From a bacterium (GTDB taxonomy: Bacteria > DUMJ01), in assembly GCA_012839925.1 (NCBI GenBank), contig DUMJ01000083.1, positions 3,116 through 67,115 on the forward strand: a stretch of 64,000 nt of DNA, read 5' to 3'. The position numbers and the translations under genes are program-made. Each line of letters starts with the position of its first letter. Position 1 is the stretch's first letter. The notes beneath the pieces are model-generated. The model searched no databases. It was given only the letters and a program-made list of their open reading frames with translations, and was not told the origin of the DNA. Below, piece by piece: positions 1 to 64,000 of the stretch.

Positions 1-250
1 TACTGAGAACTTCAGCCAGTACCACTTCATTTTGTGGTAGTGGTGCCCAATCCCTGTAGGTAAAAGTGAATTTCCCTGTGAAAAGGTCCAATCTATTAGG
101 TACCGTTGGGAAAGACCCTGCATAAGCATTATCAAAGATAACAGCATCTTTAGCAAACTTATCAATATTCTCCGTATGGATCCAACTATTTCCATAACAT
201 CCTAAAAAATCTCTTCTAAGAGTATCAGAAACAACCAGAATAACATTCAT
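1..250 (-). CDS. Sulfatase-like hydrolase, N-terminal part (runs off window edge); Thr at the Cys/Ser nucleophile position
   Basis: Not in the ORF track. Manual translation MNVILVVSDTLRRDFLGCYGNSWIHTENIDKFAKDAVIFDNAYAGSFPTVPNRLDLFTG..., with GAGGAGG SD upstream. Confidence 0.85.
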   Translation of the reverse strand, partial: MNVILVVSDTLRRDFLGCYGNSWIHTENIDKFAKDAVIFDNAYAGSFPTVPNRLDLFTGKFTFTYRDWAPLPQNEVVLAEVLS

Positions 251-281
251 CTAAAATTCCTCCTCTTACAGACATTATGAA

Positions 282-314
282 GGGGATAAGAGACAATGAA
301 ATCTTCTTATCCCC
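282..314 (-). terminator. Intercistronic stem-loop after the solute-binding protein gene (terminator or mRNA stabiliser)
   Basis: Inverted repeat GGGGATAAGA (282-291) / TCTTATCCCC (305-314). Confidence 0.55.
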
Positions 315-324
315 AATTACATTT

Positions 325-2316
325 TTACTTCCCCTTCAAGAAGAACTGCTCTGGATGATATCTGGCAAGATATACCCAATCCCATGCCAATAAACCACCT
401 TCTGGAACATTCACTAAATTATTCTTGACTATTACAGGCCATGGCTGAAGTCCTACCGTACCAATTCCCCAGAGATTTTCTACAAAGAGTTTTAACATTT
501 CCTTCCCAGCACTTATAGCTTCTTTCTCATCTAATGTCGTCTGAACTGTCTCCCAGAGTTTAAGAGCTCTTTTAACTTCAGCTGGAGGCTCTTCTCCTGA
601 TTTACCCCAGGAAGTATACCACAATGCCCACTGGGGACCAGTAGTAAATTCCCAAGAAACTGGAAGAAAATGCCAGGGGTTTAGAATCCATACCGGGTCT
701 GAACATTGACCTGTATGCCATATGGTGGCATCAATTTCTCCAGCCTGTCTCCTTGTTTGTAATAAACTTCTCTCGAGTTGCCTCGAAGTAGTCTTTACCC
801 CTACCTTACTCCAGTAGTTCTCTACCAGCTCAACTATAGAGATCTTGGCTGGACCTCCTTCTCCTGGCCAGTAATCAATTGTGATCTGAAGGGGTTTCCC
901 ATCAGGTCTTAGTCTAAAACCATCTTTATCTTTCTTATCCAGCCCCATCTCATCAAGTAATCTATTCGCCTCTTTAGGGTCATATTCTGTGTAGAGTTTC
1001 GCCAATCTTTCATCCCAGAATCTTCCACCTCTCGGCAGGATAACTGTCTGCAGTGGCTCAGCCATTCCATAAAATACCATCTGGTTTATCTCTTCTCTAT
1101 TTATAGCCAACGACAAGGCTTTTCTAAATCTAAGGTCATTAAATATCTTACGAATAACTGGATCTTTGTGATTCAAGTTCAGGAATATTTCTGCCATAGA
1201 TGGCCAGGCTGTCTGGTAATTAATTACCCTATAACCACCCTTCTTTTCGTTCTCTTTATAAAGAGTATAGTTATCTAAAGTAGTATTCCATTGCGCCAGA
1301 TCCACCTCTCCACTTACAACCTTGGTGGTATAAACCTCAACGTTTGTAACCAGTGTCAACCTGACTCTGTCTATATAGGGCAATTGATTACCTGAGGTAT
1401 CTACCTTCCAATAATAAGGGTTTCTTTCAAGTATGGTCGTCTCAGGCGTCCTGCTTACTATCTTATATGCCCTTATCACGGGTGCTTCAGGGTTTTGTAT
1501 GCCATCCAGATATCCCACTACAGATTTAGATTGAAATAGTCTTATCCAGGAGTCAAACCCTTCTTTTTTAGCTAACTCATTAGCCTGTGGATTATACTTA
1601 ATATGGAACTGCCTGAGATAATGCTTCGGTAAGAAGAAGCTACCCTCTGTCCCCCAGGCTGCTAATTGTATCAGGGCAGCTGGATAAGATATGGCAAACT
1701 GAAGGCGAACACTATAAGGACCTAGCTTCTCTAATTTCATCAACTTTCCACCAGGTGCCCATACCTTTGGCTTTGCAGGTGTAAGCTCGTCATTTAAAAC
1801 TACATCCTTCCACCAGAATTCTATATCATCAGCAGTAAAAGGTTGACCATCTGACCATTTTATGCCCTTCCTTAGCTCTAATATAAGCGTTTTGCCATCT
1901 TTAGAGAATATCCAGGACTTAGCCAGATTAGGTAAAATTGTTGCGCCATCTTGCGGATCAAATGTCAGAATAGACTCTTTACCTCCAATGTTTACCTCGT
2001 CTTCAAAATTTTGAGGATTTGTATGAATTATCCCAACTGTCCCACCATACTGACCAATCTCTTTAGTTGGCTCTATAACCAGAGGTTCACCTGGAAGTCT
2101 TCTATTAACCGGAGGTAACTTCCCCTGTTTTACAAGTTCAGCTAACATAGGTGCTTCACCAAATTTAGCAATCTTTTTACCAGTAACTTTAGTATACTCA
2201 GCAGGGCTATTATACTGTTTTGGATAGCTAACCACCTCGGCAAAAATAGAAGAAACTGAGCTTAAAACTAAACTCATACAGATTAAGATTAACAACAGCA
2301 CTCTTACTAACTTCAT
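325..2316 (-). CDS. ABC transporter substrate-binding protein, family 5 (Opp/Dpp-like, probably oligosaccharide-binding)
   Basis: Start moved to ATG 2316 (GGAGG SD, then signal peptide MKLVRVLLL...IFA). Family motifs EAPML..GKLPPV.RLP, LRKGIKWSDGQPFTADD, RNPYYWKVD..GNQLPYID, FRKALSLAINR. Confidence 0.9.
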   Translation of the reverse strand: MKLVRVLLLILICMSLVLSSVSSIFAEVVSYPKQYNSPAEYTKVTGKKIAKFGEAPMLAELVKQGKLPPVNRRLPGEPLVIEPTKEIGQYGGTVGIIHTNPQNFEDEVNIGGKESILTFDPQDGATILPNLAKSWIFSKDGKTLILELRKGIKWSDGQPFTADDIEFWWKDVVLNDELTPAKPKVWAPGGKLMKLEKLGPYSVRLQFAISYPAALIQLAAWGTEGSFFLPKHYLRQFHIKYNPQANELAKKEGFDSWIRLFQSKSVVGYLDGIQNPEAPVIRAYKIVSRTPETTILERNPYYWKVDTSGNQLPYIDRVRLTLVTNVEVYTTKVVSGEVDLAQWNTTLDNYTLYKENEKKGGYRVINYQTAWPSMAEIFLNLNHKDPVIRKIFNDLRFRKALSLAINREEINQMVFYGMAEPLQTVILPRGGRFWDERLAKLYTEYDPKEANRLLDEMGLDKKDKDGFRLRPDGKPLQITIDYWPGEGGPAKISIVELVENYWSKVGVKTTSRQLERSLLQTRRQAGEIDATIWHTGQCSDPVWILNPWHFLPVSWEFTTGPQWALWYTSWGKSGEEPPAEVKRALKLWETVQTTLDEKEAISAGKEMLKLFVENLWGIGTVGLQPWPVIVKNNLVNVPEGGLLAWDWVYLARYHPEQFFLKGK

Positions 2317-2347
2317 TTCAATCAACCCTCCTATTATTAAATTAATA

Positions 2348-3112
2348 TCATTCTTTATATCCAAATCTCTCTGACAACCCCATCGCTACCCTTTTAACTA
2401 TCTCTCCAAGCTCTTCCTTTCTCTCCACTGTTATTCTGAATGTCGGTCCTGCTATCCCTATCACAGCTACTAACCCTTTAAATGAACCAAATACAGGAGA
2501 AGCTATACGTCTTACCCCTGATCTCACCTCCTCGTCATCAAAGGCATAGCCCCTTGAGCGAATCTCATCTAGCTGTGCCTTTAGGACTTCCACATCAGTT
2601 ATCGTCTTCTCTGTAAAAGAAGGAAGTCCAACCCTAGCCAAGTAGTCCTTAAAAAAATCCTCACCCATATAGGCTAGGAAAACCTTCCCTACCGCTGTGC
2701 AGTGTAGTGTCTTATATCTGCTTCCAATACGTGCCACAAGCCTTATCGGCTCAGGGCTCTCTATCTTATCTATATAAAGAATCTCTCCTCCATCCAGTAT
2801 TGCTAACTCTACCGTTTCTCCGGTAAGGTCCACCAGTTCTGTCAAAAATGGTCTGGCTTCTCTTATCAGATCCAGATTTGTATACACACTGTACCCTAAA
2901 GACAACAGTCTAAAGCCAAGTCTATATCTACCGTCAGATGAATTTCTTATAAAATTGTGGGATTCGAGCAGATTTAATATTCTAGCCAGAGAAGGTTTAG
3001 GAATTCCGGTTTTCTCTAATAAATCCCCAAAAGTCAAACCTTCTTTCTCTTTTTCCAGTAACTCCAGTATCTTTAGACCTCTCTCTAAGCCAGGAACTAA
3101 GCTTTTTTCCAT
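2348..3112 (-). CDS. IclR family transcriptional regulator
   Basis: N-terminal HTH (LERGLKILELL...IPKPSLARIL), GETVELAIL, HCTAVGK, GYAFDDEE. Confidence 0.93.
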   Translation of the reverse strand: MEKSLVPGLERGLKILELLEKEKEGLTFGDLLEKTGIPKPSLARILNLLESHNFIRNSSDGRYRLGFRLLSLGYSVYTNLDLIREARPFLTELVDLTGETVELAILDGGEILYIDKIESPEPIRLVARIGSRYKTLHCTAVGKVFLAYMGEDFFKDYLARVGLPSFTEKTITDVEVLKAQLDEIRSRGYAFDDEEVRSGVRRIASPVFGSFKGLVAVIGIAGPTFRITVERKEELGEIVKRVAMGLSERFGYKE

Positions 3113-3127
3113 TTAACCTCTCTTAAG

Positions 3128-3184
3128 TATCATATATGATATCTAAGTCTCATATATTTTACAACAGAAGGAACTGGCAGTCAA
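3128..3184 (-). promoter_or_regulatory. Sigma70-type promoter of iclR with palindromic operator
   Basis: TTGACT (3184-3179), 17 bp, TAAAAT (3161-3156). Perfect palindrome TATCATATATGATA at 3128-3141 and a related half-site at 3148-3161. Confidence 0.6.
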
Positions 3185-3215
3185 GAACCATGTTTATATT
3201 TGATCCTGGCTCCTA

Positions 3216-4592
3216 TTACCCAACATATGGCAGGTCATAGAGAGCCATAATATATGGATTTTCCTCATCATACTGGGTTAAAGGTCTGGATTTATCTACA
3301 CGTCCAATTGGACGACAGTTATTACCTGTAACTCCTGTAATAGCATCTCCTATATCTTCTCGAATTAAATCCGCTTTTTCCATTAACATCTTAACAATAT
3401 CAGTATAGCTTCCAGCGACATCAGCAGTTTCACCAATATCCTTCTCTAGATTGTATAACTCACATACAGGTTGTCTATTTCTTGAGATATGAAGCTTCCA
3501 TGGTCCTGACTTTACCGCCTCTAAATTATCCATATAGTAATAATAGAATGCATCATAAGGGCTATGTGCGCCAGGTATACCTCTCATCAGGTCAAGGATA
3601 TCCTTACCATCAATAATTCTATCTTCTGGAATTTTCACCCCAGCTAACCTTGCAAAGGTAGGCAAAAAATCCATAGCAGTGGCTAATTCAGGACAGGTTA
3701 TCCCGGCTGGTATAACACCAGGACAATACATTATACAGGGAACTCTTTGACCACCTTCCCACGTTGTACTCTTGGTACCTCGTAATGGTGCGTTACTTCC
3801 ACCTTCTGATCTATCTCTTGACCCATTGTCAGAAGTGAAGATAACAAGCGTATTCTCTTCCAAACCCAACCTTCTGAGTTCATAGAGTAAAACTCCAACA
3901 CTCCAATCAATACACTCCACAGCTGCTCCATAAGGTCCATTTATCGATGATTTCAAGAAACGCCAGGGTACATAGATTGGCAGATGGACATACATATGAG
4001 CCAGATATAAAAAGAATGGCTCATCCTTATGTTCACGGATAAAACGAACACTCTCCTCAACATACCTCTCAGTTAACGAAGCCTGGTCAGGCTGTTCCTG
4101 TATAACCTCTTCATCCCGTAAAAGTGGTAGTGGAGGATACTGAAATGCTCCAACCTGGCATCCCATATCGTTGCTGTAAGGTAAGCCATAATAACTATCG
4201 AAACCATGTCTGGTAGGTAGAAACTCTGGTTGATCTCCGCAATGCCATTTTCCTACAATTTTAGTAGCATAATCTGCCTGTTTGAGTACTCTAGCAATAG
4301 TTATCTCTTCAGGGTTTAATCCTACTGGCTGTCCTGGGAAAAGGACCAGCAATCCCTCGAAACTTCCAAAACCAACTCTCCTTGGATAGCATCCTGTTAA
4401 CATTGCACCTCGAGATGGGGAACATACCGGAGATGCCATATAAAAATCGGTAAATCTGACACCATTCTTTGCCATTTTATCCAGGAATGGAGTCCTGTTA
4501 TATTTGGAACCATAACAACCCAGATCTCCATAACCCAAATCATCACAGTTAATCAAAATAATGTTGGGATGGTCTAGTGGTGAACGAGCCAT
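3216..4592 (-). CDS. Arylsulfatase (Cys-type, S1 family)
   Basis: [48 protein letters not shown]. Start moved to ATG 4592 (AGGAGG SD). Confidence 0.92.
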
Positions 4593-4638
4593 AAAATCTC
4601 CTCCTTCAAGTCTCAAAAAGTTGAATTATAATTTATTC

Positions 4639-5961
4639 CTATATCATCTTCCCTGTAACCCCATCATCCTTCTTTTCAAACATCGGTACAGGGTCTTGGA
4701 CAAAGCCTCTACCCGGGACAGGAATAGGTCCCTGAAGTATAGGGTCATTAATCTCTCTCTGCCATCTGTAAAGTCTGGATCTTAATTCATAAAGTATATC
4801 TCTATATTCTGGTTTTGAGGATAGATTATTTATTTCCAGCGGATCAACGGATAAATCGTATAACTCTTCCTTTTCTCTGGTTCTCATTATATGAGAATTG
4901 CCCAGAGACTTTCTGGAAAGGCTTTCCTCTATATCCAGGGGAAGGGGGAGATATGGCCATACACCTTCTATATAGTTTCTTATATATTTAAATCTGTCTG
5001 TTCTTATACATCTAATAGGGTCATATATGTCGTGCCAGTCTTTTTGAGCAAAGATTTCGCTACGAGGTTTATAATCCTTTCCATAAAGAAGGGGCTTAAA
5101 ACTTATACCCTGTATTGATTCGGGGATATCTATCTCCAGAATATCCAGGATTGTGGGTAAGAGGTCAACATTACTCAGAAGTTGGTCATAAACTTTTCCA
5201 CCAGTTAGGTCCCCTCCAACCCATCTCAGTATCAGGGTTGTCTTTATTCCAGGATCGTATAGTGTCGACTTGGCTCTTGGAAAAGCTATACCATGATCTG
5301 TAGTAAATATAAAAATTGTGTTATCTTCTATTTTACTCCTCTTAAGCGTCTCCAATATCTTACCTGTATAATAGTCTGTTTCTAAGATGGAACCATAGAA
5401 CATAGCCAGGTCTTCTCTTACCTCAGGTGTATCGGGAAGATAATCCGGAACATTTACAATTTTGGGGTCTATTTTTTGATAGAACTCCCATGGTCTATGA
5501 ACCTCAAAAAAACCCACACAGGCAAAAAACGGTTCTTTAATATCTCCTTCTAAAAAGGATACCACCTTAGGGGTAATCTTCCTTGCCAGATGCGGAGGTT
5601 CGTCCCATCCTGCGACATAGTCATAACCCAATGTCACAGGGTCTCTCCTCTCATGCTGGAAGCCAAAAAGATATGTTGAGTAGCCTGCCTCTTTCAGATA
5701 CTGAGGTAATGTCTTTTCATTGAGAGATAACTCCCATCCTCTATTTACAAGTCCCATAAACCCGGTAGTTCCAGGATATCTCCCCGTCATTATACTCCCC
5801 CTGCTTGGACTGCACAGGGGAGCGGTAGCAAAATAGTTTCTGAATAAAAGACTTTCCTCAGCTATAGAGTCTATATTTGAAGTTTCTACTGAGATATTCT
5901 CATAACAACTAAGATGTTGACCCAGATCATGGCATACGACCATCAATATATTGGGTCTCAT
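4639..5961 (-). CDS. Sulfatase (Cys-type, sulfamidase/N-sulfoglucosamine sulfohydrolase-like)
   Basis: CHDLG, LCSPSRGSIMTG, HRPW, VPDYLPDTPEVR, TTDHG.AFPRAK.TLYD, ELYDL..DP.E..NL. Confidence 0.88.
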   Translation of the reverse strand: MRPNILMVVCHDLGQHLSCYENISVETSNIDSIAEESLLFRNYFATAPLCSPSRGSIMTGRYPGTTGFMGLVNRGWELSLNEKTLPQYLKEAGYSTYLFGFQHERRDPVTLGYDYVAGWDEPPHLARKITPKVVSFLEGDIKEPFFACVGFFEVHRPWEFYQKIDPKIVNVPDYLPDTPEVREDLAMFYGSILETDYYTGKILETLKRSKIEDNTIFIFTTDHGIAFPRAKSTLYDPGIKTTLILRWVGGDLTGGKVYDQLLSNVDLLPTILDILEIDIPESIQGISFKPLLYGKDYKPRSEIFAQKDWHDIYDPIRCIRTDRFKYIRNYIEGVWPYLPLPLDIEESLSRKSLGNSHIMRTREKEELYDLSVDPLEINNLSSKPEYRDILYELRSRLYRWQREINDPILQGPIPVPGRGFVQDPVPMFEKKDDGVTGKMI

Positions 5962-7349
5962 AAACCCTTCCTTCTCTTTTCTATGATATCACTGGCAAAG
6001 TCTTTTAATCTTCTCTCTAATTCTCCAGCTACTTCTGGTTCTCTATCAATTATATTATTCTTCTCGCCAGGGTCGACCCTTAAATTATAGAGTTCTGATT
6101 GTCTGGAGTCTTCTAAAAAAAGATGAAAACTATAATTTAAGTCCCTTATTGTCCAGGACTGCTTGAAATGACCAATGAAAGCATAGTCTCTAACTTTATC
6201 CACCTCTCCTGCCATCAAAGGAGCTAAACTGTGTCCCTCCATTATTATATTCTTAGAGAGAGAAACCATATCCTGTGGAAACGTGCCGGTAGAGAGTGGA
6301 GCCAGATAGTTAAGTACTAATGTATCCTTTTTGATCTGCAGAAAATCCAGGATGGTAGGCATCAGATCGGTAGTTTGAACTATACTATCTATAAACTTAC
6401 CCATTGATAACATAGGATGTTTTATAATCAGAGGTATGCTAACAAGCTCGCTATAGTTCCACGGTCTAGCCTTTCTCACTATTCCATGTTCACCAAAAGG
6501 TTCTCCGTGATCTGATGTATATATTATTATGGATTCTTCATACAGTCCTAATGATTTCAACGCCTCTAAAAATACACCCATCCACTTATCCACAAAAGTT
6601 ACCTCACCATGATAAAGGGATTTAGTATGGTTGAGTTCTTCCTGAGTCATATATCCTTCTATCAGACCAGGGACAGGGTCTATTAACTCCTGACCTTTAT
6701 ACCTGGGATCATACATACTCCTATAAGGTTCCGGAGGGTCCCACGGCTCATGAGGATCAAAGGCATCTATCCAGAGAAACAGTTTATCCTTTTGCTTTTC
6801 AGTTATATATTCAAGCCATCTTATAGCCTCTTTAAATACCCTGGCTATACAGTAATCTTCCTCACCCTTATACCATGAGGTATTCTTTAAATATTGCTCA
6901 AATCTAGGTCTCCATAGATCATCCGTTTCATCACCCTTTAATCTATGATATTTATTTATATCTACAGGGATATCATCAACTATCCAGGAGTCATATTCCT
7001 GCCCCCTTACCCATACAACTGTATCGAATCCTCTCCCACAGTTATAAACAGGTTTGTGCATATGATATGTATCTGAAACAAGGCAGGATGTGAAACCTCT
7101 ATCCCAGAGAACTTCAGCTAAAAGTAGATCTGAAGGTTCGAATGGTTGCCATCCTCTAACCGGAAAGGTGTATCTCCCTGTCCACCAGGTAGTTCTTGTA
7201 GGAAGGGTGGGCAGTCCTTCACTAAAAGCGTTTGTGAATACAGCTCCATCTTTACCCAGAGAATCTATATTTGGGGTCTTTATATTACTGCCATATACAC
7301 CTATGGCATCTTTTCTCATACTATCTGTAACAATAACAAATATATTCAT
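5958..7349 (-). CDS. Sulfatase-like hydrolase with Thr at the nucleophile position
   Basis: DSMRKD, PTLPTRTTWWTG (T-x-P-x-R), FDPHEPWDPP, TSDHGE, DLMPTILD, ELYNL..DPGE..N. Confidence 0.85.
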   Translation of the reverse strand: MNIFVIVTDSMRKDAIGVYGSNIKTPNIDSLGKDGAVFTNAFSEGLPTLPTRTTWWTGRYTFPVRGWQPFEPSDLLLAEVLWDRGFTSCLVSDTYHMHKPVYNCGRGFDTVVWVRGQEYDSWIVDDIPVDINKYHRLKGDETDDLWRPRFEQYLKNTSWYKGEEDYCIARVFKEAIRWLEYITEKQKDKLFLWIDAFDPHEPWDPPEPYRSMYDPRYKGQELIDPVPGLIEGYMTQEELNHTKSLYHGEVTFVDKWMGVFLEALKSLGLYEESIIIYTSDHGEPFGEHGIVRKARPWNYSELVSIPLIIKHPMLSMGKFIDSIVQTTDLMPTILDFLQIKKDTLVLNYLAPLSTGTFPQDMVSLSKNIIMEGHSLAPLMAGEVDKVRDYAFIGHFKQSWTIRDLNYSFHLFLEDSRQSELYNLRVDPGEKNNIIDREPEVAGELERRLKDFASDIIEKRRKGL

Positions 7350-7463
7350 CCAGAACCTCCAAATTAAATTGTAATCTCTTGGAAACTTTAAAACCTTTTA
7401 TGAGCTTAATACACCCCATCCCTAAAAACAAAATCTCTTAATGCTAATCCCTTTCTCTCAATT

Positions 7464-8198
7464 TTATCTATACAATTCAGTAGTAAACTTGAACCTATCT
7501 CCCCTTATTATGCTCTTTCTTACCTCTATCGGTTTATCATCAATTAAATATGTAACTCTCTCTATTAAAAAAGCTGGATCACCTACCTTACTCTCTAATA
7601 TCTTCGCCTCCTCTCTTTTTAATATTACCGGCTCCAGCGTCTCCTTCACTTTTAAAATTTTTAAATTGTATTTGTCCTCCAGGATATCGTATATAGGGAC
7701 ACTTTCTATATCTTCTTCCAGAAGTTTTGAACATACCCTTACTGGTATAAAGATACTTTCCATTATTACAGGCTCATTCTCCAGATATCTTACCCTTACT
7801 ATTCTATTCAGGTCATCACCCTCTGCAATTTTTAAAACTTCCTGTATACCTCTTGTCGGCTTTGTAATCTCTTTAATCATTACTCTTGTTCTGAAATCTT
7901 CATCCCTTTCTCTCATCTCTCTGCCTATACTATAAAACTTTAAAAGACTCTGCTCAAACTTGGGTTTAACAACAAATGTGCCTCTACCTGCTTCCGTTAC
8001 TATAAGACCCTCAGATTCAAGTTCAGCAAGAGCCTTCCTTACCGTACCCCTACTTACCGAATACTTCGTACTGAGCTCCTCTTCAGTGGGTAATCTCCCT
8101 CCCTCCAGTTCCCCACTCTTTATAAGGTCAAGCAGAATCTCCTTTAGCTGATAATATAGAGGTATTGGACTTCGCCTATCAAGTTTACTCTGTATCAT
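7464..8198 (-). CDS. GntR family regulator (HutC/DasR type, UTRA domain)
   Basis: PLYYQLKE, LPTEEEL...SVSRGTVRKAL, GRGTFV, C-terminal UTRA. Start moved to ATG 8198. Confidence 0.92.
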   Translation of the reverse strand: MIQSKLDRRSPIPLYYQLKEILLDLIKSGELEGGRLPTEEELSTKYSVSRGTVRKALAELESEGLIVTEAGRGTFVVKPKFEQSLLKFYSIGREMRERDEDFRTRVMIKEITKPTRGIQEVLKIAEGDDLNRIVRVRYLENEPVIMESIFIPVRVCSKLLEEDIESVPIYDILEDKYNLKILKVKETLEPVILKREEAKILESKVGDPAFLIERVTYLIDDKPIEVRKSIIRGDRFKFTTELYR

Positions 8199-8205
8199 GT
8201 AAATA

Positions 8206-8234
8206 TATATACAATTAAACCTGTAATATGTCAA
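8206..8234 (-). promoter_or_regulatory. Promoter of gntR, probably giving a leaderless mRNA
   Basis: TTGACA (8234-8229), 17 bp, TATATA (8211-8206), 7 nt, ATG; no SD. Confidence 0.5.
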
Positions 8235-8260
8235 TACCTTAATGAATGAGTTTTTAATCT

Positions 8261-8419
8261 TTACCCTGAAATCAGTCCTGGAACTCTTTTTACTGCAGGA
8301 TTCTCACTCAGAACATACCAGAGTCCTCCAGCATGGTCCTGGTGTTCGTGAGAAATAACAATGTATTTTAATCTTTTTATATCAATATTTAAGCTGGAGA
8401 AATTTTTCTTGAGGATAAT
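8261..8419 (-). pseudogene. Fragment of an MBL-fold metallo-hydrolase
   Basis: Start-less 52-codon frame IILKKNFSSLNIDIKRLKYIVISHEHQDHAGGLWYVL..., containing HxHxDH; in-frame stop just upstream. Confidence 0.7.
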
Positions 8420-8442
8420 ATAGGTGGAGATAAACTAAAGGT

Positions 8443-8496
8443 CTAAGCAAATCTTAAGTTTTTTCTTATTTTCTTCTAAGACCATCATTTTAAAGT
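8443..8496 (+). promoter_or_regulatory. Four-box 11-bp-periodic operator plus -10 element (OmpR-type site)
   Basis: CTAAG 8443, TTAAG 8454, CTTAT 8465, CTAAG 8476, 10 nt, TAAAGT 8491. Same architecture at 10870. Confidence 0.7.
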
Positions 8497-8543
8497 TGAT
8501 ATAGAAGAGTCAAAAATAAAAATTAAGCATGGAGGCACTAAAA

Positions 8544-8912
8544 ATGAGAAGGATATTGTCCATATTAATTATTACAGGTATATTAACAGGCTACTTTTGC
8601 CTGACCAGTTTTGCCTGCGAGATGAGGCTAACACCAGATAGATTTACAGCTAAAGTTGGAGAAAAAATTACATTTACACTCGAAAGGATTCAATCTCATA
8701 AAAATTGTGTCCTCCCATTAGAGGCAACAAAGATAGAAGTTAAGGGTGGTAAGGTGGTGGACCCGGGCAAATGGATAAAAAAGGATAATGCAGACATATT
8801 AAGGTTTACCGTTCAATTCACCACCCCGGGGGAGGCGGTTGTAACTGTAATTAGAGATTGCCCTAAAGAAGGTATAATGAGGGTAGAAGCCAGAGGGACA
8901 GTGTTAAAGTGA
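8544..8912 (+). CDS. Secreted hypothetical protein, beta-rich (Ig-like?), three Cys and one His in the mature part
   Basis: GGAGG SD before ATG 8544; signal peptide MRRILSIL...SFA; motifs ACEMR, HKNC, RDCPK. Confidence 0.75.
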   Translation: MRRILSILIITGILTGYFCLTSFACEMRLTPDRFTAKVGEKITFTLERIQSHKNCVLPLEATKIEVKGGKVVDPGKWIKKDNADILRFTVQFTTPGEAVVTVIRDCPKEGIMRVEARGTVLK

Positions 8913-8928
8913 CATCAAAGAGCACCTT

Positions 8929-10161
8929 CTATCTCTCCACAGTAACAATATAGAAGGTGCTTCCTTTCCCCTCTTCACTCTCCACATAAATCTTAAAGTT
9001 TAAAATTTGAACAAGTTTTTTAGCAAGAGAAAGACCCAGTCCATAACCGCCATCGCTCCTGGAATCATCAAGCCTATAAAATCTCTCGAAAATCCTCTCC
9101 CTTTCTTCCTGAGGGATACCTCTACCATAATCCCTGACAAAAAAACTATCTCTCTCCCATCCAAGCTCTACAACTTTCTTATCAGGACTATTCTTTACTG
9201 CATTTTCAACCAGTATATTAAATACAAGTTCTAATATGGGTAAGGAAGAATAAATTTCTCTCTTAGGATCATCCAGAATGATATCAAACTGGAAATCAGG
9301 GTAAAGCTTTTCGTAGTATTCTTTTCTCTTCTCCAGAAAAGATTCCAGGTCTATCGGTCCCAGAGATACATCCTCTTGAGTTTTTAACGTCTCTAAAAGC
9401 GTATTTATCAGTCTCTCCATATCCTCAGCCGTCTCTCTGATAGATTCAAGGGATTCCTCCAGTATCTTCTTATCCTCTTTTCCCCACCTCTGTAAAAGTC
9501 TAATATGTCCCAAAAGAGAAGTCAGTGGAGTCCTGAGCTCGTGAGACACATCTAATATAAACTGTTCCTGCATCTTATAAGCACTGCTTACTCTCTCAAG
9601 CATATTATTTATAGTTAAAGCCAGATCGAAAAGCTCATCTTTAACACCAGGGAGCCCTATCCTTTTATCAAGGTCTCTTATGTTTATACCTCTGGCTGTC
9701 CTTATCATATCCCTAAGTGGAGACAGGAATCTCTGAGAGAGTATATACCCGACAATTAGAGAAACTACTACACTGAAAAGAGAAAGCAATATAATATTAC
9801 TTTTTAACCTATTAAGAGCCAGGATTGTTGGTGTTATATCTTTTCCAACTAAAAAGTCTTCTCTTTCGACAAGAAAGACATATATACCATTAACCTTGTG
9901 TATCCCTTCTTTATCCTTAAATCCCAACCCAAATGGGTCCTGCACAACTACACTTTTAGAGACGATATAAAGAGAAGACAACTTACCGTATCCTGTCCCC
10001 CTGGTAAGAAAGTCCTCTATAGAAGGTCCTCTCAAGAGTTCTTTCCGAATTTCATCCAGAAGTAATCTCTCTGTATTCCAGTAGAAGAAAACAGCAGAGA
10101 AAATAATAAAAAATATCAGTATGAGTGAATATATAAGGGTAAGTCTTATAGATATCTTCAA
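8929..10161 (-). CDS. Sensor histidine kinase (HAMP-HisKA-HATPase)
   Basis: Two TM helices, HAMP (DELFDLA.TINNML), SHELRTPL, ENAVK, DYGRGI, FERFYR, GYGLGL. Confidence 0.95.
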   Translation of the reverse strand: MKISIRLTLIYSLILIFFIIFSAVFFYWNTERLLLDEIRKELLRGPSIEDFLTRGTGYGKLSSLYIVSKSVVVQDPFGLGFKDKEGIHKVNGIYVFLVEREDFLVGKDITPTILALNRLKSNIILLSLFSVVVSLIVGYILSQRFLSPLRDMIRTARGINIRDLDKRIGLPGVKDELFDLALTINNMLERVSSAYKMQEQFILDVSHELRTPLTSLLGHIRLLQRWGKEDKKILEESLESIRETAEDMERLINTLLETLKTQEDVSLGPIDLESFLEKRKEYYEKLYPDFQFDIILDDPKREIYSSLPILELVFNILVENAVKNSPDKKVVELGWERDSFFVRDYGRGIPQEERERIFERFYRLDDSRSDGGYGLGLSLAKKLVQILNFKIYVESEEGKGSTFYIVTVER

Positions 10162-10829
10162 GCATCACCTCTAAAAGTATATCCGACCCCTCTTATAGTC
10201 TTTATATATTTACCCTTTTCTCCCAATTTCTTTCTGAGATAGTTAATATAAACCTCTACCAGGTTCTCCCTTCCTCCATCATAATCTTCCCAGACCACCT
10301 CCAGTATTCTATCTTTACTCAGGACAATTCCTTCATTTGCCATCAATAGATATAAAAGAGAAAATTCTGTTTTAGAAAGTTCTACATCCTTCCCATCAAT
10401 TAACAATCTATGCTGATCAGGGAAAAGTTCAATGCCATAAAGGCTCAAGCTGGTCTCCTTTATAGATGTTTTCCTGCGAGATATCGCCTCTATTCTTGCC
10501 ACAAGCTCTTCTATATTAAATGGCTTCACCAGATAATCATCCGCCCCGTATCTAAATGCTTCAAGTTTATCTCTTATATCTCCTAAAGCGGTAAGCATAA
10601 TGATACCCAAAAGAGGATTTCTATTTCTCAGTCTCTTAGCAACTTCTTTCCCATTTATTCCAGGAATCAGGATATCCAGGATAACTACATCTGGCTTGAA
10701 ATCTTCGCTTTCTACAAGGGCATCATATCCATCATCAACCACTTTAGTTATGTATCCCTCATGGGAGAGTTCAAGCTCCAGAACCCTTGATATCTTAGGG
10801 TCATCTTCAACAACAAGAACTTTCTTCAT
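10158..10829 (-). CDS. OmpR/PhoB family response regulator
   Basis: VVEDD, VVILDI, MLTA, GADDYLVKPF, winged helix VEVYINYLRKK...TIRGVGY. Confidence 0.95.
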   Translation of the reverse strand: MKKVLVVEDDPKISRVLELELSHEGYITKVVDDGYDALVESEDFKPDVVILDILIPGINGKEVAKRLRNRNPLLGIIMLTALGDIRDKLEAFRYGADDYLVKPFNIEELVARIEAISRRKTSIKETSLSLYGIELFPDQHRLLIDGKDVELSKTEFSLLYLLMANEGIVLSKDRILEVVWEDYDGGRENLVEVYINYLRKKLGEKGKYIKTIRGVGYTFRGDA

Positions 10830-10869
10830 ACTCTTCCTCCAAGATTATTATAACATCAAATCAACAATT

Positions 10870-10923
10870 CTAAGGATTCTTTAAGATTATCCTTAGTAAA
10901 TACTAAGTTCTCAATTTTATACT
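10870..10923 (+). promoter_or_regulatory. Four-box 11-bp-periodic operator plus -10 element (OmpR-type site)
   Basis: CTAAG 10870, TTAAG 10881, CTTAG 10892, CTAAG 10903, 10 nt, TATACT 10918. Confidence 0.7.
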
Positions 10924-10951
10924 CTAACAAAACTAAAACTGGAGGTCAATT

Positions 10952-11707
10952 ATGATCCAACTCATAGAATTATTGAGCAGATATCAGTTATGGATAATAT
11001 TCTTAATTGCAGGTATAGTTTTATATTTATTAAAATTACATCCTATTAGAAAAGTAATGCTCTTTCTAAGCGTTATTGTCCTTGGATTTTATCTTGGAGG
11101 CTGTCCCTGTCCAAGCGGATCTGTATTTCACCTTTTTACAGGGGTGGGAAGTTTTCTTTTTATAATCTCCACAATAACCACTTTACTGTTTGGAAGGGTC
11201 TACTGTGGATGGGTATGTCCTCTAGGCGCAGTCCAGGAATTAATCTTTACAGGCAGGTACAGGGTCAGAATACCTGAGAAATTTGATAGATACTCGAAAT
11301 ATGTAAAATTTCTTATCCTGGCGACTTTTCTCTATCTTACAATCTCCACGTCGACATACACCTGGGGTAAATATGAGCCATTTAAGGTCCTGTTCAACTT
11401 TGGAGGTAACAGGATAGCCTTCATACTTCTATTAATAACCATGGGACTATCTATGTTTATAGAAAGAGTCTTCTGCAGATATATATGCCCGATGGGAGCA
11501 GTATTCTCCATTATTTCCAGATTCTCCATTTTTGGGCTGAGGATAAACAAAGATAGATGTGTAAATTGTCTGCGTTGCACCAGGGATATATGCCCAATGG
11601 GTGCAATTGAAACCACTCATGATAAAATTAAAATTGATAAGAGAGAGTGTATAGATTGCCTGAAGTGTAAGGATATATGCTCAAAAGGGGCCCCAACGTG
11701 CAAATAG
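10952..11707 (+). CDS. Membrane 4Fe-4S binding protein (NapH/MauN/NosR C-terminal-like)
   Basis: TM helices, GCPCP, GRVYCGWVCPLG, RVFCRYICPMG, two C-terminal ferredoxin motifs. Confidence 0.88.
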   Translation: MIQLIELLSRYQLWIIFLIAGIVLYLLKLHPIRKVMLFLSVIVLGFYLGGCPCPSGSVFHLFTGVGSFLFIISTITTLLFGRVYCGWVCPLGAVQELIFTGRYRVRIPEKFDRYSKYVKFLILATFLYLTISTSTYTWGKYEPFKVLFNFGGNRIAFILLLITMGLSMFIERVFCRYICPMGAVFSIISRFSIFGLRINKDRCVNCLRCTRDICPMGAIETTHDKIKIDKRECIDCLKCKDICSKGAPTCK

Positions 11708-11723
11708 AGCCCCTCTATCTTTC

Positions 11724-12572
11724 TCAGGATAATCTGATTGCCTGACTTAATAACTGGATACTGGCTAATATTCCCTCTTCAGAAGGTGCTTTTCCCTCAA
11801 ATTCAATAGAAAGATAACCCTTATAATCAGCATCTTTAAGCTTTCTAACTATTCTTATATAGTCAGGATTAAGCCCAAAGTCATAGAAGATTCCTCCGCC
11901 CCAGTATGTCTTGGCATGAACAAGTGCTGTATAAGGAATAAGAGCCTCTATCTGCTCATAAGTATTCTCTCTAAAGTTTCCACAATCCAGACAGACTCTC
12001 AGCCATTTGCTTCCAACACCATTTATTATATCCAGCACACCTTTAGCCGAATAAGTAAGTCCCCAGTGATTCTCTACAGCCAGAGTAATTCCATACTGGC
12101 TGGCGAAATCGGTGCATTCTCTGAAAGATTCTATATTCCAGTCTATTCCCTGCTCATAAGAATATCCAGGTAGAGGTGGTTCTTTACCATCCAGAGCCAT
12201 CAGTTCTATAAAACTCTTAACTGTCCCCCATCGACCGCCAAAAATCCTTATTACAGGAGCACCAAGTTTAGAGGCTATAACAATCCACTTCTTTACCTTT
12301 TCTATCTCTGATCTTCGAACTTCCGGGTCTGGATCTACGAAGTTGTTATGGACTGACAATGCATAGATATCCTGCGAGTTCTGTACAGCTAGCTGTTTAA
12401 TCTTCGAGATATACTCATCATCCTCTGAAGCAAATTGAACCGCCAGTACCTCCAGACCATCAAGCCCATATTTATATGCCAGGGGAAATATCTCTTCCAG
12501 AGTAAAACTGATCTCTTCTGGTCTCCCATAATCAAATCTTTTAAATGAGTAACTTGAACTTCCTATTCGCAT
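11724..12572 (-). CDS. Sugar phosphate isomerase/epimerase (xylose isomerase-like TIM barrel)
   Basis: DGLEV, LAVENHWG, LDCGNF, HAK, YLSIEFEG. Confidence 0.85.
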   Translation of the reverse strand: MRIGSSSYSFKRFDYGRPEEISFTLEEIFPLAYKYGLDGLEVLAVQFASEDDEYISKIKQLAVQNSQDIYALSVHNNFVDPDPEVRRSEIEKVKKWIVIASKLGAPVIRIFGGRWGTVKSFIELMALDGKEPPLPGYSYEQGIDWNIESFRECTDFASQYGITLAVENHWGLTYSAKGVLDIINGVGSKWLRVCLDCGNFRENTYEQIEALIPYTALVHAKTYWGGGIFYDFGLNPDYIRIVRKLKDADYKGYLSIEFEGKAPSEEGILASIQLLSQAIRLS

Positions 12573-12599
12573 ACTCTCCTCCTTATCTATAATAAAATC

Positions 12600-13184
12600 T
12601 TAAACTTTAATGCTTTTATCTTCAGGAACCTGTCTCTCCTCTTTATGTATAAATTCAAAGATGAAATAGCATAGACCTATAACAAGAATAATATCACCGA
12701 TACTGTGTACACTTGCGTATGGTCTTAAAAATGTTGGGGCTATTATATCCCCAAGAAAATTGAGATGTGTCTCCTGGGACATTATTGTACCGTTATAGTA
12801 TTTTCCAAACTTATTGAGCATATCAACCTTATCAAACTTTCCCATTGCTTGAAGTTTATTAATATCCTGTGGCATATATCCCCTGTTAGCAACTATAACG
12901 GTAAGATTAGAGAGAAACCCTATAAGTGCAATCCTCAATCCTCTATATCTTAAATTCAGGAGCATTGCAGCAAGTAATATAAGTAGTGACAAAATATATA
13001 TGTATGGTGTAAGATACCGATAGTTTGAATAGAAAAATCTCTCGGTGAATATAATCATCTGCAGGATAACAGCTACCAGAATAAGAGGAAAACCACGAAA
13101 GGGCTTCTCTTCAATACCGCTAATACCCCTGTTAAAAAGTATTGCTACTATAAAACATACTATAATTGCCGCTAAAAAAATCAT
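12600..13184 (-). CDS. DUF5317-like membrane protein
   Basis: Hydrophobic helices with G..SNL.VI.AN.G.MP, L.FLGDII, SIGDI motifs. Confidence 0.7.
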   Translation of the reverse strand: MIFLAAIIVCFIVAILFNRGISGIEEKPFRGFPLILVAVILQMIIFTERFFYSNYRYLTPYIYILSLLILLAAMLLNLRYRGLRIALIGFLSNLTVIVANRGYMPQDINKLQAMGKFDKVDMLNKFGKYYNGTIMSQETHLNFLGDIIAPTFLRPYASVHSIGDIILVIGLCYFIFEFIHKEERQVPEDKSIKV

Positions 13185-13250
13185 TCACCCTTCTCTTTAT
13201 ACCTGTATGTCTGAGAAGCATTTTACCATATTTTCCTCCAGAAAGAAACC

Positions 13251-13470
13251 TTATCAGAGAAACTCTTTGATGTATTCTTTTATCTTTTCAGCTAGGGTAT
13301 CGTCTGTATTACCGGAGTTCTTATTAAAGATAGCTATTATCTTTTCTGTTACTTCTTTCTCTCTAGTTGAAAAATTAAAAATTTTTGCGCCTCTGTTTCT
13401 GTTACTGATTCTGATACTGTTTCTGTTACTGTAGAGACCCTGGTGGGAGGGTCTATAGAGGGTCTAAATA
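13251..13470 (-). pseudogene. Possible degraded remnant of a phage-type replication-initiator gene
   Basis: Start-less frame RPSIDPPTRVSTVTETVSESVTETE, then a shifted helical frame ending EKIKEYIKEFL. DNA repeats CTGTTTCTGTTACTG x2 (13393, 13417) and GAGGGTCT x2. Confidence 0.35.
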
Positions 13471-13591
13471 ATTTACCTATAGGTGGATCAAATAAAAATA
13501 TCTTTCTTAAAGATGTTTTTAATATTATTAAGAAGTTATATTTGAAGAGAATGGAAACTCAAAACTTGTAATTTTTTGAATCAATAATCAC

Positions 13592-13667
13592 TGGTGCCCC
13601 CAAGGGAACTCGAATCCCTGTCTCGGCCTTGAAAGGGCCGTGTCCTAGGCCTCTAGACGATGGGGGC
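13592..13667 (-). tRNA. tRNA-Glu(TTC)
   Basis: GCCCCCATCGTCTAGAGGCCTAGGACACGGCCC-TTTCA-AGGCCG...GATTCGAGTTCCCTTGGGGGCACCA; cloverleaf with encoded CCA. Confidence 0.97.
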
Positions 13668-13669
13668 AC

Positions 13670-13744
13670 TGGTGAGCCGCACAGGGATTGAACCTGTGAC
13701 ACCCTGATTAAAAGTCAGGTGCTCTACCACTGAGCTAGCGGCCC
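13670..13744 (-). tRNA. tRNA-Lys(TTT)
   Basis: GGGCCGCTAGCTCAGTGGTAGAGCACCTGAC-TTTTA-ATCAGG...GGTTCAATCCCTGTGCGGCTCACCA. Confidence 0.97.
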
Positions 13745-13794
13745 AACAAGTCTTATTTTAACAGATAAATTCTGTTTTGTAAATAGTCTAAAAT

Positions 13795-14811
13795 TCAACT
13801 AAAGATCTTGATTATCTCATCAGCCTCGCTGACTTCAAGATCCAGGAGCTGTCCACTAGATGATAGCATCTTTATTCCATAATTCTCTGGCTTTATCTCC
13901 CCAATAACCCTGGCTAAAATACCATTATCTTCGTATAGTTTAATGAGTTTTTCCGACTCTTCTTTCGGCAGAGCTATAATCAATGTCCCGGATGTTATAA
14001 GACCCAGAGGATTTATACCGTACTCTTTGCATAGAATTTTCGTCTCTTCAAAAACAGGTATCTCTGATTCATATATAAGTGCCCCCTTCCTGGAAGCCCT
14101 GCAGACCTCATATATCCCCATTCTTAGACCACCCTCTGTCGGATCATGCATGGAGTGTATATCAATCTCCTTACATAGGGAGACCTCTTTATATACACTT
14201 ATCCCTGGATTATAAAGAAACCTTTCACATCTACTTATAAAACTTTTGCTGTAACCTTTAAGCATAAGTTCATCCTGCTTTTCTCTTGCTATAATGGCAG
14301 TCCCTTCAACAGCAATCCCCTTTGTTATAACTATAAGGTCCCCTACCCTGGCATTGGAGGTCACTATAAGTCTATCCTTTTCCACCTCCCCCAGCATACA
14401 TCCAACTATAATAGGTCTATCCAGTCCTACAGTAACTTCCGTATGACCTCCTATAACCGCCACACCAATCTCCTCACAGGCTTCAGATATCTGTGATGAT
14501 ATCTTTTCCAACATCTCTTCTGTAGCTTTCCCCTGTGGAAGAAGTATCGAAGACATAAACCATTTTGGGGTAGCACCTCTGGTCAATATGTCATTTGCAT
14601 TAACATTAACAACATACCAGCCAATATTCTCTGTAACAAAGGTAATCGGATCTGTCTTTGCTATAAGATATCTATCGGTAAAAGATATAACCGCTGCATC
14701 CTCACCAACCGAAGGACCAAGAATTACTCTTGGGTCCTCCTTCCCTCTATAAACAGATATTAATCTATCAAGAAGCTCTGTATTTATCTTTCCTGTCTTT
14801 AAGTATCCCAT
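13795..14811 (-). CDS. AIR synthase-related protein (HypE/ThiL/PurM-like fold)
   Basis: GPSVGEDAA, KTDPIT, VNANDI, GGHTE, MHDPTEGG. Start moved to ATG 14811. Confidence 0.88.
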   Translation of the reverse strand: MGYLKTGKINTELLDRLISVYRGKEDPRVILGPSVGEDAAVISFTDRYLIAKTDPITFVTENIGWYVVNVNANDILTRGATPKWFMSSILLPQGKATEEMLEKISSQISEACEEIGVAVIGGHTEVTVGLDRPIIVGCMLGEVEKDRLIVTSNARVGDLIVITKGIAVEGTAIIAREKQDELMLKGYSKSFISRCERFLYNPGISVYKEVSLCKEIDIHSMHDPTEGGLRMGIYEVCRASRKGALIYESEIPVFEETKILCKEYGINPLGLITSGTLIIALPKEESEKLIKLYEDNGILARVIGEIKPENYGIKMLSSSGQLLDLEVSEADEIIKIFS

Positions 14812-14863
14812 AAGGTATATTATAATATATAAAAAGATAAAAAGAACAACAAGGAGGCTATAG

Positions 14864-15370
14864 ATGCAGAAGTTAGTTAGAACAATTGCATATATAGGTA
14901 TAGGATCAGCGATTGTATGTGCTGGGACCATGATTATCCAGATCCCAATCCCTCAGACCAGGGGGTATATAAATCTTGGCGATGCCCTGGTACTTACCAT
15001 AGCCATGCTGTTTGGATCCAAGATAGGTGGGTTAGCAGGAGGGCTTGGTTCTGCTCTGGCTGATATATTATTGGGATATGCACACTGGGCTCCTTTTACT
15101 TTTGCTATAAAAGGTATAGAAGGACTGATAGCTGGAAGTTTGGCATATAAAGCTCAGAATACGATTGTAAGAGTTCTTTCCCTTATTCTGGCAGGATTAG
15201 AGATGGTCGCTGGATACTTCATAACGGAGACATTTATGTACGGGGTAGGACCAGCGGTGGTAGAATTGCCTGGTAATTGTTTTCAGGCTGGCGGTGGAGT
15301 GCTGATATCAATGCTTCTTTTTCTGGCAATAAAAAGGGTAACAAAAGGGAATAAGGTCTGGAATATATAA
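14864..15370 (+). CDS. ECF transporter S component
   Basis: Hydrophobic 168 aa; IPIP.TRGYINLGD, GSALADIL.GY..WAPFT; AGGAGG SD. Confidence 0.85.
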   Translation: MQKLVRTIAYIGIGSAIVCAGTMIIQIPIPQTRGYINLGDALVLTIAMLFGSKIGGLAGGLGSALADILLGYAHWAPFTFAIKGIEGLIAGSLAYKAQNTIVRVLSLILAGLEMVAGYFITETFMYGVGPAVVELPGNCFQAGGGVLISMLLFLAIKRVTKGNKVWNI

Positions 15371-15374
15371 TTTA

Positions 15375-16452
15375 ATGCCGATGAGAATAAAACCCCTGAT
15401 ATCTATTGCTATAATTCTAATTATAATTTCTTCAGTATCTTTTACTGAAGCCTCGGAGTTAACTATAAGGGTCCTTATCTACCAGGGTAAGGAGTTCAGT
15501 ATATCTGGAAACTCTCTGGAGGTCAGTATAAAAAACGGAGAGCAGTTATTTATAAAAAACTCAGACAGGGTAGACGGAAGAGTGAATTCTTCCAGATTAA
15601 GTATAAAAATTATAGAAGGAGATAAATTGAATGAGCTCAGCCTGGATACAAGTTCAACTATCGATATAACGGGAGAGAACATTTCGGTAAACGGAAACAA
15701 CTACAGAGGTAGCTTAAGAGTTATATACAGGAGTAACAGTGTAATCATAGTAAACATACTCCCTCTGGAAGAATATCTATATGGTGTAGTTCCATCAGAA
15801 GTCCCTTACTACTGGTCAAAAGAAGCATTGAAGGCTCAAGCTGTCCTTGCAAGAACATTTGCGCTGAAAAATATAAGGAATACTCCGGGGAAAGACTATG
15901 ACCTAGACGATTCTCAAAACTCTCAGGTGTATAGAGGAAAATCAGGAGAGTATAATGAAACCAACGAGGCGGTCGACCTTACAAGGGGAGAAGTAGTTCT
16001 TTACAATAATTCTCTCGCCAGTGTATACTTCCATTCTACATGTGGAGGGCATACAGAACTGCCAGAAAACGTATGGAAAGTTGAGAAATTTCCTTACCTG
16101 AATGGAGTAGAATGTGGATACTGTAACGACTCTCCCTGGACTAATTGGGAAATTACTGTGAAGAGGGATGCATGGGAAAAGACCATGGGAAATGGAGAGA
16201 TCGATATAGAATATGATGGCAGTGGAAGGATTTTAAGGCTGAACGGAATAGATGGAACCAGGATGAGAAGTGTATTCAATCTTCCCAGTACACTTATTAT
16301 CGGAATAGAAGTGGAAGAAAAAGATGTATTAATAAAGGGGAAAGGGCTGGGACATGGTGTGGGTGTCTGTCAGTGGGGGATGAAAAAGATGGCAGAACTG
16401 GGGTTTTCTTATAGAGATATAATCTCATACTACCTTCCAGGAGTGACTGTAG

Positions 16453-16472
<20 letters not shown>
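15375..16472 (+). CDS. SpoIID/LytB domain protein (lytic transglycosylase-like)
   Basis: YRGSL, LEEYLYGVVPSE, ALKAQAVLARTFA, SQVYRG, FHSTCGG, GHGVGVCQWG. Confidence 0.92.
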
Positions 16473-18584
<2,112 letters not shown>

Positions 18585-18587
18585 ACA

Positions 18588-18863
18588 ATGGGAGAAGGAC
18601 AATCTTTATTGTATCCCCTTATCTTCTGGGTTGTCTTCTTTGCAATCTTCTACTTTATACTTATAAGACCTCAGAGGGAGAGGGAAAAGAAACACAGAGA
18701 ATTTATAAACAATCTGAAAAAGGGAATGAAGGTGATAACTGAAGGAGGATTTCTGGGAACTATAGCTGAGGTCAAGGAAAAAACTGTCCTCATCAAATTT
18801 GCCGATAATGTGGTACTCGAGGTACTTAAAGACTCGGTTGTTGCGAAACAGCCAAAGGAATAA
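18588..18863 (+). CDS. yajC: Preprotein translocase subunit YajC
   Basis: FYFILIRPQ, LKKG.KVIT.GG..G; directly follows tgt. Confidence 0.93.
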   Translation: MGEGQSLLYPLIFWVVFFAIFYFILIRPQREREKKHREFINNLKKGMKVITEGGFLGTIAEVKEKTVLIKFADNVVLEVLKDSVVAKQPKE

Positions 18864-21049
18864 TGGAATCAGCCATCCATGGTCTGGTTTATCTGATATT
18901 CTTCTTAGTTATAGGTATCCTGCCAGGGATATTCTATCCAGAGACATTTGACCCATTCGAACTGCCTAAGCTTGTATTTATAAGGGCAGGCTTAGGCTTA
19001 TTTTTTTTATTGGTCCTGTTCTACAGGAGAAAGTCTAAGCAGAGCAACTCGCAAGTATTACCACATATGATCATCTTTATAATAGCAATGTCTCTCTCCA
19101 CTATCCTCTCCCAGTATCGATGGACAAGTTTTCACGGTGAATGGGAGAGATATATGGGATTATCTTCCATGCTACCTATAGTCCTGGCTGGACTTGCCCC
19201 GGTATTTCTTGACCGGAAAAAAATTCCACTGTTAAAGTATGCGTTTCTTCTTGGATTGGTACTGGTAATAATAAGAAGTTTCAGACAGATACTTGGATAT
19301 GAAATTATTTCCATAGATAGTTTTGGAGGTAGACTTCTTGCTTCGCTGGGGAATCCTGATTTTCTGGGTGAGTATCTGGTGATGGTGATACCTCTATCTA
19401 TGATAGAGGCTATATATTCAAAGAAAAGGGTATGGAAGGTCATCACCTTTGTTATATTTTCCCTGACATTTCTGGCTCTCCTCTTATCCGGCACAAGAGG
19501 GTCCTGGCTTACATTTCTTATACTACTTGTAATTATGCCTCTCATATTTGTAAAACCCAAAACGCCTCGTTTTGTCTATCGTAAAACAGTGTTCTACGTC
19601 CTTTTCACTGGCACACTTATAGCTATGCTCTTATATCTTCCGGCAACCGTATATATCAGGTTATTACTATCTATTCTGCTTATCCTCTGGCTATACCTGT
19701 ATATAAGATATCTCTACCCATATATGGGAGAGGAGATAAAGATTCGCAAAATATCCATCATTATTATGGCTATTATTATGATTGTCCTATACTTCTCTCT
19801 ACCTTATATAACCAGCCTGATCCCCCATAGAGGAGATGTGATAAGTGAAACGTTGAAACTCAGATTAAAAGCTATGACAGAGGTGGAGAGTGGAAGATGG
19901 TATATGTGGAAGTCTGCATTTAGGCTTATAAGGGAGGAGATGATCTCCGATCCGGTAAGACTCCTATTCGGGTATGGACTGGATACTACAGGTAAATACC
20001 TATCACATTATAAAGATATAGACTCGGCAAGGATGGATCCGATGGATAATATAGTTTATGCCGATAGGGCTCATAATGAGTATCTAGAGATACTCTTACA
20101 GACCGGATTACTTGGCTTTTTAACTTTTATCATTCTTCTTATAACCACTGTCAAGAAAGGAATAGAGATACACAGGAGTACCCATCCATACAGGTTATTT
20201 GCAACAGCTATGACACTTGGAGTGATAGGATTTATTATAAATGGAGCTGTCATCTTTGGCACAAGTGTTACCTATCTGTATCTGTTCGTGATGTGTGGCA
20301 TTATCGGAGTAATATACACACCAAGGGGGAGATTATGGAGGATAAAGAAAGATATTATTTACAGAGTTATAGCGGTATTCGCCCTGATCTTCTGTATATA
20401 TACCACTTATACCGGATTGAGACAACTTCAGTCCCATAAATTTCTCTTAAAAGGGGTAGAGGCTATAAACAGAGGAGAACTGGTAAGTGCAGAAGAATAT
20501 CTCGATAAATCAATAGAGGCTTATCCGATAGGTTACGCCTTTCAACGGAAGCTTGAGATCTATAATATAAGACTGAGAGAAGAAAAATCTAAAGAGGCAT
20601 TCGATAAATGTATTGGATTATTTCCCCCTATGATTGAATATGTAAAATATCCAACCAGTGTATATTATGCGATGGCATCTATATATATGGACGGATATGA
20701 ACTGGGTTTAGACAAAACTATGCTGGATAAAGTAATTTACTATCTTAAAGAATGTATCGAGTATGATAAGTATCACAAGCCTGCACTGAGAATTCTAGCC
20801 AGGATATATATGGATTATCTTAAAGATTCAGAATCAGCCTATCTCTACGCTAAGAGGTATGTAGAGATAGAACAGAGGGATATAGAGATGTGGAGACTTT
20901 TAATGAGGACTTCAAAAGATGTAAAAGACTGGGAGACAGCCTGGTTCTCAGCTAAAGCCATATACCTGGCAACAGAGGGAAAAGACAGAGAGGCTGAACG
21001 TTACCTCAGAGAGTCTGAGGAATATATCAGTCCTTCCAGAAACCCTTAG
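18863..21049 (+). CDS. O-antigen ligase-like (Wzy_C) membrane protein with C-terminal TPR-like region
   Basis: Many TM helices, FELPK, SLGNP, SGTRGSW, R..MW, GYG, RAHNEYL..L.QTG..G; helical repeat tail. Confidence 0.85.
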   Translation: MESAIHGLVYLIFFLVIGILPGIFYPETFDPFELPKLVFIRAGLGLFFLLVLFYRRKSKQSNSQVLPHMIIFIIAMSLSTILSQYRWTSFHGEWERYMGLSSMLPIVLAGLAPVFLDRKKIPLLKYAFLLGLVLVIIRSFRQILGYEIISIDSFGGRLLASLGNPDFLGEYLVMVIPLSMIEAIYSKKRVWKVITFVIFSLTFLALLLSGTRGSWLTFLILLVIMPLIFVKPKTPRFVYRKTVFYVLFTGTLIAMLLYLPATVYIRLLLSILLILWLYLYIRYLYPYMGEEIKIRKISIIIMAIIMIVLYFSLPYITSLIPHRGDVISETLKLRLKAMTEVESGRWYMWKSAFRLIREEMISDPVRLLFGYGLDTTGKYLSHYKDIDSARMDPMDNIVYADRAHNEYLEILLQTGLLGFLTFIILLITTVKKGIEIHRSTHPYRLFATAMTLGVIGFIINGAVIFGTSVTYLYLFVMCGIIGVIYTPRGRLWRIKKDIIYRVIAVFALIFCIYTTYTGLRQLQSHKFLLKGVEAINRGELVSAEEYLDKSIEAYPIGYAFQRKLEIYNIRLREEKSKEAFDKCIGLFPPMIEYVKYPTSVYYAMASIYMDGYELGLDKTMLDKVIYYLKECIEYDKYHKPALRILARIYMDYLKDSESAYLYAKRYVEIEQRDIEMWRLLMRTSKDVKDWETAWFSAKAIYLATEGKDREAERYLRESEEYISPSRNP

Positions 21050-22391
21050 TTATGCCAAGGGTTTCAAGTTTTCGTCTCAGTTCAAGCATAGCGGTGTATG
21101 TCGGTATTACATAAACTGTATCATCTCCAGTTTTATCAACCGCCAGGGAAAGGGCATCAAAAACATCCTCTTCTATGATAAGTCTGGAAGTATCAAACCC
21201 CCCATACTTTAACCTCAATCCCATATCATAAGCTCTCCTTCCGGAGACTATTATGTATCTTGAGCTACCCATCAAGAGTTCAAAATTTACATCCCACAGC
21301 CAGGATATATCAGTACCATCCTGTATATTGTCGTTTATAGCAAGAACAACCATTATACCCTTTTTCCCAGAAAGTAGCTGTATTATCTCATTAAATCCAG
21401 CTGGATTTTTAGCCAGGAGTATATAGATGGTCTTATCTTTAAATTTGATCTTTTCACCCCTCCCAAAGGCGGTTTTAACCTCTTCCAGGTATCTGATAGA
21501 GGTCTCAAGAGAAAGTCCAAGTATATTGCAACAGAGAATGGCAGAGAGGACATTATAAACGTTATAGATACCTGGAAGCTGAACATTCACCCTGTAGCTT
21601 AATCCCTTGAAAGAGATATCAAAAGAAGAACTGTCCAACCCTGCATCTATATTGTAAGCCGCTATGTCAGGTTTTACTCTCTTAAAACCACAATTGAGAC
21701 ATTCAAAGTCTCCCTGATGACCTATATAGTGCTTTCTATATACCAGATTGGCATCGCAGAAAGGACAGGACCTTATATCGGCAATTCCAGAAAAATTTTC
21801 CCATCCTGGATATTCCAGCCCAAAGTACAGGACTTTATTTGATAGATTATAAGCAACGCTTGAAACAAGAGGGTCATCCCCGTTCAGTATAAATGTTGTC
21901 TCACTGTTATCCTCAGCGATACTCCTGAAAGATCTTGCCAGGGTATCAACCTCACCATATCTATCCAGCTGGTCACGGAAGAGATTCGTAATAATAATAA
22001 CATCAGGTCTGATTTCATTTGACAGTATCTTCAGATAGGCTTCGTCTATCTCAAATATACCAATACAGTTGTCTAAACTTTCTCGCAAAGAAAATCTATC
22101 AATCAGACTGGTACATATCCCTCTGGGGAGATTTGCACCGGCTCTATTATGCACATAATCTATCCCAAATCTATCCAGTATACCGGATATAATCCTGGCG
22201 GTAGTGGTCTTTCCATTTGTCCCGGTGATAAATATCTTGAACTTTAATCTCTCCCCAAGTTCCTTTAGAAGAGAGGGATGTATGGAAAGAGCCAGCTTCC
22301 CAGGGAAACTGGTCCCTCCAAAATGGAAAAGCCTTGTCGCCTTTATAGCAATCTTACCAGAAAGGATACTGAGATAAAATTCTAGACCCAT
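21027..22391 (-). CDS. murT: Mur ligase family MurT-like protein (lipid II isoglutaminyl synthase subunit)
   Basis: ITGTNGKTTT, N..GAN, EIDEA, NLFRDQLDRYGE, Zn-finger CxxC..CxxC, KNPAG, DG.DISWLWD, TYTAML. Confidence 0.88.
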   Translation of the reverse strand: MGLEFYLSILSGKIAIKATRLFHFGGTSFPGKLALSIHPSLLKELGERLKFKIFITGTNGKTTTARIISGILDRFGIDYVHNRAGANLPRGICTSLIDRFSLRESLDNCIGIFEIDEAYLKILSNEIRPDVIIITNLFRDQLDRYGEVDTLARSFRSIAEDNSETTFILNGDDPLVSSVAYNLSNKVLYFGLEYPGWENFSGIADIRSCPFCDANLVYRKHYIGHQGDFECLNCGFKRVKPDIAAYNIDAGLDSSSFDISFKGLSYRVNVQLPGIYNVYNVLSAILCCNILGLSLETSIRYLEEVKTAFGRGEKIKFKDKTIYILLAKNPAGFNEIIQLLSGKKGIMVVLAINDNIQDGTDISWLWDVNFELLMGSSRYIIVSGRRAYDMGLRLKYGGFDTSRLIIEEDVFDALSLAVDKTGDDTVYVIPTYTAMLELRRKLETLGITKGFWKD

Positions 22392-23383
22392 TATCTTCTA
22401 CCAAGGGTCTTATATAACTTGTCCTCCTCTTTACATACAGGATGGCTCAATCTCAACTTCCAGAGCATATTGAAAGATGGAAGCCCCATAACCTGCTCTA
22501 ATCCCCACTCTTTTGCGAAACGTCCATCCTTTATTTCCTCAATGGCTTCTTTCATAATCTTCTTTGTTTCCTCTGTGATATACTTCTTCCCCCAGGTCAT
22601 ATGCCCGTACTGACTGGTTCTTGAGTGAAGCTTTAGCTGATTCCAGAGCCCTAACTGGGCTATAGAATGACCTATCTCTCCCAGTTCACCTGATGCGTAT
22701 AACTCAAGTATAGCTACCTCTGGACTAACTCCTTCCTCTACCAGGACTTCATAGCAAGTCTGGAGCAGATAGAGCATAGCTCCTGCCCAGGAATGTTCGC
22801 TGAACAGGTCAACCAGTGTCTCCTCATAAAAGCTGGATTCCACCGCACATCCACCAGGGAGAAAAGCCCCGATCCCTTTTGATAAAGCCAGCGCATAATC
22901 CCATCCATTCCCCGATGCATCCTGTTCCACACCAACCATTACTGGATATCCATTACCCTGAGTAAACAGGTCTCTCACACCTTTTCCTATCATCCTGGGG
23001 GCTACCAGAATCACATCAACTCCCTCTGGTGGCTTTATAAAGCCATACGTTATATTATAGCCACTTGCAAAATCTATCACCTTTCCCTTAGATAGATATG
23101 GCAGGATATCCTTATCAAAAACCTCAGGGGCAACCTCATCAGGTATAAGAATCATAATAATATCTGATTCTCTGGACACTTCATCTATCCCTTTAACGGT
23201 AAATCCGTCGGAAATCGCTATATCCCAGGCGTAATCTTTTATATTTCCCACCAGGACATTCAACCTGCTGTCTCTAAGGTTCAAAGCCTGAGCTCTGCCC
23301 TGATTCCCATAACCTATAACTCCTATCACCTTGTCTTTAAGGATATCCAGACTGGCATCCTCATCTAAAAAAATCTTTGCCAT
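22391..23383 (-). CDS. ilvC: Ketol-acid reductoisomerase, atypical (IlvC2-like) subfamily
   Basis: GYGNQG.AQA.NLRDS, LIPDE, ASGYN, VAPRM, DLFSE, HSRTSQYG. Cofactor loop is GNIKDYAW rather than GLR..S.S. Confidence 0.8.
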   Translation of the reverse strand: MAKIFLDEDASLDILKDKVIGVIGYGNQGRAQALNLRDSRLNVLVGNIKDYAWDIAISDGFTVKGIDEVSRESDIIMILIPDEVAPEVFDKDILPYLSKGKVIDFASGYNITYGFIKPPEGVDVILVAPRMIGKGVRDLFTQGNGYPVMVGVEQDASGNGWDYALALSKGIGAFLPGGCAVESSFYEETLVDLFSEHSWAGAMLYLLQTCYEVLVEEGVSPEVAILELYASGELGEIGHSIAQLGLWNQLKLHSRTSQYGHMTWGKKYITEETKKIMKEAIEEIKDGRFAKEWGLEQVMGLPSFNMLWKLRLSHPVCKEEDKLYKTLGRR

Positions 23384-23411
23384 AGCATATCACCTCCATA
23401 GAGTCTACTCT

Positions 23412-24383
23412 TTAAACTTCTTCCACTTTTACAGGCTTTCCGGACACAAATGACTCCCACGCTGATATTGTAACCGCCAATGTCCTTGCTCCATCCCTAT
23501 AGGTAGATAGTATCATCGATGGGTCATTCTCTTTCACTGCATTTAAGAAAGCCTCATCCTCATCAAAATATGGATTATTATCTGATCTCTCCTCCGTCCT
23601 CTTCTTACGCTCGTTTATCACCAGCTTATTACTGAGAATCTCCACCACCAGATCCCTCTCGTAGATATGAAGTCCTACAGTATAACCAAAGTTCAGTATA
23701 CAGGTATTGGATATGTTGCCTATAACTCCATTTTTAAACTTCAGATTTACCGTCCCTACATCAGGAACATCCATATTCTCCACATCAAAGATGATTCTTC
23801 TGGCAAAGAGGGCATAGACCTCATCTATATCACCAATAATAAATCTGGCAAGGTCAATTATGTGGGTTGTTTGCTCTATAAATTGTCCTCCAGATTGCTC
23901 TCTTATCCTCCACCAATGGACCATAGGCAAACCACCCATCCAGTAACCTAAAACCATCCCAATCTTATCTGGAGATACAAGCTCTTTAGCTTTTTTTACA
24001 ATATCCAGATATCTCCACTGATAACCAGTACTGACTATTAGACCTCTTGATTCTATTAATGATGCTATCTCTTTTACAGTGGATAGGTCCAGACCTATTG
24101 GCTTTTCTACAAAGAAAGGGATACCCCTCTCTATAAGTTTCTTTTCAGATTCTCCATGGGCAAATGGTGGGATACAGATATATGCACAATCTAATTTCTC
24201 ACTATCTAACATTTTGTCCAGGCTATCATACGGAGTAAAGCCAAACCTCTCTGAAGATACGGATATAGCTTCAGTAGATGGATCATATCCACAGACAATC
24301 TTTACATCAGACATCTGACTAAGCTGAGCCATATGGGTCCGAGCTATATTACCAGTGCCTATAAAACCAACTCTTAAAGACAT
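23412..24383 (-). CDS. Gfo/Idh/MocA family oxidoreductase
   Basis: GFIGTG.IA, ICIPP..H, FVEKP, SGG..IEQ.TH..D. Confidence 0.92.
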   Translation of the reverse strand: MSLRVGFIGTGNIARTHMAQLSQMSDVKIVCGYDPSTEAISVSSERFGFTPYDSLDKMLDSEKLDCAYICIPPFAHGESEKKLIERGIPFFVEKPIGLDLSTVKEIASLIESRGLIVSTGYQWRYLDIVKKAKELVSPDKIGMVLGYWMGGLPMVHWWRIREQSGGQFIEQTTHIIDLARFIIGDIDEVYALFARRIIFDVENMDVPDVGTVNLKFKNGVIGNISNTCILNFGYTVGLHIYERDLVVEILSNKLVINERKKRTEERSDNNPYFDEDEAFLNAVKENDPSMILSTYRDGARTLAVTISAWESFVSGKPVKVEEV

Positions 24384-24392
24384 CTTTTCCTC

Positions 24393-25178
24393 CTACACCA
24401 GGGACCGTAAGAATTTAACTGCCTCGGGAAGCAGTTTATCAGGGTCTCCAGGTATTCCACACTCCAGAGCCATATAATCTTTGTACCCCTTTTCTTTCAG
24501 CACCTTAAAGGGAGCGGAGAAATCGGTGTGTCCCATACCGGGGAGAAGTCTATTGCTATCGGCAAGATGTATATGTGCTATCAGATCCATATTCTCAGAT
24601 ATTGCTCTGGATATATCTGACTCCTCTATGCTCATATGGAAAAAGTCAGCCATAAGCCTTACTCCCTTTTTATGTGTATGATTTATAATCTCTTTTCCAA
24701 AATCCAGTGTTTTTACAAAGTGTGTCTCATATCTGTTCAAAGGCTCTACTAACACACATACACCCTTGGAATAGGCATCTTCTCCCAGTTCGTTAAGAAG
24801 TTCAATCAGAAGCTTCTTTTCCAGATCTATCACATTCATAAAGGGAGTCAAGTCTGGCAACCTGGGTGGACCAAATACAGGTACAACTATAAGTCCTACC
24901 GCCCCAAGCTCCATTGAAAGGGATAATAACTCCTTTATATCCCTTACCGCCCTATCTCTCTCATCTTTATTTGGGTCAAGTAAACAGCCACTATAACCAG
25001 AGCATATAGTGCTTATCCTGATCTGTCTTCCTTTAAAAGCAGATTTTACCTCGTCCAGTCTATCCCTTAAATTATTTCCCCATAACTCTACCCCATCAAA
25101 ACCAAAAGATTCTAACTTTTCAACCTTCCCTCTTAGAGAATCTCCATTCACCAGGTTCTCCTGGCATGATAATTTCAT
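24393..25178 (-). CDS. Sugar phosphate isomerase/epimerase (TIM barrel)
   Basis: FDGVELWG, EPLNRYE, DFFHMSIEE, HIHLADSNR..PG.G, MALEC. Start moved to ATG 25178 (GGAGG SD). Confidence 0.88.
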   Translation of the reverse strand: MKLSCQENLVNGDSLRGKVEKLESFGFDGVELWGNNLRDRLDEVKSAFKGRQIRISTICSGYSGCLLDPNKDERDRAVRDIKELLSLSMELGAVGLIVVPVFGPPRLPDLTPFMNVIDLEKKLLIELLNELGEDAYSKGVCVLVEPLNRYETHFVKTLDFGKEIINHTHKKGVRLMADFFHMSIEESDISRAISENMDLIAHIHLADSNRLLPGMGHTDFSAPFKVLKEKGYKDYMALECGIPGDPDKLLPEAVKFLRSLV

Positions 25179-25224
25179 ATTTTTTACACCTCCTCCGAAG
25201 ACAATCATAATTGAAACCTCTTTC

Positions 25225-25291
25225 ATTTTATACTTTTCTTCCCAAGCTTACAAGCAATTGTTATCTTTTTGTGATATTGTCACAGGTAAAT
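25225..25291 (-). promoter_or_regulatory. Promoter with upstream conserved 33-bp element (copy 1)
   Basis: ATTTACCTGTGACAATATCACAAAAAGATAACA (25291-25259), 5 nt, TTGTAA, 17 bp, TAAAAT. Confidence 0.7.
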
Positions 25292-25387
25292 GGCTTTGAG
25301 ATAATGTTACAAGGAATTAGAAGAGTCAGTTCACAATTGAGAAAGTCTTTATTTATCAAGAATCTGCTTATCGATAGATCTATATTT

Positions 25388-26746
25388 TCAGTTTCTATAG
25401 CTACTGATCGGAGGAGGAATTCTCCCCCCTCTCTCAAAGAGAGCCTTACAGGAAAATCTATTGACATCCATAATTGGAGCCCTGCCAAGGAGACCTCCGA
25501 GTTCCAACCATTCCCCTGCCCTTTTACCAGGGACCGGGATGATGCGGACTGCAGTGGTCTTATTCGACATAACACCTATCGCCATCTCGTCAAGTATTAT
25601 TCCCATTAATGTATATGGAGAAACATCTCCCGGTATCGGTATCATATCAAGTCCAACAGAGCATACATTGGTAAGGGATTCCAGTTTTTCCAGATTAATG
25701 GCACCTGAACTGACAGCCTCTGCTATCCCCTTATCTTCACTTACCGGGATAAAACTTCCACTTAAACCACCAACGAGAGAGGAAGCCATTAATCCACCCT
25801 TTTTTAGGGCATCATTGAGTAGGAATAATAATCCGGTAGTTCCAGGAGCACCAAAGCGTTCCACGCCTATTCGCTCAATAATTCTGGCTATGCTGTCGCC
25901 TTCTTCTGGAGTTGGAGCAAGGGATGTATCTACACTTACCAGTTCTATCCCCATTCTATTTGCTATCTCCTTACCTATAAATTCTCCAGCCCTTGTTATC
26001 TTAAAGGAGATTCTCTTTATCTCCTCCACCACCGAAAGTATATCAGAATTCTCAGGTAATTTCTCCAGAGCAGACCTTATTGCTCCAGGTCCGCTTATAC
26101 CAACATTCAATACCCTGTTTCCTCTCTTTATACCATGAAATGCTCCAGCCATAAAAGGATTATCAGGGGGAGGATTACAGATAACTATAAGCTTTGCGCA
26201 TACACTTGGATTATTCTTCAGTCTAGCTGTCTCCAATATTATCGGAACTACCTCTCTTATCGCATCCAGGTTTATACCCGCCTTAGTTGTGGCTGGAACG
26301 ATAGAGGAACATAAACGTTCTGTTTCATTCAAAACTGCAGGGATAGATTTCAATAGAGCTCTATCTGACTGAGAGACTTCATATTCCAGAAAACAGGTGT
26401 AACCACCGATAAAATCCAAACCTATATCCTTTGCTACACCGTCCAGTTTTTCTGCAAGGTATATATACTCTTCCATATCTGTGCTGAATAATAATAATGA
26501 AACAGGAGTTATAGCTACTCTCTTATTAACTATAGGTATCCCATACTCAACCCCAACTTTATTTACAGTATCTAGAAATCCATCAGTAGTTAATTTTAAT
26601 TTTTCAGAGAGAAGTCTCACCGTTTCCTTTACACTATCCCTCCTGCAGTCCAGAAGGTCAATCCCCAGAGTAATTGTCCTTATATCCAGGTGGTCTAACT
26701 GAATCATTCGGACTGTTTCTAAGATTTCCTCGGTAGTGAATATCAT
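25388..26746 (-). CDS. DUF711/UPF0210 family protein
   Basis: ETVRMI...LDIRTITLGI, GIPIVNKR, DNPFMAGAFHG, GGLSG.FIPVSED, CSVGLDM; follows an ACT protein. Confidence 0.92.
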   Translation of the reverse strand: MIFTTEEILETVRMIQLDHLDIRTITLGIDLLDCRRDSVKETVRLLSEKLKLTTDGFLDTVNKVGVEYGIPIVNKRVAITPVSLLLFSTDMEEYIYLAEKLDGVAKDIGLDFIGGYTCFLEYEVSQSDRALLKSIPAVLNETERLCSSIVPATTKAGINLDAIREVVPIILETARLKNNPSVCAKLIVICNPPPDNPFMAGAFHGIKRGNRVLNVGISGPGAIRSALEKLPENSDILSVVEEIKRISFKITRAGEFIGKEIANRMGIELVSVDTSLAPTPEEGDSIARIIERIGVERFGAPGTTGLLFLLNDALKKGGLMASSLVGGLSGSFIPVSEDKGIAEAVSSGAINLEKLESLTNVCSVGLDMIPIPGDVSPYTLMGIILDEMAIGVMSNKTTAVRIIPVPGKRAGEWLELGGLLGRAPIMDVNRFSCKALFERGGRIPPPISSYRN

Positions 26747-26749
26747 ATC

Positions 26750-27019
26750 TTATATCCTATGCATCATCCTGAAGATCTCTTCCCTTTCGAAGGAGACCTT
26801 CACCTTAAGGCTATCACCTTCCTCTGAGAGCTTGCTCACCAGAGGAGTTACATCCTCCAGCCCAGAAATATCCACCAGAAGAGCCATAACAAAGATATCT
26901 CCCATAATTGTTTGTGTTATATCCAGTATATTAACATTAAAATCAGCCAGTACCGAACTTATACCAGCAACTATTCCAGTATGGTCAACCCCTGTTACAG
27001 TAATAATAGCTCTCTTCAA
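26750..27019 (-). CDS. ACT domain protein (UPF0237)
   Basis: AIITVTG.D..GIVA, NILDITQT, EIFR.MHRI. Confidence 0.9.
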   Translation of the reverse strand: MKRAIITVTGVDHTGIVAGISSVLADFNVNILDITQTIMGDIFVMALLVDISGLEDVTPLVSKLSEEGDSLKVKVSFEREEIFRMMHRI

Positions 27020-28233
27020 CTATTCTCTCCCAAACCAAAACCATCATGTAATACCTTAATCGCTCTCTCCACATCCTCCTCATTTATTATACATCCAATT
27101 TTTATCTCTGAGGTGGATATCATATCTATATTTATACCCGCTTCTCCCAAAAGTCCAAACATCTTAGCGGCTATTCCAGGGGTGCTCTGTATACCAACCC
27201 CAACTATAGAGACCTTACCTACGGCTGGATTGCATAAGACCTCTTTTATATCCAGCTCCTCCTTTACCTTCTCCAGTATCTGTAGAGCCTTGTCTGTATC
27301 ATCTATAGGAATGGTAAAAGAGATATCAGTGTAACCAAACTCACTCACATTCTGTATTATGTCGTCAACGTTTATACCAGCATCCCCCAGGGGCTTAAAT
27401 ATCCTATGCGCTACACCAGGTCTATCCAAAACACGCTTTAATGTAATCTTTGCTATATCTTTTTTATGAGCTATTCCTCTAACTCTGCTTACCGGTTCCA
27501 TCTCGCTTACCTCCTGTATAATAGTACCTGGACAATCTTCAAAAGAAGACTTTACCTCTATCTTCATCTTGTATATCCAGCCAAGTTCTACCGCTCTGGT
27601 ATGCATAACCCTGGCACCCTGACTGGCAAGCTCAAGCATCTCATCATAAGAAATTACATCAAGTTTTCTGGCATTTTTTACCAGTCTAGGGTCAGCTGTA
27701 TAGACACCCTTTACATCGGTAAAGATCTCTATTTTCTCCACTCCAAGAGCTATACCAAGAGCTACTGCAGTCGTATCAGAACCACCTCTACCAAGCGTTG
27801 TTATATCATTCTGGTCACATATCCCCTGGAATCCAGCCACCACAATAACCTTACCCTTCTTCAGTTCTTCCTTTATTCTGGTAGCATCTACAGATTTTAT
27901 CCTGGCTCTACCGGCATTTTCATCTGTATATATCCCTGCCTGCCAACCGGTAAGAGATATAGCAGGAATACCAAAGTCTTCAAGAGCCATAGCCATCAAT
28001 GCTCCAGAGATCTGTTCTCCCGTAGACATAAGGGCGTCTAACTCTCTTCTAGAAGGAGAAGAAGAGATGCTCTTTGCAAGTTCTATCAACTCATCAGTAG
28101 TATCACCCATAGCTGATACCACTATCACAAGGTCATTTCCCTCTCTTTTTAATCTTGCCAGTTTACCTGCTACATTCTTTATCCTCTCAGGCGTTCCAAC
28201 TGAGGTACCACCATACTTATGCACAAGAAGCAT
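27016..28233 (-). CDS. lysC: Aspartate kinase
   Basis: HKYGGTSV, VVSAMG.TTD, TTLGRGGSDTTA, two ACT domains, ISTSEIK. Confidence 0.97.
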   Translation of the reverse strand: MLLVHKYGGTSVGTPERIKNVAGKLARLKREGNDLVIVVSAMGDTTDELIELAKSISSSPSRRELDALMSTGEQISGALMAMALEDFGIPAISLTGWQAGIYTDENAGRARIKSVDATRIKEELKKGKVIVVAGFQGICDQNDITTLGRGGSDTTAVALGIALGVEKIEIFTDVKGVYTADPRLVKNARKLDVISYDEMLELASQGARVMHTRAVELGWIYKMKIEVKSSFEDCPGTIIQEVSEMEPVSRVRGIAHKKDIAKITLKRVLDRPGVAHRIFKPLGDAGINVDDIIQNVSEFGYTDISFTIPIDDTDKALQILEKVKEELDIKEVLCNPAVGKVSIVGVGIQSTPGIAAKMFGLLGEAGINIDMISTSEIKIGCIINEEDVERAIKVLHDGFGLGENS

Positions 28234-28235
28234 GT

Positions 28236-29252
28236 CTAAACCTCCTCGATCAAGCCCAGTTTCACCAGAGATTCCGCTATCTGAACCGCATTAAGTGCTG
28301 CTCCCTTTCTTATATTATCAGAAACGACCCACATAACTATCCCATTCTCCACTGATTCATCTTTTCTTATTCTACCGACAAAGACTTCATCCCTACCCTC
28401 AGCCATTATTGGCATTGGATACAGTCTCTCTTCAGGATTATCCACTACCACTACCCCTGGGGATTTACTCAGAATCTCCCTGACCTCTTCGGGAGTTATC
28501 GGTAGTTCGGTCTCTATATTTACGCTTTCAGAATGTGCTCTGAATACAGGAACTCTAACCGTGGTAGCACACACCTTAATTGATTGGTCATCAAGGATTT
28601 TCCTTGTTTCATTAAGCATCTTCATCTCTTCTTTAGAAAATCCATCTGGATAGAATATATCTATATGCGGTAAGAGGTTAAATGCTATCTGATAAGGGTA
28701 TACCTTGGGGGTTATCTGCTTCCCCTCAATTATACTCCTGGTCTCCTCCCAGAGCTCATCCACCGCTTCTCTGCCGGTACCTGATACAGACTGGTAAGTA
28801 GAAACCACTATCCTCTTTATCTTAAACCTCCTGTGTAGCGGAGCTAACGCTACTACCATCTGTATGGTAGAGCAGTTAGGATTTGCAATAATCCCCTTAT
28901 GCTCTCTTATCTTCTCTTCGTTCACCTCTGGGACAACAAGAGGGACATCCGGTTCCATTCTAAACGCATTACTATTATCTATTGCCACCGCCCCAGCCTT
29001 TACCGCATACGGGGCAAGTTCTTTACTTCCCTTCTCTCCAGCAGAAAAAAGTGCAATCTGAATCCCTTCAAAACTATCTGGGGTAGCTTCTTCCACAACT
29101 ATATCCTGCCCTTTAAACTGAATAATAGCACCCTGAGATCTACTCGTAGCCAAAAGTCTGAGTGATTTAACAGGAAAATTCCTGGTTTCAAGTATTGAGA
29201 CCATCTCTCTACCCACGAGCCCAGTGGCCCCAACTACTGCCACATTATACAT
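28236..29252 (-). CDS. asd: Aspartate-semialdehyde dehydrogenase
   Basis: GATGLVG, PEVN, NPNCSTIQ, YQSVSGTG, DNIRKGAA.NA. Confidence 0.97.
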   Translation of the reverse strand: MYNVAVVGATGLVGREMVSILETRNFPVKSLRLLATSRSQGAIIQFKGQDIVVEEATPDSFEGIQIALFSAGEKGSKELAPYAVKAGAVAIDNSNAFRMEPDVPLVVPEVNEEKIREHKGIIANPNCSTIQMVVALAPLHRRFKIKRIVVSTYQSVSGTGREAVDELWEETRSIIEGKQITPKVYPYQIAFNLLPHIDIFYPDGFSKEEMKMLNETRKILDDQSIKVCATTVRVPVFRAHSESVNIETELPITPEEVREILSKSPGVVVVDNPEERLYPMPIMAEGRDEVFVGRIRKDESVENGIVMWVVSDNIRKGAALNAVQIAESLVKLGLIEEV

Positions 29253-30155
29253 CTAGTTCACCTCCAATACTGCACCTTCATAATCTATATCAAGATTAAG
29301 AATCTTAGCTATAATATTATTTTTAGTAAGCACAAAACCTACCGATTCAACTAACTCTTCAACCCTTTCTCTCTCTGTAAGAATGACCATAGATGGACCA
29401 GATCCGCTTATCATAACACCTAAAGCCCCCATAGAGAGCAATTCTTTTTTTATTCCATTATAATTTGGTATAAAACGAGCCCTGTACGGCTCATGGAGCT
29501 CATCTTCAAGGATAACAGGTAAATCCTTCAAGTTATCAGTTATTAAGGATACCAAAAACATACCTATCCTTGCAAGTCCTTTCACCGTAACATCAAGCGG
29601 GACATAATCGGGTAATATCTTTCTGGAAGGTTCAGTAGGCACATCAAAATATGGGACAGCTACTATGATAGATAAATCATCGGGTAAAGGGACCTTTTTC
29701 ACCATAACCTTTCCATCAGATACTAGAGAGATAGTACATCCACCAAAAAATGCTGGACTCACATTATCAGGATGTCCTTCCAATTTTACTGCATATTTCA
29801 GCAGTTCTTCCTTTGAAAGTCCCTTATCGAGGAGACTATTTGCAATCATCAATCCGGCTACTATAGCAGATGCGCTACTTCCGAGACCTTTACTTATAGG
29901 GATATTAATAGATATCTTTATACTTAACGACGGCGGAGTAAGATTGTATAACTTATAAAAGAAATCCAGTGCCTTTAGAAATATATTATTCTCTCTGTTA
30001 TAAAGACATTCCATCCCTTCACCATTAATCTCTAAAAAATCTGGTTCTGAATCACTCACTTCGAAGGTATTATAAAGTTTTAACGCTAATCCCAGGGTAT
30101 CAAAACCAACGCCTAAATTAGCTGTAGTAGCAGGAACCCTGGCTACTAATCTCAT
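29253..30155 (-). CDS. thrB: Homoserine kinase
   Basis: [34 protein letters not shown]. Confidence 0.96.
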
Positions 30156-31195
30156 AGATATTGATACAACTCCTCTATACTAGGGGAGATAACTGTGGGA
30201 GAAGGAGCAATCTTCACGGCAGTATCTGGGTCTTTCAAGCCATGTCCAGTAAGAACACAAATAATCACGCTATCTTTCTCCAGTCTTCCTTCTCTGGTAT
30301 ATTTAAGTAATCCGGCAATAGATGCAGCTGAAGCCGGTTCAACAAATACTCCCTCCATACTGGCTACGAACTTATAGGCATAGAGAATCTCATCGTCTGA
30401 GACCATATCTATAATTCCACCAGACTCTTTAGCAGCCTGGACAGCAGAATTCCAGCTAGCAGGATTTCCTATTCTTATAGCAGTAGCTATTGTCTCTGGA
30501 TTATCTATAGGATAACCCCTCACTATCGGTGCAGCACCCTCAGATTGAAAACCCATCATCCTCGGTAATTTCTGGCTCTTCCCTATCTGTTTATACTCTT
30601 TGAATCCCTTCCAGTAGGCGGTGATATTTCCAGCATTGCCAACTGGTATAAAGAGATAATCAGGAGCATCTCCCAGAGCATCGCAGACCTCAAAAGAAGC
30701 TGTCTTCTGTCCCTCAATTCTATAAGGATTTATCGAGTTAACTATGGTAACCGGATAGTTTCTTCCAGCCTCTCTTACCAGGTTGAGGGCAGTATCAAAA
30801 TTTCCTTTTACCGCTATAACCTGAGCCCCATAAGTAAGAGCCTGGGCAAGTTTTCCCAGGGCTATAGCACCTTCGGGTATAAGGACTACAGACTTCAGGC
30901 CGGCTATAGCAGAGTAGGCAGAAGCAGATGCGCTTGTATTTCCAGTAGAGGCACATATAACTGCCCTGGCACCCTCCTCTACAGCCTTAGCTATAGCTAC
31001 CACCATCCCTCTATCTTTAAATGAACCGGTAGGGTTCATACCCTCATACTTCAGATAAACCTTAAGTCCCAGTTCCTCAGAGATATTTCTAGCATAAATA
31101 AGAGGGGTATTGCCTTCATAGAGCGTTATCAGTGGAGTTTTATCAGTTACTGGAAGATAGTCTTTGTATTCCCTAAGAACCCCATTCCATCTCAT
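30152..31195 (-). CDS. thrC: Threonine synthase
   Basis: [38 protein letters not shown]. Confidence 0.97.
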
Positions 31196-32493
31196 TCTTC
31201 TACAACTCCTTCTATCCTCAGGGTGGATTCAACCTTATTCACAACATCAAGCCTATCCATCTGAGATATAGCCTGACGGAATGGACCTTCCTGAGCGGTA
31301 TGAGTGATGATAACAAGCTCAGCCTGCCCTTTTGTATCCGGAACCTCCTTCTGAACAACACTCGCTATACTTATACCCAGATTTCCAAATACCATAGCTA
31401 TACCCGCCAGGACCCCTGGCCTATCAGGAACATTCAATCTTATATAGTACCTTGTCTCAAGTTTCTCTATGGGTCTTATCGGAATATTGTCCAGCGCTGG
31501 TACTTCGAGCTGTCCACCTGAGCCGTCCCGCAGAGACCTCACCAGGTCACAGAGATCAGAAACCACTGCACTGGCAGTGGGCAAACTTCCTGCCCCTCTA
31601 CCATAAAACATCATCGGTCCTACTGCGTCACCAACTATATATATACCATTATAAACACCCCTCACCGCTGCCAGCATAGACGTCCTGGGGATCATAGTGG
31701 GATGAACCCTTAATTCTAAACCATCATTATGTTTCCTGGCTATGGCAAGAGATTTTATCTCATAACCAAGTTCATGGGCATACTCTATATCTCTGATACT
31801 TACAGTATCTATACCCTCTACATAGATATCGTCAGGAGAGACAGAGGTATTAAAGGCGATGGAGGATAGAATGGTTATCTTATAGGCTGCATCTACCCCT
31901 TTTACATCATTGTCTGGATTTGGCTCAGCATATCCCAATCTCTGAGCCATACCCAGAGCTGTTCCAAAGTCCTCTCCATTCTCAGACATTCTCGTTAGGA
32001 TATAATTACTTGTACCATTCAGTATCGCTCTAATTTCCTGGATACTATTGGCTACCAGATCTTCTCTCAAGACTCTTATTATTGGTATCCCAGCTCCAAC
32101 ACTTGCCTCAAAGTAGATCTTCACCCCTTTACTTCTGGCTAATCTAAATAGTTCTAAGCCGTAAGAGGCTATAACATCTTTGTTGGCAGTAACAACATGT
32201 TTCCCTGCATTTATAGCCCTGCTGATAATCTTAAACCCTTCGTCTCTTCCACCTGCTACCTCAACTATTACATCTATATGTGGAGAATTAATAATACTAT
32301 CAATATCCTGAGTAAGTAGAGATGCTGGAACCTTAACCTGCCTCTCCTTCCTTACATCTCTCACCCCTATCTTTTTTATCTCAAGAACATTCCAGGGGAA
32401 GGAGTTTGCCTCTTCCTTCTTTTTTTCTAATACCCTCCAAACTCCACTTCCAACATTACCAAGCCCTATCATCCCAATATTTACACTATTCAT
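31192..32493 (-). CDS. hom: Homoserine dehydrogenase
   Basis: [31 protein letters not shown]-terminal ACT (DRPGVLA). Confidence 0.96.
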
Positions 32494-33797
32494 CTATGCA
32501 ACCTCACTAGATCATTATAGTCTTCTCTCTCTACCCAGATATCCTCTTTGCCATCTTTTACACCGATCACTGCAGGTCTGGGTACCATATTATAATTACT
32601 TGACATAGAATAGTTATAGGCACCGGTAGCAGAAACTACAAGTATATCTCCACGTTCTAATCGAGGAAGATATGCCTTATCTATAAGTATATCACCAGAT
32701 TCACAGAACCTTCCGGCTATAGTAAAAACATCTCTGGGATGTTCTCTCATCTTGTTCGCCAAAAATGCAGTATACTGAGCCTGATACAGCATTGGTCTGG
32801 GATTATCAGCCATACCTCCATCAACACTTGCATATTTACGTATCCCTGGGATTTCCTTTATAGCTCCCACTGTATAGACAGTGATTCCAGCGTTACCAAC
32901 AATATATCTCCCTGGTTCGAGTATCAGTAAAGGTAGTTCTATCCCTTCTCTGTTACAGATCTCTCCAACAGGATCAGCAATCGCTACCGCCATCTCCTTG
33001 GGTGTGGGAGGATCGTCTTCTGGTTTATAAGCTATTCCTAAACCACCGCCCAGATCCAACTCCTTTACCGGAAGGTCCCATTTCCTGGTAAATTCAACAG
33101 TCTGTTTGGCCATTATCTCAGAAGCCATCCGGAAGAACCCAGTATCGAATATCTGAGAGCCTATATGACAATGCAAACCGGTAAAATTCAAAAATGTATC
33201 AGACTTAACAATCCCTATAGCCTCTTTAAGATCATCGCTGTCTAACTGGAAGCCAAACTTGGAGTCTACTCTACCAGTATTTATATAACTGTGGGTATGA
33301 GGGTCAACCCCTGGGGTAAGCCTGAAAAGAATATTTACCGGTCTTCTCTTTACCAGTGAAGACAAAAATTTCAATTCACTCAGATTATCCACAACTATAC
33401 TGCCCACACCAGTATTAATCGCAAAACTTAATTCTTCCATGGTCTTGTTGTTACCATGGAAGTATACATTCTCCATAGGGAAACCTGCTTCTTTTGCTGC
33501 ATATATCTCTCCGCCAGATACCACGTCTAAACCCAGTCCCTCTTCTTCTGTAATCTTTACAATCCTCTTTATCAAAAACGCCTTCCCGGCAAATAACACT
33601 TTGGATTTTGAATAAGTCTCTCTTAAACTGGAGACAAATTCTCTCATCCTATTCCTGATAGTCATCTCATCATAGAGATAGATTGGGGTTTTATACCTCT
33701 TAGCCAGATCTACCACATCCATACCCCCTATCTCCAGATGGCCCAGACCGTTTATGTTAGCTGTATCTGGTAACAATCTATTATTCGGAATTTCCAT
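32490..33797 (-). CDS. lysA: Diaminopimelate decarboxylase
   Basis: AGKAF, DVVSGGE, HGNNK, SKFG, HCHIGSQ, EPGR, CESGD. Start moved to ATG 33797, just after the ilvE stop. Confidence 0.96.
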   Translation of the reverse strand: MEIPNNRLLPDTANINGLGHLEIGGMDVVDLAKRYKTPIYLYDEMTIRNRMREFVSSLRETYSKSKVLFAGKAFLIKRIVKITEEEGLGLDVVSGGEIYAAKEAGFPMENVYFHGNNKTMEELSFAINTGVGSIVVDNLSELKFLSSLVKRRPVNILFRLTPGVDPHTHSYINTGRVDSKFGFQLDSDDLKEAIGIVKSDTFLNFTGLHCHIGSQIFDTGFFRMASEIMAKQTVEFTRKWDLPVKELDLGGGLGIAYKPEDDPPTPKEMAVAIADPVGEICNREGIELPLLILEPGRYIVGNAGITVYTVGAIKEIPGIRKYASVDGGMADNPRPMLYQAQYTAFLANKMREHPRDVFTIAGRFCESGDILIDKAYLPRLERGDILVVSATGAYNYSMSSNYNMVPRPAVIGVKDGKEDIWVEREDYNDLVRLHR

Positions 33798-33798
33798 A

Positions 33799-34674
33799 TC
33801 AATACACAGGATAACCGGAAGTTTTTGTAAGTTCCCTGTACGCAGCCATAATATCTCTGGTAACCTTACCAGGACGTCCGTCTCCAATGACTCTTCCATC
33901 AACCTTTACCAGAGGAATGATCTCTGCCGCCGTACCTGTAAGGAAAGATTCTACTGCATTATAAAGGCTATGCCTGGTGAATGGCTCCTCCTTTACAGGT
34001 ATCCCCTTATCCCTGGCTATAGCTATGACAGCATCTCTGGTTATACCTCTTAACGCACCAAGATAGGTGGGAGGTGTTATAAGTACCCCTTCTTTTGTAT
34101 ATATAAAGAGGTTATCCACCGCTGCCTCTACCACATAACCCTGAGGGTTTAAGAATAAAGCCTCATCTGCCCCTGCTAAATATGCCTCAAACTTTGCCAG
34201 AGCACTGTTGAGATAGTTTAAAGATTTTATCTGAGGGTTGCATGCATTAGGGTTATTTCTTATGGTAGATGCGCATACAGCAGAGATACCCTCCTCATAC
34301 ATCTTGGATGAATAGAGGTTAATCTTGTCTGCTATGATGATAACTGTAGGACTCATTGCATCCCATGGATCTATCCCCAAGCCTTTAATTCCTCTTGTCA
34401 CTATGGGACGTATATAGGAATCCCTTAGCTGATTTCTTCTAATCGTCTCCGCCAAATTCTCTTTAAACTCCTCTTTAGTCAGGGGAATATCTATCAAGAT
34501 ACTGTGGGCTGATTCATAGAGCCTATCAATATGTTCATCAAGTTTAAAAACCCTTCCATTATAAGCCCTGATACCTTCAAAAACCCCATCACCATAGAGG
34601 AGTCCCCTATCATAGACAGATACCTTAGCCTCTTCTGTAGATACAAATTCTCCGTTTACATATACTATACCCAT
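33799..34674 (-). CDS. ilvE: Branched-chain amino acid aminotransferase
   Basis: YGDGVFEGIRAY, YIRP, KSLNYL, L.GITR, TGTAAE. Confidence 0.93.
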   Translation of the reverse strand: MGIVYVNGEFVSTEEAKVSVYDRGLLYGDGVFEGIRAYNGRVFKLDEHIDRLYESAHSILIDIPLTKEEFKENLAETIRRNQLRDSYIRPIVTRGIKGLGIDPWDAMSPTVIIIADKINLYSSKMYEEGISAVCASTIRNNPNACNPQIKSLNYLNSALAKFEAYLAGADEALFLNPQGYVVEAAVDNLFIYTKEGVLITPPTYLGALRGITRDAVIAIARDKGIPVKEEPFTRHSLYNAVESFLTGTAAEIIPLVKVDGRVIGDGRPGKVTRDIMAAYRELTKTSGYPVY

Positions 34675-34711
34675 ATCTAAATAAGCCTCCTAAACCTTTA
34701 GATTTCCACTA

Positions 34712-34740
34712 ATTATACATAAAACAATACCTTTAGGCAA
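34712..34740 (-). promoter_or_regulatory. Promoter of the ilvE-lysA-hom-thrC-thrB-asd-lysC operon
   Basis: TTGCCT (34740-34735), 17 bp, TATAAT (34717-34712). Confidence 0.65.
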
Positions 34741-34844
34741 GTAAATATGCCTACAGTCTAAAGAGTATCATTTAAAACTTTCTAATAAAAGTCACCCATA
34801 TAACATTATAGATACAAATACAAAAGATTACCAACGTCAGGGAA

Positions 34845-34939
34845 AGTTATATGTGACAATATTACAGAACGATAACAAACTCTTGACTTGATATTTTATT
34901 TAATGTATACTTCTCTATATACTGACTGGTCGGTATATA
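34845..34939 (+). promoter_or_regulatory. Promoter with upstream 33-bp element (copy 2) and downstream palindromic operator
   Basis: AGTTATATGTGACAATATTACAGAACGATAACA (34845-34877), 5 nt, TTGACT, 17 bp, TATACT (34906). Palindrome TATATACTGAC-TG-GTCGGTATATA at 34916-34939. Confidence 0.72.
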
Positions 34940-34973
34940 AAATAGATAAAAATTTAAAGGTGGAGGGTGAAGA

Positions 34974-35155
34974 ATGAAAAGAACGTTTTGGCCAACATTT
35001 ACAAGGACGATAGGGTATGAACCACTTGTAAGATGGAGCTGGGATACAGTATTGTTCACAACAGGATAAAAAATGCACCACCCTGGTGGTGGGATAGCTG
35101 GAATTATCCTAATCCTGCCCCAATAGGGCTCTATCAGTTATGTATAGAAGAGTAA
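34974..35155 (+). pseudogene. Internally deleted family-5 solute-binding protein gene
   Basis: SD plus ATG start MKRTFW. In another frame, ...GYSIVHNRIKNAPPWWWDSWNYPNPAPIGLYQLCIEE* aligns without gaps to the C-terminus of the SBP at 325-2316. Confidence 0.6.
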
Positions 35156-35165
35156 GGAGGTTTAT

Positions 35166-36695
35166 ATGTCTGGAATTTATTTATCACTGGTAGTGATTAT
35201 AGTCTTAAACCTTGTAATACTTTCAATACCGTCTCCCTGTTATGCAGGCAGTAAAGATATCTCTATCAGAGATGAGAAGTTTGTCGATAAAAATGGTAGG
35301 GAGGTGATACTTCACGGGATTAATATGGTCTGCAAGGATAAGAGCAGGAACTACATAGGAAATTGGGATGAGATAGACTTTAATAAATTAAGAGAGTGGG
35401 GGATAAACTGTATAAGATTGGGGATTATATGGGACGGTCTGGAACCGTCCCCTGGCTTTATCAATGAAGGATACTTAAAGGGGATAGACAGATTTATAGA
35501 GTTGTCATCCTGTAATAACATATTTGTAATCTTAGATATGCATCAGGATTTATATACCCATAAATTTGGAGGAGATGGAGCACCAGAATGGGCTGTCCTA
35601 GACGGAGGTAACCCTCATATACATTTTGGAGGTATATGGAGTGATGCCTACTTTACCAGTCCAGCGATAAAAACAGCCTTTGATAATTTTTGGAACAATA
35701 CCTTAATTTCTGATGGTTCAGGATTACAGGACCACTATGCCCTCTGCTGGAAGAGTATCGCAGAAAGGTATAAAGATAATCCAGTGGTCATAGGATATGA
35801 CATAATGAACGAGCCTTTTATAGGTTCTGACATAGATAAGGTATGGGAAGCGATGAAGACTAAATTTTTAGAAAAGACCAGATTATATAATTCCCTGGAA
35901 GAATTAGAAAAAAGCTGGTTTGATCTAAATAAGAGGTTAGAGATAATGAATGAGCTTACAGATATTGAGGATTATAAAGAGATTATGGATAGCACTGAGG
36001 ATATATATAAAGCCTTCGAAGGGGATAAACTTATGCCCTTTTATAGAAAGGTAGTTTCTGCTATCAGAGAGATAGATAAAGGGACACTTTTATTCTTAGA
36101 GCCAAGTGTTTCAGCCAATATTGGGGTATATAGCGGAATTGAAAAGATAGATGACCTTCAGGTCTACAGTCCCCACGCATACGATCCACTTACAGATTCG
36201 CCCTTTATGGAAAATTCAGACTATAATCGTATCTCAGCGATTCTTGGAAGGCATAAGGACACCCAGAACAGGTTGGGAATTCCAATGCTTATTGGAGAAT
36301 GGGGAGCATTTGGAAGGTCTAAAGATGTAAAGGAGATTGCGCTTTTTATAGTGAAAGCTATGGAAGAACTAAAATGTAGTGAAACGTACTGGGCTTATTC
36401 TGGTTATAGAGAACTGGAAGATAGTGAATATATAGATGCTATCAGACGACCATATCCTGTGTATACAGCTGGGGATTTAGTTTATTACAGGTTTGATGCA
36501 GAGAGAAGAAGTTTTATCTGTGAATGGAGAGAAGAGACTGATAGTGATACAGTTATATATTTACCAGGGATTTCTAAAGATATTAAATTACAACCATCAT
36601 ACAGATTTTCTACAGAGAGAGTAGATCAATCTAATGCTGAATATGTAATGATTCCAAGTGATTTCAGAAATAAAAGAATAGAGATATCCCTTTAA
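35166..36695 (+). CDS. Glycoside hydrolase family 5 (endoglycoceramidase-like), secreted
   Basis: Signal peptide, IRLG..W..LEP, LDMHQDLY, GDGAP.W, NEP (acid/base), GEWG (nucleophile), RPYP...AG C-terminal domain. Confidence 0.9.
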   Translation: MSGIYLSLVVIIVLNLVILSIPSPCYAGSKDISIRDEKFVDKNGREVILHGINMVCKDKSRNYIGNWDEIDFNKLREWGINCIRLGIIWDGLEPSPGFINEGYLKGIDRFIELSSCNNIFVILDMHQDLYTHKFGGDGAPEWAVLDGGNPHIHFGGIWSDAYFTSPAIKTAFDNFWNNTLISDGSGLQDHYALCWKSIAERYKDNPVVIGYDIMNEPFIGSDIDKVWEAMKTKFLEKTRLYNSLEELEKSWFDLNKRLEIMNELTDIEDYKEIMDSTEDIYKAFEGDKLMPFYRKVVSAIREIDKGTLLFLEPSVSANIGVYSGIEKIDDLQVYSPHAYDPLTDSPFMENSDYNRISAILGRHKDTQNRLGIPMLIGEWGAFGRSKDVKEIALFIVKAMEELKCSETYWAYSGYRELEDSEYIDAIRRPYPVYTAGDLVYYRFDAERRSFICEWREETDSDTVIYLPGISKDIKLQPSYRFSTERVDQSNAEYVMIPSDFRNKRIEISL

Positions 36696-36713
36696 GATTG
36701 GAGAGCCAGAAGG

Positions 36714-37691
36714 ATGATAGGAGTAATAGGGGCAACAGGACATTTAGGGAATGTCCTTACAAAAGAGCTCATAAAGAGAGGTTTCAAGGTAAGAGCAATT
36801 ATACCTCAAGGAGAAAATGTAGCCCATATAAAGGATGACCAGGTTGAGGTATACAGGGCAGATATTACTGATCTGTCCGTCATCACTGCCGCTATCGCAG
36901 GACTTGAATATGTCTTCCACTGTGCTGGCATTATTAATATCTCAAGCGGGAATAAAGACCTGATGTACAGAGTAAATGTGGAAGGAACAAAAAATGTTAT
37001 TAAAGCCTGTATCAGTAATAATATTAAACGACTTATATATACCAGCTCTGTCCACGCTATAGCTGCTCCTGATAAAGGAATAATTGATGAATCCCGTGAA
37101 ATCAACCCAGATAAAGTCTATGGCTTTTACGCAAAGACAAAGGCATTAGCTACACTTGCCATGTTAGAATCGGCAAGATCTGATCTTGACGCTGTCATTC
37201 TATGCCCTTCAGGAATTATAGGTCCTTTTGATTATAAGACGTCTGAGATTGGGCAGTTGATTCTGGATTTTGTAAATAGAAGGTTAAAAGCTTATATTGA
37301 TGGAGCATATAATTTTGTCGATGTTAGAGATGTAGCAGCTGGACACATTAACGCTATGGAAAAGGCTAGAAGAGGAGAGATATACATTTTAGGAGGAGAA
37401 ACTATTTCTGTATTTGATATTTTAACTCTTCTTGAGTCTATAACCGGAATAAAAAAACCAAAAATAAAGATACCATACTGTATAGCTTATGCAATATCTC
37501 CCTTTACCCCAATATATTACTCTATAGTTAAGACGAAACCTCTTTTCACCACCTATTCGATTAAGGTCCTGCGTTCAAATGCCAATATATCCAGTAAAAA
37601 GGCTATAACTGAGTTAAATTACTCTTTTAGACCTGTAAGAGAAACTATCAGAGATGCATACTGCTGGTTTAAAGAGCAGGGTAAAATATGA
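36714..37691 (+). CDS. NAD-dependent epimerase/dehydratase (extended SDR, DFR/HpnA-like)
   Basis: GATGHLG, FHCAG, VNVEGT, YTSS, YAKTK, VDVRDVA. Confidence 0.9.
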   Translation: MIGVIGATGHLGNVLTKELIKRGFKVRAIIPQGENVAHIKDDQVEVYRADITDLSVITAAIAGLEYVFHCAGIINISSGNKDLMYRVNVEGTKNVIKACISNNIKRLIYTSSVHAIAAPDKGIIDESREINPDKVYGFYAKTKALATLAMLESARSDLDAVILCPSGIIGPFDYKTSEIGQLILDFVNRRLKAYIDGAYNFVDVRDVAAGHINAMEKARRGEIYILGGETISVFDILTLLESITGIKKPKIKIPYCIAYAISPFTPIYYSIVKTKPLFTTYSIKVLRSNANISSKKAITELNYSFRPVRETIRDAYCWFKEQGKI

Positions 37692-37719
37692 AGGTAGAAT
37701 TTTGAAGAACGTCGCGCCC

Positions 37720-37748
37720 TTGACAACCTAAAAATTATAACCTATAAT
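37720..37748 (+). promoter_or_regulatory. Consensus sigma70 promoter with no downstream protein gene
   Basis: TTGACA (37720-37725), 17 bp, TATAAT (37743-37748). Confidence 0.8.
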
Positions 37749-37754
37749 GTTTAC

Positions 37755-37844
37755 GTCAAATTGATTACCTATTAATGGATGCTGAATGGCTCTTAAATGG
37801 GTATAAATGGGCAGGGTAGGATTCTCTGAGTCCTACCCTTTTTT
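37755..37844 (+). ncRNA. Putative ~90-nt small RNA with four AAUGG motifs
   Basis: Bounded by the consensus promoter and an intrinsic terminator; AATGG at 37774, 37785, 37796, 37806; no SD-led ORF. Confidence 0.6.
37813..37844 (+). terminator. Intrinsic terminator oriented for the + strand
   Basis: AGGGTAGGATTC-TCT-GAGTCCTACCCT followed by a T run; the T run overlaps the NYN stop codon. Confidence 0.85.
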
Positions 37845-38343
37845 ATATGTGTATTTTTTCCAGATAAGGCTTCAGTTCAGACAGGTCTATATATTTGTCA
37901 GCTGCGTTTCTCAGTTCTATAGCTATATGCCCCAGAGTAGATACAACTACTATCTCCTTACCCATTACGCGCAGGTATTCTATAACTCCCTCAAAATCAC
38001 TGTCTCCTGAAAACAGGTAGGACTCGTCATAATGAGAGGCAGTAAGGATGAGGTCCAATGTCATTTCAACATCCATATTACTCTTCTGCTTCTCTTCATT
38101 ATCCTGAGAGGAGATGGTTTTTAAAGGTTTCTTTCTAACCGTATACCCTATCAATGTTAGAGCCTTAAGAAAATTTTCCTGATTCTGATCGTTAACATCA
38201 TACCCTGAATAATAGAACGCATTATAAAAATCACTCTCTCCCCTGAAATATCTGAGTAACTTTTCAAAATCTACATTCCATTTTAATTTTCTTTGGACAA
38301 AATAGAGATTATTTCCATCTATAAATAAAGCCCTTCTTCCCAT
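37843..38343 (-). CDS. NYN domain (LabA/DUF88, PIN-like) putative ribonuclease
   Basis: LFIDGNNL, FYYS, K.NMDVEM.LD, LFSGDSDF, LRNAAD.YIDL; acidic catalytic residues intact. Own promoter TTGACA-16-TAAAAT at 38409-38382. Confidence 0.9.
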   Translation of the reverse strand: MGRRALFIDGNNLYFVQRKLKWNVDFEKLLRYFRGESDFYNAFYYSGYDVNDQNQENFLKALTLIGYTVRKKPLKTISSQDNEEKQKSNMDVEMTLDLILTASHYDESYLFSGDSDFEGVIEYLRVMGKEIVVVSTLGHIAIELRNAADKYIDLSELKPYLEKIHI

Positions 38344-38465
38344 ATAATGAAATTTTCCTCCTTAAAGGATTCATTAAAACAATTTTAACCTTCTCAGCTA
38401 TTCTGTCAATAGTCTAAGAAAATGTTAGGGGAAGGAAATGAAACATATGAGATTAATTTGTATCC

Positions 38466-38495
38466 TGTAGGGGCAATTCATGAATTGCCCCTACA
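38466..38495. repeat. GTAG-type REP-like perfect palindrome
   Basis: TGTAGGGGCAATTCATGAATTGCCCCTACA (30 bp). Confidence 0.8.
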
Positions 38496-38530
38496 ATTTC
38501 GTCTTTTATAATAAAAACACCATGCCTTTA

Positions 38531-38685
38531 TCCTCCCTCCCCCATCTCGGGGGAACGCTCTTACTTCTCACCCTCACCCCTACCCTCTCCCGTCAAGGGA
38601 GAGGGAAATAGGGGAGTCCATCAGGGGAACGTTCTCTTTTCTTCCGCCCCCATCTCGGGGGAGGATAGAGGTGGGGGGAGGGAGA
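38531..38685. repeat. GC-rich BoxC-like/MITE-like composite repeat
   Basis: CCCCCATCTCGGGGGA x2 (38539, 38647); CCCTCACCCCTACCCTCTCCC-GTCAA-GGGAGAGGG hairpin; outer inverted CTCCCTCCCCC / GGGGGAGGGAG. Confidence 0.65.
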
Positions 38686-38697
38686 TAGGTCAGAACT

Positions 38698-41494
<2,797 letters not shown>

Positions 41495-41498
<4 letters not shown>

Positions 41499-41776
41499 GG
41501 AAATCAGAAAAAATTATCCTTTTATTTTTTATAATTGCATTTCTGGGAATCACAACAAGGTCTACCTTTATTATCCTAAAAGAGATAAAGGATAGCGAAA
41601 TAAGAATCTCCCAGCTTAAAGAGCATTTGAACAAACTAAGAGATGAGAATGTTAAATTAAGAGAGGAAATCTATAGATTAAAATATGATAATAATTATAT
41701 TGAGATTCTGGTAAGAGAGGAGTTAGGATGGATAAGACCTGGAGAGATCCTGTGTATTCCGGTACAAAACCAGTAG
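41495..41776 (+). CDS. Septum formation initiator (FtsB/DivIC family)
   Basis: Single TM helix, coiled coil, YIE..REELG...PGE. Confidence 0.85.
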
Positions 41777-42111
41777 AGAATCAAATCGTAGAAGGAAGAG
41801 TTAAGAAAATTACTAAATTTGGTGCATTTTTGCTACTTAGCGATGGAAGAGAGGCATTCTTACATATCTCTGAGATAGATAGTTCTTATGTGAAAGATGT
41901 CTCAGATTATCTCCACGAGGGGGATAAAGTAAAAGCTATAGTTATAGGGCAAAATAAGAAGGGGGAATTAGAGGTCTCTATAAAGAGAGTTAAGTCTTTA
42001 GAAGAGTTCGAGAACAAACTGTCCCATTTTCTAAAACAGAGCGATGAGAAACTTGGAGATTTAAAGAAAAGCCTGGAAGAAAAGTGGAAGGGTAAACAAA
42101 AGAAGTGGTAA
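41728..42111 (+). CDS. S1 RNA-binding domain protein (YabR-like); true start may be GTG 41752
   Basis: VEG.VKKITKFGAF, LHISEI...YVKD, FE.KLS.FLK.SDE. Confidence 0.85.
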   Translation: MDKTWRDPVYSGTKPVENQIVEGRVKKITKFGAFLLLSDGREAFLHISEIDSSYVKDVSDYLHEGDKVKAIVIGQNKKGELEVSIKRVKSLEEFENKLSHFLKQSDEKLGDLKKSLEEKWKGKQKKW

Positions 42112-42122
42112 ATGGCGTTAAG

Positions 42123-43242
42123 CTAATCAGTTAGCATAGACTTTATCTGTAAGAACCGTATAAGGTCCGTCTTACTTATAATACCCACCAGTTTATCCTC
42201 CTCCATAACGAGTAATCTGCCTGTGGGTCCTCTGTTTATCTTAAGGAAAGCATCAAAAGCTGAATTTCCTGGACCTATTACAAGATCAGGAGATAAGGGG
42301 CTCATTATTTCTCTAACCGTATGATTCTTCCATTCTTCTCTGGGAAGTCCTTTAATATCATTCAGAGTAAATAATACCAAGAAGTACATCCCCCCACATT
42401 ACAGGAAAAGCCACATATTTATATGAGAGGAGATAGTCAGAGACAAGCTGTTCAATAGTGATATTTGGTGGAACAGATTTAACATCCCTGGTCATGAGGT
42501 CTTCCACTTTAGCATCCACAAAGGCTTCTTTTATGTCTATTTCCCTCTCCCCAGATATTGCACCTTGATTTAAGAACCATCCTATAAATATAAACCAGAG
42601 ACCACTTAATAATTGACCGGCAAGAATGAAATAAAATCCCAAGAACATTATCATAGTTGCAAGGGTTATTCCAATACCTGCTGATATTCTGGTAGCTTTT
42701 TTAAAGTTCTTGAACAGCATCCAGAGTATAGCTCTCAGCACCCTACCACCATCAAGTGGAAAGGCTGGAATTATGTTAAATCCAGCCAGAATCAGGTTTA
42801 TCCTGTAAAGATAGATTACAGCTCCTCCTACAGGAGAGGATGGATTGAAGGCAAATTTGGAGATTAAGAAAAAAATCAAAGATAAAAGGGCGCTGGTAAG
42901 AGGACCTACTATTGATATAAGGAGTTCATCCCTAGCAGATTTGGGTTCTCCCTCCATCTCTGCTACACCCCCGAAGAGGAATAGGGTAATACGTTTTATC
43001 TTCAGACCAAGCTTTAAAGCTATATATGAGTGCATAAATTCATGAAGAAAGACACAGAAAAAGAGTATTAGAGATGCAATAGCCCCAATTATCCAGTTTA
43101 CTAGAGGAGAACTATAAAGAGTATAGTTGGGAAGATAACTTGTAGCTAAGGTAGTGGTTATAAGACCGAATACTATAACCCAGGTATAATGGACCTCTAC
43201 CGGAATTCCAGATATATTCCCTATCCTTAAACTCCCTTTCAT
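42123..43242 (-). pseudogene. Site-2 protease (M50) with CBS pair, split by a 1-nt frameshift
   Basis: HEFMH and NIIPAFPLDGG; the CBS region breaks at LLGII|YSE* and continues in another frame as TLNDIKGLPREEW...; one extra T at about 42369-42371. Confidence 0.85.
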
Positions 43243-43323
43243 AGGAAAAACTTACTCCCTCCTAATTATTATTCAACCTCATAATACCACCATACAGGAG
43301 TAAAATCTACTCTTAAGGGATAA

Positions 43324-43351
43324 AGCGTGGTAAGGATATCCTTACCACGCT
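43324..43351 (-). terminator. Terminator hairpin after the GH78 gene
   Basis: Perfect palindrome AGCGTGGTAAGGATATCCTTACCACGCT. Confidence 0.75.
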
Positions 43352-43358
43352 AAAAAAT

Positions 43359-46163
43359 CTACTTTGCTTTAATATTAAATAAAAATCTCCCCGAACCCAA
43401 AGTGAAACTCAAAAGGTCCAGTTCCTCTTTAACGCTATATACACCATCCACCTTTTCTATCCAGGTACTATTTGACCAGATCACTCTATCATCCTCTTCG
43501 ACCACAAGAGGTGTATACAGTTTGGGTATCCTGAGTTCTCCCTCTACGTTGACAGGTAAAACTACTACAAGTTTTACTGAGTCTTCCAGTTTTTCCCAGT
43601 TTACATCTATAGTTCCCTTGGGGGTGCAGATAGATGCCCTTACATATTTCAAATCTTCCAGTATCTTTGGCTCCAATAACACCTTATCCCAGCCCGGGGC
43701 TATACACTTTATACCTCCGAGAGACTTGTAGAACCATGGATCTACAGTACCAAACATTATATGATTATGGGAATTCATTCCACCAGAGGTGAGTTTTTCC
43801 CATCTCTCCCACACAGTAGTTGCACCCTCTTCTATCATATATCCCCAGCCTGGATAAGTCCTCTGAGTAGCTATCTTATATGCTATGTCAACATAACCAT
43901 TCTCAGTCAAAACATCAAATATATATCTTGTACCGACTATCCCTGTGTCCAGATGGTAATCATGATTATTCTTTATATCATTTATTAACGCATTTAAGAT
44001 TGTCTCCTTTTTATCCTCAGGAACCATATTAAGATATAGAGGGAGGATGTTTATAGTCTGACTTGTAAATGTTGTTGCAAATATCCCTTGCTGCATAAAT
44101 TGTTTCATCCTTTCCCTCTCATCCGGATCCATAGCAGATAAAATCATCTCTATAATCTGGGAAGCCATCTCTTCTGATATATTTGGCTTTATAGAAACAG
44201 CATAGGACCTCTCTTTTAAATATTGCTTATTAAATGCAGCCTTTATGTCTTCTGCCAGCTTAGAATATTTAGTATGATCTTCTCTTTTACCCAGAATATC
44301 TGCTATCCTGGAGAGGGTCAATGTATCATTGTAATAGCACCAGGTAGAAACAAGTTCTCCAGAGAGGTCTTTAGCCCTTATGCTTCCTGGAGGACACCAG
44401 TCTCCATACTTGGAGAATCTCAAAATATTATCAGGTGCAAGTCCAGTTAAGAAATCTACATATTTCTTTAACCCTTCATAGTGGTCCTTCAATACCTCGG
44501 TATCCCCGTAGTACTGGTAGAGATACCAGGCTATAGTGATATAGGCGGTTCCCCAGGCAGGGTCTGCTGGATAGATACTCCAGTATGGCGGGACAACATC
44601 AGAGACACTCCCATTCTCCTTCTGAGCATCTTTTATATCATCAAGATATTTTATATAAAAGCTAGCCATATCAAAATTATAAATAGCCTCTTCTACTGTA
44701 AGTTGAGCATCTCCCATCCATCCCATCCTCTCATCCCTCTGCGGACAGTCTGTCGGTATGCTCATAAGGTTACTCAACTGACCCCACAGGATATTCCCGT
44801 GTATCTTATTAATCAGCTCGTTGGAACAATTAAACTCTCCCACCTGACGTACAGAGGAATAGACAACACAACCTTCAAGGGTATCAAGGGTAGGAACACC
44901 TGGAAATCCGGTAAGCTCCACATAACGGAAGCCGTGATATGTAAATCTTGGCTCATATATCTCCAAGCCATCACCCCTGGTGATGTAGATATCAGTAGCC
45001 CTTGCCCCTCTGGTAGGTGTAAGATTTATATTCCCATCGTCATATATAAGCTCGGCAAATCTAAGCTTTATCTCTGTCCCTTCCGGACCATTCACATATA
45101 ATCTTACCCAACCGGTGAAGTTCTGCCCAAAATCATATACGTATACCCCTGGCTTTGGACTTATAATCTTTTGCGGCTTCAACGTCTTAATAACCTTTAC
45201 AGGGGGCATAAGCTCAGCTACCAATCTTCCCCCCGGAGGGTCGACCAGCTTTACCTTTTCCCAGTTAACATCATTAAAATCTGACAGATTCCAGGATGGT
45301 ATCTCTCTCCTTGCATCATAATCTTCACCGTAATATATTCCATTTGCCTTTATTGGTCCATAACTTGTCTTCCAGGTATCATCACTGACAACCACTTCAG
45401 TAGTTCCATCCAGATATTCTATCTCAAGTTGCAAGATCATCCTGGGAAAATCATACCCGTAATCTTTAACATATCTTCCATTCCCCAGCATAACACCAAT
45501 GGCATTAGCTCCGGTGTTCAATTCATCTGTAACGTCATATATAGAGTATAAAACTCTCTTTTTATAATCTGTCTGCCCAGGATCGAGGACCTTATCTCCG
45601 ATACGTTTACCGTTTATATAGAGCTCATAAAATCCAAGACCAGAAACGTAAACCCTCGCCCTCTTTATCTGTTTTTCTGCCTTGAATGTCTTTCTAAATA
45701 GTGCAGAGTAAGGGATTGTATAACTTCTAGCAAACGGAATATCCTCTGAACCGATATGGATATACTCATAAGACTCTCTACCTATCCATTTAGCCTTCCA
45801 ATCATCTTCACTAATTAACCCCATTTCAAAAGTAGCTGCATCACTGAATGGACTCATATTACCCTTACTGTCCCACCATCTTACCTTCCAGTAATAAGTC
45901 TTCCTGCTTTCCAGTGCTGGACCATTGTAAACAATCAACTGCGTATTAGAAATAACTTTTCCTGTGTCCCAGACATCTCCAGTATTACTCGCTATACTCT
46001 CTGGAGAACTGGAAACAATTACCTGATAGGCGGACTGTTTTTCTCCTCGATCAGAATGTTCCAGAATCCAGGATAATCTGGGATTTTTCCTGTCAACCCC
46101 CAGGGGATTCACACAGTACTCGCATCTCAGATTGATAGGTGCACAGGGTCCTCTCTTTTTCAT
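43359..46163 (-). CDS. Alpha-L-rhamnosidase (GH78)
   Basis: LRCEY..NPLG, DFGQN.TGW, FTYHGFRYV, PTDCPQRDERMGW.GD, ATTVWERW, NSHNH. Confidence 0.95.
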   Translation of the reverse strand: MKKRGPCAPINLRCEYCVNPLGVDRKNPRLSWILEHSDRGEKQSAYQVIVSSSPESIASNTGDVWDTGKVISNTQLIVYNGPALESRKTYYWKVRWWDSKGNMSPFSDAATFEMGLISEDDWKAKWIGRESYEYIHIGSEDIPFARSYTIPYSALFRKTFKAEKQIKRARVYVSGLGFYELYINGKRIGDKVLDPGQTDYKKRVLYSIYDVTDELNTGANAIGVMLGNGRYVKDYGYDFPRMILQLEIEYLDGTTEVVVSDDTWKTSYGPIKANGIYYGEDYDARREIPSWNLSDFNDVNWEKVKLVDPPGGRLVAELMPPVKVIKTLKPQKIISPKPGVYVYDFGQNFTGWVRLYVNGPEGTEIKLRFAELIYDDGNINLTPTRGARATDIYITRGDGLEIYEPRFTYHGFRYVELTGFPGVPTLDTLEGCVVYSSVRQVGEFNCSNELINKIHGNILWGQLSNLMSIPTDCPQRDERMGWMGDAQLTVEEAIYNFDMASFYIKYLDDIKDAQKENGSVSDVVPPYWSIYPADPAWGTAYITIAWYLYQYYGDTEVLKDHYEGLKKYVDFLTGLAPDNILRFSKYGDWCPPGSIRAKDLSGELVSTWCYYNDTLTLSRIADILGKREDHTKYSKLAEDIKAAFNKQYLKERSYAVSIKPNISEEMASQIIEMILSAMDPDERERMKQFMQQGIFATTFTSQTINILPLYLNMVPEDKKETILNALINDIKNNHDYHLDTGIVGTRYIFDVLTENGYVDIAYKIATQRTYPGWGYMIEEGATTVWERWEKLTSGGMNSHNHIMFGTVDPWFYKSLGGIKCIAPGWDKVLLEPKILEDLKYVRASICTPKGTIDVNWEKLEDSVKLVVVLPVNVEGELRIPKLYTPLVVEEDDRVIWSNSTWIEKVDGVYSVKEELDLLSFTLGSGRFLFNIKAK

Positions 46164-46230
46164 ATCTCTTTTCCTCCTTTTTCTTTAATATTACCTTTCT
46201 CATTCTATCACAGGTTTATATAAATGCAAT

Positions 46231-47226
46231 CTAACTCTTCTTTACCAGAAGAGTTAGGAAAAAAGGTGCGCCTATAAGAGAAGTAACTATACCAACTGGA
46301 ATTTCAGTTGGTGAAATGACAGTCCTTGCTATCAGGTCTGAAAGTGTCAATAATATTGCTCCACCCAATAAACTGGCCGGGAATAATCTTCTGTTATCCG
46401 GACCTATTAAGATCCTGAGTATGTGAGGGACAATCAATCCAACAAAACCTATCACACCACTGACAGAGACCGCACTGGCAGTTAAAAGTGATGTGAGGAT
46501 TATAATAATCCTTCTTATCTGTCTCACATTAACCCCTAGATTCTGAGCCTGCTCATCTCCAAGAAGCATTATATTCAGTTCTCTAGTAAAAAAAGACAGT
46601 ATCAGGATAGAAATAATAAAGTAGGGGAGTAGAATCTTTACATGTTCCCATCCTCTACCCGAAAATCCGCCCATAAGCCAGTATAGAGATTCATGCAGAG
46701 ATGTATTACTCAATAAAAGAAGAAAGGAGATCAAACTGGAGAGGAAGGCATTTATTGCCAATCCGGCCAGCAGAAGATTTAACAGCTGGTTATGTCTTCC
46801 TTTAGATGAGATGGCATAAACAAGAAAAACAGTGGATATACCTCCAATAAAGGCAAATACAGGCATAGAACTTAATCCCAATAATGGTAATTCAATCCTG
46901 AAGACTATAGAAACCACTGCTCCAAGGGCAGCACCAGAAGATACACCTATTATATAAGCGTCAGCCATAGGATTTATAAGCAAAGATTGAAATACAGCCC
47001 CTGCTCCACCAAGAGAAGCTCCCACCAGCAGAGCAAGTATTACCCTGGGAAGCCTTATCTGAGTGATGATACTATTTACCCCTGACACTTCTCTGAAAAA
47101 GATGATACTCTTTATTACTTCTGAAAATGGGAAATAAACGGTTCCGATAGAAATTCCCAGAAGGAATACTATAAAAGAGATAAATGAAAGGGCAATAAAA
47201 AACGCTATAATCTTCCTTCTGCTCAT
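46231..47226 (-). CDS. FecCD/BtuC family ABC permease
   Basis: IRLPR, NPMAD...GVSSGA, LGDEQA..LG, G.IGFVGLIVPH, EIPVG. Confidence 0.92.
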   Translation of the reverse strand: MSRRKIIAFFIALSFISFIVFLLGISIGTVYFPFSEVIKSIIFFREVSGVNSIITQIRLPRVILALLVGASLGGAGAVFQSLLINPMADAYIIGVSSGAALGAVVSIVFRIELPLLGLSSMPVFAFIGGISTVFLVYAISSKGRHNQLLNLLLAGLAINAFLSSLISFLLLLSNTSLHESLYWLMGGFSGRGWEHVKILLPYFIISILILSFFTRELNIMLLGDEQAQNLGVNVRQIRRIIIILTSLLTASAVSVSGVIGFVGLIVPHILRILIGPDNRRLFPASLLGGAILLTLSDLIARTVISPTEIPVGIVTSLIGAPFFLTLLVKKS

Positions 47227-47227
47227 C

Positions 47228-48040
47228 TCAAATCAATCTACTGAGAAATTCTTTCGCCCTCAAGATATCTCTTATCTGGTTCTCTCCTGAGATTTCCCTC
47301 TCTATAGTTAAGGCACCATCATAACCACACATCTTTAATCTGGCTATAAATTCAGGATAGTTAACTCTTCCCTCCCCTAATGGTTTCTCCACACCGAGAG
47401 ACCTTCCTCCTGTCGGGTATTCTCCATCTTTAGCATGGACTCCTCTTACAAATCTACCAATTATATCTAGGGCATCTACAGGATTAGCCTTACCATACAT
47501 TAATAGATTAGCCGGATCTAGGTTTACACCCAGGTTTTTCATACCTATATCTTCTATAGCCCTGAGAAGTGTAGTTGGAGTCTCCTGTCCTGTCTCAAAA
47601 CAGAAATACTGTCCATTATAATCACAATATCTCACTATCTCTTTAAGCAGAGAGATAAGACCAGGATACAAGGGGTCATTTGGATTCTCTGGAATAAAAC
47701 CAACGTGTGTTACTATATTTTCTACTCCTATCAATTTGGCAAAATCAGAACCTCTCTTCAATGCCTCTAGCCTGACATAACGATATTCAGGGGGAACTAA
47801 CCCAAGAGTCAGTGGACCTTCTATAAAGTTCCATACACGGGGTCCAGGCCATCCTACCCAGAGATGAGTAATCTCAACTCCCCACCTATCTGCAGATTCT
47901 CTAAGTGCCCGGGCATTATCTCCTGTAAAGAGTTCAGTGTTCCAGCTTACAACCTGACAGGTGGATAAACCTAAATCTTTTACTTTCTTTATTGCTGGCT
48001 CTATACCTTCTACCAGAGATACTACTACTCCTAGCTTCAT
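47228..48040 (-). CDS. Sugar phosphate isomerase/epimerase (TIM barrel)
   Basis: THVGFIPE, FETGQE, NLDPANL, HAKDG, LTIERE. Confidence 0.85.
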   Translation of the reverse strand: MKLGVVVSLVEGIEPAIKKVKDLGLSTCQVVSWNTELFTGDNARALRESADRWGVEITHLWVGWPGPRVWNFIEGPLTLGLVPPEYRYVRLEALKRGSDFAKLIGVENIVTHVGFIPENPNDPLYPGLISLLKEIVRYCDYNGQYFCFETGQETPTTLLRAIEDIGMKNLGVNLDPANLLMYGKANPVDALDIIGRFVRGVHAKDGEYPTGGRSLGVEKPLGEGRVNYPEFIARLKMCGYDGALTIEREISGENQIRDILRAKEFLSRLI

Positions 48041-48058
48041 AAGCTCATCCCTCCTGTT

Positions 48059-48718
48059 TTATGATTCACTTTGAATATTTCCCCTCTTAATCCTCTTACC
48101 AGTTACTATGTAAAATATCCTCTCCCCTATATTTGTAACATGGTCACCTGCTCTTTCTAAGTATCTGGCAACCTGAGTGAGATAGATCACATTGGTAATA
48201 AGTCTTGGGGTTTCCAGGATATAGCTTAAAAGTTCCCTGAAGACCTGGTCATAGAGAGCATCGATCTCCCTGTCAAGCTCCCAGATAGAATCTATATACG
48301 AAAGATCGTAGCTTTCCAGAGCTGACTCGCATCTAGATATCATATCGACTACATTTTCTGCCATAGCCGGTATATCGATAAGGGGCTTAAGGGTGGGTTT
48401 ACTGGCAAGGACTTTAGCAGAATCTGCCACATGGGTTGCATAATCTCCGATACGTTCTGCATCTGTTATAATCTTCCATATACCACTGATAAATCTAATA
48501 TCCTCTTCCTTATCAAGATTTCTGAGAGACTTTATACACATATCCTCTATCTTCAATTCAAGCTCATCTACATATTTATCCCCCTCCACAACTCTATCGG
48601 CAAGGATTTCATCCTTATTTACCAGAGAGTCAATTCCGTCTTTGATATTCTTTTTAGATACTGATAGCATCTCCAGAGTAAGACTCTTAATCAAATCTAA
48701 ATAAGTATTATCCTCCAT
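48059..48718 (-). CDS. phoU: Phosphate signalling/transport regulator PhoU
   Basis: Two PhoU repeats (D.ERIGD, LERAGDH.TNI.E). Start moved to ATG 48718 (AAGGAGG SD). Confidence 0.92.
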   Translation of the reverse strand: MEDNTYLDLIKSLTLEMLSVSKKNIKDGIDSLVNKDEILADRVVEGDKYVDELELKIEDMCIKSLRNLDKEEDIRFISGIWKIITDAERIGDYATHVADSAKVLASKPTLKPLIDIPAMAENVVDMISRCESALESYDLSYIDSIWELDREIDALYDQVFRELLSYILETPRLITNVIYLTQVARYLERAGDHVTNIGERIFYIVTGKRIKRGNIQSES

Positions 48719-48755
48719 AGAAGCTCCCTCCTTAAGTGGTCTTTCTACACCTAGT

Positions 48756-48812
48756 AGTATATCAGAAGAGAACTGTATAGGCAAGCTTGACAGTTTGGAG
48801 TTATGTTATAAT
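48756..48812. promoter_or_regulatory. Back-to-back promoters for phoU (-) and the SCIFF operon (+)
   Basis: Minus strand: TTGCCT (48784-48779)-17-TATACT (48761-48756). Plus strand: TTGACA 48787 and extended -10 TGT-TATAAT (48807), 14-bp spacer. Confidence 0.6.
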
Positions 48813-48846
48813 AGATACATTAAAAGATACGATACTGGAGGGATGT

Positions 48847-49014
48847 ATGAAAAAACACATTAGGGTAATATTAGATTCGCCAATAGCAAAGAAAGAAGAG
48901 ATAGAGAAATGTCAGGAGTGTCAAACCCCTTGCAGGTCTGCATGTAAAACTAGTATGACGGTTGGAAATCTGGTATGTGAGGTAAAGAAATCAGTAGGGA
49001 AATGGACCTGGTAA
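48847..49014 (+). CDS. scfA: SCIFF-family ranthipeptide precursor (five-Cys variant, 55 aa)
   Basis: MKKHIRV...CQECQTPCRSACKTSMTVGNLVCE; GGAGGG SD before ATG 48847; overlaps the radical SAM gene. Confidence 0.88.
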   Translation: MKKHIRVILDSPIAKKEEIEKCQECQTPCRSACKTSMTVGNLVCEVKKSVGKWTW

Positions 49015-50300
49015 CGAGAGACTGGCATCTATTCTCTATAAGGGGGGAACATTTTCTATTCAACAGCTTAGGTTCTCTGTATCAGTTAGATGAAGAAGCC
49101 AGGAGTGCTATGGATACCCTTTATAGAGGAGGATCTCTTGATATCTCAGAAGATGTATATGGAGAGATAGAAGAGATATTGTCCTCATATAAACCTCTGG
49201 AGATATATGAACCGGAGGATTTAAGATTAAAATCTCTCTGTCTGAACGTGTCTCACTCCTGCAATATGTCTTGCAGCTATTGCTTTGCCACTCATAACCT
49301 CTCTTACAGGATGTCCCTGATGCCTCTAGAGATAGCCTGTAGGGCTATAGACTTTTTAATAGATTCTTCCAAAGATATAAAGAATATCGAGATAGATTTT
49401 TTCGGAGGAGAGCCGCTGCTAAATCTGGAAGTAGTCAAAAATGCCACTATATATGGAAAGACCAGGGCGTTAAATTCAGGAAAAAACTTGAGATTCACGC
49501 TCACAACCAACGGACTACTTTTAGACAGTAAGACGTTAGACCTATTAGATGAACTGGAGATAAGTATAGTATTGAGCCTTGACGGGGGAGAAGATACACA
49601 CAACAAATTTAGACGGCTTTTAAATGGTGGAGGAAGTTTTAAGACTATACTTCCAAATGCAAAAGAACTTGCAGAGAGAAGACAGGACGGAGGATATTAC
49701 ATAAGGGGAACATATACAGCTGAAACATTAAACTTCTCTGATAGCTTTAAAAAATTTGTAGACTTCGGATTCAGGTATATCTCACTGGAACCTGTAGTTA
49801 CAAACGATCCTAAGCTTTCAATAAGAGAAGAGCATCTACCTGTATTAAGAGCGGAGTATCAAAAGATAGCAGAAGAATGTCTGAGTAGAGATGTAAAGTT
49901 TTTCCACTTCGAACTACCTATGGAAGAAGGCGCATGTCTACCAAGATTAGCCCGGGGTTGTGGGGCCGGAGTAGAGTATATGGCAGTTACCCCATCAGGA
50001 GAGCTTTATCCCTGTCATCAGTTTGTTGGTTATGAAGGTTTCAAGCTGGGAGACCTGTATACCGGGCATATTGATGAAAGTCTAAGGAAACAATTTCTTA
50101 GACTGAACAGTATCGACAGTAAAGAAGCCTGTAATAACTGCTGGGTCAGATATCTCTGTGGTGGAGGATGTCTTGCAAATAATTATATAATGAGTAAAAA
50201 TATCACAGAGCCATACAGTACTGGATGTGAAATACAGAAGATGAGAATAGAATACGCCCTGTGGTTAAGGGCAAAGAAATCTTTGGAGGTGAAGGTATGA
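49002..50300 (+). CDS. scfB: Radical SAM/SPASM ranthipeptide maturase (CteB-like)
   Basis: LCLNVSHSCNMSCSYCFA, DFFGGEPL, TTNG, YYIRGT, GCGAG.EYMAVTP.G.LYPCHQF, CxxCW.RYLCGGGC. Confidence 0.92.
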   Translation: MDLVTRDWHLFSIRGEHFLFNSLGSLYQLDEEARSAMDTLYRGGSLDISEDVYGEIEEILSSYKPLEIYEPEDLRLKSLCLNVSHSCNMSCSYCFATHNLSYRMSLMPLEIACRAIDFLIDSSKDIKNIEIDFFGGEPLLNLEVVKNATIYGKTRALNSGKNLRFTLTTNGLLLDSKTLDLLDELEISIVLSLDGGEDTHNKFRRLLNGGGSFKTILPNAKELAERRQDGGYYIRGTYTAETLNFSDSFKKFVDFGFRYISLEPVVTNDPKLSIREEHLPVLRAEYQKIAEECLSRDVKFFHFELPMEEGACLPRLARGCGAGVEYMAVTPSGELYPCHQFVGYEGFKLGDLYTGHIDESLRKQFLRLNSIDSKEACNNCWVRYLCGGGCLANNYIMSKNITEPYSTGCEIQKMRIEYALWLRAKKSLEVKV

Positions 50301-50968
50301 AATCCAGAGTTTTAGTACTGGCTGTTATGTTTCTTTTACTATCTGGAACCTTGGCTAATGCTAGAAGCTTATCAAGCTGGGGACCAACCGGCATAGCAGA
50401 GATTCCAACTGCAGATGTATTGGATTTTGGTGTAGGTTTGGCTCCAAGTTTAGGTTTTTATAGCTATACGGAATCTGGAAGCAGTTATACATCAAGCTTG
50501 CTGAGAGTACCAGTTACTGTAGGACTGGGACTTGGTTTTGAGTTTGGAGTCACTCAAGTTAGCCTGAGTACTGATGAACCAGGAGTGTCAGAGGCATCTG
50601 GACTTCTCATCCATGCCAAGGCTAATCTGGTACCTGAAAGGGCTGTTGTTCCTGGAGTTTCGATAGGTGGAATCTTTGATCCGAGCAGTGTTTTAGGTCC
50701 AAGCTCGTTCTACCTGGTCGCATCAAAAGGTATTGGAAATCTAAAGGGACATATAGGAATAGGGAATGGAATATATGGTGTGGGGGATCAATTCAGCATA
50801 TTTGGAGGTTTAGATTTTCAGCTTACAGATAAGACAGAGCTTATAGGATTCTACAAATCAGAGAGTCTTGGATTGGCACTGAGTGTGGATATCTTACCGA
50901 TACTAAATGCTACGGTAACTTATCACGAAGGAGTAGTCTTACAGCTAGGAGTTTCTATAGGTTTATAA
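50297..50968 (+). CDS. Exported, probably outer-membrane beta-barrel protein (YjbH-domain-like)
   Basis: ATG 50297 overlaps the scfB stop; signal peptide; G.TGI.EIPTADVL; alternating beta-strands ending LGVSIGL. Confidence 0.65.
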   Translation: MKSRVLVLAVMFLLLSGTLANARSLSSWGPTGIAEIPTADVLDFGVGLAPSLGFYSYTESGSSYTSSLLRVPVTVGLGLGFEFGVTQVSLSTDEPGVSEASGLLIHAKANLVPERAVVPGVSIGGIFDPSSVLGPSSFYLVASKGIGNLKGHIGIGNGIYGVGDQFSIFGGLDFQLTDKTELIGFYKSESLGLALSVDILPILNATVTYHEGVVLQLGVSIGL

Positions 50969-50971
50969 ACT

Positions 50972-51409
50972 ATGGTACAGATCCTCGTAGTGGATGGATT
51001 AGGTGGAGGGTTAGGGGCTGAGATTGTATCGGGACTCAAGAAAGTACCGGACATAGAGATAGTTGCAGCTGGGACCAATTCTTTTGCCACTGGGAATATG
51101 CTGAAAGCAGGGGCTTATAGAGGTGCCACCGGTGAAAATGCAATAAAGGTCTGTTCTTCAGAAGCAGATATAATAATGGGTCCATGGGGAATAGTCATAT
51201 CTGACAGCCTTATGGGAGAGATAACATCAGGAATAGCCCTCGCTATATCTTCAAGCAGGGCTACCAAGATTCTCATACCCATATCTCATCCAAAACTCAT
51301 ATTGGTCGGAGAGTCTAATATTCCGCTGAGTAAATTGATAGACATGGCAATAGAAAAAGTAAAGGAGATATTGAATGGAAGAACTTGTCCTCCTGGGAAA
51401 AACATCTAA
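50972..51409 (+). CDS. DUF3842 family protein
   Basis: VVDG.GGG.G, GTNS.AT..MLKAGA..GATGENA, GEIT, KILIP. Confidence 0.8.
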   Translation: MVQILVVDGLGGGLGAEIVSGLKKVPDIEIVAAGTNSFATGNMLKAGAYRGATGENAIKVCSSEADIIMGPWGIVISDSLMGEITSGIALAISSSRATKILIPISHPKLILVGESNIPLSKLIDMAIEKVKEILNGRTCPPGKNI

Positions 51410-51632
51410 CAGGATGGAAGCTGAGGTAATAAAGAGCTATCTGGAGGATAATGGCATTTTTGTATTTCTTAAATCCTCCACAGTTCCCTATGGCGATGGA
51501 CCGTATATGGGGATAGGAGGACCTGTCGAAGTATGGATCCCTGAATCTTCTATAAAAGTCGCCATAGAATTGGTAGAAAAGAAAAAAGAAGAAGAGGGAG
51601 GTGGCTTTCAAATTGATCCCGCTGAGAGATAG
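51375..51632 (+). CDS. DUF2007-like small protein
   Basis: EAEVIKS.LE.NGI...GPVEVWI pattern; AAGGAG SD. Confidence 0.7.
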   Translation: MEELVLLGKTSNRMEAEVIKSYLEDNGIFVFLKSSTVPYGDGPYMGIGGPVEVWIPESSIKVAIELVEKKKEEEGGGFQIDPAER

Positions 51633-52308
51633 TATCCCCTCCAGGGAATTTCCGTTTGTTAACGTAATTTTGATAGTGGCGAACTTTATAGCATTTTTCT
51701 ATGAGATTTCTTTAGGAGCAGAACTGGAAAGATTTATATTTCAATATGGAATAGTGCCAGCCAAGATAGTACATGATATCTCCAATTTAGGCTCTGCCTC
51801 CATAAAGGATATTTTAATTCCTTTTTTTACAGCGATATTCTTGCATGGTGGCTGGTATCATATACTGAGTAATATGTTATATCTATGGATATTCGGAGAT
51901 AATTTAGAAGATAGGATGGGACATCTAAGATATCTTCTTTTCTATCTACTATGTGGTTTTACTTCCAGTCTGGCGCATATAATAACAAATATATCTTCCC
52001 CTATTCCCACCATAGGTGCCAGTGGAGCTATATCTGGAGTACTGGGGGCTTATTTTATAATTTTCCCTGAGGCTAGAGTTCTGACCTTAGTACCATTTGG
52101 ATTTTTCCTCCATATAGCAGCTATACCTGCCTTTCTATTTTTGGGATTCTGGTTTTTCTCTCAAACCTTAAACGGATTAGCCAGTCTTGCCATAAGGACA
52201 GCCATGACGGGAGGAGTTGCCTGGTGGGCTCATATAGGAGGATTCGTCACAGGAGCGATAATTGGAATCAGATATAGAAGACGTTACAGACCGTATTACG
52301 GTTGGTAA
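51601..52308 (+). CDS. Rhomboid family intramembrane serine protease
   Basis: FLHGG..H...NM..LWIFGDNLE, GASGA, VAWWAHIGGF. Confidence 0.93.
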   Translation: MAFKLIPLRDSIPSREFPFVNVILIVANFIAFFYEISLGAELERFIFQYGIVPAKIVHDISNLGSASIKDILIPFFTAIFLHGGWYHILSNMLYLWIFGDNLEDRMGHLRYLLFYLLCGFTSSLAHIITNISSPIPTIGASGAISGVLGAYFIIFPEARVLTLVPFGFFLHIAAIPAFLFLGFWFFSQTLNGLASLAIRTAMTGGVAWWAHIGGFVTGAIIGIRYRRRYRPYYGW

Positions 52309-52320
52309 GGAGGAAATAGT

Positions 52321-52842
52321 ATGGGTGAACATATAAAGACATCTCTTTTATTAGCTATTGTCTGTATTGTCTCTGCAGCTGCACTAGGATATTTCTATAA
52401 ACTTACAACACCGATAATAGAACAGAGGCAGATTTCAGATCAGATCTCTCTGCAGAGAGAAGTCTTGCCTCAGGCTGATGATTTTAAAGAAACAAAAATA
52501 GATGGAGAAAATGTATATCTAGGAATAAGTAGCGGAAAGATCGTGGGGGGAGTAGCTAAAGTTGACGTAAAAGGATATGGTGGGACAATAGAATTGATTG
52601 TGGGAATAGACTCTACAGGAAAGATTACAGGGGTGAGAGTCCTCTCTCATAGTGAGACTCCTGGATTAGGAGAAAAGGCTACCAAAGATAATTATCTCTC
52701 TCAGTTCATAGGTAAGGGCAGTTCTGAAATAAACACTGTAAGGGCTATAACTGGGGCAACAATATCTAGTAATGCAATCAGAAATGGGGTAAATGAAGGA
52801 ATGCAAATCGTTTTAAAAGCCATGGGGAGTCAAAAATTATGA
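52321..52842 (+). CDS. FMN-binding protein, RnfG-like (stand-alone)
   Basis: N-terminal TM, GYGG.I, HSETPGLG, flavinylation motif ITGATISS. Confidence 0.85.
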   Translation: MGEHIKTSLLLAIVCIVSAAALGYFYKLTTPIIEQRQISDQISLQREVLPQADDFKETKIDGENVYLGISSGKIVGGVAKVDVKGYGGTIELIVGIDSTGKITGVRVLSHSETPGLGEKATKDNYLSQFIGKGSSEINTVRAITGATISSNAIRNGVNEGMQIVLKAMGSQKL

Positions 52843-53858
52843 AAAGAAGACTATTCTCAGCTACTGAAGAAGAGATAATTAATGGGGAAACAGCTGATGT
52901 ATATTTTGAAAGAACATATAAAGTCCTAGAATCTATAGGGGAACTTGATACCCCTGTAATCGGAGAGATATTCGCCAGGAGAGGGGCATACCTTGGAGGA
53001 GTAAGAGAAGCATTGAATCTTTTTGAGGGAAGGAAGATCCGGGTATACTCTCTGGAAGAAGGAGAACCATTCAAAGAGAAAGAAGTAATTATGAGGATAG
53101 AAGGTCCATATGGAGAGTTTGGGATATATGAAACCGCGATACTTGGAATTCTGGCATCTTCTACAGGCTGGGTAACAGCAGCAAGAGAATGTAAGGAGGC
53201 CAGTAATGGAAAACCAGTCCTCTCATTTGGAGCCAGACATCTGCATCCTGCAATAGCTTCAGTAATGGATAGGGCAGCAATCATTGGTGGAGCTGATGGT
53301 GTAAGTTCTATACTTGGAGGAGAACTGGTTGGAATAATTCCATCTGGAACAATGCCACATTCTTTAATACTTATTATTGGAGACACAGTGGAAGCAGCAA
53401 GGGCATTCCATATGGTACATCCAGAGATATCTCTAATTGTACTTGTAGATACATTCAGGGATGAGGCGGAAGAGGCTATAAGGGTAGCCAGAGAGTTTGG
53501 CAGGTCTCTATATGGTATCAGGCTTGATACACCTGGAGAAAGAGGAGGAGTAACACCTGAACTGGTATACGAGGTAAAAGCAAGGCTTACTCAGGAGGGA
53601 TTTGGTCATGTAAAAATAGTTGTCTCCGGTGGTCTGAACCCCGATAGGATAAAACTTCTCTCAGAAGCAGGGGCAGATATCTTTGGAGTGGGGAGCTATA
53701 TATCCGGTGCATCTCCGATTGATATGACATTAGACTTAAAAGTGGTGAGGGGAAAACCAACAGCAAAAAGGGGAAGAATTCCGGGTATCACTCCAAATCA
53801 AAGACTTAAATTGGTCTATGATAACCTGGTGCCGGAAGCCGGGGTCGAACCGGCATGA
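52839..53858 (+). CDS. pncB: Nicotinate phosphoribosyltransferase (short type)
   Basis: TADVYF, SFGARH.HP, GTMPH, LVDTF, IRLDTP, VSGG, FGVG. Confidence 0.88.
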   Translation: MKRRLFSATEEEIINGETADVYFERTYKVLESIGELDTPVIGEIFARRGAYLGGVREALNLFEGRKIRVYSLEEGEPFKEKEVIMRIEGPYGEFGIYETAILGILASSTGWVTAARECKEASNGKPVLSFGARHLHPAIASVMDRAAIIGGADGVSSILGGELVGIIPSGTMPHSLILIIGDTVEAARAFHMVHPEISLIVLVDTFRDEAEEAIRVAREFGRSLYGIRLDTPGERGGVTPELVYEVKARLTQEGFGHVKIVVSGGLNPDRIKLLSEAGADIFGVGSYISGASPIDMTLDLKVVRGKPTAKRGRIPGITPNQRLKLVYDNLVPEAGVEPA

Positions 53859-53915
53859 GCTTAGAAGCTCAGCGGATTTTAAGTCCGCAGCGTCTACCTG
53901 TTCCGCCATTCCGGC
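53827..53915 (-). tRNA. tRNA-Leu(TAA)
   Basis: GCCGGAATGGCGGAACAGGTAGACGCTGCGGAC-TTAAA-ATCCGC, long variable arm, GGTTCGACCCCGGCTTCCGGCACCA. Promoter TTGACA-16-TATAAT at 53955-53928. Confidence 0.97.
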
Positions 53916-53944
53916 ACTCACTAATTTATTATATCAAGAAAGAC

Positions 53945-56503
53945 TCACCTGTCAATAGTCTGAGTCTTATAGTTTTCCCATTCTTCCTCAGAAATCGGTC
54001 TGTTGAAACTTCTCAATTGACTTAACTTAAACCCGTGCTTCTTGGCTAATTCACGGAAATAATCCATAGCTTCCAGGGTAAGATCACTACCTAAACTCAT
54101 ATCTCTATAATCTCTCTCTAATGCGAGCATCATGGTCTCAGACATACAGGCATAAGCCAATCCTCTATCCAACCCGAATCTCCAACCAAGAGATGGTCTT
54201 CCTGGTATCTCTATAATACCTCCATCAATTACAAGTATATCTGGTCTTATCTTCTTTATAGAAGGACTTACATTTGGTGGTCTGGATATATCACATATTA
54301 TAGAATGTCTTCTTACAACATTTGGGTCTATAATCTCTTTAGGGCTATTAGTTGCAGTAACTATTATCTGAGATTCTATAAGAGCAGAATTGATATCTGT
54401 TGTTATTGATATAAAACCGTTCTCTTTTAGTACTTCTAATATACCATTCCAGCTGTCTAAATCATCAGGAGATGGTAATCTTAGACCAGACAGGTATTCC
54501 CCTATACTTCCCTCGTAAGGATTCCATCCGGTTTTCAACAGTTTTGATATATAGATGCAGAGCTCTATACCAACCCTCCTCAACCTTCTTACACTGGACT
54601 TAGGATGAGCCGGATTTCCAACAAGAATTATTCTATGCAGATCTTTACCAAGAAGTATTGCCAGCGCCTTACCTATAGCACCAGTAGCCCCTACAATACT
54701 GGCAGTAGCTTCACTGAGAGGAATTCCTGACTTTTCAGAGGCAAATTTTATAGCATCCACCCCAGCCACCACCGTATAACTATTTCCTGTAGTTAACGGG
54801 ACATACTTACCTTTTAACAGTGTTCCCCCTCTGGTGACTACCGAGGTATACGCCCCCAATCCTACTATTCTTGCCCCTCTGTCAACCGCAAGTTTTATCG
54901 CATCTTCTATGATCTCAAGCATTTCATCTTGAGGGGTTTCTATCATCTGACGTGCTGTATAGGGTATATTGACAAACTCCCCGTAAGCTCTGGCTCCACA
55001 TTGAGAGGTTATTTTAACCTTTCCTATAACAAAAGGTCTAATGATTTCTTTACTTATCTGAGAAAAGAGTTCCAACTTTTCTTCGGGAAGAGCAGAGAGT
55101 GTGGGGTCAAATTCATAATAATTTGCCAGATCTAAGGGGTGTACCAGAAATGCAAAACGACCCTCTTCCTCATCTGGAGATGACATAAGGCTATCATCCC
55201 ACGATTCTCTCTCGAAAGAAGGTATGGTATAATTAGATAACTCTTCTCTCCTTAAATCCAGAATCGGGCGAAGAAGTTCAGGAGTATTCCCTTCATTTAA
55301 TATACTTAAGACATCCCTGAAAGAATTTATAACCTCTTCGCAATCCTTCCATTCAGTTATAAAAGATGGTTCCAATCTAATTACCTTACTATTTCTTAAA
55401 GTTGGAGCCAGTCTAATTTTTTTCTCGTTTAATAAGTAACTGACGATTGGATAAGAGAGGCTATTCTGCTCTGAAAGTATACTTAACATACTCTGAGGAT
55501 AATATTCTCTTTTCATCTCCAATTCCAACCCCAAAAAGTATCCTTTTCCCCTAGCATCTTTTAAGAGTTTTGGAAAATCATCTCTTAATTTTAATAATTC
55601 ATTTAAAAGTCTCTGCCCATTTTCTCTTATCCTGTATATCAGTTCCCTGTTATTTCTGGTAATTATATCTATAACTCTATCAGTAATCTTGCAGGCTATA
55701 TTATTACCAGCGAATGTAGAAAAGTAATTTAAATCAAATCCTCTAGGATAAAATTCCTCTTTAACTAAACAGGCATTCACAGGATAGATACCTCCACCCA
55801 ATACCTTGCCTATAAGCAATATGTCAGGAGTGATACCTTCCTCTTCACAGGCAAATAAAAATCCGGTACGACCTAAGCCTGTCTGAATCTCATCAATGAT
55901 AAAAACTACTCTATATTTCTTACACAACTCACTTACCTGAGTGAGATACCCTTTAGGGGGGATAACAATACCTCCCTCTCCCTGTATCGGCTCCATCATA
56001 ACCCCCGCATATCTTGCTCCACCATTCTTTAACTCCTCTTCCAGTACATCAATATCTCCATAGGGTACATATTTAAATCCATCCTCCTGCATCCCATGAT
56101 ATCCGCCTTCAGCAACAATGATATTTCTCTTCCCAGAGGATAATCTTGCCATCTTTATGGCGATATTGACCGCTTCTGTACCGGAGTTTGTAAACACCAC
56201 ATACTTAAGACCTTCAGGGGCTAAACTTATCAGTTTTTCGGCAACACTCTCCTGAGACTCTGAGATTGAAGCCTGGACAATACTGGGGAGCTTTTCCCCC
56301 TTTATCTCTTCCAGTACCTCCCATATTTCAGGGTAATTAAATCCAAAAGGAACAGCTCCAAAAGAGGAAATAAAATCTAAATAACGATTTCCAACATTAT
56401 CATAGAGATAATTTCCTTCACCATATGTAAAATTTTTATCTAATTTTAATATTCTAAGTTCTCTCTTAATGTATGGATTAATGTAATCTTTAAAATCTTC
56501 CAA
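53945..56503 (-). CDS. Class-III aminotransferase fused to an acyl-ACP-reductase-like (COG5322) domain; TamH-like architecture
   Basis: N-terminal: NSGTEA, EPIQGEGG, DEIQTGLGRTG, GKVLGGG, STFAGN. C-terminal: FAFLVHP, VGLGAYTS, TTGNSYT, VGATGAIG, DISRP, YACMSETM. TTG start with AGGAGG SD. Confidence 0.85.
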   Translation of the reverse strand: MEDFKDYINPYIKRELRILKLDKNFTYGEGNYLYDNVGNRYLDFISSFGAVPFGFNYPEIWEVLEEIKGEKLPSIVQASISESQESVAEKLISLAPEGLKYVVFTNSGTEAVNIAIKMARLSSGKRNIIVAEGGYHGMQEDGFKYVPYGDIDVLEEELKNGGARYAGVMMEPIQGEGGIVIPPKGYLTQVSELCKKYRVVFIIDEIQTGLGRTGFLFACEEEGITPDILLIGKVLGGGIYPVNACLVKEEFYPRGFDLNYFSTFAGNNIACKITDRVIDIITRNNRELIYRIRENGQRLLNELLKLRDDFPKLLKDARGKGYFLGLELEMKREYYPQSMLSILSEQNSLSYPIVSYLLNEKKIRLAPTLRNSKVIRLEPSFITEWKDCEEVINSFRDVLSILNEGNTPELLRPILDLRREELSNYTIPSFERESWDDSLMSSPDEEEGRFAFLVHPLDLANYYEFDPTLSALPEEKLELFSQISKEIIRPFVIGKVKITSQCGARAYGEFVNIPYTARQMIETPQDEMLEIIEDAIKLAVDRGARIVGLGAYTSVVTRGGTLLKGKYVPLTTGNSYTVVAGVDAIKFASEKSGIPLSEATASIVGATGAIGKALAILLGKDLHRIILVGNPAHPKSSVRRLRRVGIELCIYISKLLKTGWNPYEGSIGEYLSGLRLPSPDDLDSWNGILEVLKENGFISITTDINSALIESQIIVTATNSPKEIIDPNVVRRHSIICDISRPPNVSPSIKKIRPDILVIDGGIIEIPGRPSLGWRFGLDRGLAYACMSETMMLALERDYRDMSLGSDLTLEAMDYFRELAKKHGFKLSQLRSFNRPISEEEWENYKTQTIDR

Positions 56504-56590
56504 TCTTTTTCCTCCTGTAATAACTTAATCTTTTCTATTTTATCAGAACTGACATCTCAATACAAATGTTGTTATGGTATAATAAGTGGT

Positions 56591-57484
56591 ATGGAGACCC
56601 TTGTAAGCGTAATAATCCCTACGAGAAACAGAAGGACAATTATCGGTAAGTGTATAGAATGTATATTAAATCAGACCTATCGTTCCTATGAGGTTATAGT
56701 GATAGACGATGGGAGTGAAGATGGTACAGAAGATACTCTTGATAAATTTTCCAGCAATGATAACTTTAAATACATAAAGCTTGGAGAGAGGAAGGGACCA
56801 GCCTACTGCAGAAATCTCGGAGTAAGAGAGAGTAATGGGAAGATACTTATCTTCATAGATAGTGACATTTTCGTTTTACCAGACTTTATAGAAAGTCATA
56901 TTGAAACTCATAGAAATCATCCCGAGGGAATAGTCGGTGTTGGTCCTGTCATCGCTATTTCCAAGATAGATGAAAAATTACCTGAAAAGGGCTCGGTATT
57001 AGATTTTTCTAACGCTTACTTTGCCTCAGGTAACGCCTCTTTATCAAGAGACATATATCTAAAGGTTAGAGGATTCGACGAGGTCTTCAATGTATACGGC
57101 TGGGAAGATATAGACTTTGGGCTAAAATTAAAGAGTCTTGGCATAAAATCTGTTAAGGTCCCCAGGGCTATAGGATACCATTATCAGCCTCTCCCCAAAG
57201 AGGAAGATATTGATTCGCTTATAGAGAAGGAGCGGGAAAGGGCTAGAACGGCTCTCTATCTATATAAAAAATATCCAACCCTGGAAGTAAAGCTTATGAT
57301 ACAGCTCAGCTCTTTCCATAGGATACTGAATAGATTTCTTACTGGATTTGGATATATAGATAAAAAAAGGGTAATCAGAATTCTCAATTCTAACAGGAGT
57401 TATAACATAAAAAGACTTGTTCTTACAGTATTTCTAACCAGGGTATACCTTGACGCCCTGGAGAAAGAGTTAAAAGTTCTATAA
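56591..57484 (+). CDS. Glycosyltransferase family 2
   Basis: SVIIPTRN, VIDDGS.DGT, RN.G, FIDSD, GFDE.F..YGWED; extended -10 TGG-TATAAT 7 nt before ATG. Confidence 0.92.
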   Translation: METLVSVIIPTRNRRTIIGKCIECILNQTYRSYEVIVIDDGSEDGTEDTLDKFSSNDNFKYIKLGERKGPAYCRNLGVRESNGKILIFIDSDIFVLPDFIESHIETHRNHPEGIVGVGPVIAISKIDEKLPEKGSVLDFSNAYFASGNASLSRDIYLKVRGFDEVFNVYGWEDIDFGLKLKSLGIKSVKVPRAIGYHYQPLPKEEDIDSLIEKERERARTALYLYKKYPTLEVKLMIQLSSFHRILNRFLTGFGYIDKKRVIRILNSNRSYNIKRLVLTVFLTRVYLDALEKELKVL

Positions 57485-57489
57485 CTAAA

Positions 57490-57512
57490 GGGCAGGATTA
57501 TCTATCCTGCCC
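57490..57512. terminator. Hairpin between convergent GT2 and TPR genes
   Basis: GGGCAGGAT-TATCT-ATCCTGCCC. Confidence 0.65.
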
Positions 57513-57523
57513 CAAGCTTCATA

Positions 57524-58054
57524 TTACTCTGTCCCTTCTTCTTCATAAGACTTAAGATAATCTATACTCCACTGGGCGCTTTCAGCCAGGTCACTGTCCG
57601 GATACTCATCAATCAGTTTCTGATATTCATTTATAGCCTCTTCATACTTCTCGAGATACTCATAGGAAGAAGCTATGTCATATTGAGCGTCATCAGCCCA
57701 TTCACTATCAGGATATTGTTCCAGAAATGCCCTGTACTCTTCTATAGCCTTTTCGTATTCTCCTTCATAGTACAAATCACGAATACGATTATACTCGGCT
57801 TCGTCAGGAGCCATCTCTGCAGCAGCTTCGGTTTCTTCAGCCACCTCTTCTGTCTCGGTAACCTCCTCAGTCACCTCTTCTGTCTCGGTAGCCTCTTCAG
57901 TTCCTACAAATTCTTCAGTCACTTCCTCTGCAGTTTCAGTGGTAACTTCTTGCTCCTCCGGTCCTCCGCCTGTAGATACAGCTATTATTATAGCTATTAC
58001 TACCACGGCTACTACCAAATATGGTAGCCACTTAGGAAGATTACGTTTTTCCAT
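57524..58054 (-). CDS. Membrane-anchored, highly acidic TPR protein (CpoB/YbgF/BamD-like repeats)
   Basis: TM helix, E/T-rich linker, two TPR-like units (AIEEY..FLEQYPDS..ADDAQY; AINEY..LIDEYPDS.LAESAQ); AAGGAGG SD. Confidence 0.8.
   Translation of the reverse strand: MEKRNLPKWLPYLVVAVVVIAIIIAVSTGGGPEEQEVTTETAEEVTEEFVGTEEATETEEVTEEVTETEEVAEETEAAAEMAPDEAEYNRIRDLYYEGEYEKAIEEYRAFLEQYPDSEWADDAQYDIASSYEYLEKYEEAINEYQKLIDEYPDSDLAESAQWSIDYLKSYEEEGTE
57838..57897. repeat. Imperfect 30-bp tandem repeat encoding the TETEEV linker
   Basis: CACCTCTTCTGTCTCGGTA at 57842 and 57872. Confidence 0.8.
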
Positions 58055-58217
58055 TCTACATACCTCCTTTTTCAGTTATTATTAATCCTGTTTGATTTTA
58101 GCCTCTGATAATTAATATGAAGAAACAGATCAAATAGTTCGCAGATCCATATGGACTTTTCAAATGGAAGATAAATTCTATATAATAGAGTTAAATTAAA
58201 CAAGTCAGGAGGTTATT

Positions 58218-58700
58218 ATGAATAAGAACTACTCTATAGAAGAGATACTGGAGATAGCTGTAAAGATAGAGGAGAATGGAGTTTTGTTCTACAGAACTTT
58301 AGCTGAACAGACCAGAGATAAAAGGATCGAAGAACTCTTCAGATTCCTTGAGGGAGAAGAAAGGGAACATATCTCGGTATTCAAAAACATATATGAGAAT
58401 CTCACCAAAAAGACCTTTGAGAAGGCTTTTTCTGAAGAAGAGGCAAATATGTATTTGCATGCCCTGATAGAGAATAGGATCTTCAAAAAACCAGAAGAAA
58501 TTATATCCACTGTTAGTAGAAACGATGGACTATCTGCAGTGGATATAGCTATTCAGGTAGAGAAAGATACCATTCTATACTACTATGAGATTCTGGAAAA
58601 CCTGACAGGGAAAGAGAAAGACCTGGTAAAGGAACTTATAAACCAGGAAAAAACTCATGTATACAGGCTTACAACCCTCAAAAATACTTTAAGGGGCTAG
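58218..58700 (+). CDS. Rubrerythrin/ferritin-like di-iron protein
   Basis: AVKIEENG..FY, EEREH, A...EKD...YY, QEKTH. Confidence 0.85.
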   Translation: MNKNYSIEEILEIAVKIEENGVLFYRTLAEQTRDKRIEELFRFLEGEEREHISVFKNIYENLTKKTFEKAFSEEEANMYLHALIENRIFKKPEEIISTVSRNDGLSAVDIAIQVEKDTILYYYEILENLTGKEKDLVKELINQEKTHVYRLTTLKNTLRG

Positions 58701-58714
58701 AAATCTAGCCCCTT
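58691..58714. terminator. Bidirectional terminator hairpin
   Basis: AAGGGGCTAGA-AA-TCTAGCCCCTT between convergent genes. Confidence 0.7.
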
Positions 58715-58721
58715 ATGAACT

Positions 58722-59375
58722 CTATATCTCAGGATTAGGAACTTTCTTCCAATCTTCCAGGAATCTCTTCAAGCCTATATCGGTAAGTGGATGGTGGAAG
58801 AGTTGCTCAAGTACCTTGAATGGAGCAGTAACTATATGCGCTCCTAATCTTGCCGCCTGTAGTATATGGATAGGATGCCTTACACTTGCCACTATTACCT
58901 CTGTCTTATAACCATAGTTATTGAAAATGGTAAGTATATCTTCTACTACCTGCATCCCCTCAGTGGAAATGTCATCCCATCTACCAATAAATGGGCTTAC
59001 ATAACCTGCTCCAGCCTTGGCTGCAATTAATGCCTGTGTTGGGGAGAAAGTAAGCGTAACATTTGTCTTCACTCCCCTATTAGATAACTCTTTCACCGCC
59101 ATAATACCCTCTGGGGTCATGGGAATTTTAACCACCACATTGGGAGCTAAACTAGATAACTTTATAGCCTCTTTGATCATACCATCTGCTTCTGTACTTA
59201 TAACTTCAAGGTTCACCGGTCCGTCAACAGTATTCAATATCTCCATCACAACTTCTTTAAACGGTCTATTCTCTCTAGAAATTATTGTCGGATTGGTGGT
59301 TACACCATCCAGCAGCCCCCACTTTTTTATCTGTCTTATCTCTTCTATATTAGCTGTATCAGCAAAGAATTTCAT
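58722..59375 (-). CDS. tal: Transaldolase (short TalC/FSA family)
   Basis: DTAN, GVTTNP, VVKIP, TNVTL.FS, SPFIGR, ASVR. Glu (NLEV) and Phe (TFS) are the transaldolase-type residues. Confidence 0.92.
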
Positions 59376-59379
59376 AATA

Positions 59380-60078
59380 TCAACCTCCTAAGTAAGCTTT
59401 TTTTACAGCATCATTATTTAACAGTTCTTTCCCTGTACCTTCCATAACCACTCTACCCGTCTCAATTACATAAGCCCTGTGAGCAATCTGAAGCGCCATA
59501 TAAGCATTCTGCTCGACAAGAAGGATAGTAACTCCCTGTCCATTTATCTCCTTAATAGTCTCGAAGATATTAAGCACTAAAAGAGGGGCAAGTCCCAGAG
59601 ACGGTTCGTCCAGTAATATTACTCTCGGCTTTCCCATAAGGGCACGGGATATAGCCAGCATCTGCTGTTCTCCACCACTCAATGTTCCTGCCTTCTGCTT
59701 CTGCCTTTCCTTCAACCTCGGGAACAGGGAGAATACCCAGTCCAGTTCTCTAGATATATCGTCTCTTCTCAGATAAGCCCCCATAAGAAGATTTTCCATA
59801 ACTGTAAGATTACTAAATACTCTTCTACCCTCTGGTACCTGTAAAATACCCAACCCTGCTATTTCATTTGGAGCCATCCTGGTTAAATCCTGACCATCAA
59901 AAGTAATGGTCCCCTTTTTAGGTCTGATAAGTCCAGATATCGTTCTAAGGGTAGTTGTCTTCCCTGCCCCGTTTGCACCTATAAGTGTCACAATCTCTCC
60001 GTCATTTACCGTTAAAGATACCTCTTTCAGAGCTCTTATGACACCGTAATATACATCTATCCCTTCTATCTTAAGCAT
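59380..60078 (-). CDS. livF: Branched-chain amino acid ABC transporter ATPase (LivF-like)
   Basis: [43 protein letters not shown]. Confidence 0.93.
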
Positions 60079-61389
60079 CTATCTGGTCACTCCTGTAAAA
60101 TGGAAATTACCAAGTTTTAAGGCTGGCACTAAAGTGGGATATATAAAATATTCTCCAGCTATATGTAAATCTTTTCCCACAGCTTCGGTAGAGTTTAAAG
60201 CCTCCAGTATACTCTGGGTAAACCTCATATTCTTCACCGGTCTGGTGATCTCCCCATCCTCTATAAGAAACGTACCATCTCTTGTCATCCCAGTAATTAT
60301 AGTTTTAACAGGGTCTACCATATTAGTATAGTGGAATCTTGTAACCAGAATACCTTTTTTAGTAGAAGCTATCATATCCTCTAAGGTATTATCCCCGGGT
60401 AAGAGCGTAAGGTTAAATGGAAGCGGACCGTCTGTACTTGGTTGTGGAAGGGCATTCCCGGTTGAAGTTTTCCCTTCTTTCTTAGCATATTTAAAATCAT
60501 AGACAAGATTCCTGGCAATCCCTCCTTCAATAAGGATAACATCCTGTCTGGGTAGACCTTCAAAGTCGAAAGGAAGGCTGATAGTCTTAGAATGGGATGG
60601 ATAATCCCATATATTTATCAGTTCTGATGCTATCTTTTCACTCAGTTTTCCAACGAGAAAACTCCTCCCTTCTTCAAATTGCTTGGCACCGAAACCCATA
60701 AGGCCTAAAAAAGAAACCAGTGTACCTGCAGCCTGTGGTTCCAGTATCACCGTATAATATCCAGGAGAAAGTTCTACAGGATTTTGCCCATTTCTTGCCT
60801 TATTGCTTGCTATCTTAGCAAGAGATATAAAATCTATACTATCCAGGTCCTTTTCCATATCGTATACATAACCACTTGAATCTCCATCCTGAACCACAGC
60901 TTCCAAAGAACACATCGAAACACTATCTTCAACACTTATTCCGTTTGAATTTACTATGGCAACAGTGGTATCTGTTAATTCTAACGCACCTGAGGCGTTC
61001 AATCCATCGGTAGCCTCTATAAAATCAATAACTTTTTGGGCTAACTTTTCAGGATCTGTTTCTTTCTGTACAGTATCTTTCTTAGACCTGATAGGGAGGG
61101 GTCTGGGAAGTCCGTAATAATCAGGATCAGGTGGAGTCAGTTTAGCTATACTTATAGCCCTCTCCAGTGCTTCATCCAGAGCGTCGGTCGAAAGCTGATT
61201 TATCGATACCTTCCCGGTTCTATTATCAACAATCACCCTTATGGACAGGTCAATATCATCTACTGAGACATTCTGATGTATATAAGAATTAGCAAATCTT
61301 GTAAGTGTCCGATTGGTATGTACAAGTAGGACCTCAGTACCTATCCTCCTAGCTTTTTCAAGGACATGCATTAATATCTCACCGTACAT
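60079..61389 (-). CDS. TldE/PmbA family protein
   Basis: TRFANS.IHQN, Y.VILEP.A, PFD.EG, TGMTRDG; adjacent to TldD. Confidence 0.88.
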   Translation of the reverse strand: MYGEILMHVLEKARRIGTEVLLVHTNRTLTRFANSYIHQNVSVDDIDLSIRVIVDNRTGKVSINQLSTDALDEALERAISIAKLTPPDPDYYGLPRPLPIRSKKDTVQKETDPEKLAQKVIDFIEATDGLNASGALELTDTTVAIVNSNGISVEDSVSMCSLEAVVQDGDSSGYVYDMEKDLDSIDFISLAKIASNKARNGQNPVELSPGYYTVILEPQAAGTLVSFLGLMGFGAKQFEEGRSFLVGKLSEKIASELINIWDYPSHSKTISLPFDFEGLPRQDVILIEGGIARNLVYDFKYAKKEGKTSTGNALPQPSTDGPLPFNLTLLPGDNTLEDMIASTKKGILVTRFHYTNMVDPVKTIITGMTRDGTFLIEDGEITRPVKNMRFTQSILEALNSTEAVGKDLHIAGEYFIYPTLVPALKLGNFHFTGVTR

Positions 61390-62829
61390 CTACCTCACCC
61401 CCACCCTGACATTTCTAAATCTTGCTGGAGCAGTCCCATGTCCAACATGAGCTATCTGTCCTGGCTGTCCCTTACCACAGTTTGGAACACCCCATATCTT
61501 CCACTCACCAGGACCACATACCGCATCCAAAGAACTCCAGAACTCTGGAGTAATACCGGTATAATTCGGATTCTTTAATATCCCCATCAACTTTCCATTC
61601 TTAATCTCCCATGCAATCTCTAATCCAAACTGAAAATTTAACCTCCTATCATCTATAGACCAGCTCTTGTTTGTACTCATAAATATCCCATCTTCCGTGT
61701 CCCTTATAAGATCTTCCAGTGTACCTTCTCCAGATTCCAGATTTATATTGGTCATCCTGATAAGAGGAATATTCCCCCAACCATCAGCCCTGCAAGTGCC
61801 ATTGGAAGTTTCACCCAAAATATAAGCGGTCTCTCTATTGGTCAGAAAATTCTGAAGTACACCTTCCCTAATAACCTCTATCCTCTGCGCCGGGACCCCT
61901 TCATCATCGTACCCAAAAGAACCTAAGCCACCTGGCAGGGTTGCATCTGCTGAAACATTCATAATCTTAGATCCATATTTCAGTTTACCCCTATCTCCAA
62001 TTGAGATAAAGCTGGTGCCAGCATAACTTGCTTCCATTCCAAGGATTCTATCCAACTCTATCGGGTGACCAATGGACTCATGTACCTGTAAAGCAACCTG
62101 AGACCCATCCAGTATTAATGTTGTGGTAATGGATGGACACTGGGGTGCATCCAGCAGGGCTGAGGCCTCCTCGGCAACCCTCTGGGCATTATTTAACAGG
62201 TCCATCTCTTCGATAAGCTCATATCCTCTGGTTTCATACTGCCCGCCAAAAGAGTTAGGATAACTTCTGCGCTGGAGCTCACCTTCTCCAATAGCATACG
62301 CAGATATGCCTCCACCACTCTCTATTATATGCTGAAGAATTTCTGTCCCTTCACTGTTTACAAATAGCTTCTCAGTCTCCCAAAAATCCATACTACCCTC
62401 AGCTATCTTTACATCTCTTATCTTACCCATAATTTTTGCCGATTCAATAAGTAGACTTACCTTTTTATCCAAGGAGACATCAAACGGATTTATCTTAACA
62501 TTATTACTCCATGTTGCTATTATCTTAGGAGCTGGAGATAAAATAACATCTTCCTTTTTAGCCAGACTACTTGCTTTGGCAACCTGAATAGCTCTTTTAG
62601 CAGATTCCAATATCTTATCTCTCTGTAGGTCAGATGTTCCAGCAAAACCCCAGGCTCCATTAACAATAACTCTTATACCTATCCCCTCTTCTGTATGGTC
62701 AATCAGAGATTCCACCGACTCATTCTTTACATTTATACCCTGATACCTCCTCCTTAGTACCCTTACCTCGCAAAAAGAAGCTCCACTCCCCATAGCTATA
62801 TCTAATGCCTCATGGGCAATATCTTTCAT
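61390..62829 (-). CDS. tldD: TldD family metalloprotease
   Basis: GIRV...GAWGFA, HESIGHPIE.DR, DDEGV, RMTN, CGKGQP.Q. Confidence 0.92.
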   Translation of the reverse strand: MKDIAHEALDIAMGSGASFCEVRVLRRRYQGINVKNESVESLIDHTEEGIGIRVIVNGAWGFAGTSDLQRDKILESAKRAIQVAKASSLAKKEDVILSPAPKIIATWSNNVKINPFDVSLDKKVSLLIESAKIMGKIRDVKIAEGSMDFWETEKLFVNSEGTEILQHIIESGGGISAYAIGEGELQRRSYPNSFGGQYETRGYELIEEMDLLNNAQRVAEEASALLDAPQCPSITTTLILDGSQVALQVHESIGHPIELDRILGMEASYAGTSFISIGDRGKLKYGSKIMNVSADATLPGGLGSFGYDDEGVPAQRIEVIREGVLQNFLTNRETAYILGETSNGTCRADGWGNIPLIRMTNINLESGEGTLEDLIRDTEDGIFMSTNKSWSIDDRRLNFQFGLEIAWEIKNGKLMGILKNPNYTGITPEFWSSLDAVCGPGEWKIWGVPNCGKGQPGQIAHVGHGTAPARFRNVRVGVR

Positions 62830-62844
62830 ATCATCTTCTCCTAC

Positions 62845-63615
62845 CTATAATGTTTTAATAAACCAGTCTGAGACAAGACCTAATACTTCTTTTTCCCAGG
62901 GAACTGAGTTAAAGGTATGGTCTGCACCATCTATAACTTTCAGTCTGGTCTCCACTGCCCTGCCTTTAAGTGCTTCATAATATTTATACGCAGCAGCTAC
63001 AGGAACCACATTATCACCTGATCCGTGTATTATAAATACCGGTCCTTTAAAATCTTTAATCATCTCTACCGGCCGTATATCATTGAGTTCCCCTATAAAT
63101 CCCAGTCCTAATTGCCATCCACCATAATCTACAAAACCTTCCGCCCTTAATTTATCTTCCGGATACTGAGTTCTAAAACCCTCAGCAAGAGAAGATAATT
63201 CTGCAACTGCAGACAAAAGTACAGTAGATTTTATATCTTCTCTTTTACCAGAGACATAACTGGCAATACCTCCCCCCATACTTAAACCCAATACCCCTAT
63301 CCTGGAAGGATCCACACATTCTTGCTCTCTCAAAAAATCCACTGCGACAAGGGCATCTTCAACTTCTCCGGAGAATGTCATCTCAATAAATTCTCCCTCA
63401 CTATCACCTGAGCCATAAAAGTCAAATCTCAATACATTTATTCCAATAGAGGCTAATTTCCTCGCAATCTTAACAAATAAGCGATGAGGCTCAATCTTAT
63501 TCCCCGTAAAACCATGAAAGAGTACAACACCTGGTTTTCTTTCCCCATCATCTACACTATGAAGGATACCAACTAACCTGTGCCCTTCTTTTCCAAAAAC
63601 AACAGGGATTTCCAT
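62845..63615 (-). CDS. Alpha/beta hydrolase (esterase/peptidase S9-like)
   Basis: HGFTG, RFDF.GSGDS, GLSMGG, HGSGD, GADHTF. Confidence 0.9.
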   Translation of the reverse strand: MEIPVVFGKEGHRLVGILHSVDDGERKPGVVLFHGFTGNKIEPHRLFVKIARKLASIGINVLRFDFYGSGDSEGEFIEMTFSGEVEDALVAVDFLREQECVDPSRIGVLGLSMGGGIASYVSGKREDIKSTVLLSAVAELSSLAEGFRTQYPEDKLRAEGFVDYGGWQLGLGFIGELNDIRPVEMIKDFKGPVFIIHGSGDNVVPVAAAYKYYEALKGRAVETRLKVIDGADHTFNSVPWEKEVLGLVSDWFIKTL

Positions 63616-63706
63616 ACAGTATCATCTCCCTTTTGATTAATTTTACTATAGGATAACACAAAAAAAGAAAAGAATGCAAATAGAAAAAGAAATTACTGAT
63701 AAAAAC

Positions 63707-63736
63707 AGGGAGCTGAGTTTTATAAACCAGCCCCCG
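63707..63736 (-). terminator. Imperfect hairpin after hcp
   Basis: GGGAGCTG...CAGCCCCC, followed on the - strand by a T run. Confidence 0.5.
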
Positions 63737-63751
63737 CAGAATTAATCCAAC

Positions 63752-64000
63752 CTATGAAAAAATATTTTTTATATCTTCCTCTGGCTCTGTGATCAATCTG
63801 AGATCATACTCTGATCTGAGAACATTTAGGATATCATCATTGACCCAGGCAGGAAGTATGGGTCCTATATATATACTCTTAATACCAAGGGCAAGCAGGC
63901 TCCACAGAATAGCCACCGCTTTTTGCTCCATCCAGCTGAGAACCAGCGTAAGGGGGAGATCATTTACTCCAACCCCAAAAAGCTCACTCAATGCCTGGGC
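63752..64000 (-). CDS. hcp: Hydroxylamine reductase (hybrid cluster protein), C-terminal part
   Basis: VNDLPL...[26 protein letters not shown]; open to the window edge. Confidence 0.88.

Follow-up and report, generated by a model that had tools for sequence, protein, structure and literature searches.

The window analysed here is a stretch of 64,000 nucleotides from a bacterial genome (positions 3,116 to 67,115 of contig DUMJ01000083.1, assembly GCA_012839925.1; the genome is referred to below as G000). Between an epimerase gene and a convergent gene encoding a LabA-like NYN protein lies a short unit, predicted to specify a small RNA, in which the word AAUGG occurs four times. The features of this region are as follows.

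36714-37691, plus strand: epimerase gene, the end of which borders the unit on the left.
37720-37748, plus strand: sigma-70-type promoter of the small RNA, TTGACA-17-TATAAT (TTGACA at 37720-37725, TATAAT at 37743-37748; 12/12 matches to consensus).
37755-37845, plus strand: predicted small RNA of about 90 nt, with its start placed 7 nt past the -10 hexamer and its end at the T-run.
37766-37773, plus strand: 5' segment ('anti-box') that forms pairs with box 3 in the predicted folds (minimum free energy and RNAalifold).
37774-37778, plus strand: AAUGG box 1, invariant across nine distinct sequences.
37785-37789, plus strand: AAUGG box 2, invariant across the nine, with C always the next base.
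37796-37800, plus strand: AAUGG box 3, invariant across the nine, with GU always next; predicted as paired in G000 and its congeners.
37806-37810, plus strand: AAUGG box 4, invariant across the nine; the next base is G, A, U or C.
37813-37839 (stem) and 37839-37844 (T-run), both strands: terminator hairpin common to the RNA and the convergent NYN gene.
37843-38343, minus strand: LabA-like NYN protein of 166 amino acids, a predicted ribonuclease (PF01936).
38409-38382, minus strand: NYN promoter, TTGACA-16-TAAAAT (11/12 matches).

A preliminary description of this locus had listed a perfect promoter and a strong hairpin with a U-run enclosing about 90 nt, four AAUGG motifs at 11/11/10-nt spacing and a separately promoted, convergent NYN gene whose stop codon overlaps the U-run. 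All of these elements are present where they had been placed, the stop codon (37843-37845) sharing two bases with the T-run, and the unit is confirmed as a real, non-random feature. Perfect TTGACA-17-TATAAT sites number 17 in the 2.07 Mb genome, against about one expected from base composition, and the form TTGAC(A/T), 17-18 nt, TATAAT is kept at this locus in all seven genomes of the phylum as well as in four copies found on metagenome contigs. One of the 17 perfect sites precedes a tRNA. The two ends of the RNA (about 37755 and about 37845) were set from the positions of the promoter and the terminator. Contigs from RNA libraries (four runs) cover the region; these are contig-level data that carry no starts, ends, strand or level. 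The terminator stem comprises 12 pairs, six of them G-C, around a loop of three, and follows an RNA body of about 58 nt. Folding of 37755-37846 yields -33.5 kcal/mol, compared with -19.35 ± 3.18 kcal/mol for shuffled sequences (z = -4.45, with none of 200 shuffles equalling it), an energy owed mostly to the terminator.

The array of boxes is equally distinctive. A pattern of three boxes at this spacing was found in none of 100 shuffles of the window and, in the whole of the G000 genome, at this locus only. It is not a tandem repeat in the usual sense: TRF run at a minimum score of 30 reported no tandem array at 37755-37845, the 10-11-nt units having only the five-base box in common. Pairs of AATGG at the same spacing occur 15 times across the genome against about 11.6 expected, three of the 15 being at this locus, and are thus not enriched; no regulon of similar sites is visible.

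The phylum to which G000 belongs contains seven species in two genera and is known from metagenome-assembled genomes only. Each of the seven genomes carries exactly one copy of the four-box pattern, with a reversed-pattern control giving none. Together with the four metagenome contigs, this makes 11 copies and nine distinct sequences, across which all 20 of the box bases are invariant, with the three spacers showing six, four and three variants. The 5' leader and the terminator diverge strongly between the two genera. The sequence of the terminator stem differs in nearly every genome with pairing always kept, and of seven pairs for which RNAalifold records changes on both sides, six are in this stem. 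This has the signature of selection acting on four short words and on the existence, rather than the sequence, of a terminal hairpin, and the pattern marks short words as what is conserved, not a peptide, a repeat unit or an extended helix. As the phylum is small, few independent lineages underlie this conservation.

A covariance model built from the seven genomic copies matched only the seven phylum genomes (E ≤ 4.2e-11) among 151 searched. Nothing convincing was seen in the other 144, where the best match (E = 0.013) was to a bare terminator, and the RNA family is therefore restricted to the phylum as far as these searches reach. A BLAST search of 41 genomes with the 161-nt unit likewise gave no significant match beyond its own genome, the best foreign match (genome G005, E = 0.012) lying inside a coding region and being attributed to chance. 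The four-box pattern itself has at least 118 loci in genome contigs, and among the matches listed almost all are 11-nt tandem repeats that happen to contain AATGG. A stricter version of the pattern gave 24 loci on metagenome contigs, 20 of them tandem repeats or coincidences and four of them true copies, in which promoter, boxes, hairpin and adjacent NYN gene all recur; on viral contigs it gave four loci, none of them a true copy. The preliminary description had left room for a known family at this position, and none was found: Rfam 15 at gathering score has no match on the RNA (within the window it detects just three tRNAs, elsewhere), and in a relaxed scan of 37400-38800 the best match on the RNA was sbrA (19.3 bits, E = 0.56), a family whose gathering score is 45. 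The sequence provides what is expected of a stand-alone small RNA gene, namely its own promoter (and hence presumed transcription), its own terminator, conservation across species and no conserved open reading frame. The AAUGG-box RNA is undescribed in Rfam and in the literature reached by our searches, and we rate the unit as a new predicted small-RNA family.

How the boxes are displayed in the folded RNA is less simple than the preliminary description had suggested. The consensus fold has, besides the terminator, a stem of 10 pairs formed between a 5' segment (in most copies AUUACCUGUU) and box 3 together with its next few bases; boxes 1 and 2 fall in the apical part and box 4 in a linker. 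Pairing of box 3 is predicted for G000 and the nine other copies of its genus, 10 of the 11 in all: the probability that box 3 is unpaired at 37 °C is 0.01-0.06 in six genomes and 0.59 in G006, the representative of the second genus, rising at 70 °C to about 0.25 and about 0.80, respectively. The stem shows no covariation, the anti-box is absent from G006, and no box is placed consistently in a hairpin loop in the predicted structures. The view of the repeats as four exposed single-stranded motifs is thus only partly right, since it does not extend to box 3, which would be buried in a stem in nearly every copy.

On the other strand, the NYN protein matches PF01936 with E = 7.2e-29; the match scores 101.6 bits, where the cut-off is 24.2, and spans profile positions 3-144 of 145. 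Its catalytic Asp motifs, earlier described as intact, are indeed so: D9, D91, E93, D97, D114 and D116 do not vary among 17 aligned homologues (41-88% identity), and we take them to be the catalytic residues of the PIN-like fold. An AlphaFold model (pLDDT 92.7) has as its top structural matches 2QIP (E = 1.1e-11) and the NYN domain of MARF1. The orthologues within the phylum are 84-88% identical, and upstream of all seven there is a promoter of the form TTG(A/T)CA ... TAAAAT and an AGGAGG sequence. The subfamily is widespread, with well-conserved members in Gracilibacteria and in named species of Deinococcus (41-51% identity), which gives it the look of a housekeeping enzyme and not of a toxin. 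The genes that flank the locus encode a GH5 glycosidase, the epimerase, enolase and pyruvate kinase. PADLOC returned for the NYN protein a domain-level match only (positions 150-299 of a 310-position NYN model) and a weaker one to HEC-09, with no defence partners nearby. The protein is a full-length member of the LabA-like NYN group (PF01936, NYN.COG1432, 2QIP), which numbered 8,754 sequences in a 2017 survey of the PIN superfamily; as presented in the parts of that survey available to us, the function of the group is listed as unknown, functional studies are noted to be lacking and no RNA partner is mentioned (PMC5499597). A dedicated adjoining RNA would thus be new for the family.

In 11 of 11 phylum loci (the seven genomes and the four metagenome contigs) the RNA adjoins the 3' end of the NYN orthologue in convergent orientation. 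The gene to the left of the RNA varies among the genomes compared, with only G005 and G001 having it in common (the G004 contig ends on this side soon past the promoter). To the right of NYN the gene is that for enolase in six of the seven genomes and a different one in G005, and in the window an insertion, a repeat element of about 330 nt, separates NYN from enolase. Rearrangements are therefore seen on both flanks and never between the RNA and NYN, and it is these two that are kept together as a unit. They do, however, have one terminator and no spacer, so their linkage could simply reflect the lack of any place to break.

Outside the phylum the association is not seen. Among 31 loci encoding NYN homologues of other phyla (23-49% identity, with the closest groups, at 40-50%, included) none has a periodic repeat, defined as any 5-mer present in at least four copies at 9-13-nt spacing within 500 nt; the same test is positive for seven of seven loci in the phylum. 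(One further non-phylum locus was left out as it gave no tblastn hit.) Co-occurrence of the motif with NYN, proposed earlier as a way to recognise the module, thus holds throughout the phylum and is not seen at the 31 loci beyond it. It had also been suggested that AAUGG is the target motif of the nuclease. On the sense strand of 1,400 long open reading frames, AATGG occurs 2,562 times against 2,677 expected (ratio 0.957); the word is not avoided in coding strands, which argues against a nuclease that cuts constitutively at AAUGG, and AAUGG as a target motif is not favoured. The one bacterial NYN enzyme that our searches found to have been characterised biochemically is, in the portion of the report available to us, described as sequence-nonspecific and Mn-dependent (PMC11346440). 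A functional link between the RNA and NYN is thus supported only in part, with unbroken linkage inside the phylum on one side and, on the other, its absence from the loci compared elsewhere, the lack of AATGG avoidance and the predicted pairing of box 3.

A ribonuclease gene beside a gene for a repeat RNA, with a terminator between the two, recalls the type III toxin-antitoxin systems such as ToxIN. In those systems the RNA precedes the toxin gene, both being on one strand, and consists of tandem repeats of about 34-36 nt, whereas here the two genes are convergent in all 11 loci and five-base boxes sit in dissimilar 10-11-nt units that TRF does not recognise, bearing out the earlier judgement that neither geometry nor repeat size fits. 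The nuclease differs too, being of the NYN and not the ToxN/AbiQ type, with housekeeping genes (enolase, pyruvate kinase) as neighbours. Our literature searches found no report pairing NYN with type III systems, and 'LabA-like' and 'sRNA' came up together only in a Bradyrhizobium proteomics study, going by the part of it that was accessible.

What, then, might the boxes do? The picture we propose is of a small non-coding RNA gene of about 85-105 nt, presumably transcribed strongly and independently and restricted to one uncultured candidate phylum. Its function would be carried by the four invariant AAUGG boxes, which recur every 10-11 nt ahead of a GC-rich terminator hairpin. Most probably the boxes are places where a protein makes contact, engaging more than one box at the same time, with the RNA serving as its decoy, sponge or scaffold. 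We consider this the best explanation and give it somewhat less than an even chance of being correct, with a little under half of that weight resting on NYN as the partner.

Two further groups of known systems offer parallels. Like CsrB, RsmY and RsmZ, the AAUGG-box RNA is a small RNA with its own promoter and terminator in which one short, G-containing word is repeated. The CsrB/Rsm sponges carry GGA or A(N)GGA motifs in multiple copies, and hairpin loops present many of these. In the AAUGG-box RNA the repeated word is followed by A, C, G or U, and GGA is not conserved: in G000 it is found at box 1 only, in keeping with the earlier remark that just one repeat fits ANGGA, box 2 always reading GGC, box 3 always GGG and box 4 varying. 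Moreover, the boxes are not displayed in hairpin loops and no Rfam sponge family matches the RNA. CsrA is encoded in the genome (PF02599, 85.5 bits, contig C16), where its gene adjoins those for FliW (PF02623) and a flagellin-N family protein; in a csrA-FliW-flagellin setting the antagonist is the FliW protein, with no RNA involved. The targets of TRAP and HutP likewise have short identical words, regularly spaced in single-stranded RNA and read by several subunits of an oligomer. With TRAP and HutP, however, the word is (G/U)AG or UAG, the spacers measure 2-4 nt and the sites belong to mRNA leaders, through which the gene that follows is controlled, whereas the AAUGG-box RNA has a five-base word, a 10-11-nt period and stands alone. 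To our knowledge, AAUGG matches the word of no repeat-reading RNA-binding protein, whether CsrA, TRAP, HutP or Hfq/Crc, and this dissimilarity points to an RNA-binding activity that has yet to be described.

The first alternative to a protein ligand is that the RNA acts by base-pairing, the repeated G-rich word (AAUGGGU or AAUGGC) being a redundant seed for (A)CCCAUU-like sites in mRNAs or other RNAs. Some small RNAs carry several copies of one seed motif, and trans-acting small RNAs are typically built like this one, with short conserved words set in a body that otherwise varies and has little structure, and with a terminator at the end. That the word is able to base-pair is indicated by the predicted pairing of the anti-box with box 3 in G000 and the nine other copies of its genus. 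Suitable targets, on the other hand, did not emerge: the four-box pattern has no reverse-strand match, and hence no site complementary to the array exists elsewhere in the genome, whilst a duplex-energy scan of 1,955 candidate start regions showed no outlier (best -34.3 kcal/mol against a mean of -18.2 ± 4.1 kcal/mol), and the best contiguous duplex match made use of a spacer that is specific to the window's genome. We know of no role for CCAUU as a functional mRNA signal, and Hfq was not found in this genome, which is 96.66% complete. Base-pairing therefore seems to us a serious but improbable alternative.

It is rather unlikely, though again worth setting out, that the unit acts in cis on NYN, its strong convergent promoter and two-way terminator determining the 3' end or the stability of the NYN mRNA through interference or 3'-end pairing. 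This has the merit of accounting for the strict physical linkage. The hairpin begins 3 nt past the NYN stop codon and must belong to the NYN transcript, and the plus-strand T-run is poor in several relatives (G001 and G004, for example), making read-through into NYN antisense plausible. On the NYN strand, moreover, the boxes read as CCAUU at 11-nt spacing in a C-rich, G-poor tract (14 C against 7 G over the RNA body) that resembles a site for the loading of Rho, which the genome encodes. A Rho-loading tract needs only spaced pyrimidine-C pairs, however, and would not hold five bases invariant in every box. Two adjacent G-U pairs of the box 3 stem exist only in the plus-strand RNA, and the retention of a consensus promoter in all copies points to an abundant product and not merely to interference.

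Alternatively, the four direct repeats could be a DNA site bound by a DNA-binding protein, the 11/11/10 spacing (5-6-bp gaps) being in helical phase and setting all boxes on one face of B-DNA; OmpR/PhoB-type winged-helix response regulators bind phased repeats of this kind. We regard this as very unlikely: the repeats lie at about +20 to +56 from the presumed transcription start, inside a terminator-closed unit and with no downstream gene to control, there is no similar array elsewhere in the genome, and the conserved promoter and covarying terminator are left unexplained. Least likely is translation of the unit into a micropeptide with the box 1 ATG as its start codon, for although a 9-14-codon open reading frame starts there in 11 of 11 copies and encodes MGxxWLxNG within the genus, the 14-codon frame singled out beforehand as a possible conserved product is not one, the peptides differing in sequence and length (9-14 amino acids) between genera (MDAEWLLNGYKWAG, MGLNGDRMGLNG, MGxxWLxNG) because the 10-nt spacing shifts the frame, the variable positions falling in the spacers without bias towards silent changes, and no Shine-Dalgarno or other purine-rich site occurring within 20 nt upstream, against the AGGAGG of the NYN gene in seven of seven genomes.

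Several further ideas were considered and set aside. A tRNA-Met(CAT) pair on contig C37 has a promoter with 93% identity to the 27 nt upstream of the RNA promoter, which raised the idea of co-regulation with an AUG-decoding tRNA; the similarity is absent from five of five relatives checked and the idea was dropped for that reason. A two-layer G-quadruplex formed from the four GG runs would have loops of about 9 nt, which were judged too long. T-box-like pairing of UGGN with the NCCA 3' ends of tRNAs was set aside as UGG is mostly followed by G or C, at odds with the common tRNA discriminator base. A boxA-like GCUCUUAAA in G000 is not conserved. The boxes may, finally, be read as an array of elemental RNA-polymerase pause sites, their spacing presumably fitting the consensus G(-10)...U(-1)G(+1); this too was set aside.

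Returning to multivalent binding by a protein, NYN is the leading candidate for the partner only because the RNA and the NYN gene are the smallest unit that is kept together. The preliminary description had cast the RNA as a decoy, antitoxin or substrate of the nuclease. In the version we would put forward, the RNA may be a dedicated partner of the tail-to-tail NYN protein, either an inhibitor or decoy restraining an unspecific nuclease or a cofactor that directs it; we hold this to be possible, though doubtful. If true, a very large family of proteins whose function is unknown would gain its first RNA partner, and the nuclease and RNA would make up a pair with an architecture unlike that of type III toxin-antitoxin systems. 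Should the RNA bind to NYN, or be cut by it, the LabA-like family would have a defined RNA ligand open to testing in vitro. Whatever the role of NYN, the AAUGG-box RNA is a clean example of selection acting on four short words at fixed spacing.

The spacer that separates the convergent NYN gene (37843..38343, minus strand) from the enolase gene is approximately 470 nt long in the window, as against approximately 100 nt in five relatives, and on this basis the multi-copy repeat element found within it is an insertion. The features concerned are as follows.

38404-38740: multi-copy repeat element of ~330 nt, lying within the NYN–enolase spacer
38466-38495: 13-pair palindrome, inside the ~330-nt element

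In addition to the palindrome, the element bears G+C-rich hairpins. In a BLAST search against the window's own genome, 172 HSPs were obtained, of which 35, spread over 25 contigs, extended for at least 100 nt. The edge of the element coincides with the NYN promoter's -35 hexamer, and RNA-library contigs have loose ends at 38404 and 38413, although these are assembled contigs and as such unable to show where transcripts end.

Just upstream of the NYN promoter, in four genomes of the genus (NYN orthologue loci L014-L017), is found a segment, GGTTAA...AATTACCT(A/G)T, that also occurs at the 5' end of the predicted small RNA; this likeness was spotted by eye, and among genomes that are closely related to one another. 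The AGGAGG ribosome-binding site of NYN lies unusually far (13-16 nt) from the ATG in all seven genomes of the phylum (38344-38375 in the window; L012-L017 in the relatives). The start codon context itself, UAUGGG or UUAUGGG, has AUGGG in common with boxes 1 and 3 of the small RNA.

A 27-nt stretch upstream of and including the -35 hexamer of the small RNA promoter (37700-37726) is 93% identical to positions 6624-6650 of contig C37, in the promoter region of a tRNA-Met(CAT) gene pair. This likeness was absent in all five relatives checked and is specific to the window's own genome. In the second genus (locus L012), the gene adjoining the small RNA promoter on the left resembles an IS256-type transposase, as judged by eye from its translation, a resemblance that would be consistent with a hot spot of rearrangement on that side.

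MAGs from many phyla commonly carry intergenic tandem arrays with an 11-nt unit, large numbers of which were present among the AATGG-pattern matches listed for genome contigs (L036-L153). A few of the arrays, such as L039, L061 and L153, are degenerate and their spacers vary.

Hfq was not found in the window's own genome, and contig C16 carries a run of three adjacent genes (positions 975-2514; locus L175): a flagellin-family gene, FliW and CsrA. Their adjacency indicates that this organism has a CsrA circuit of the flagellar type.
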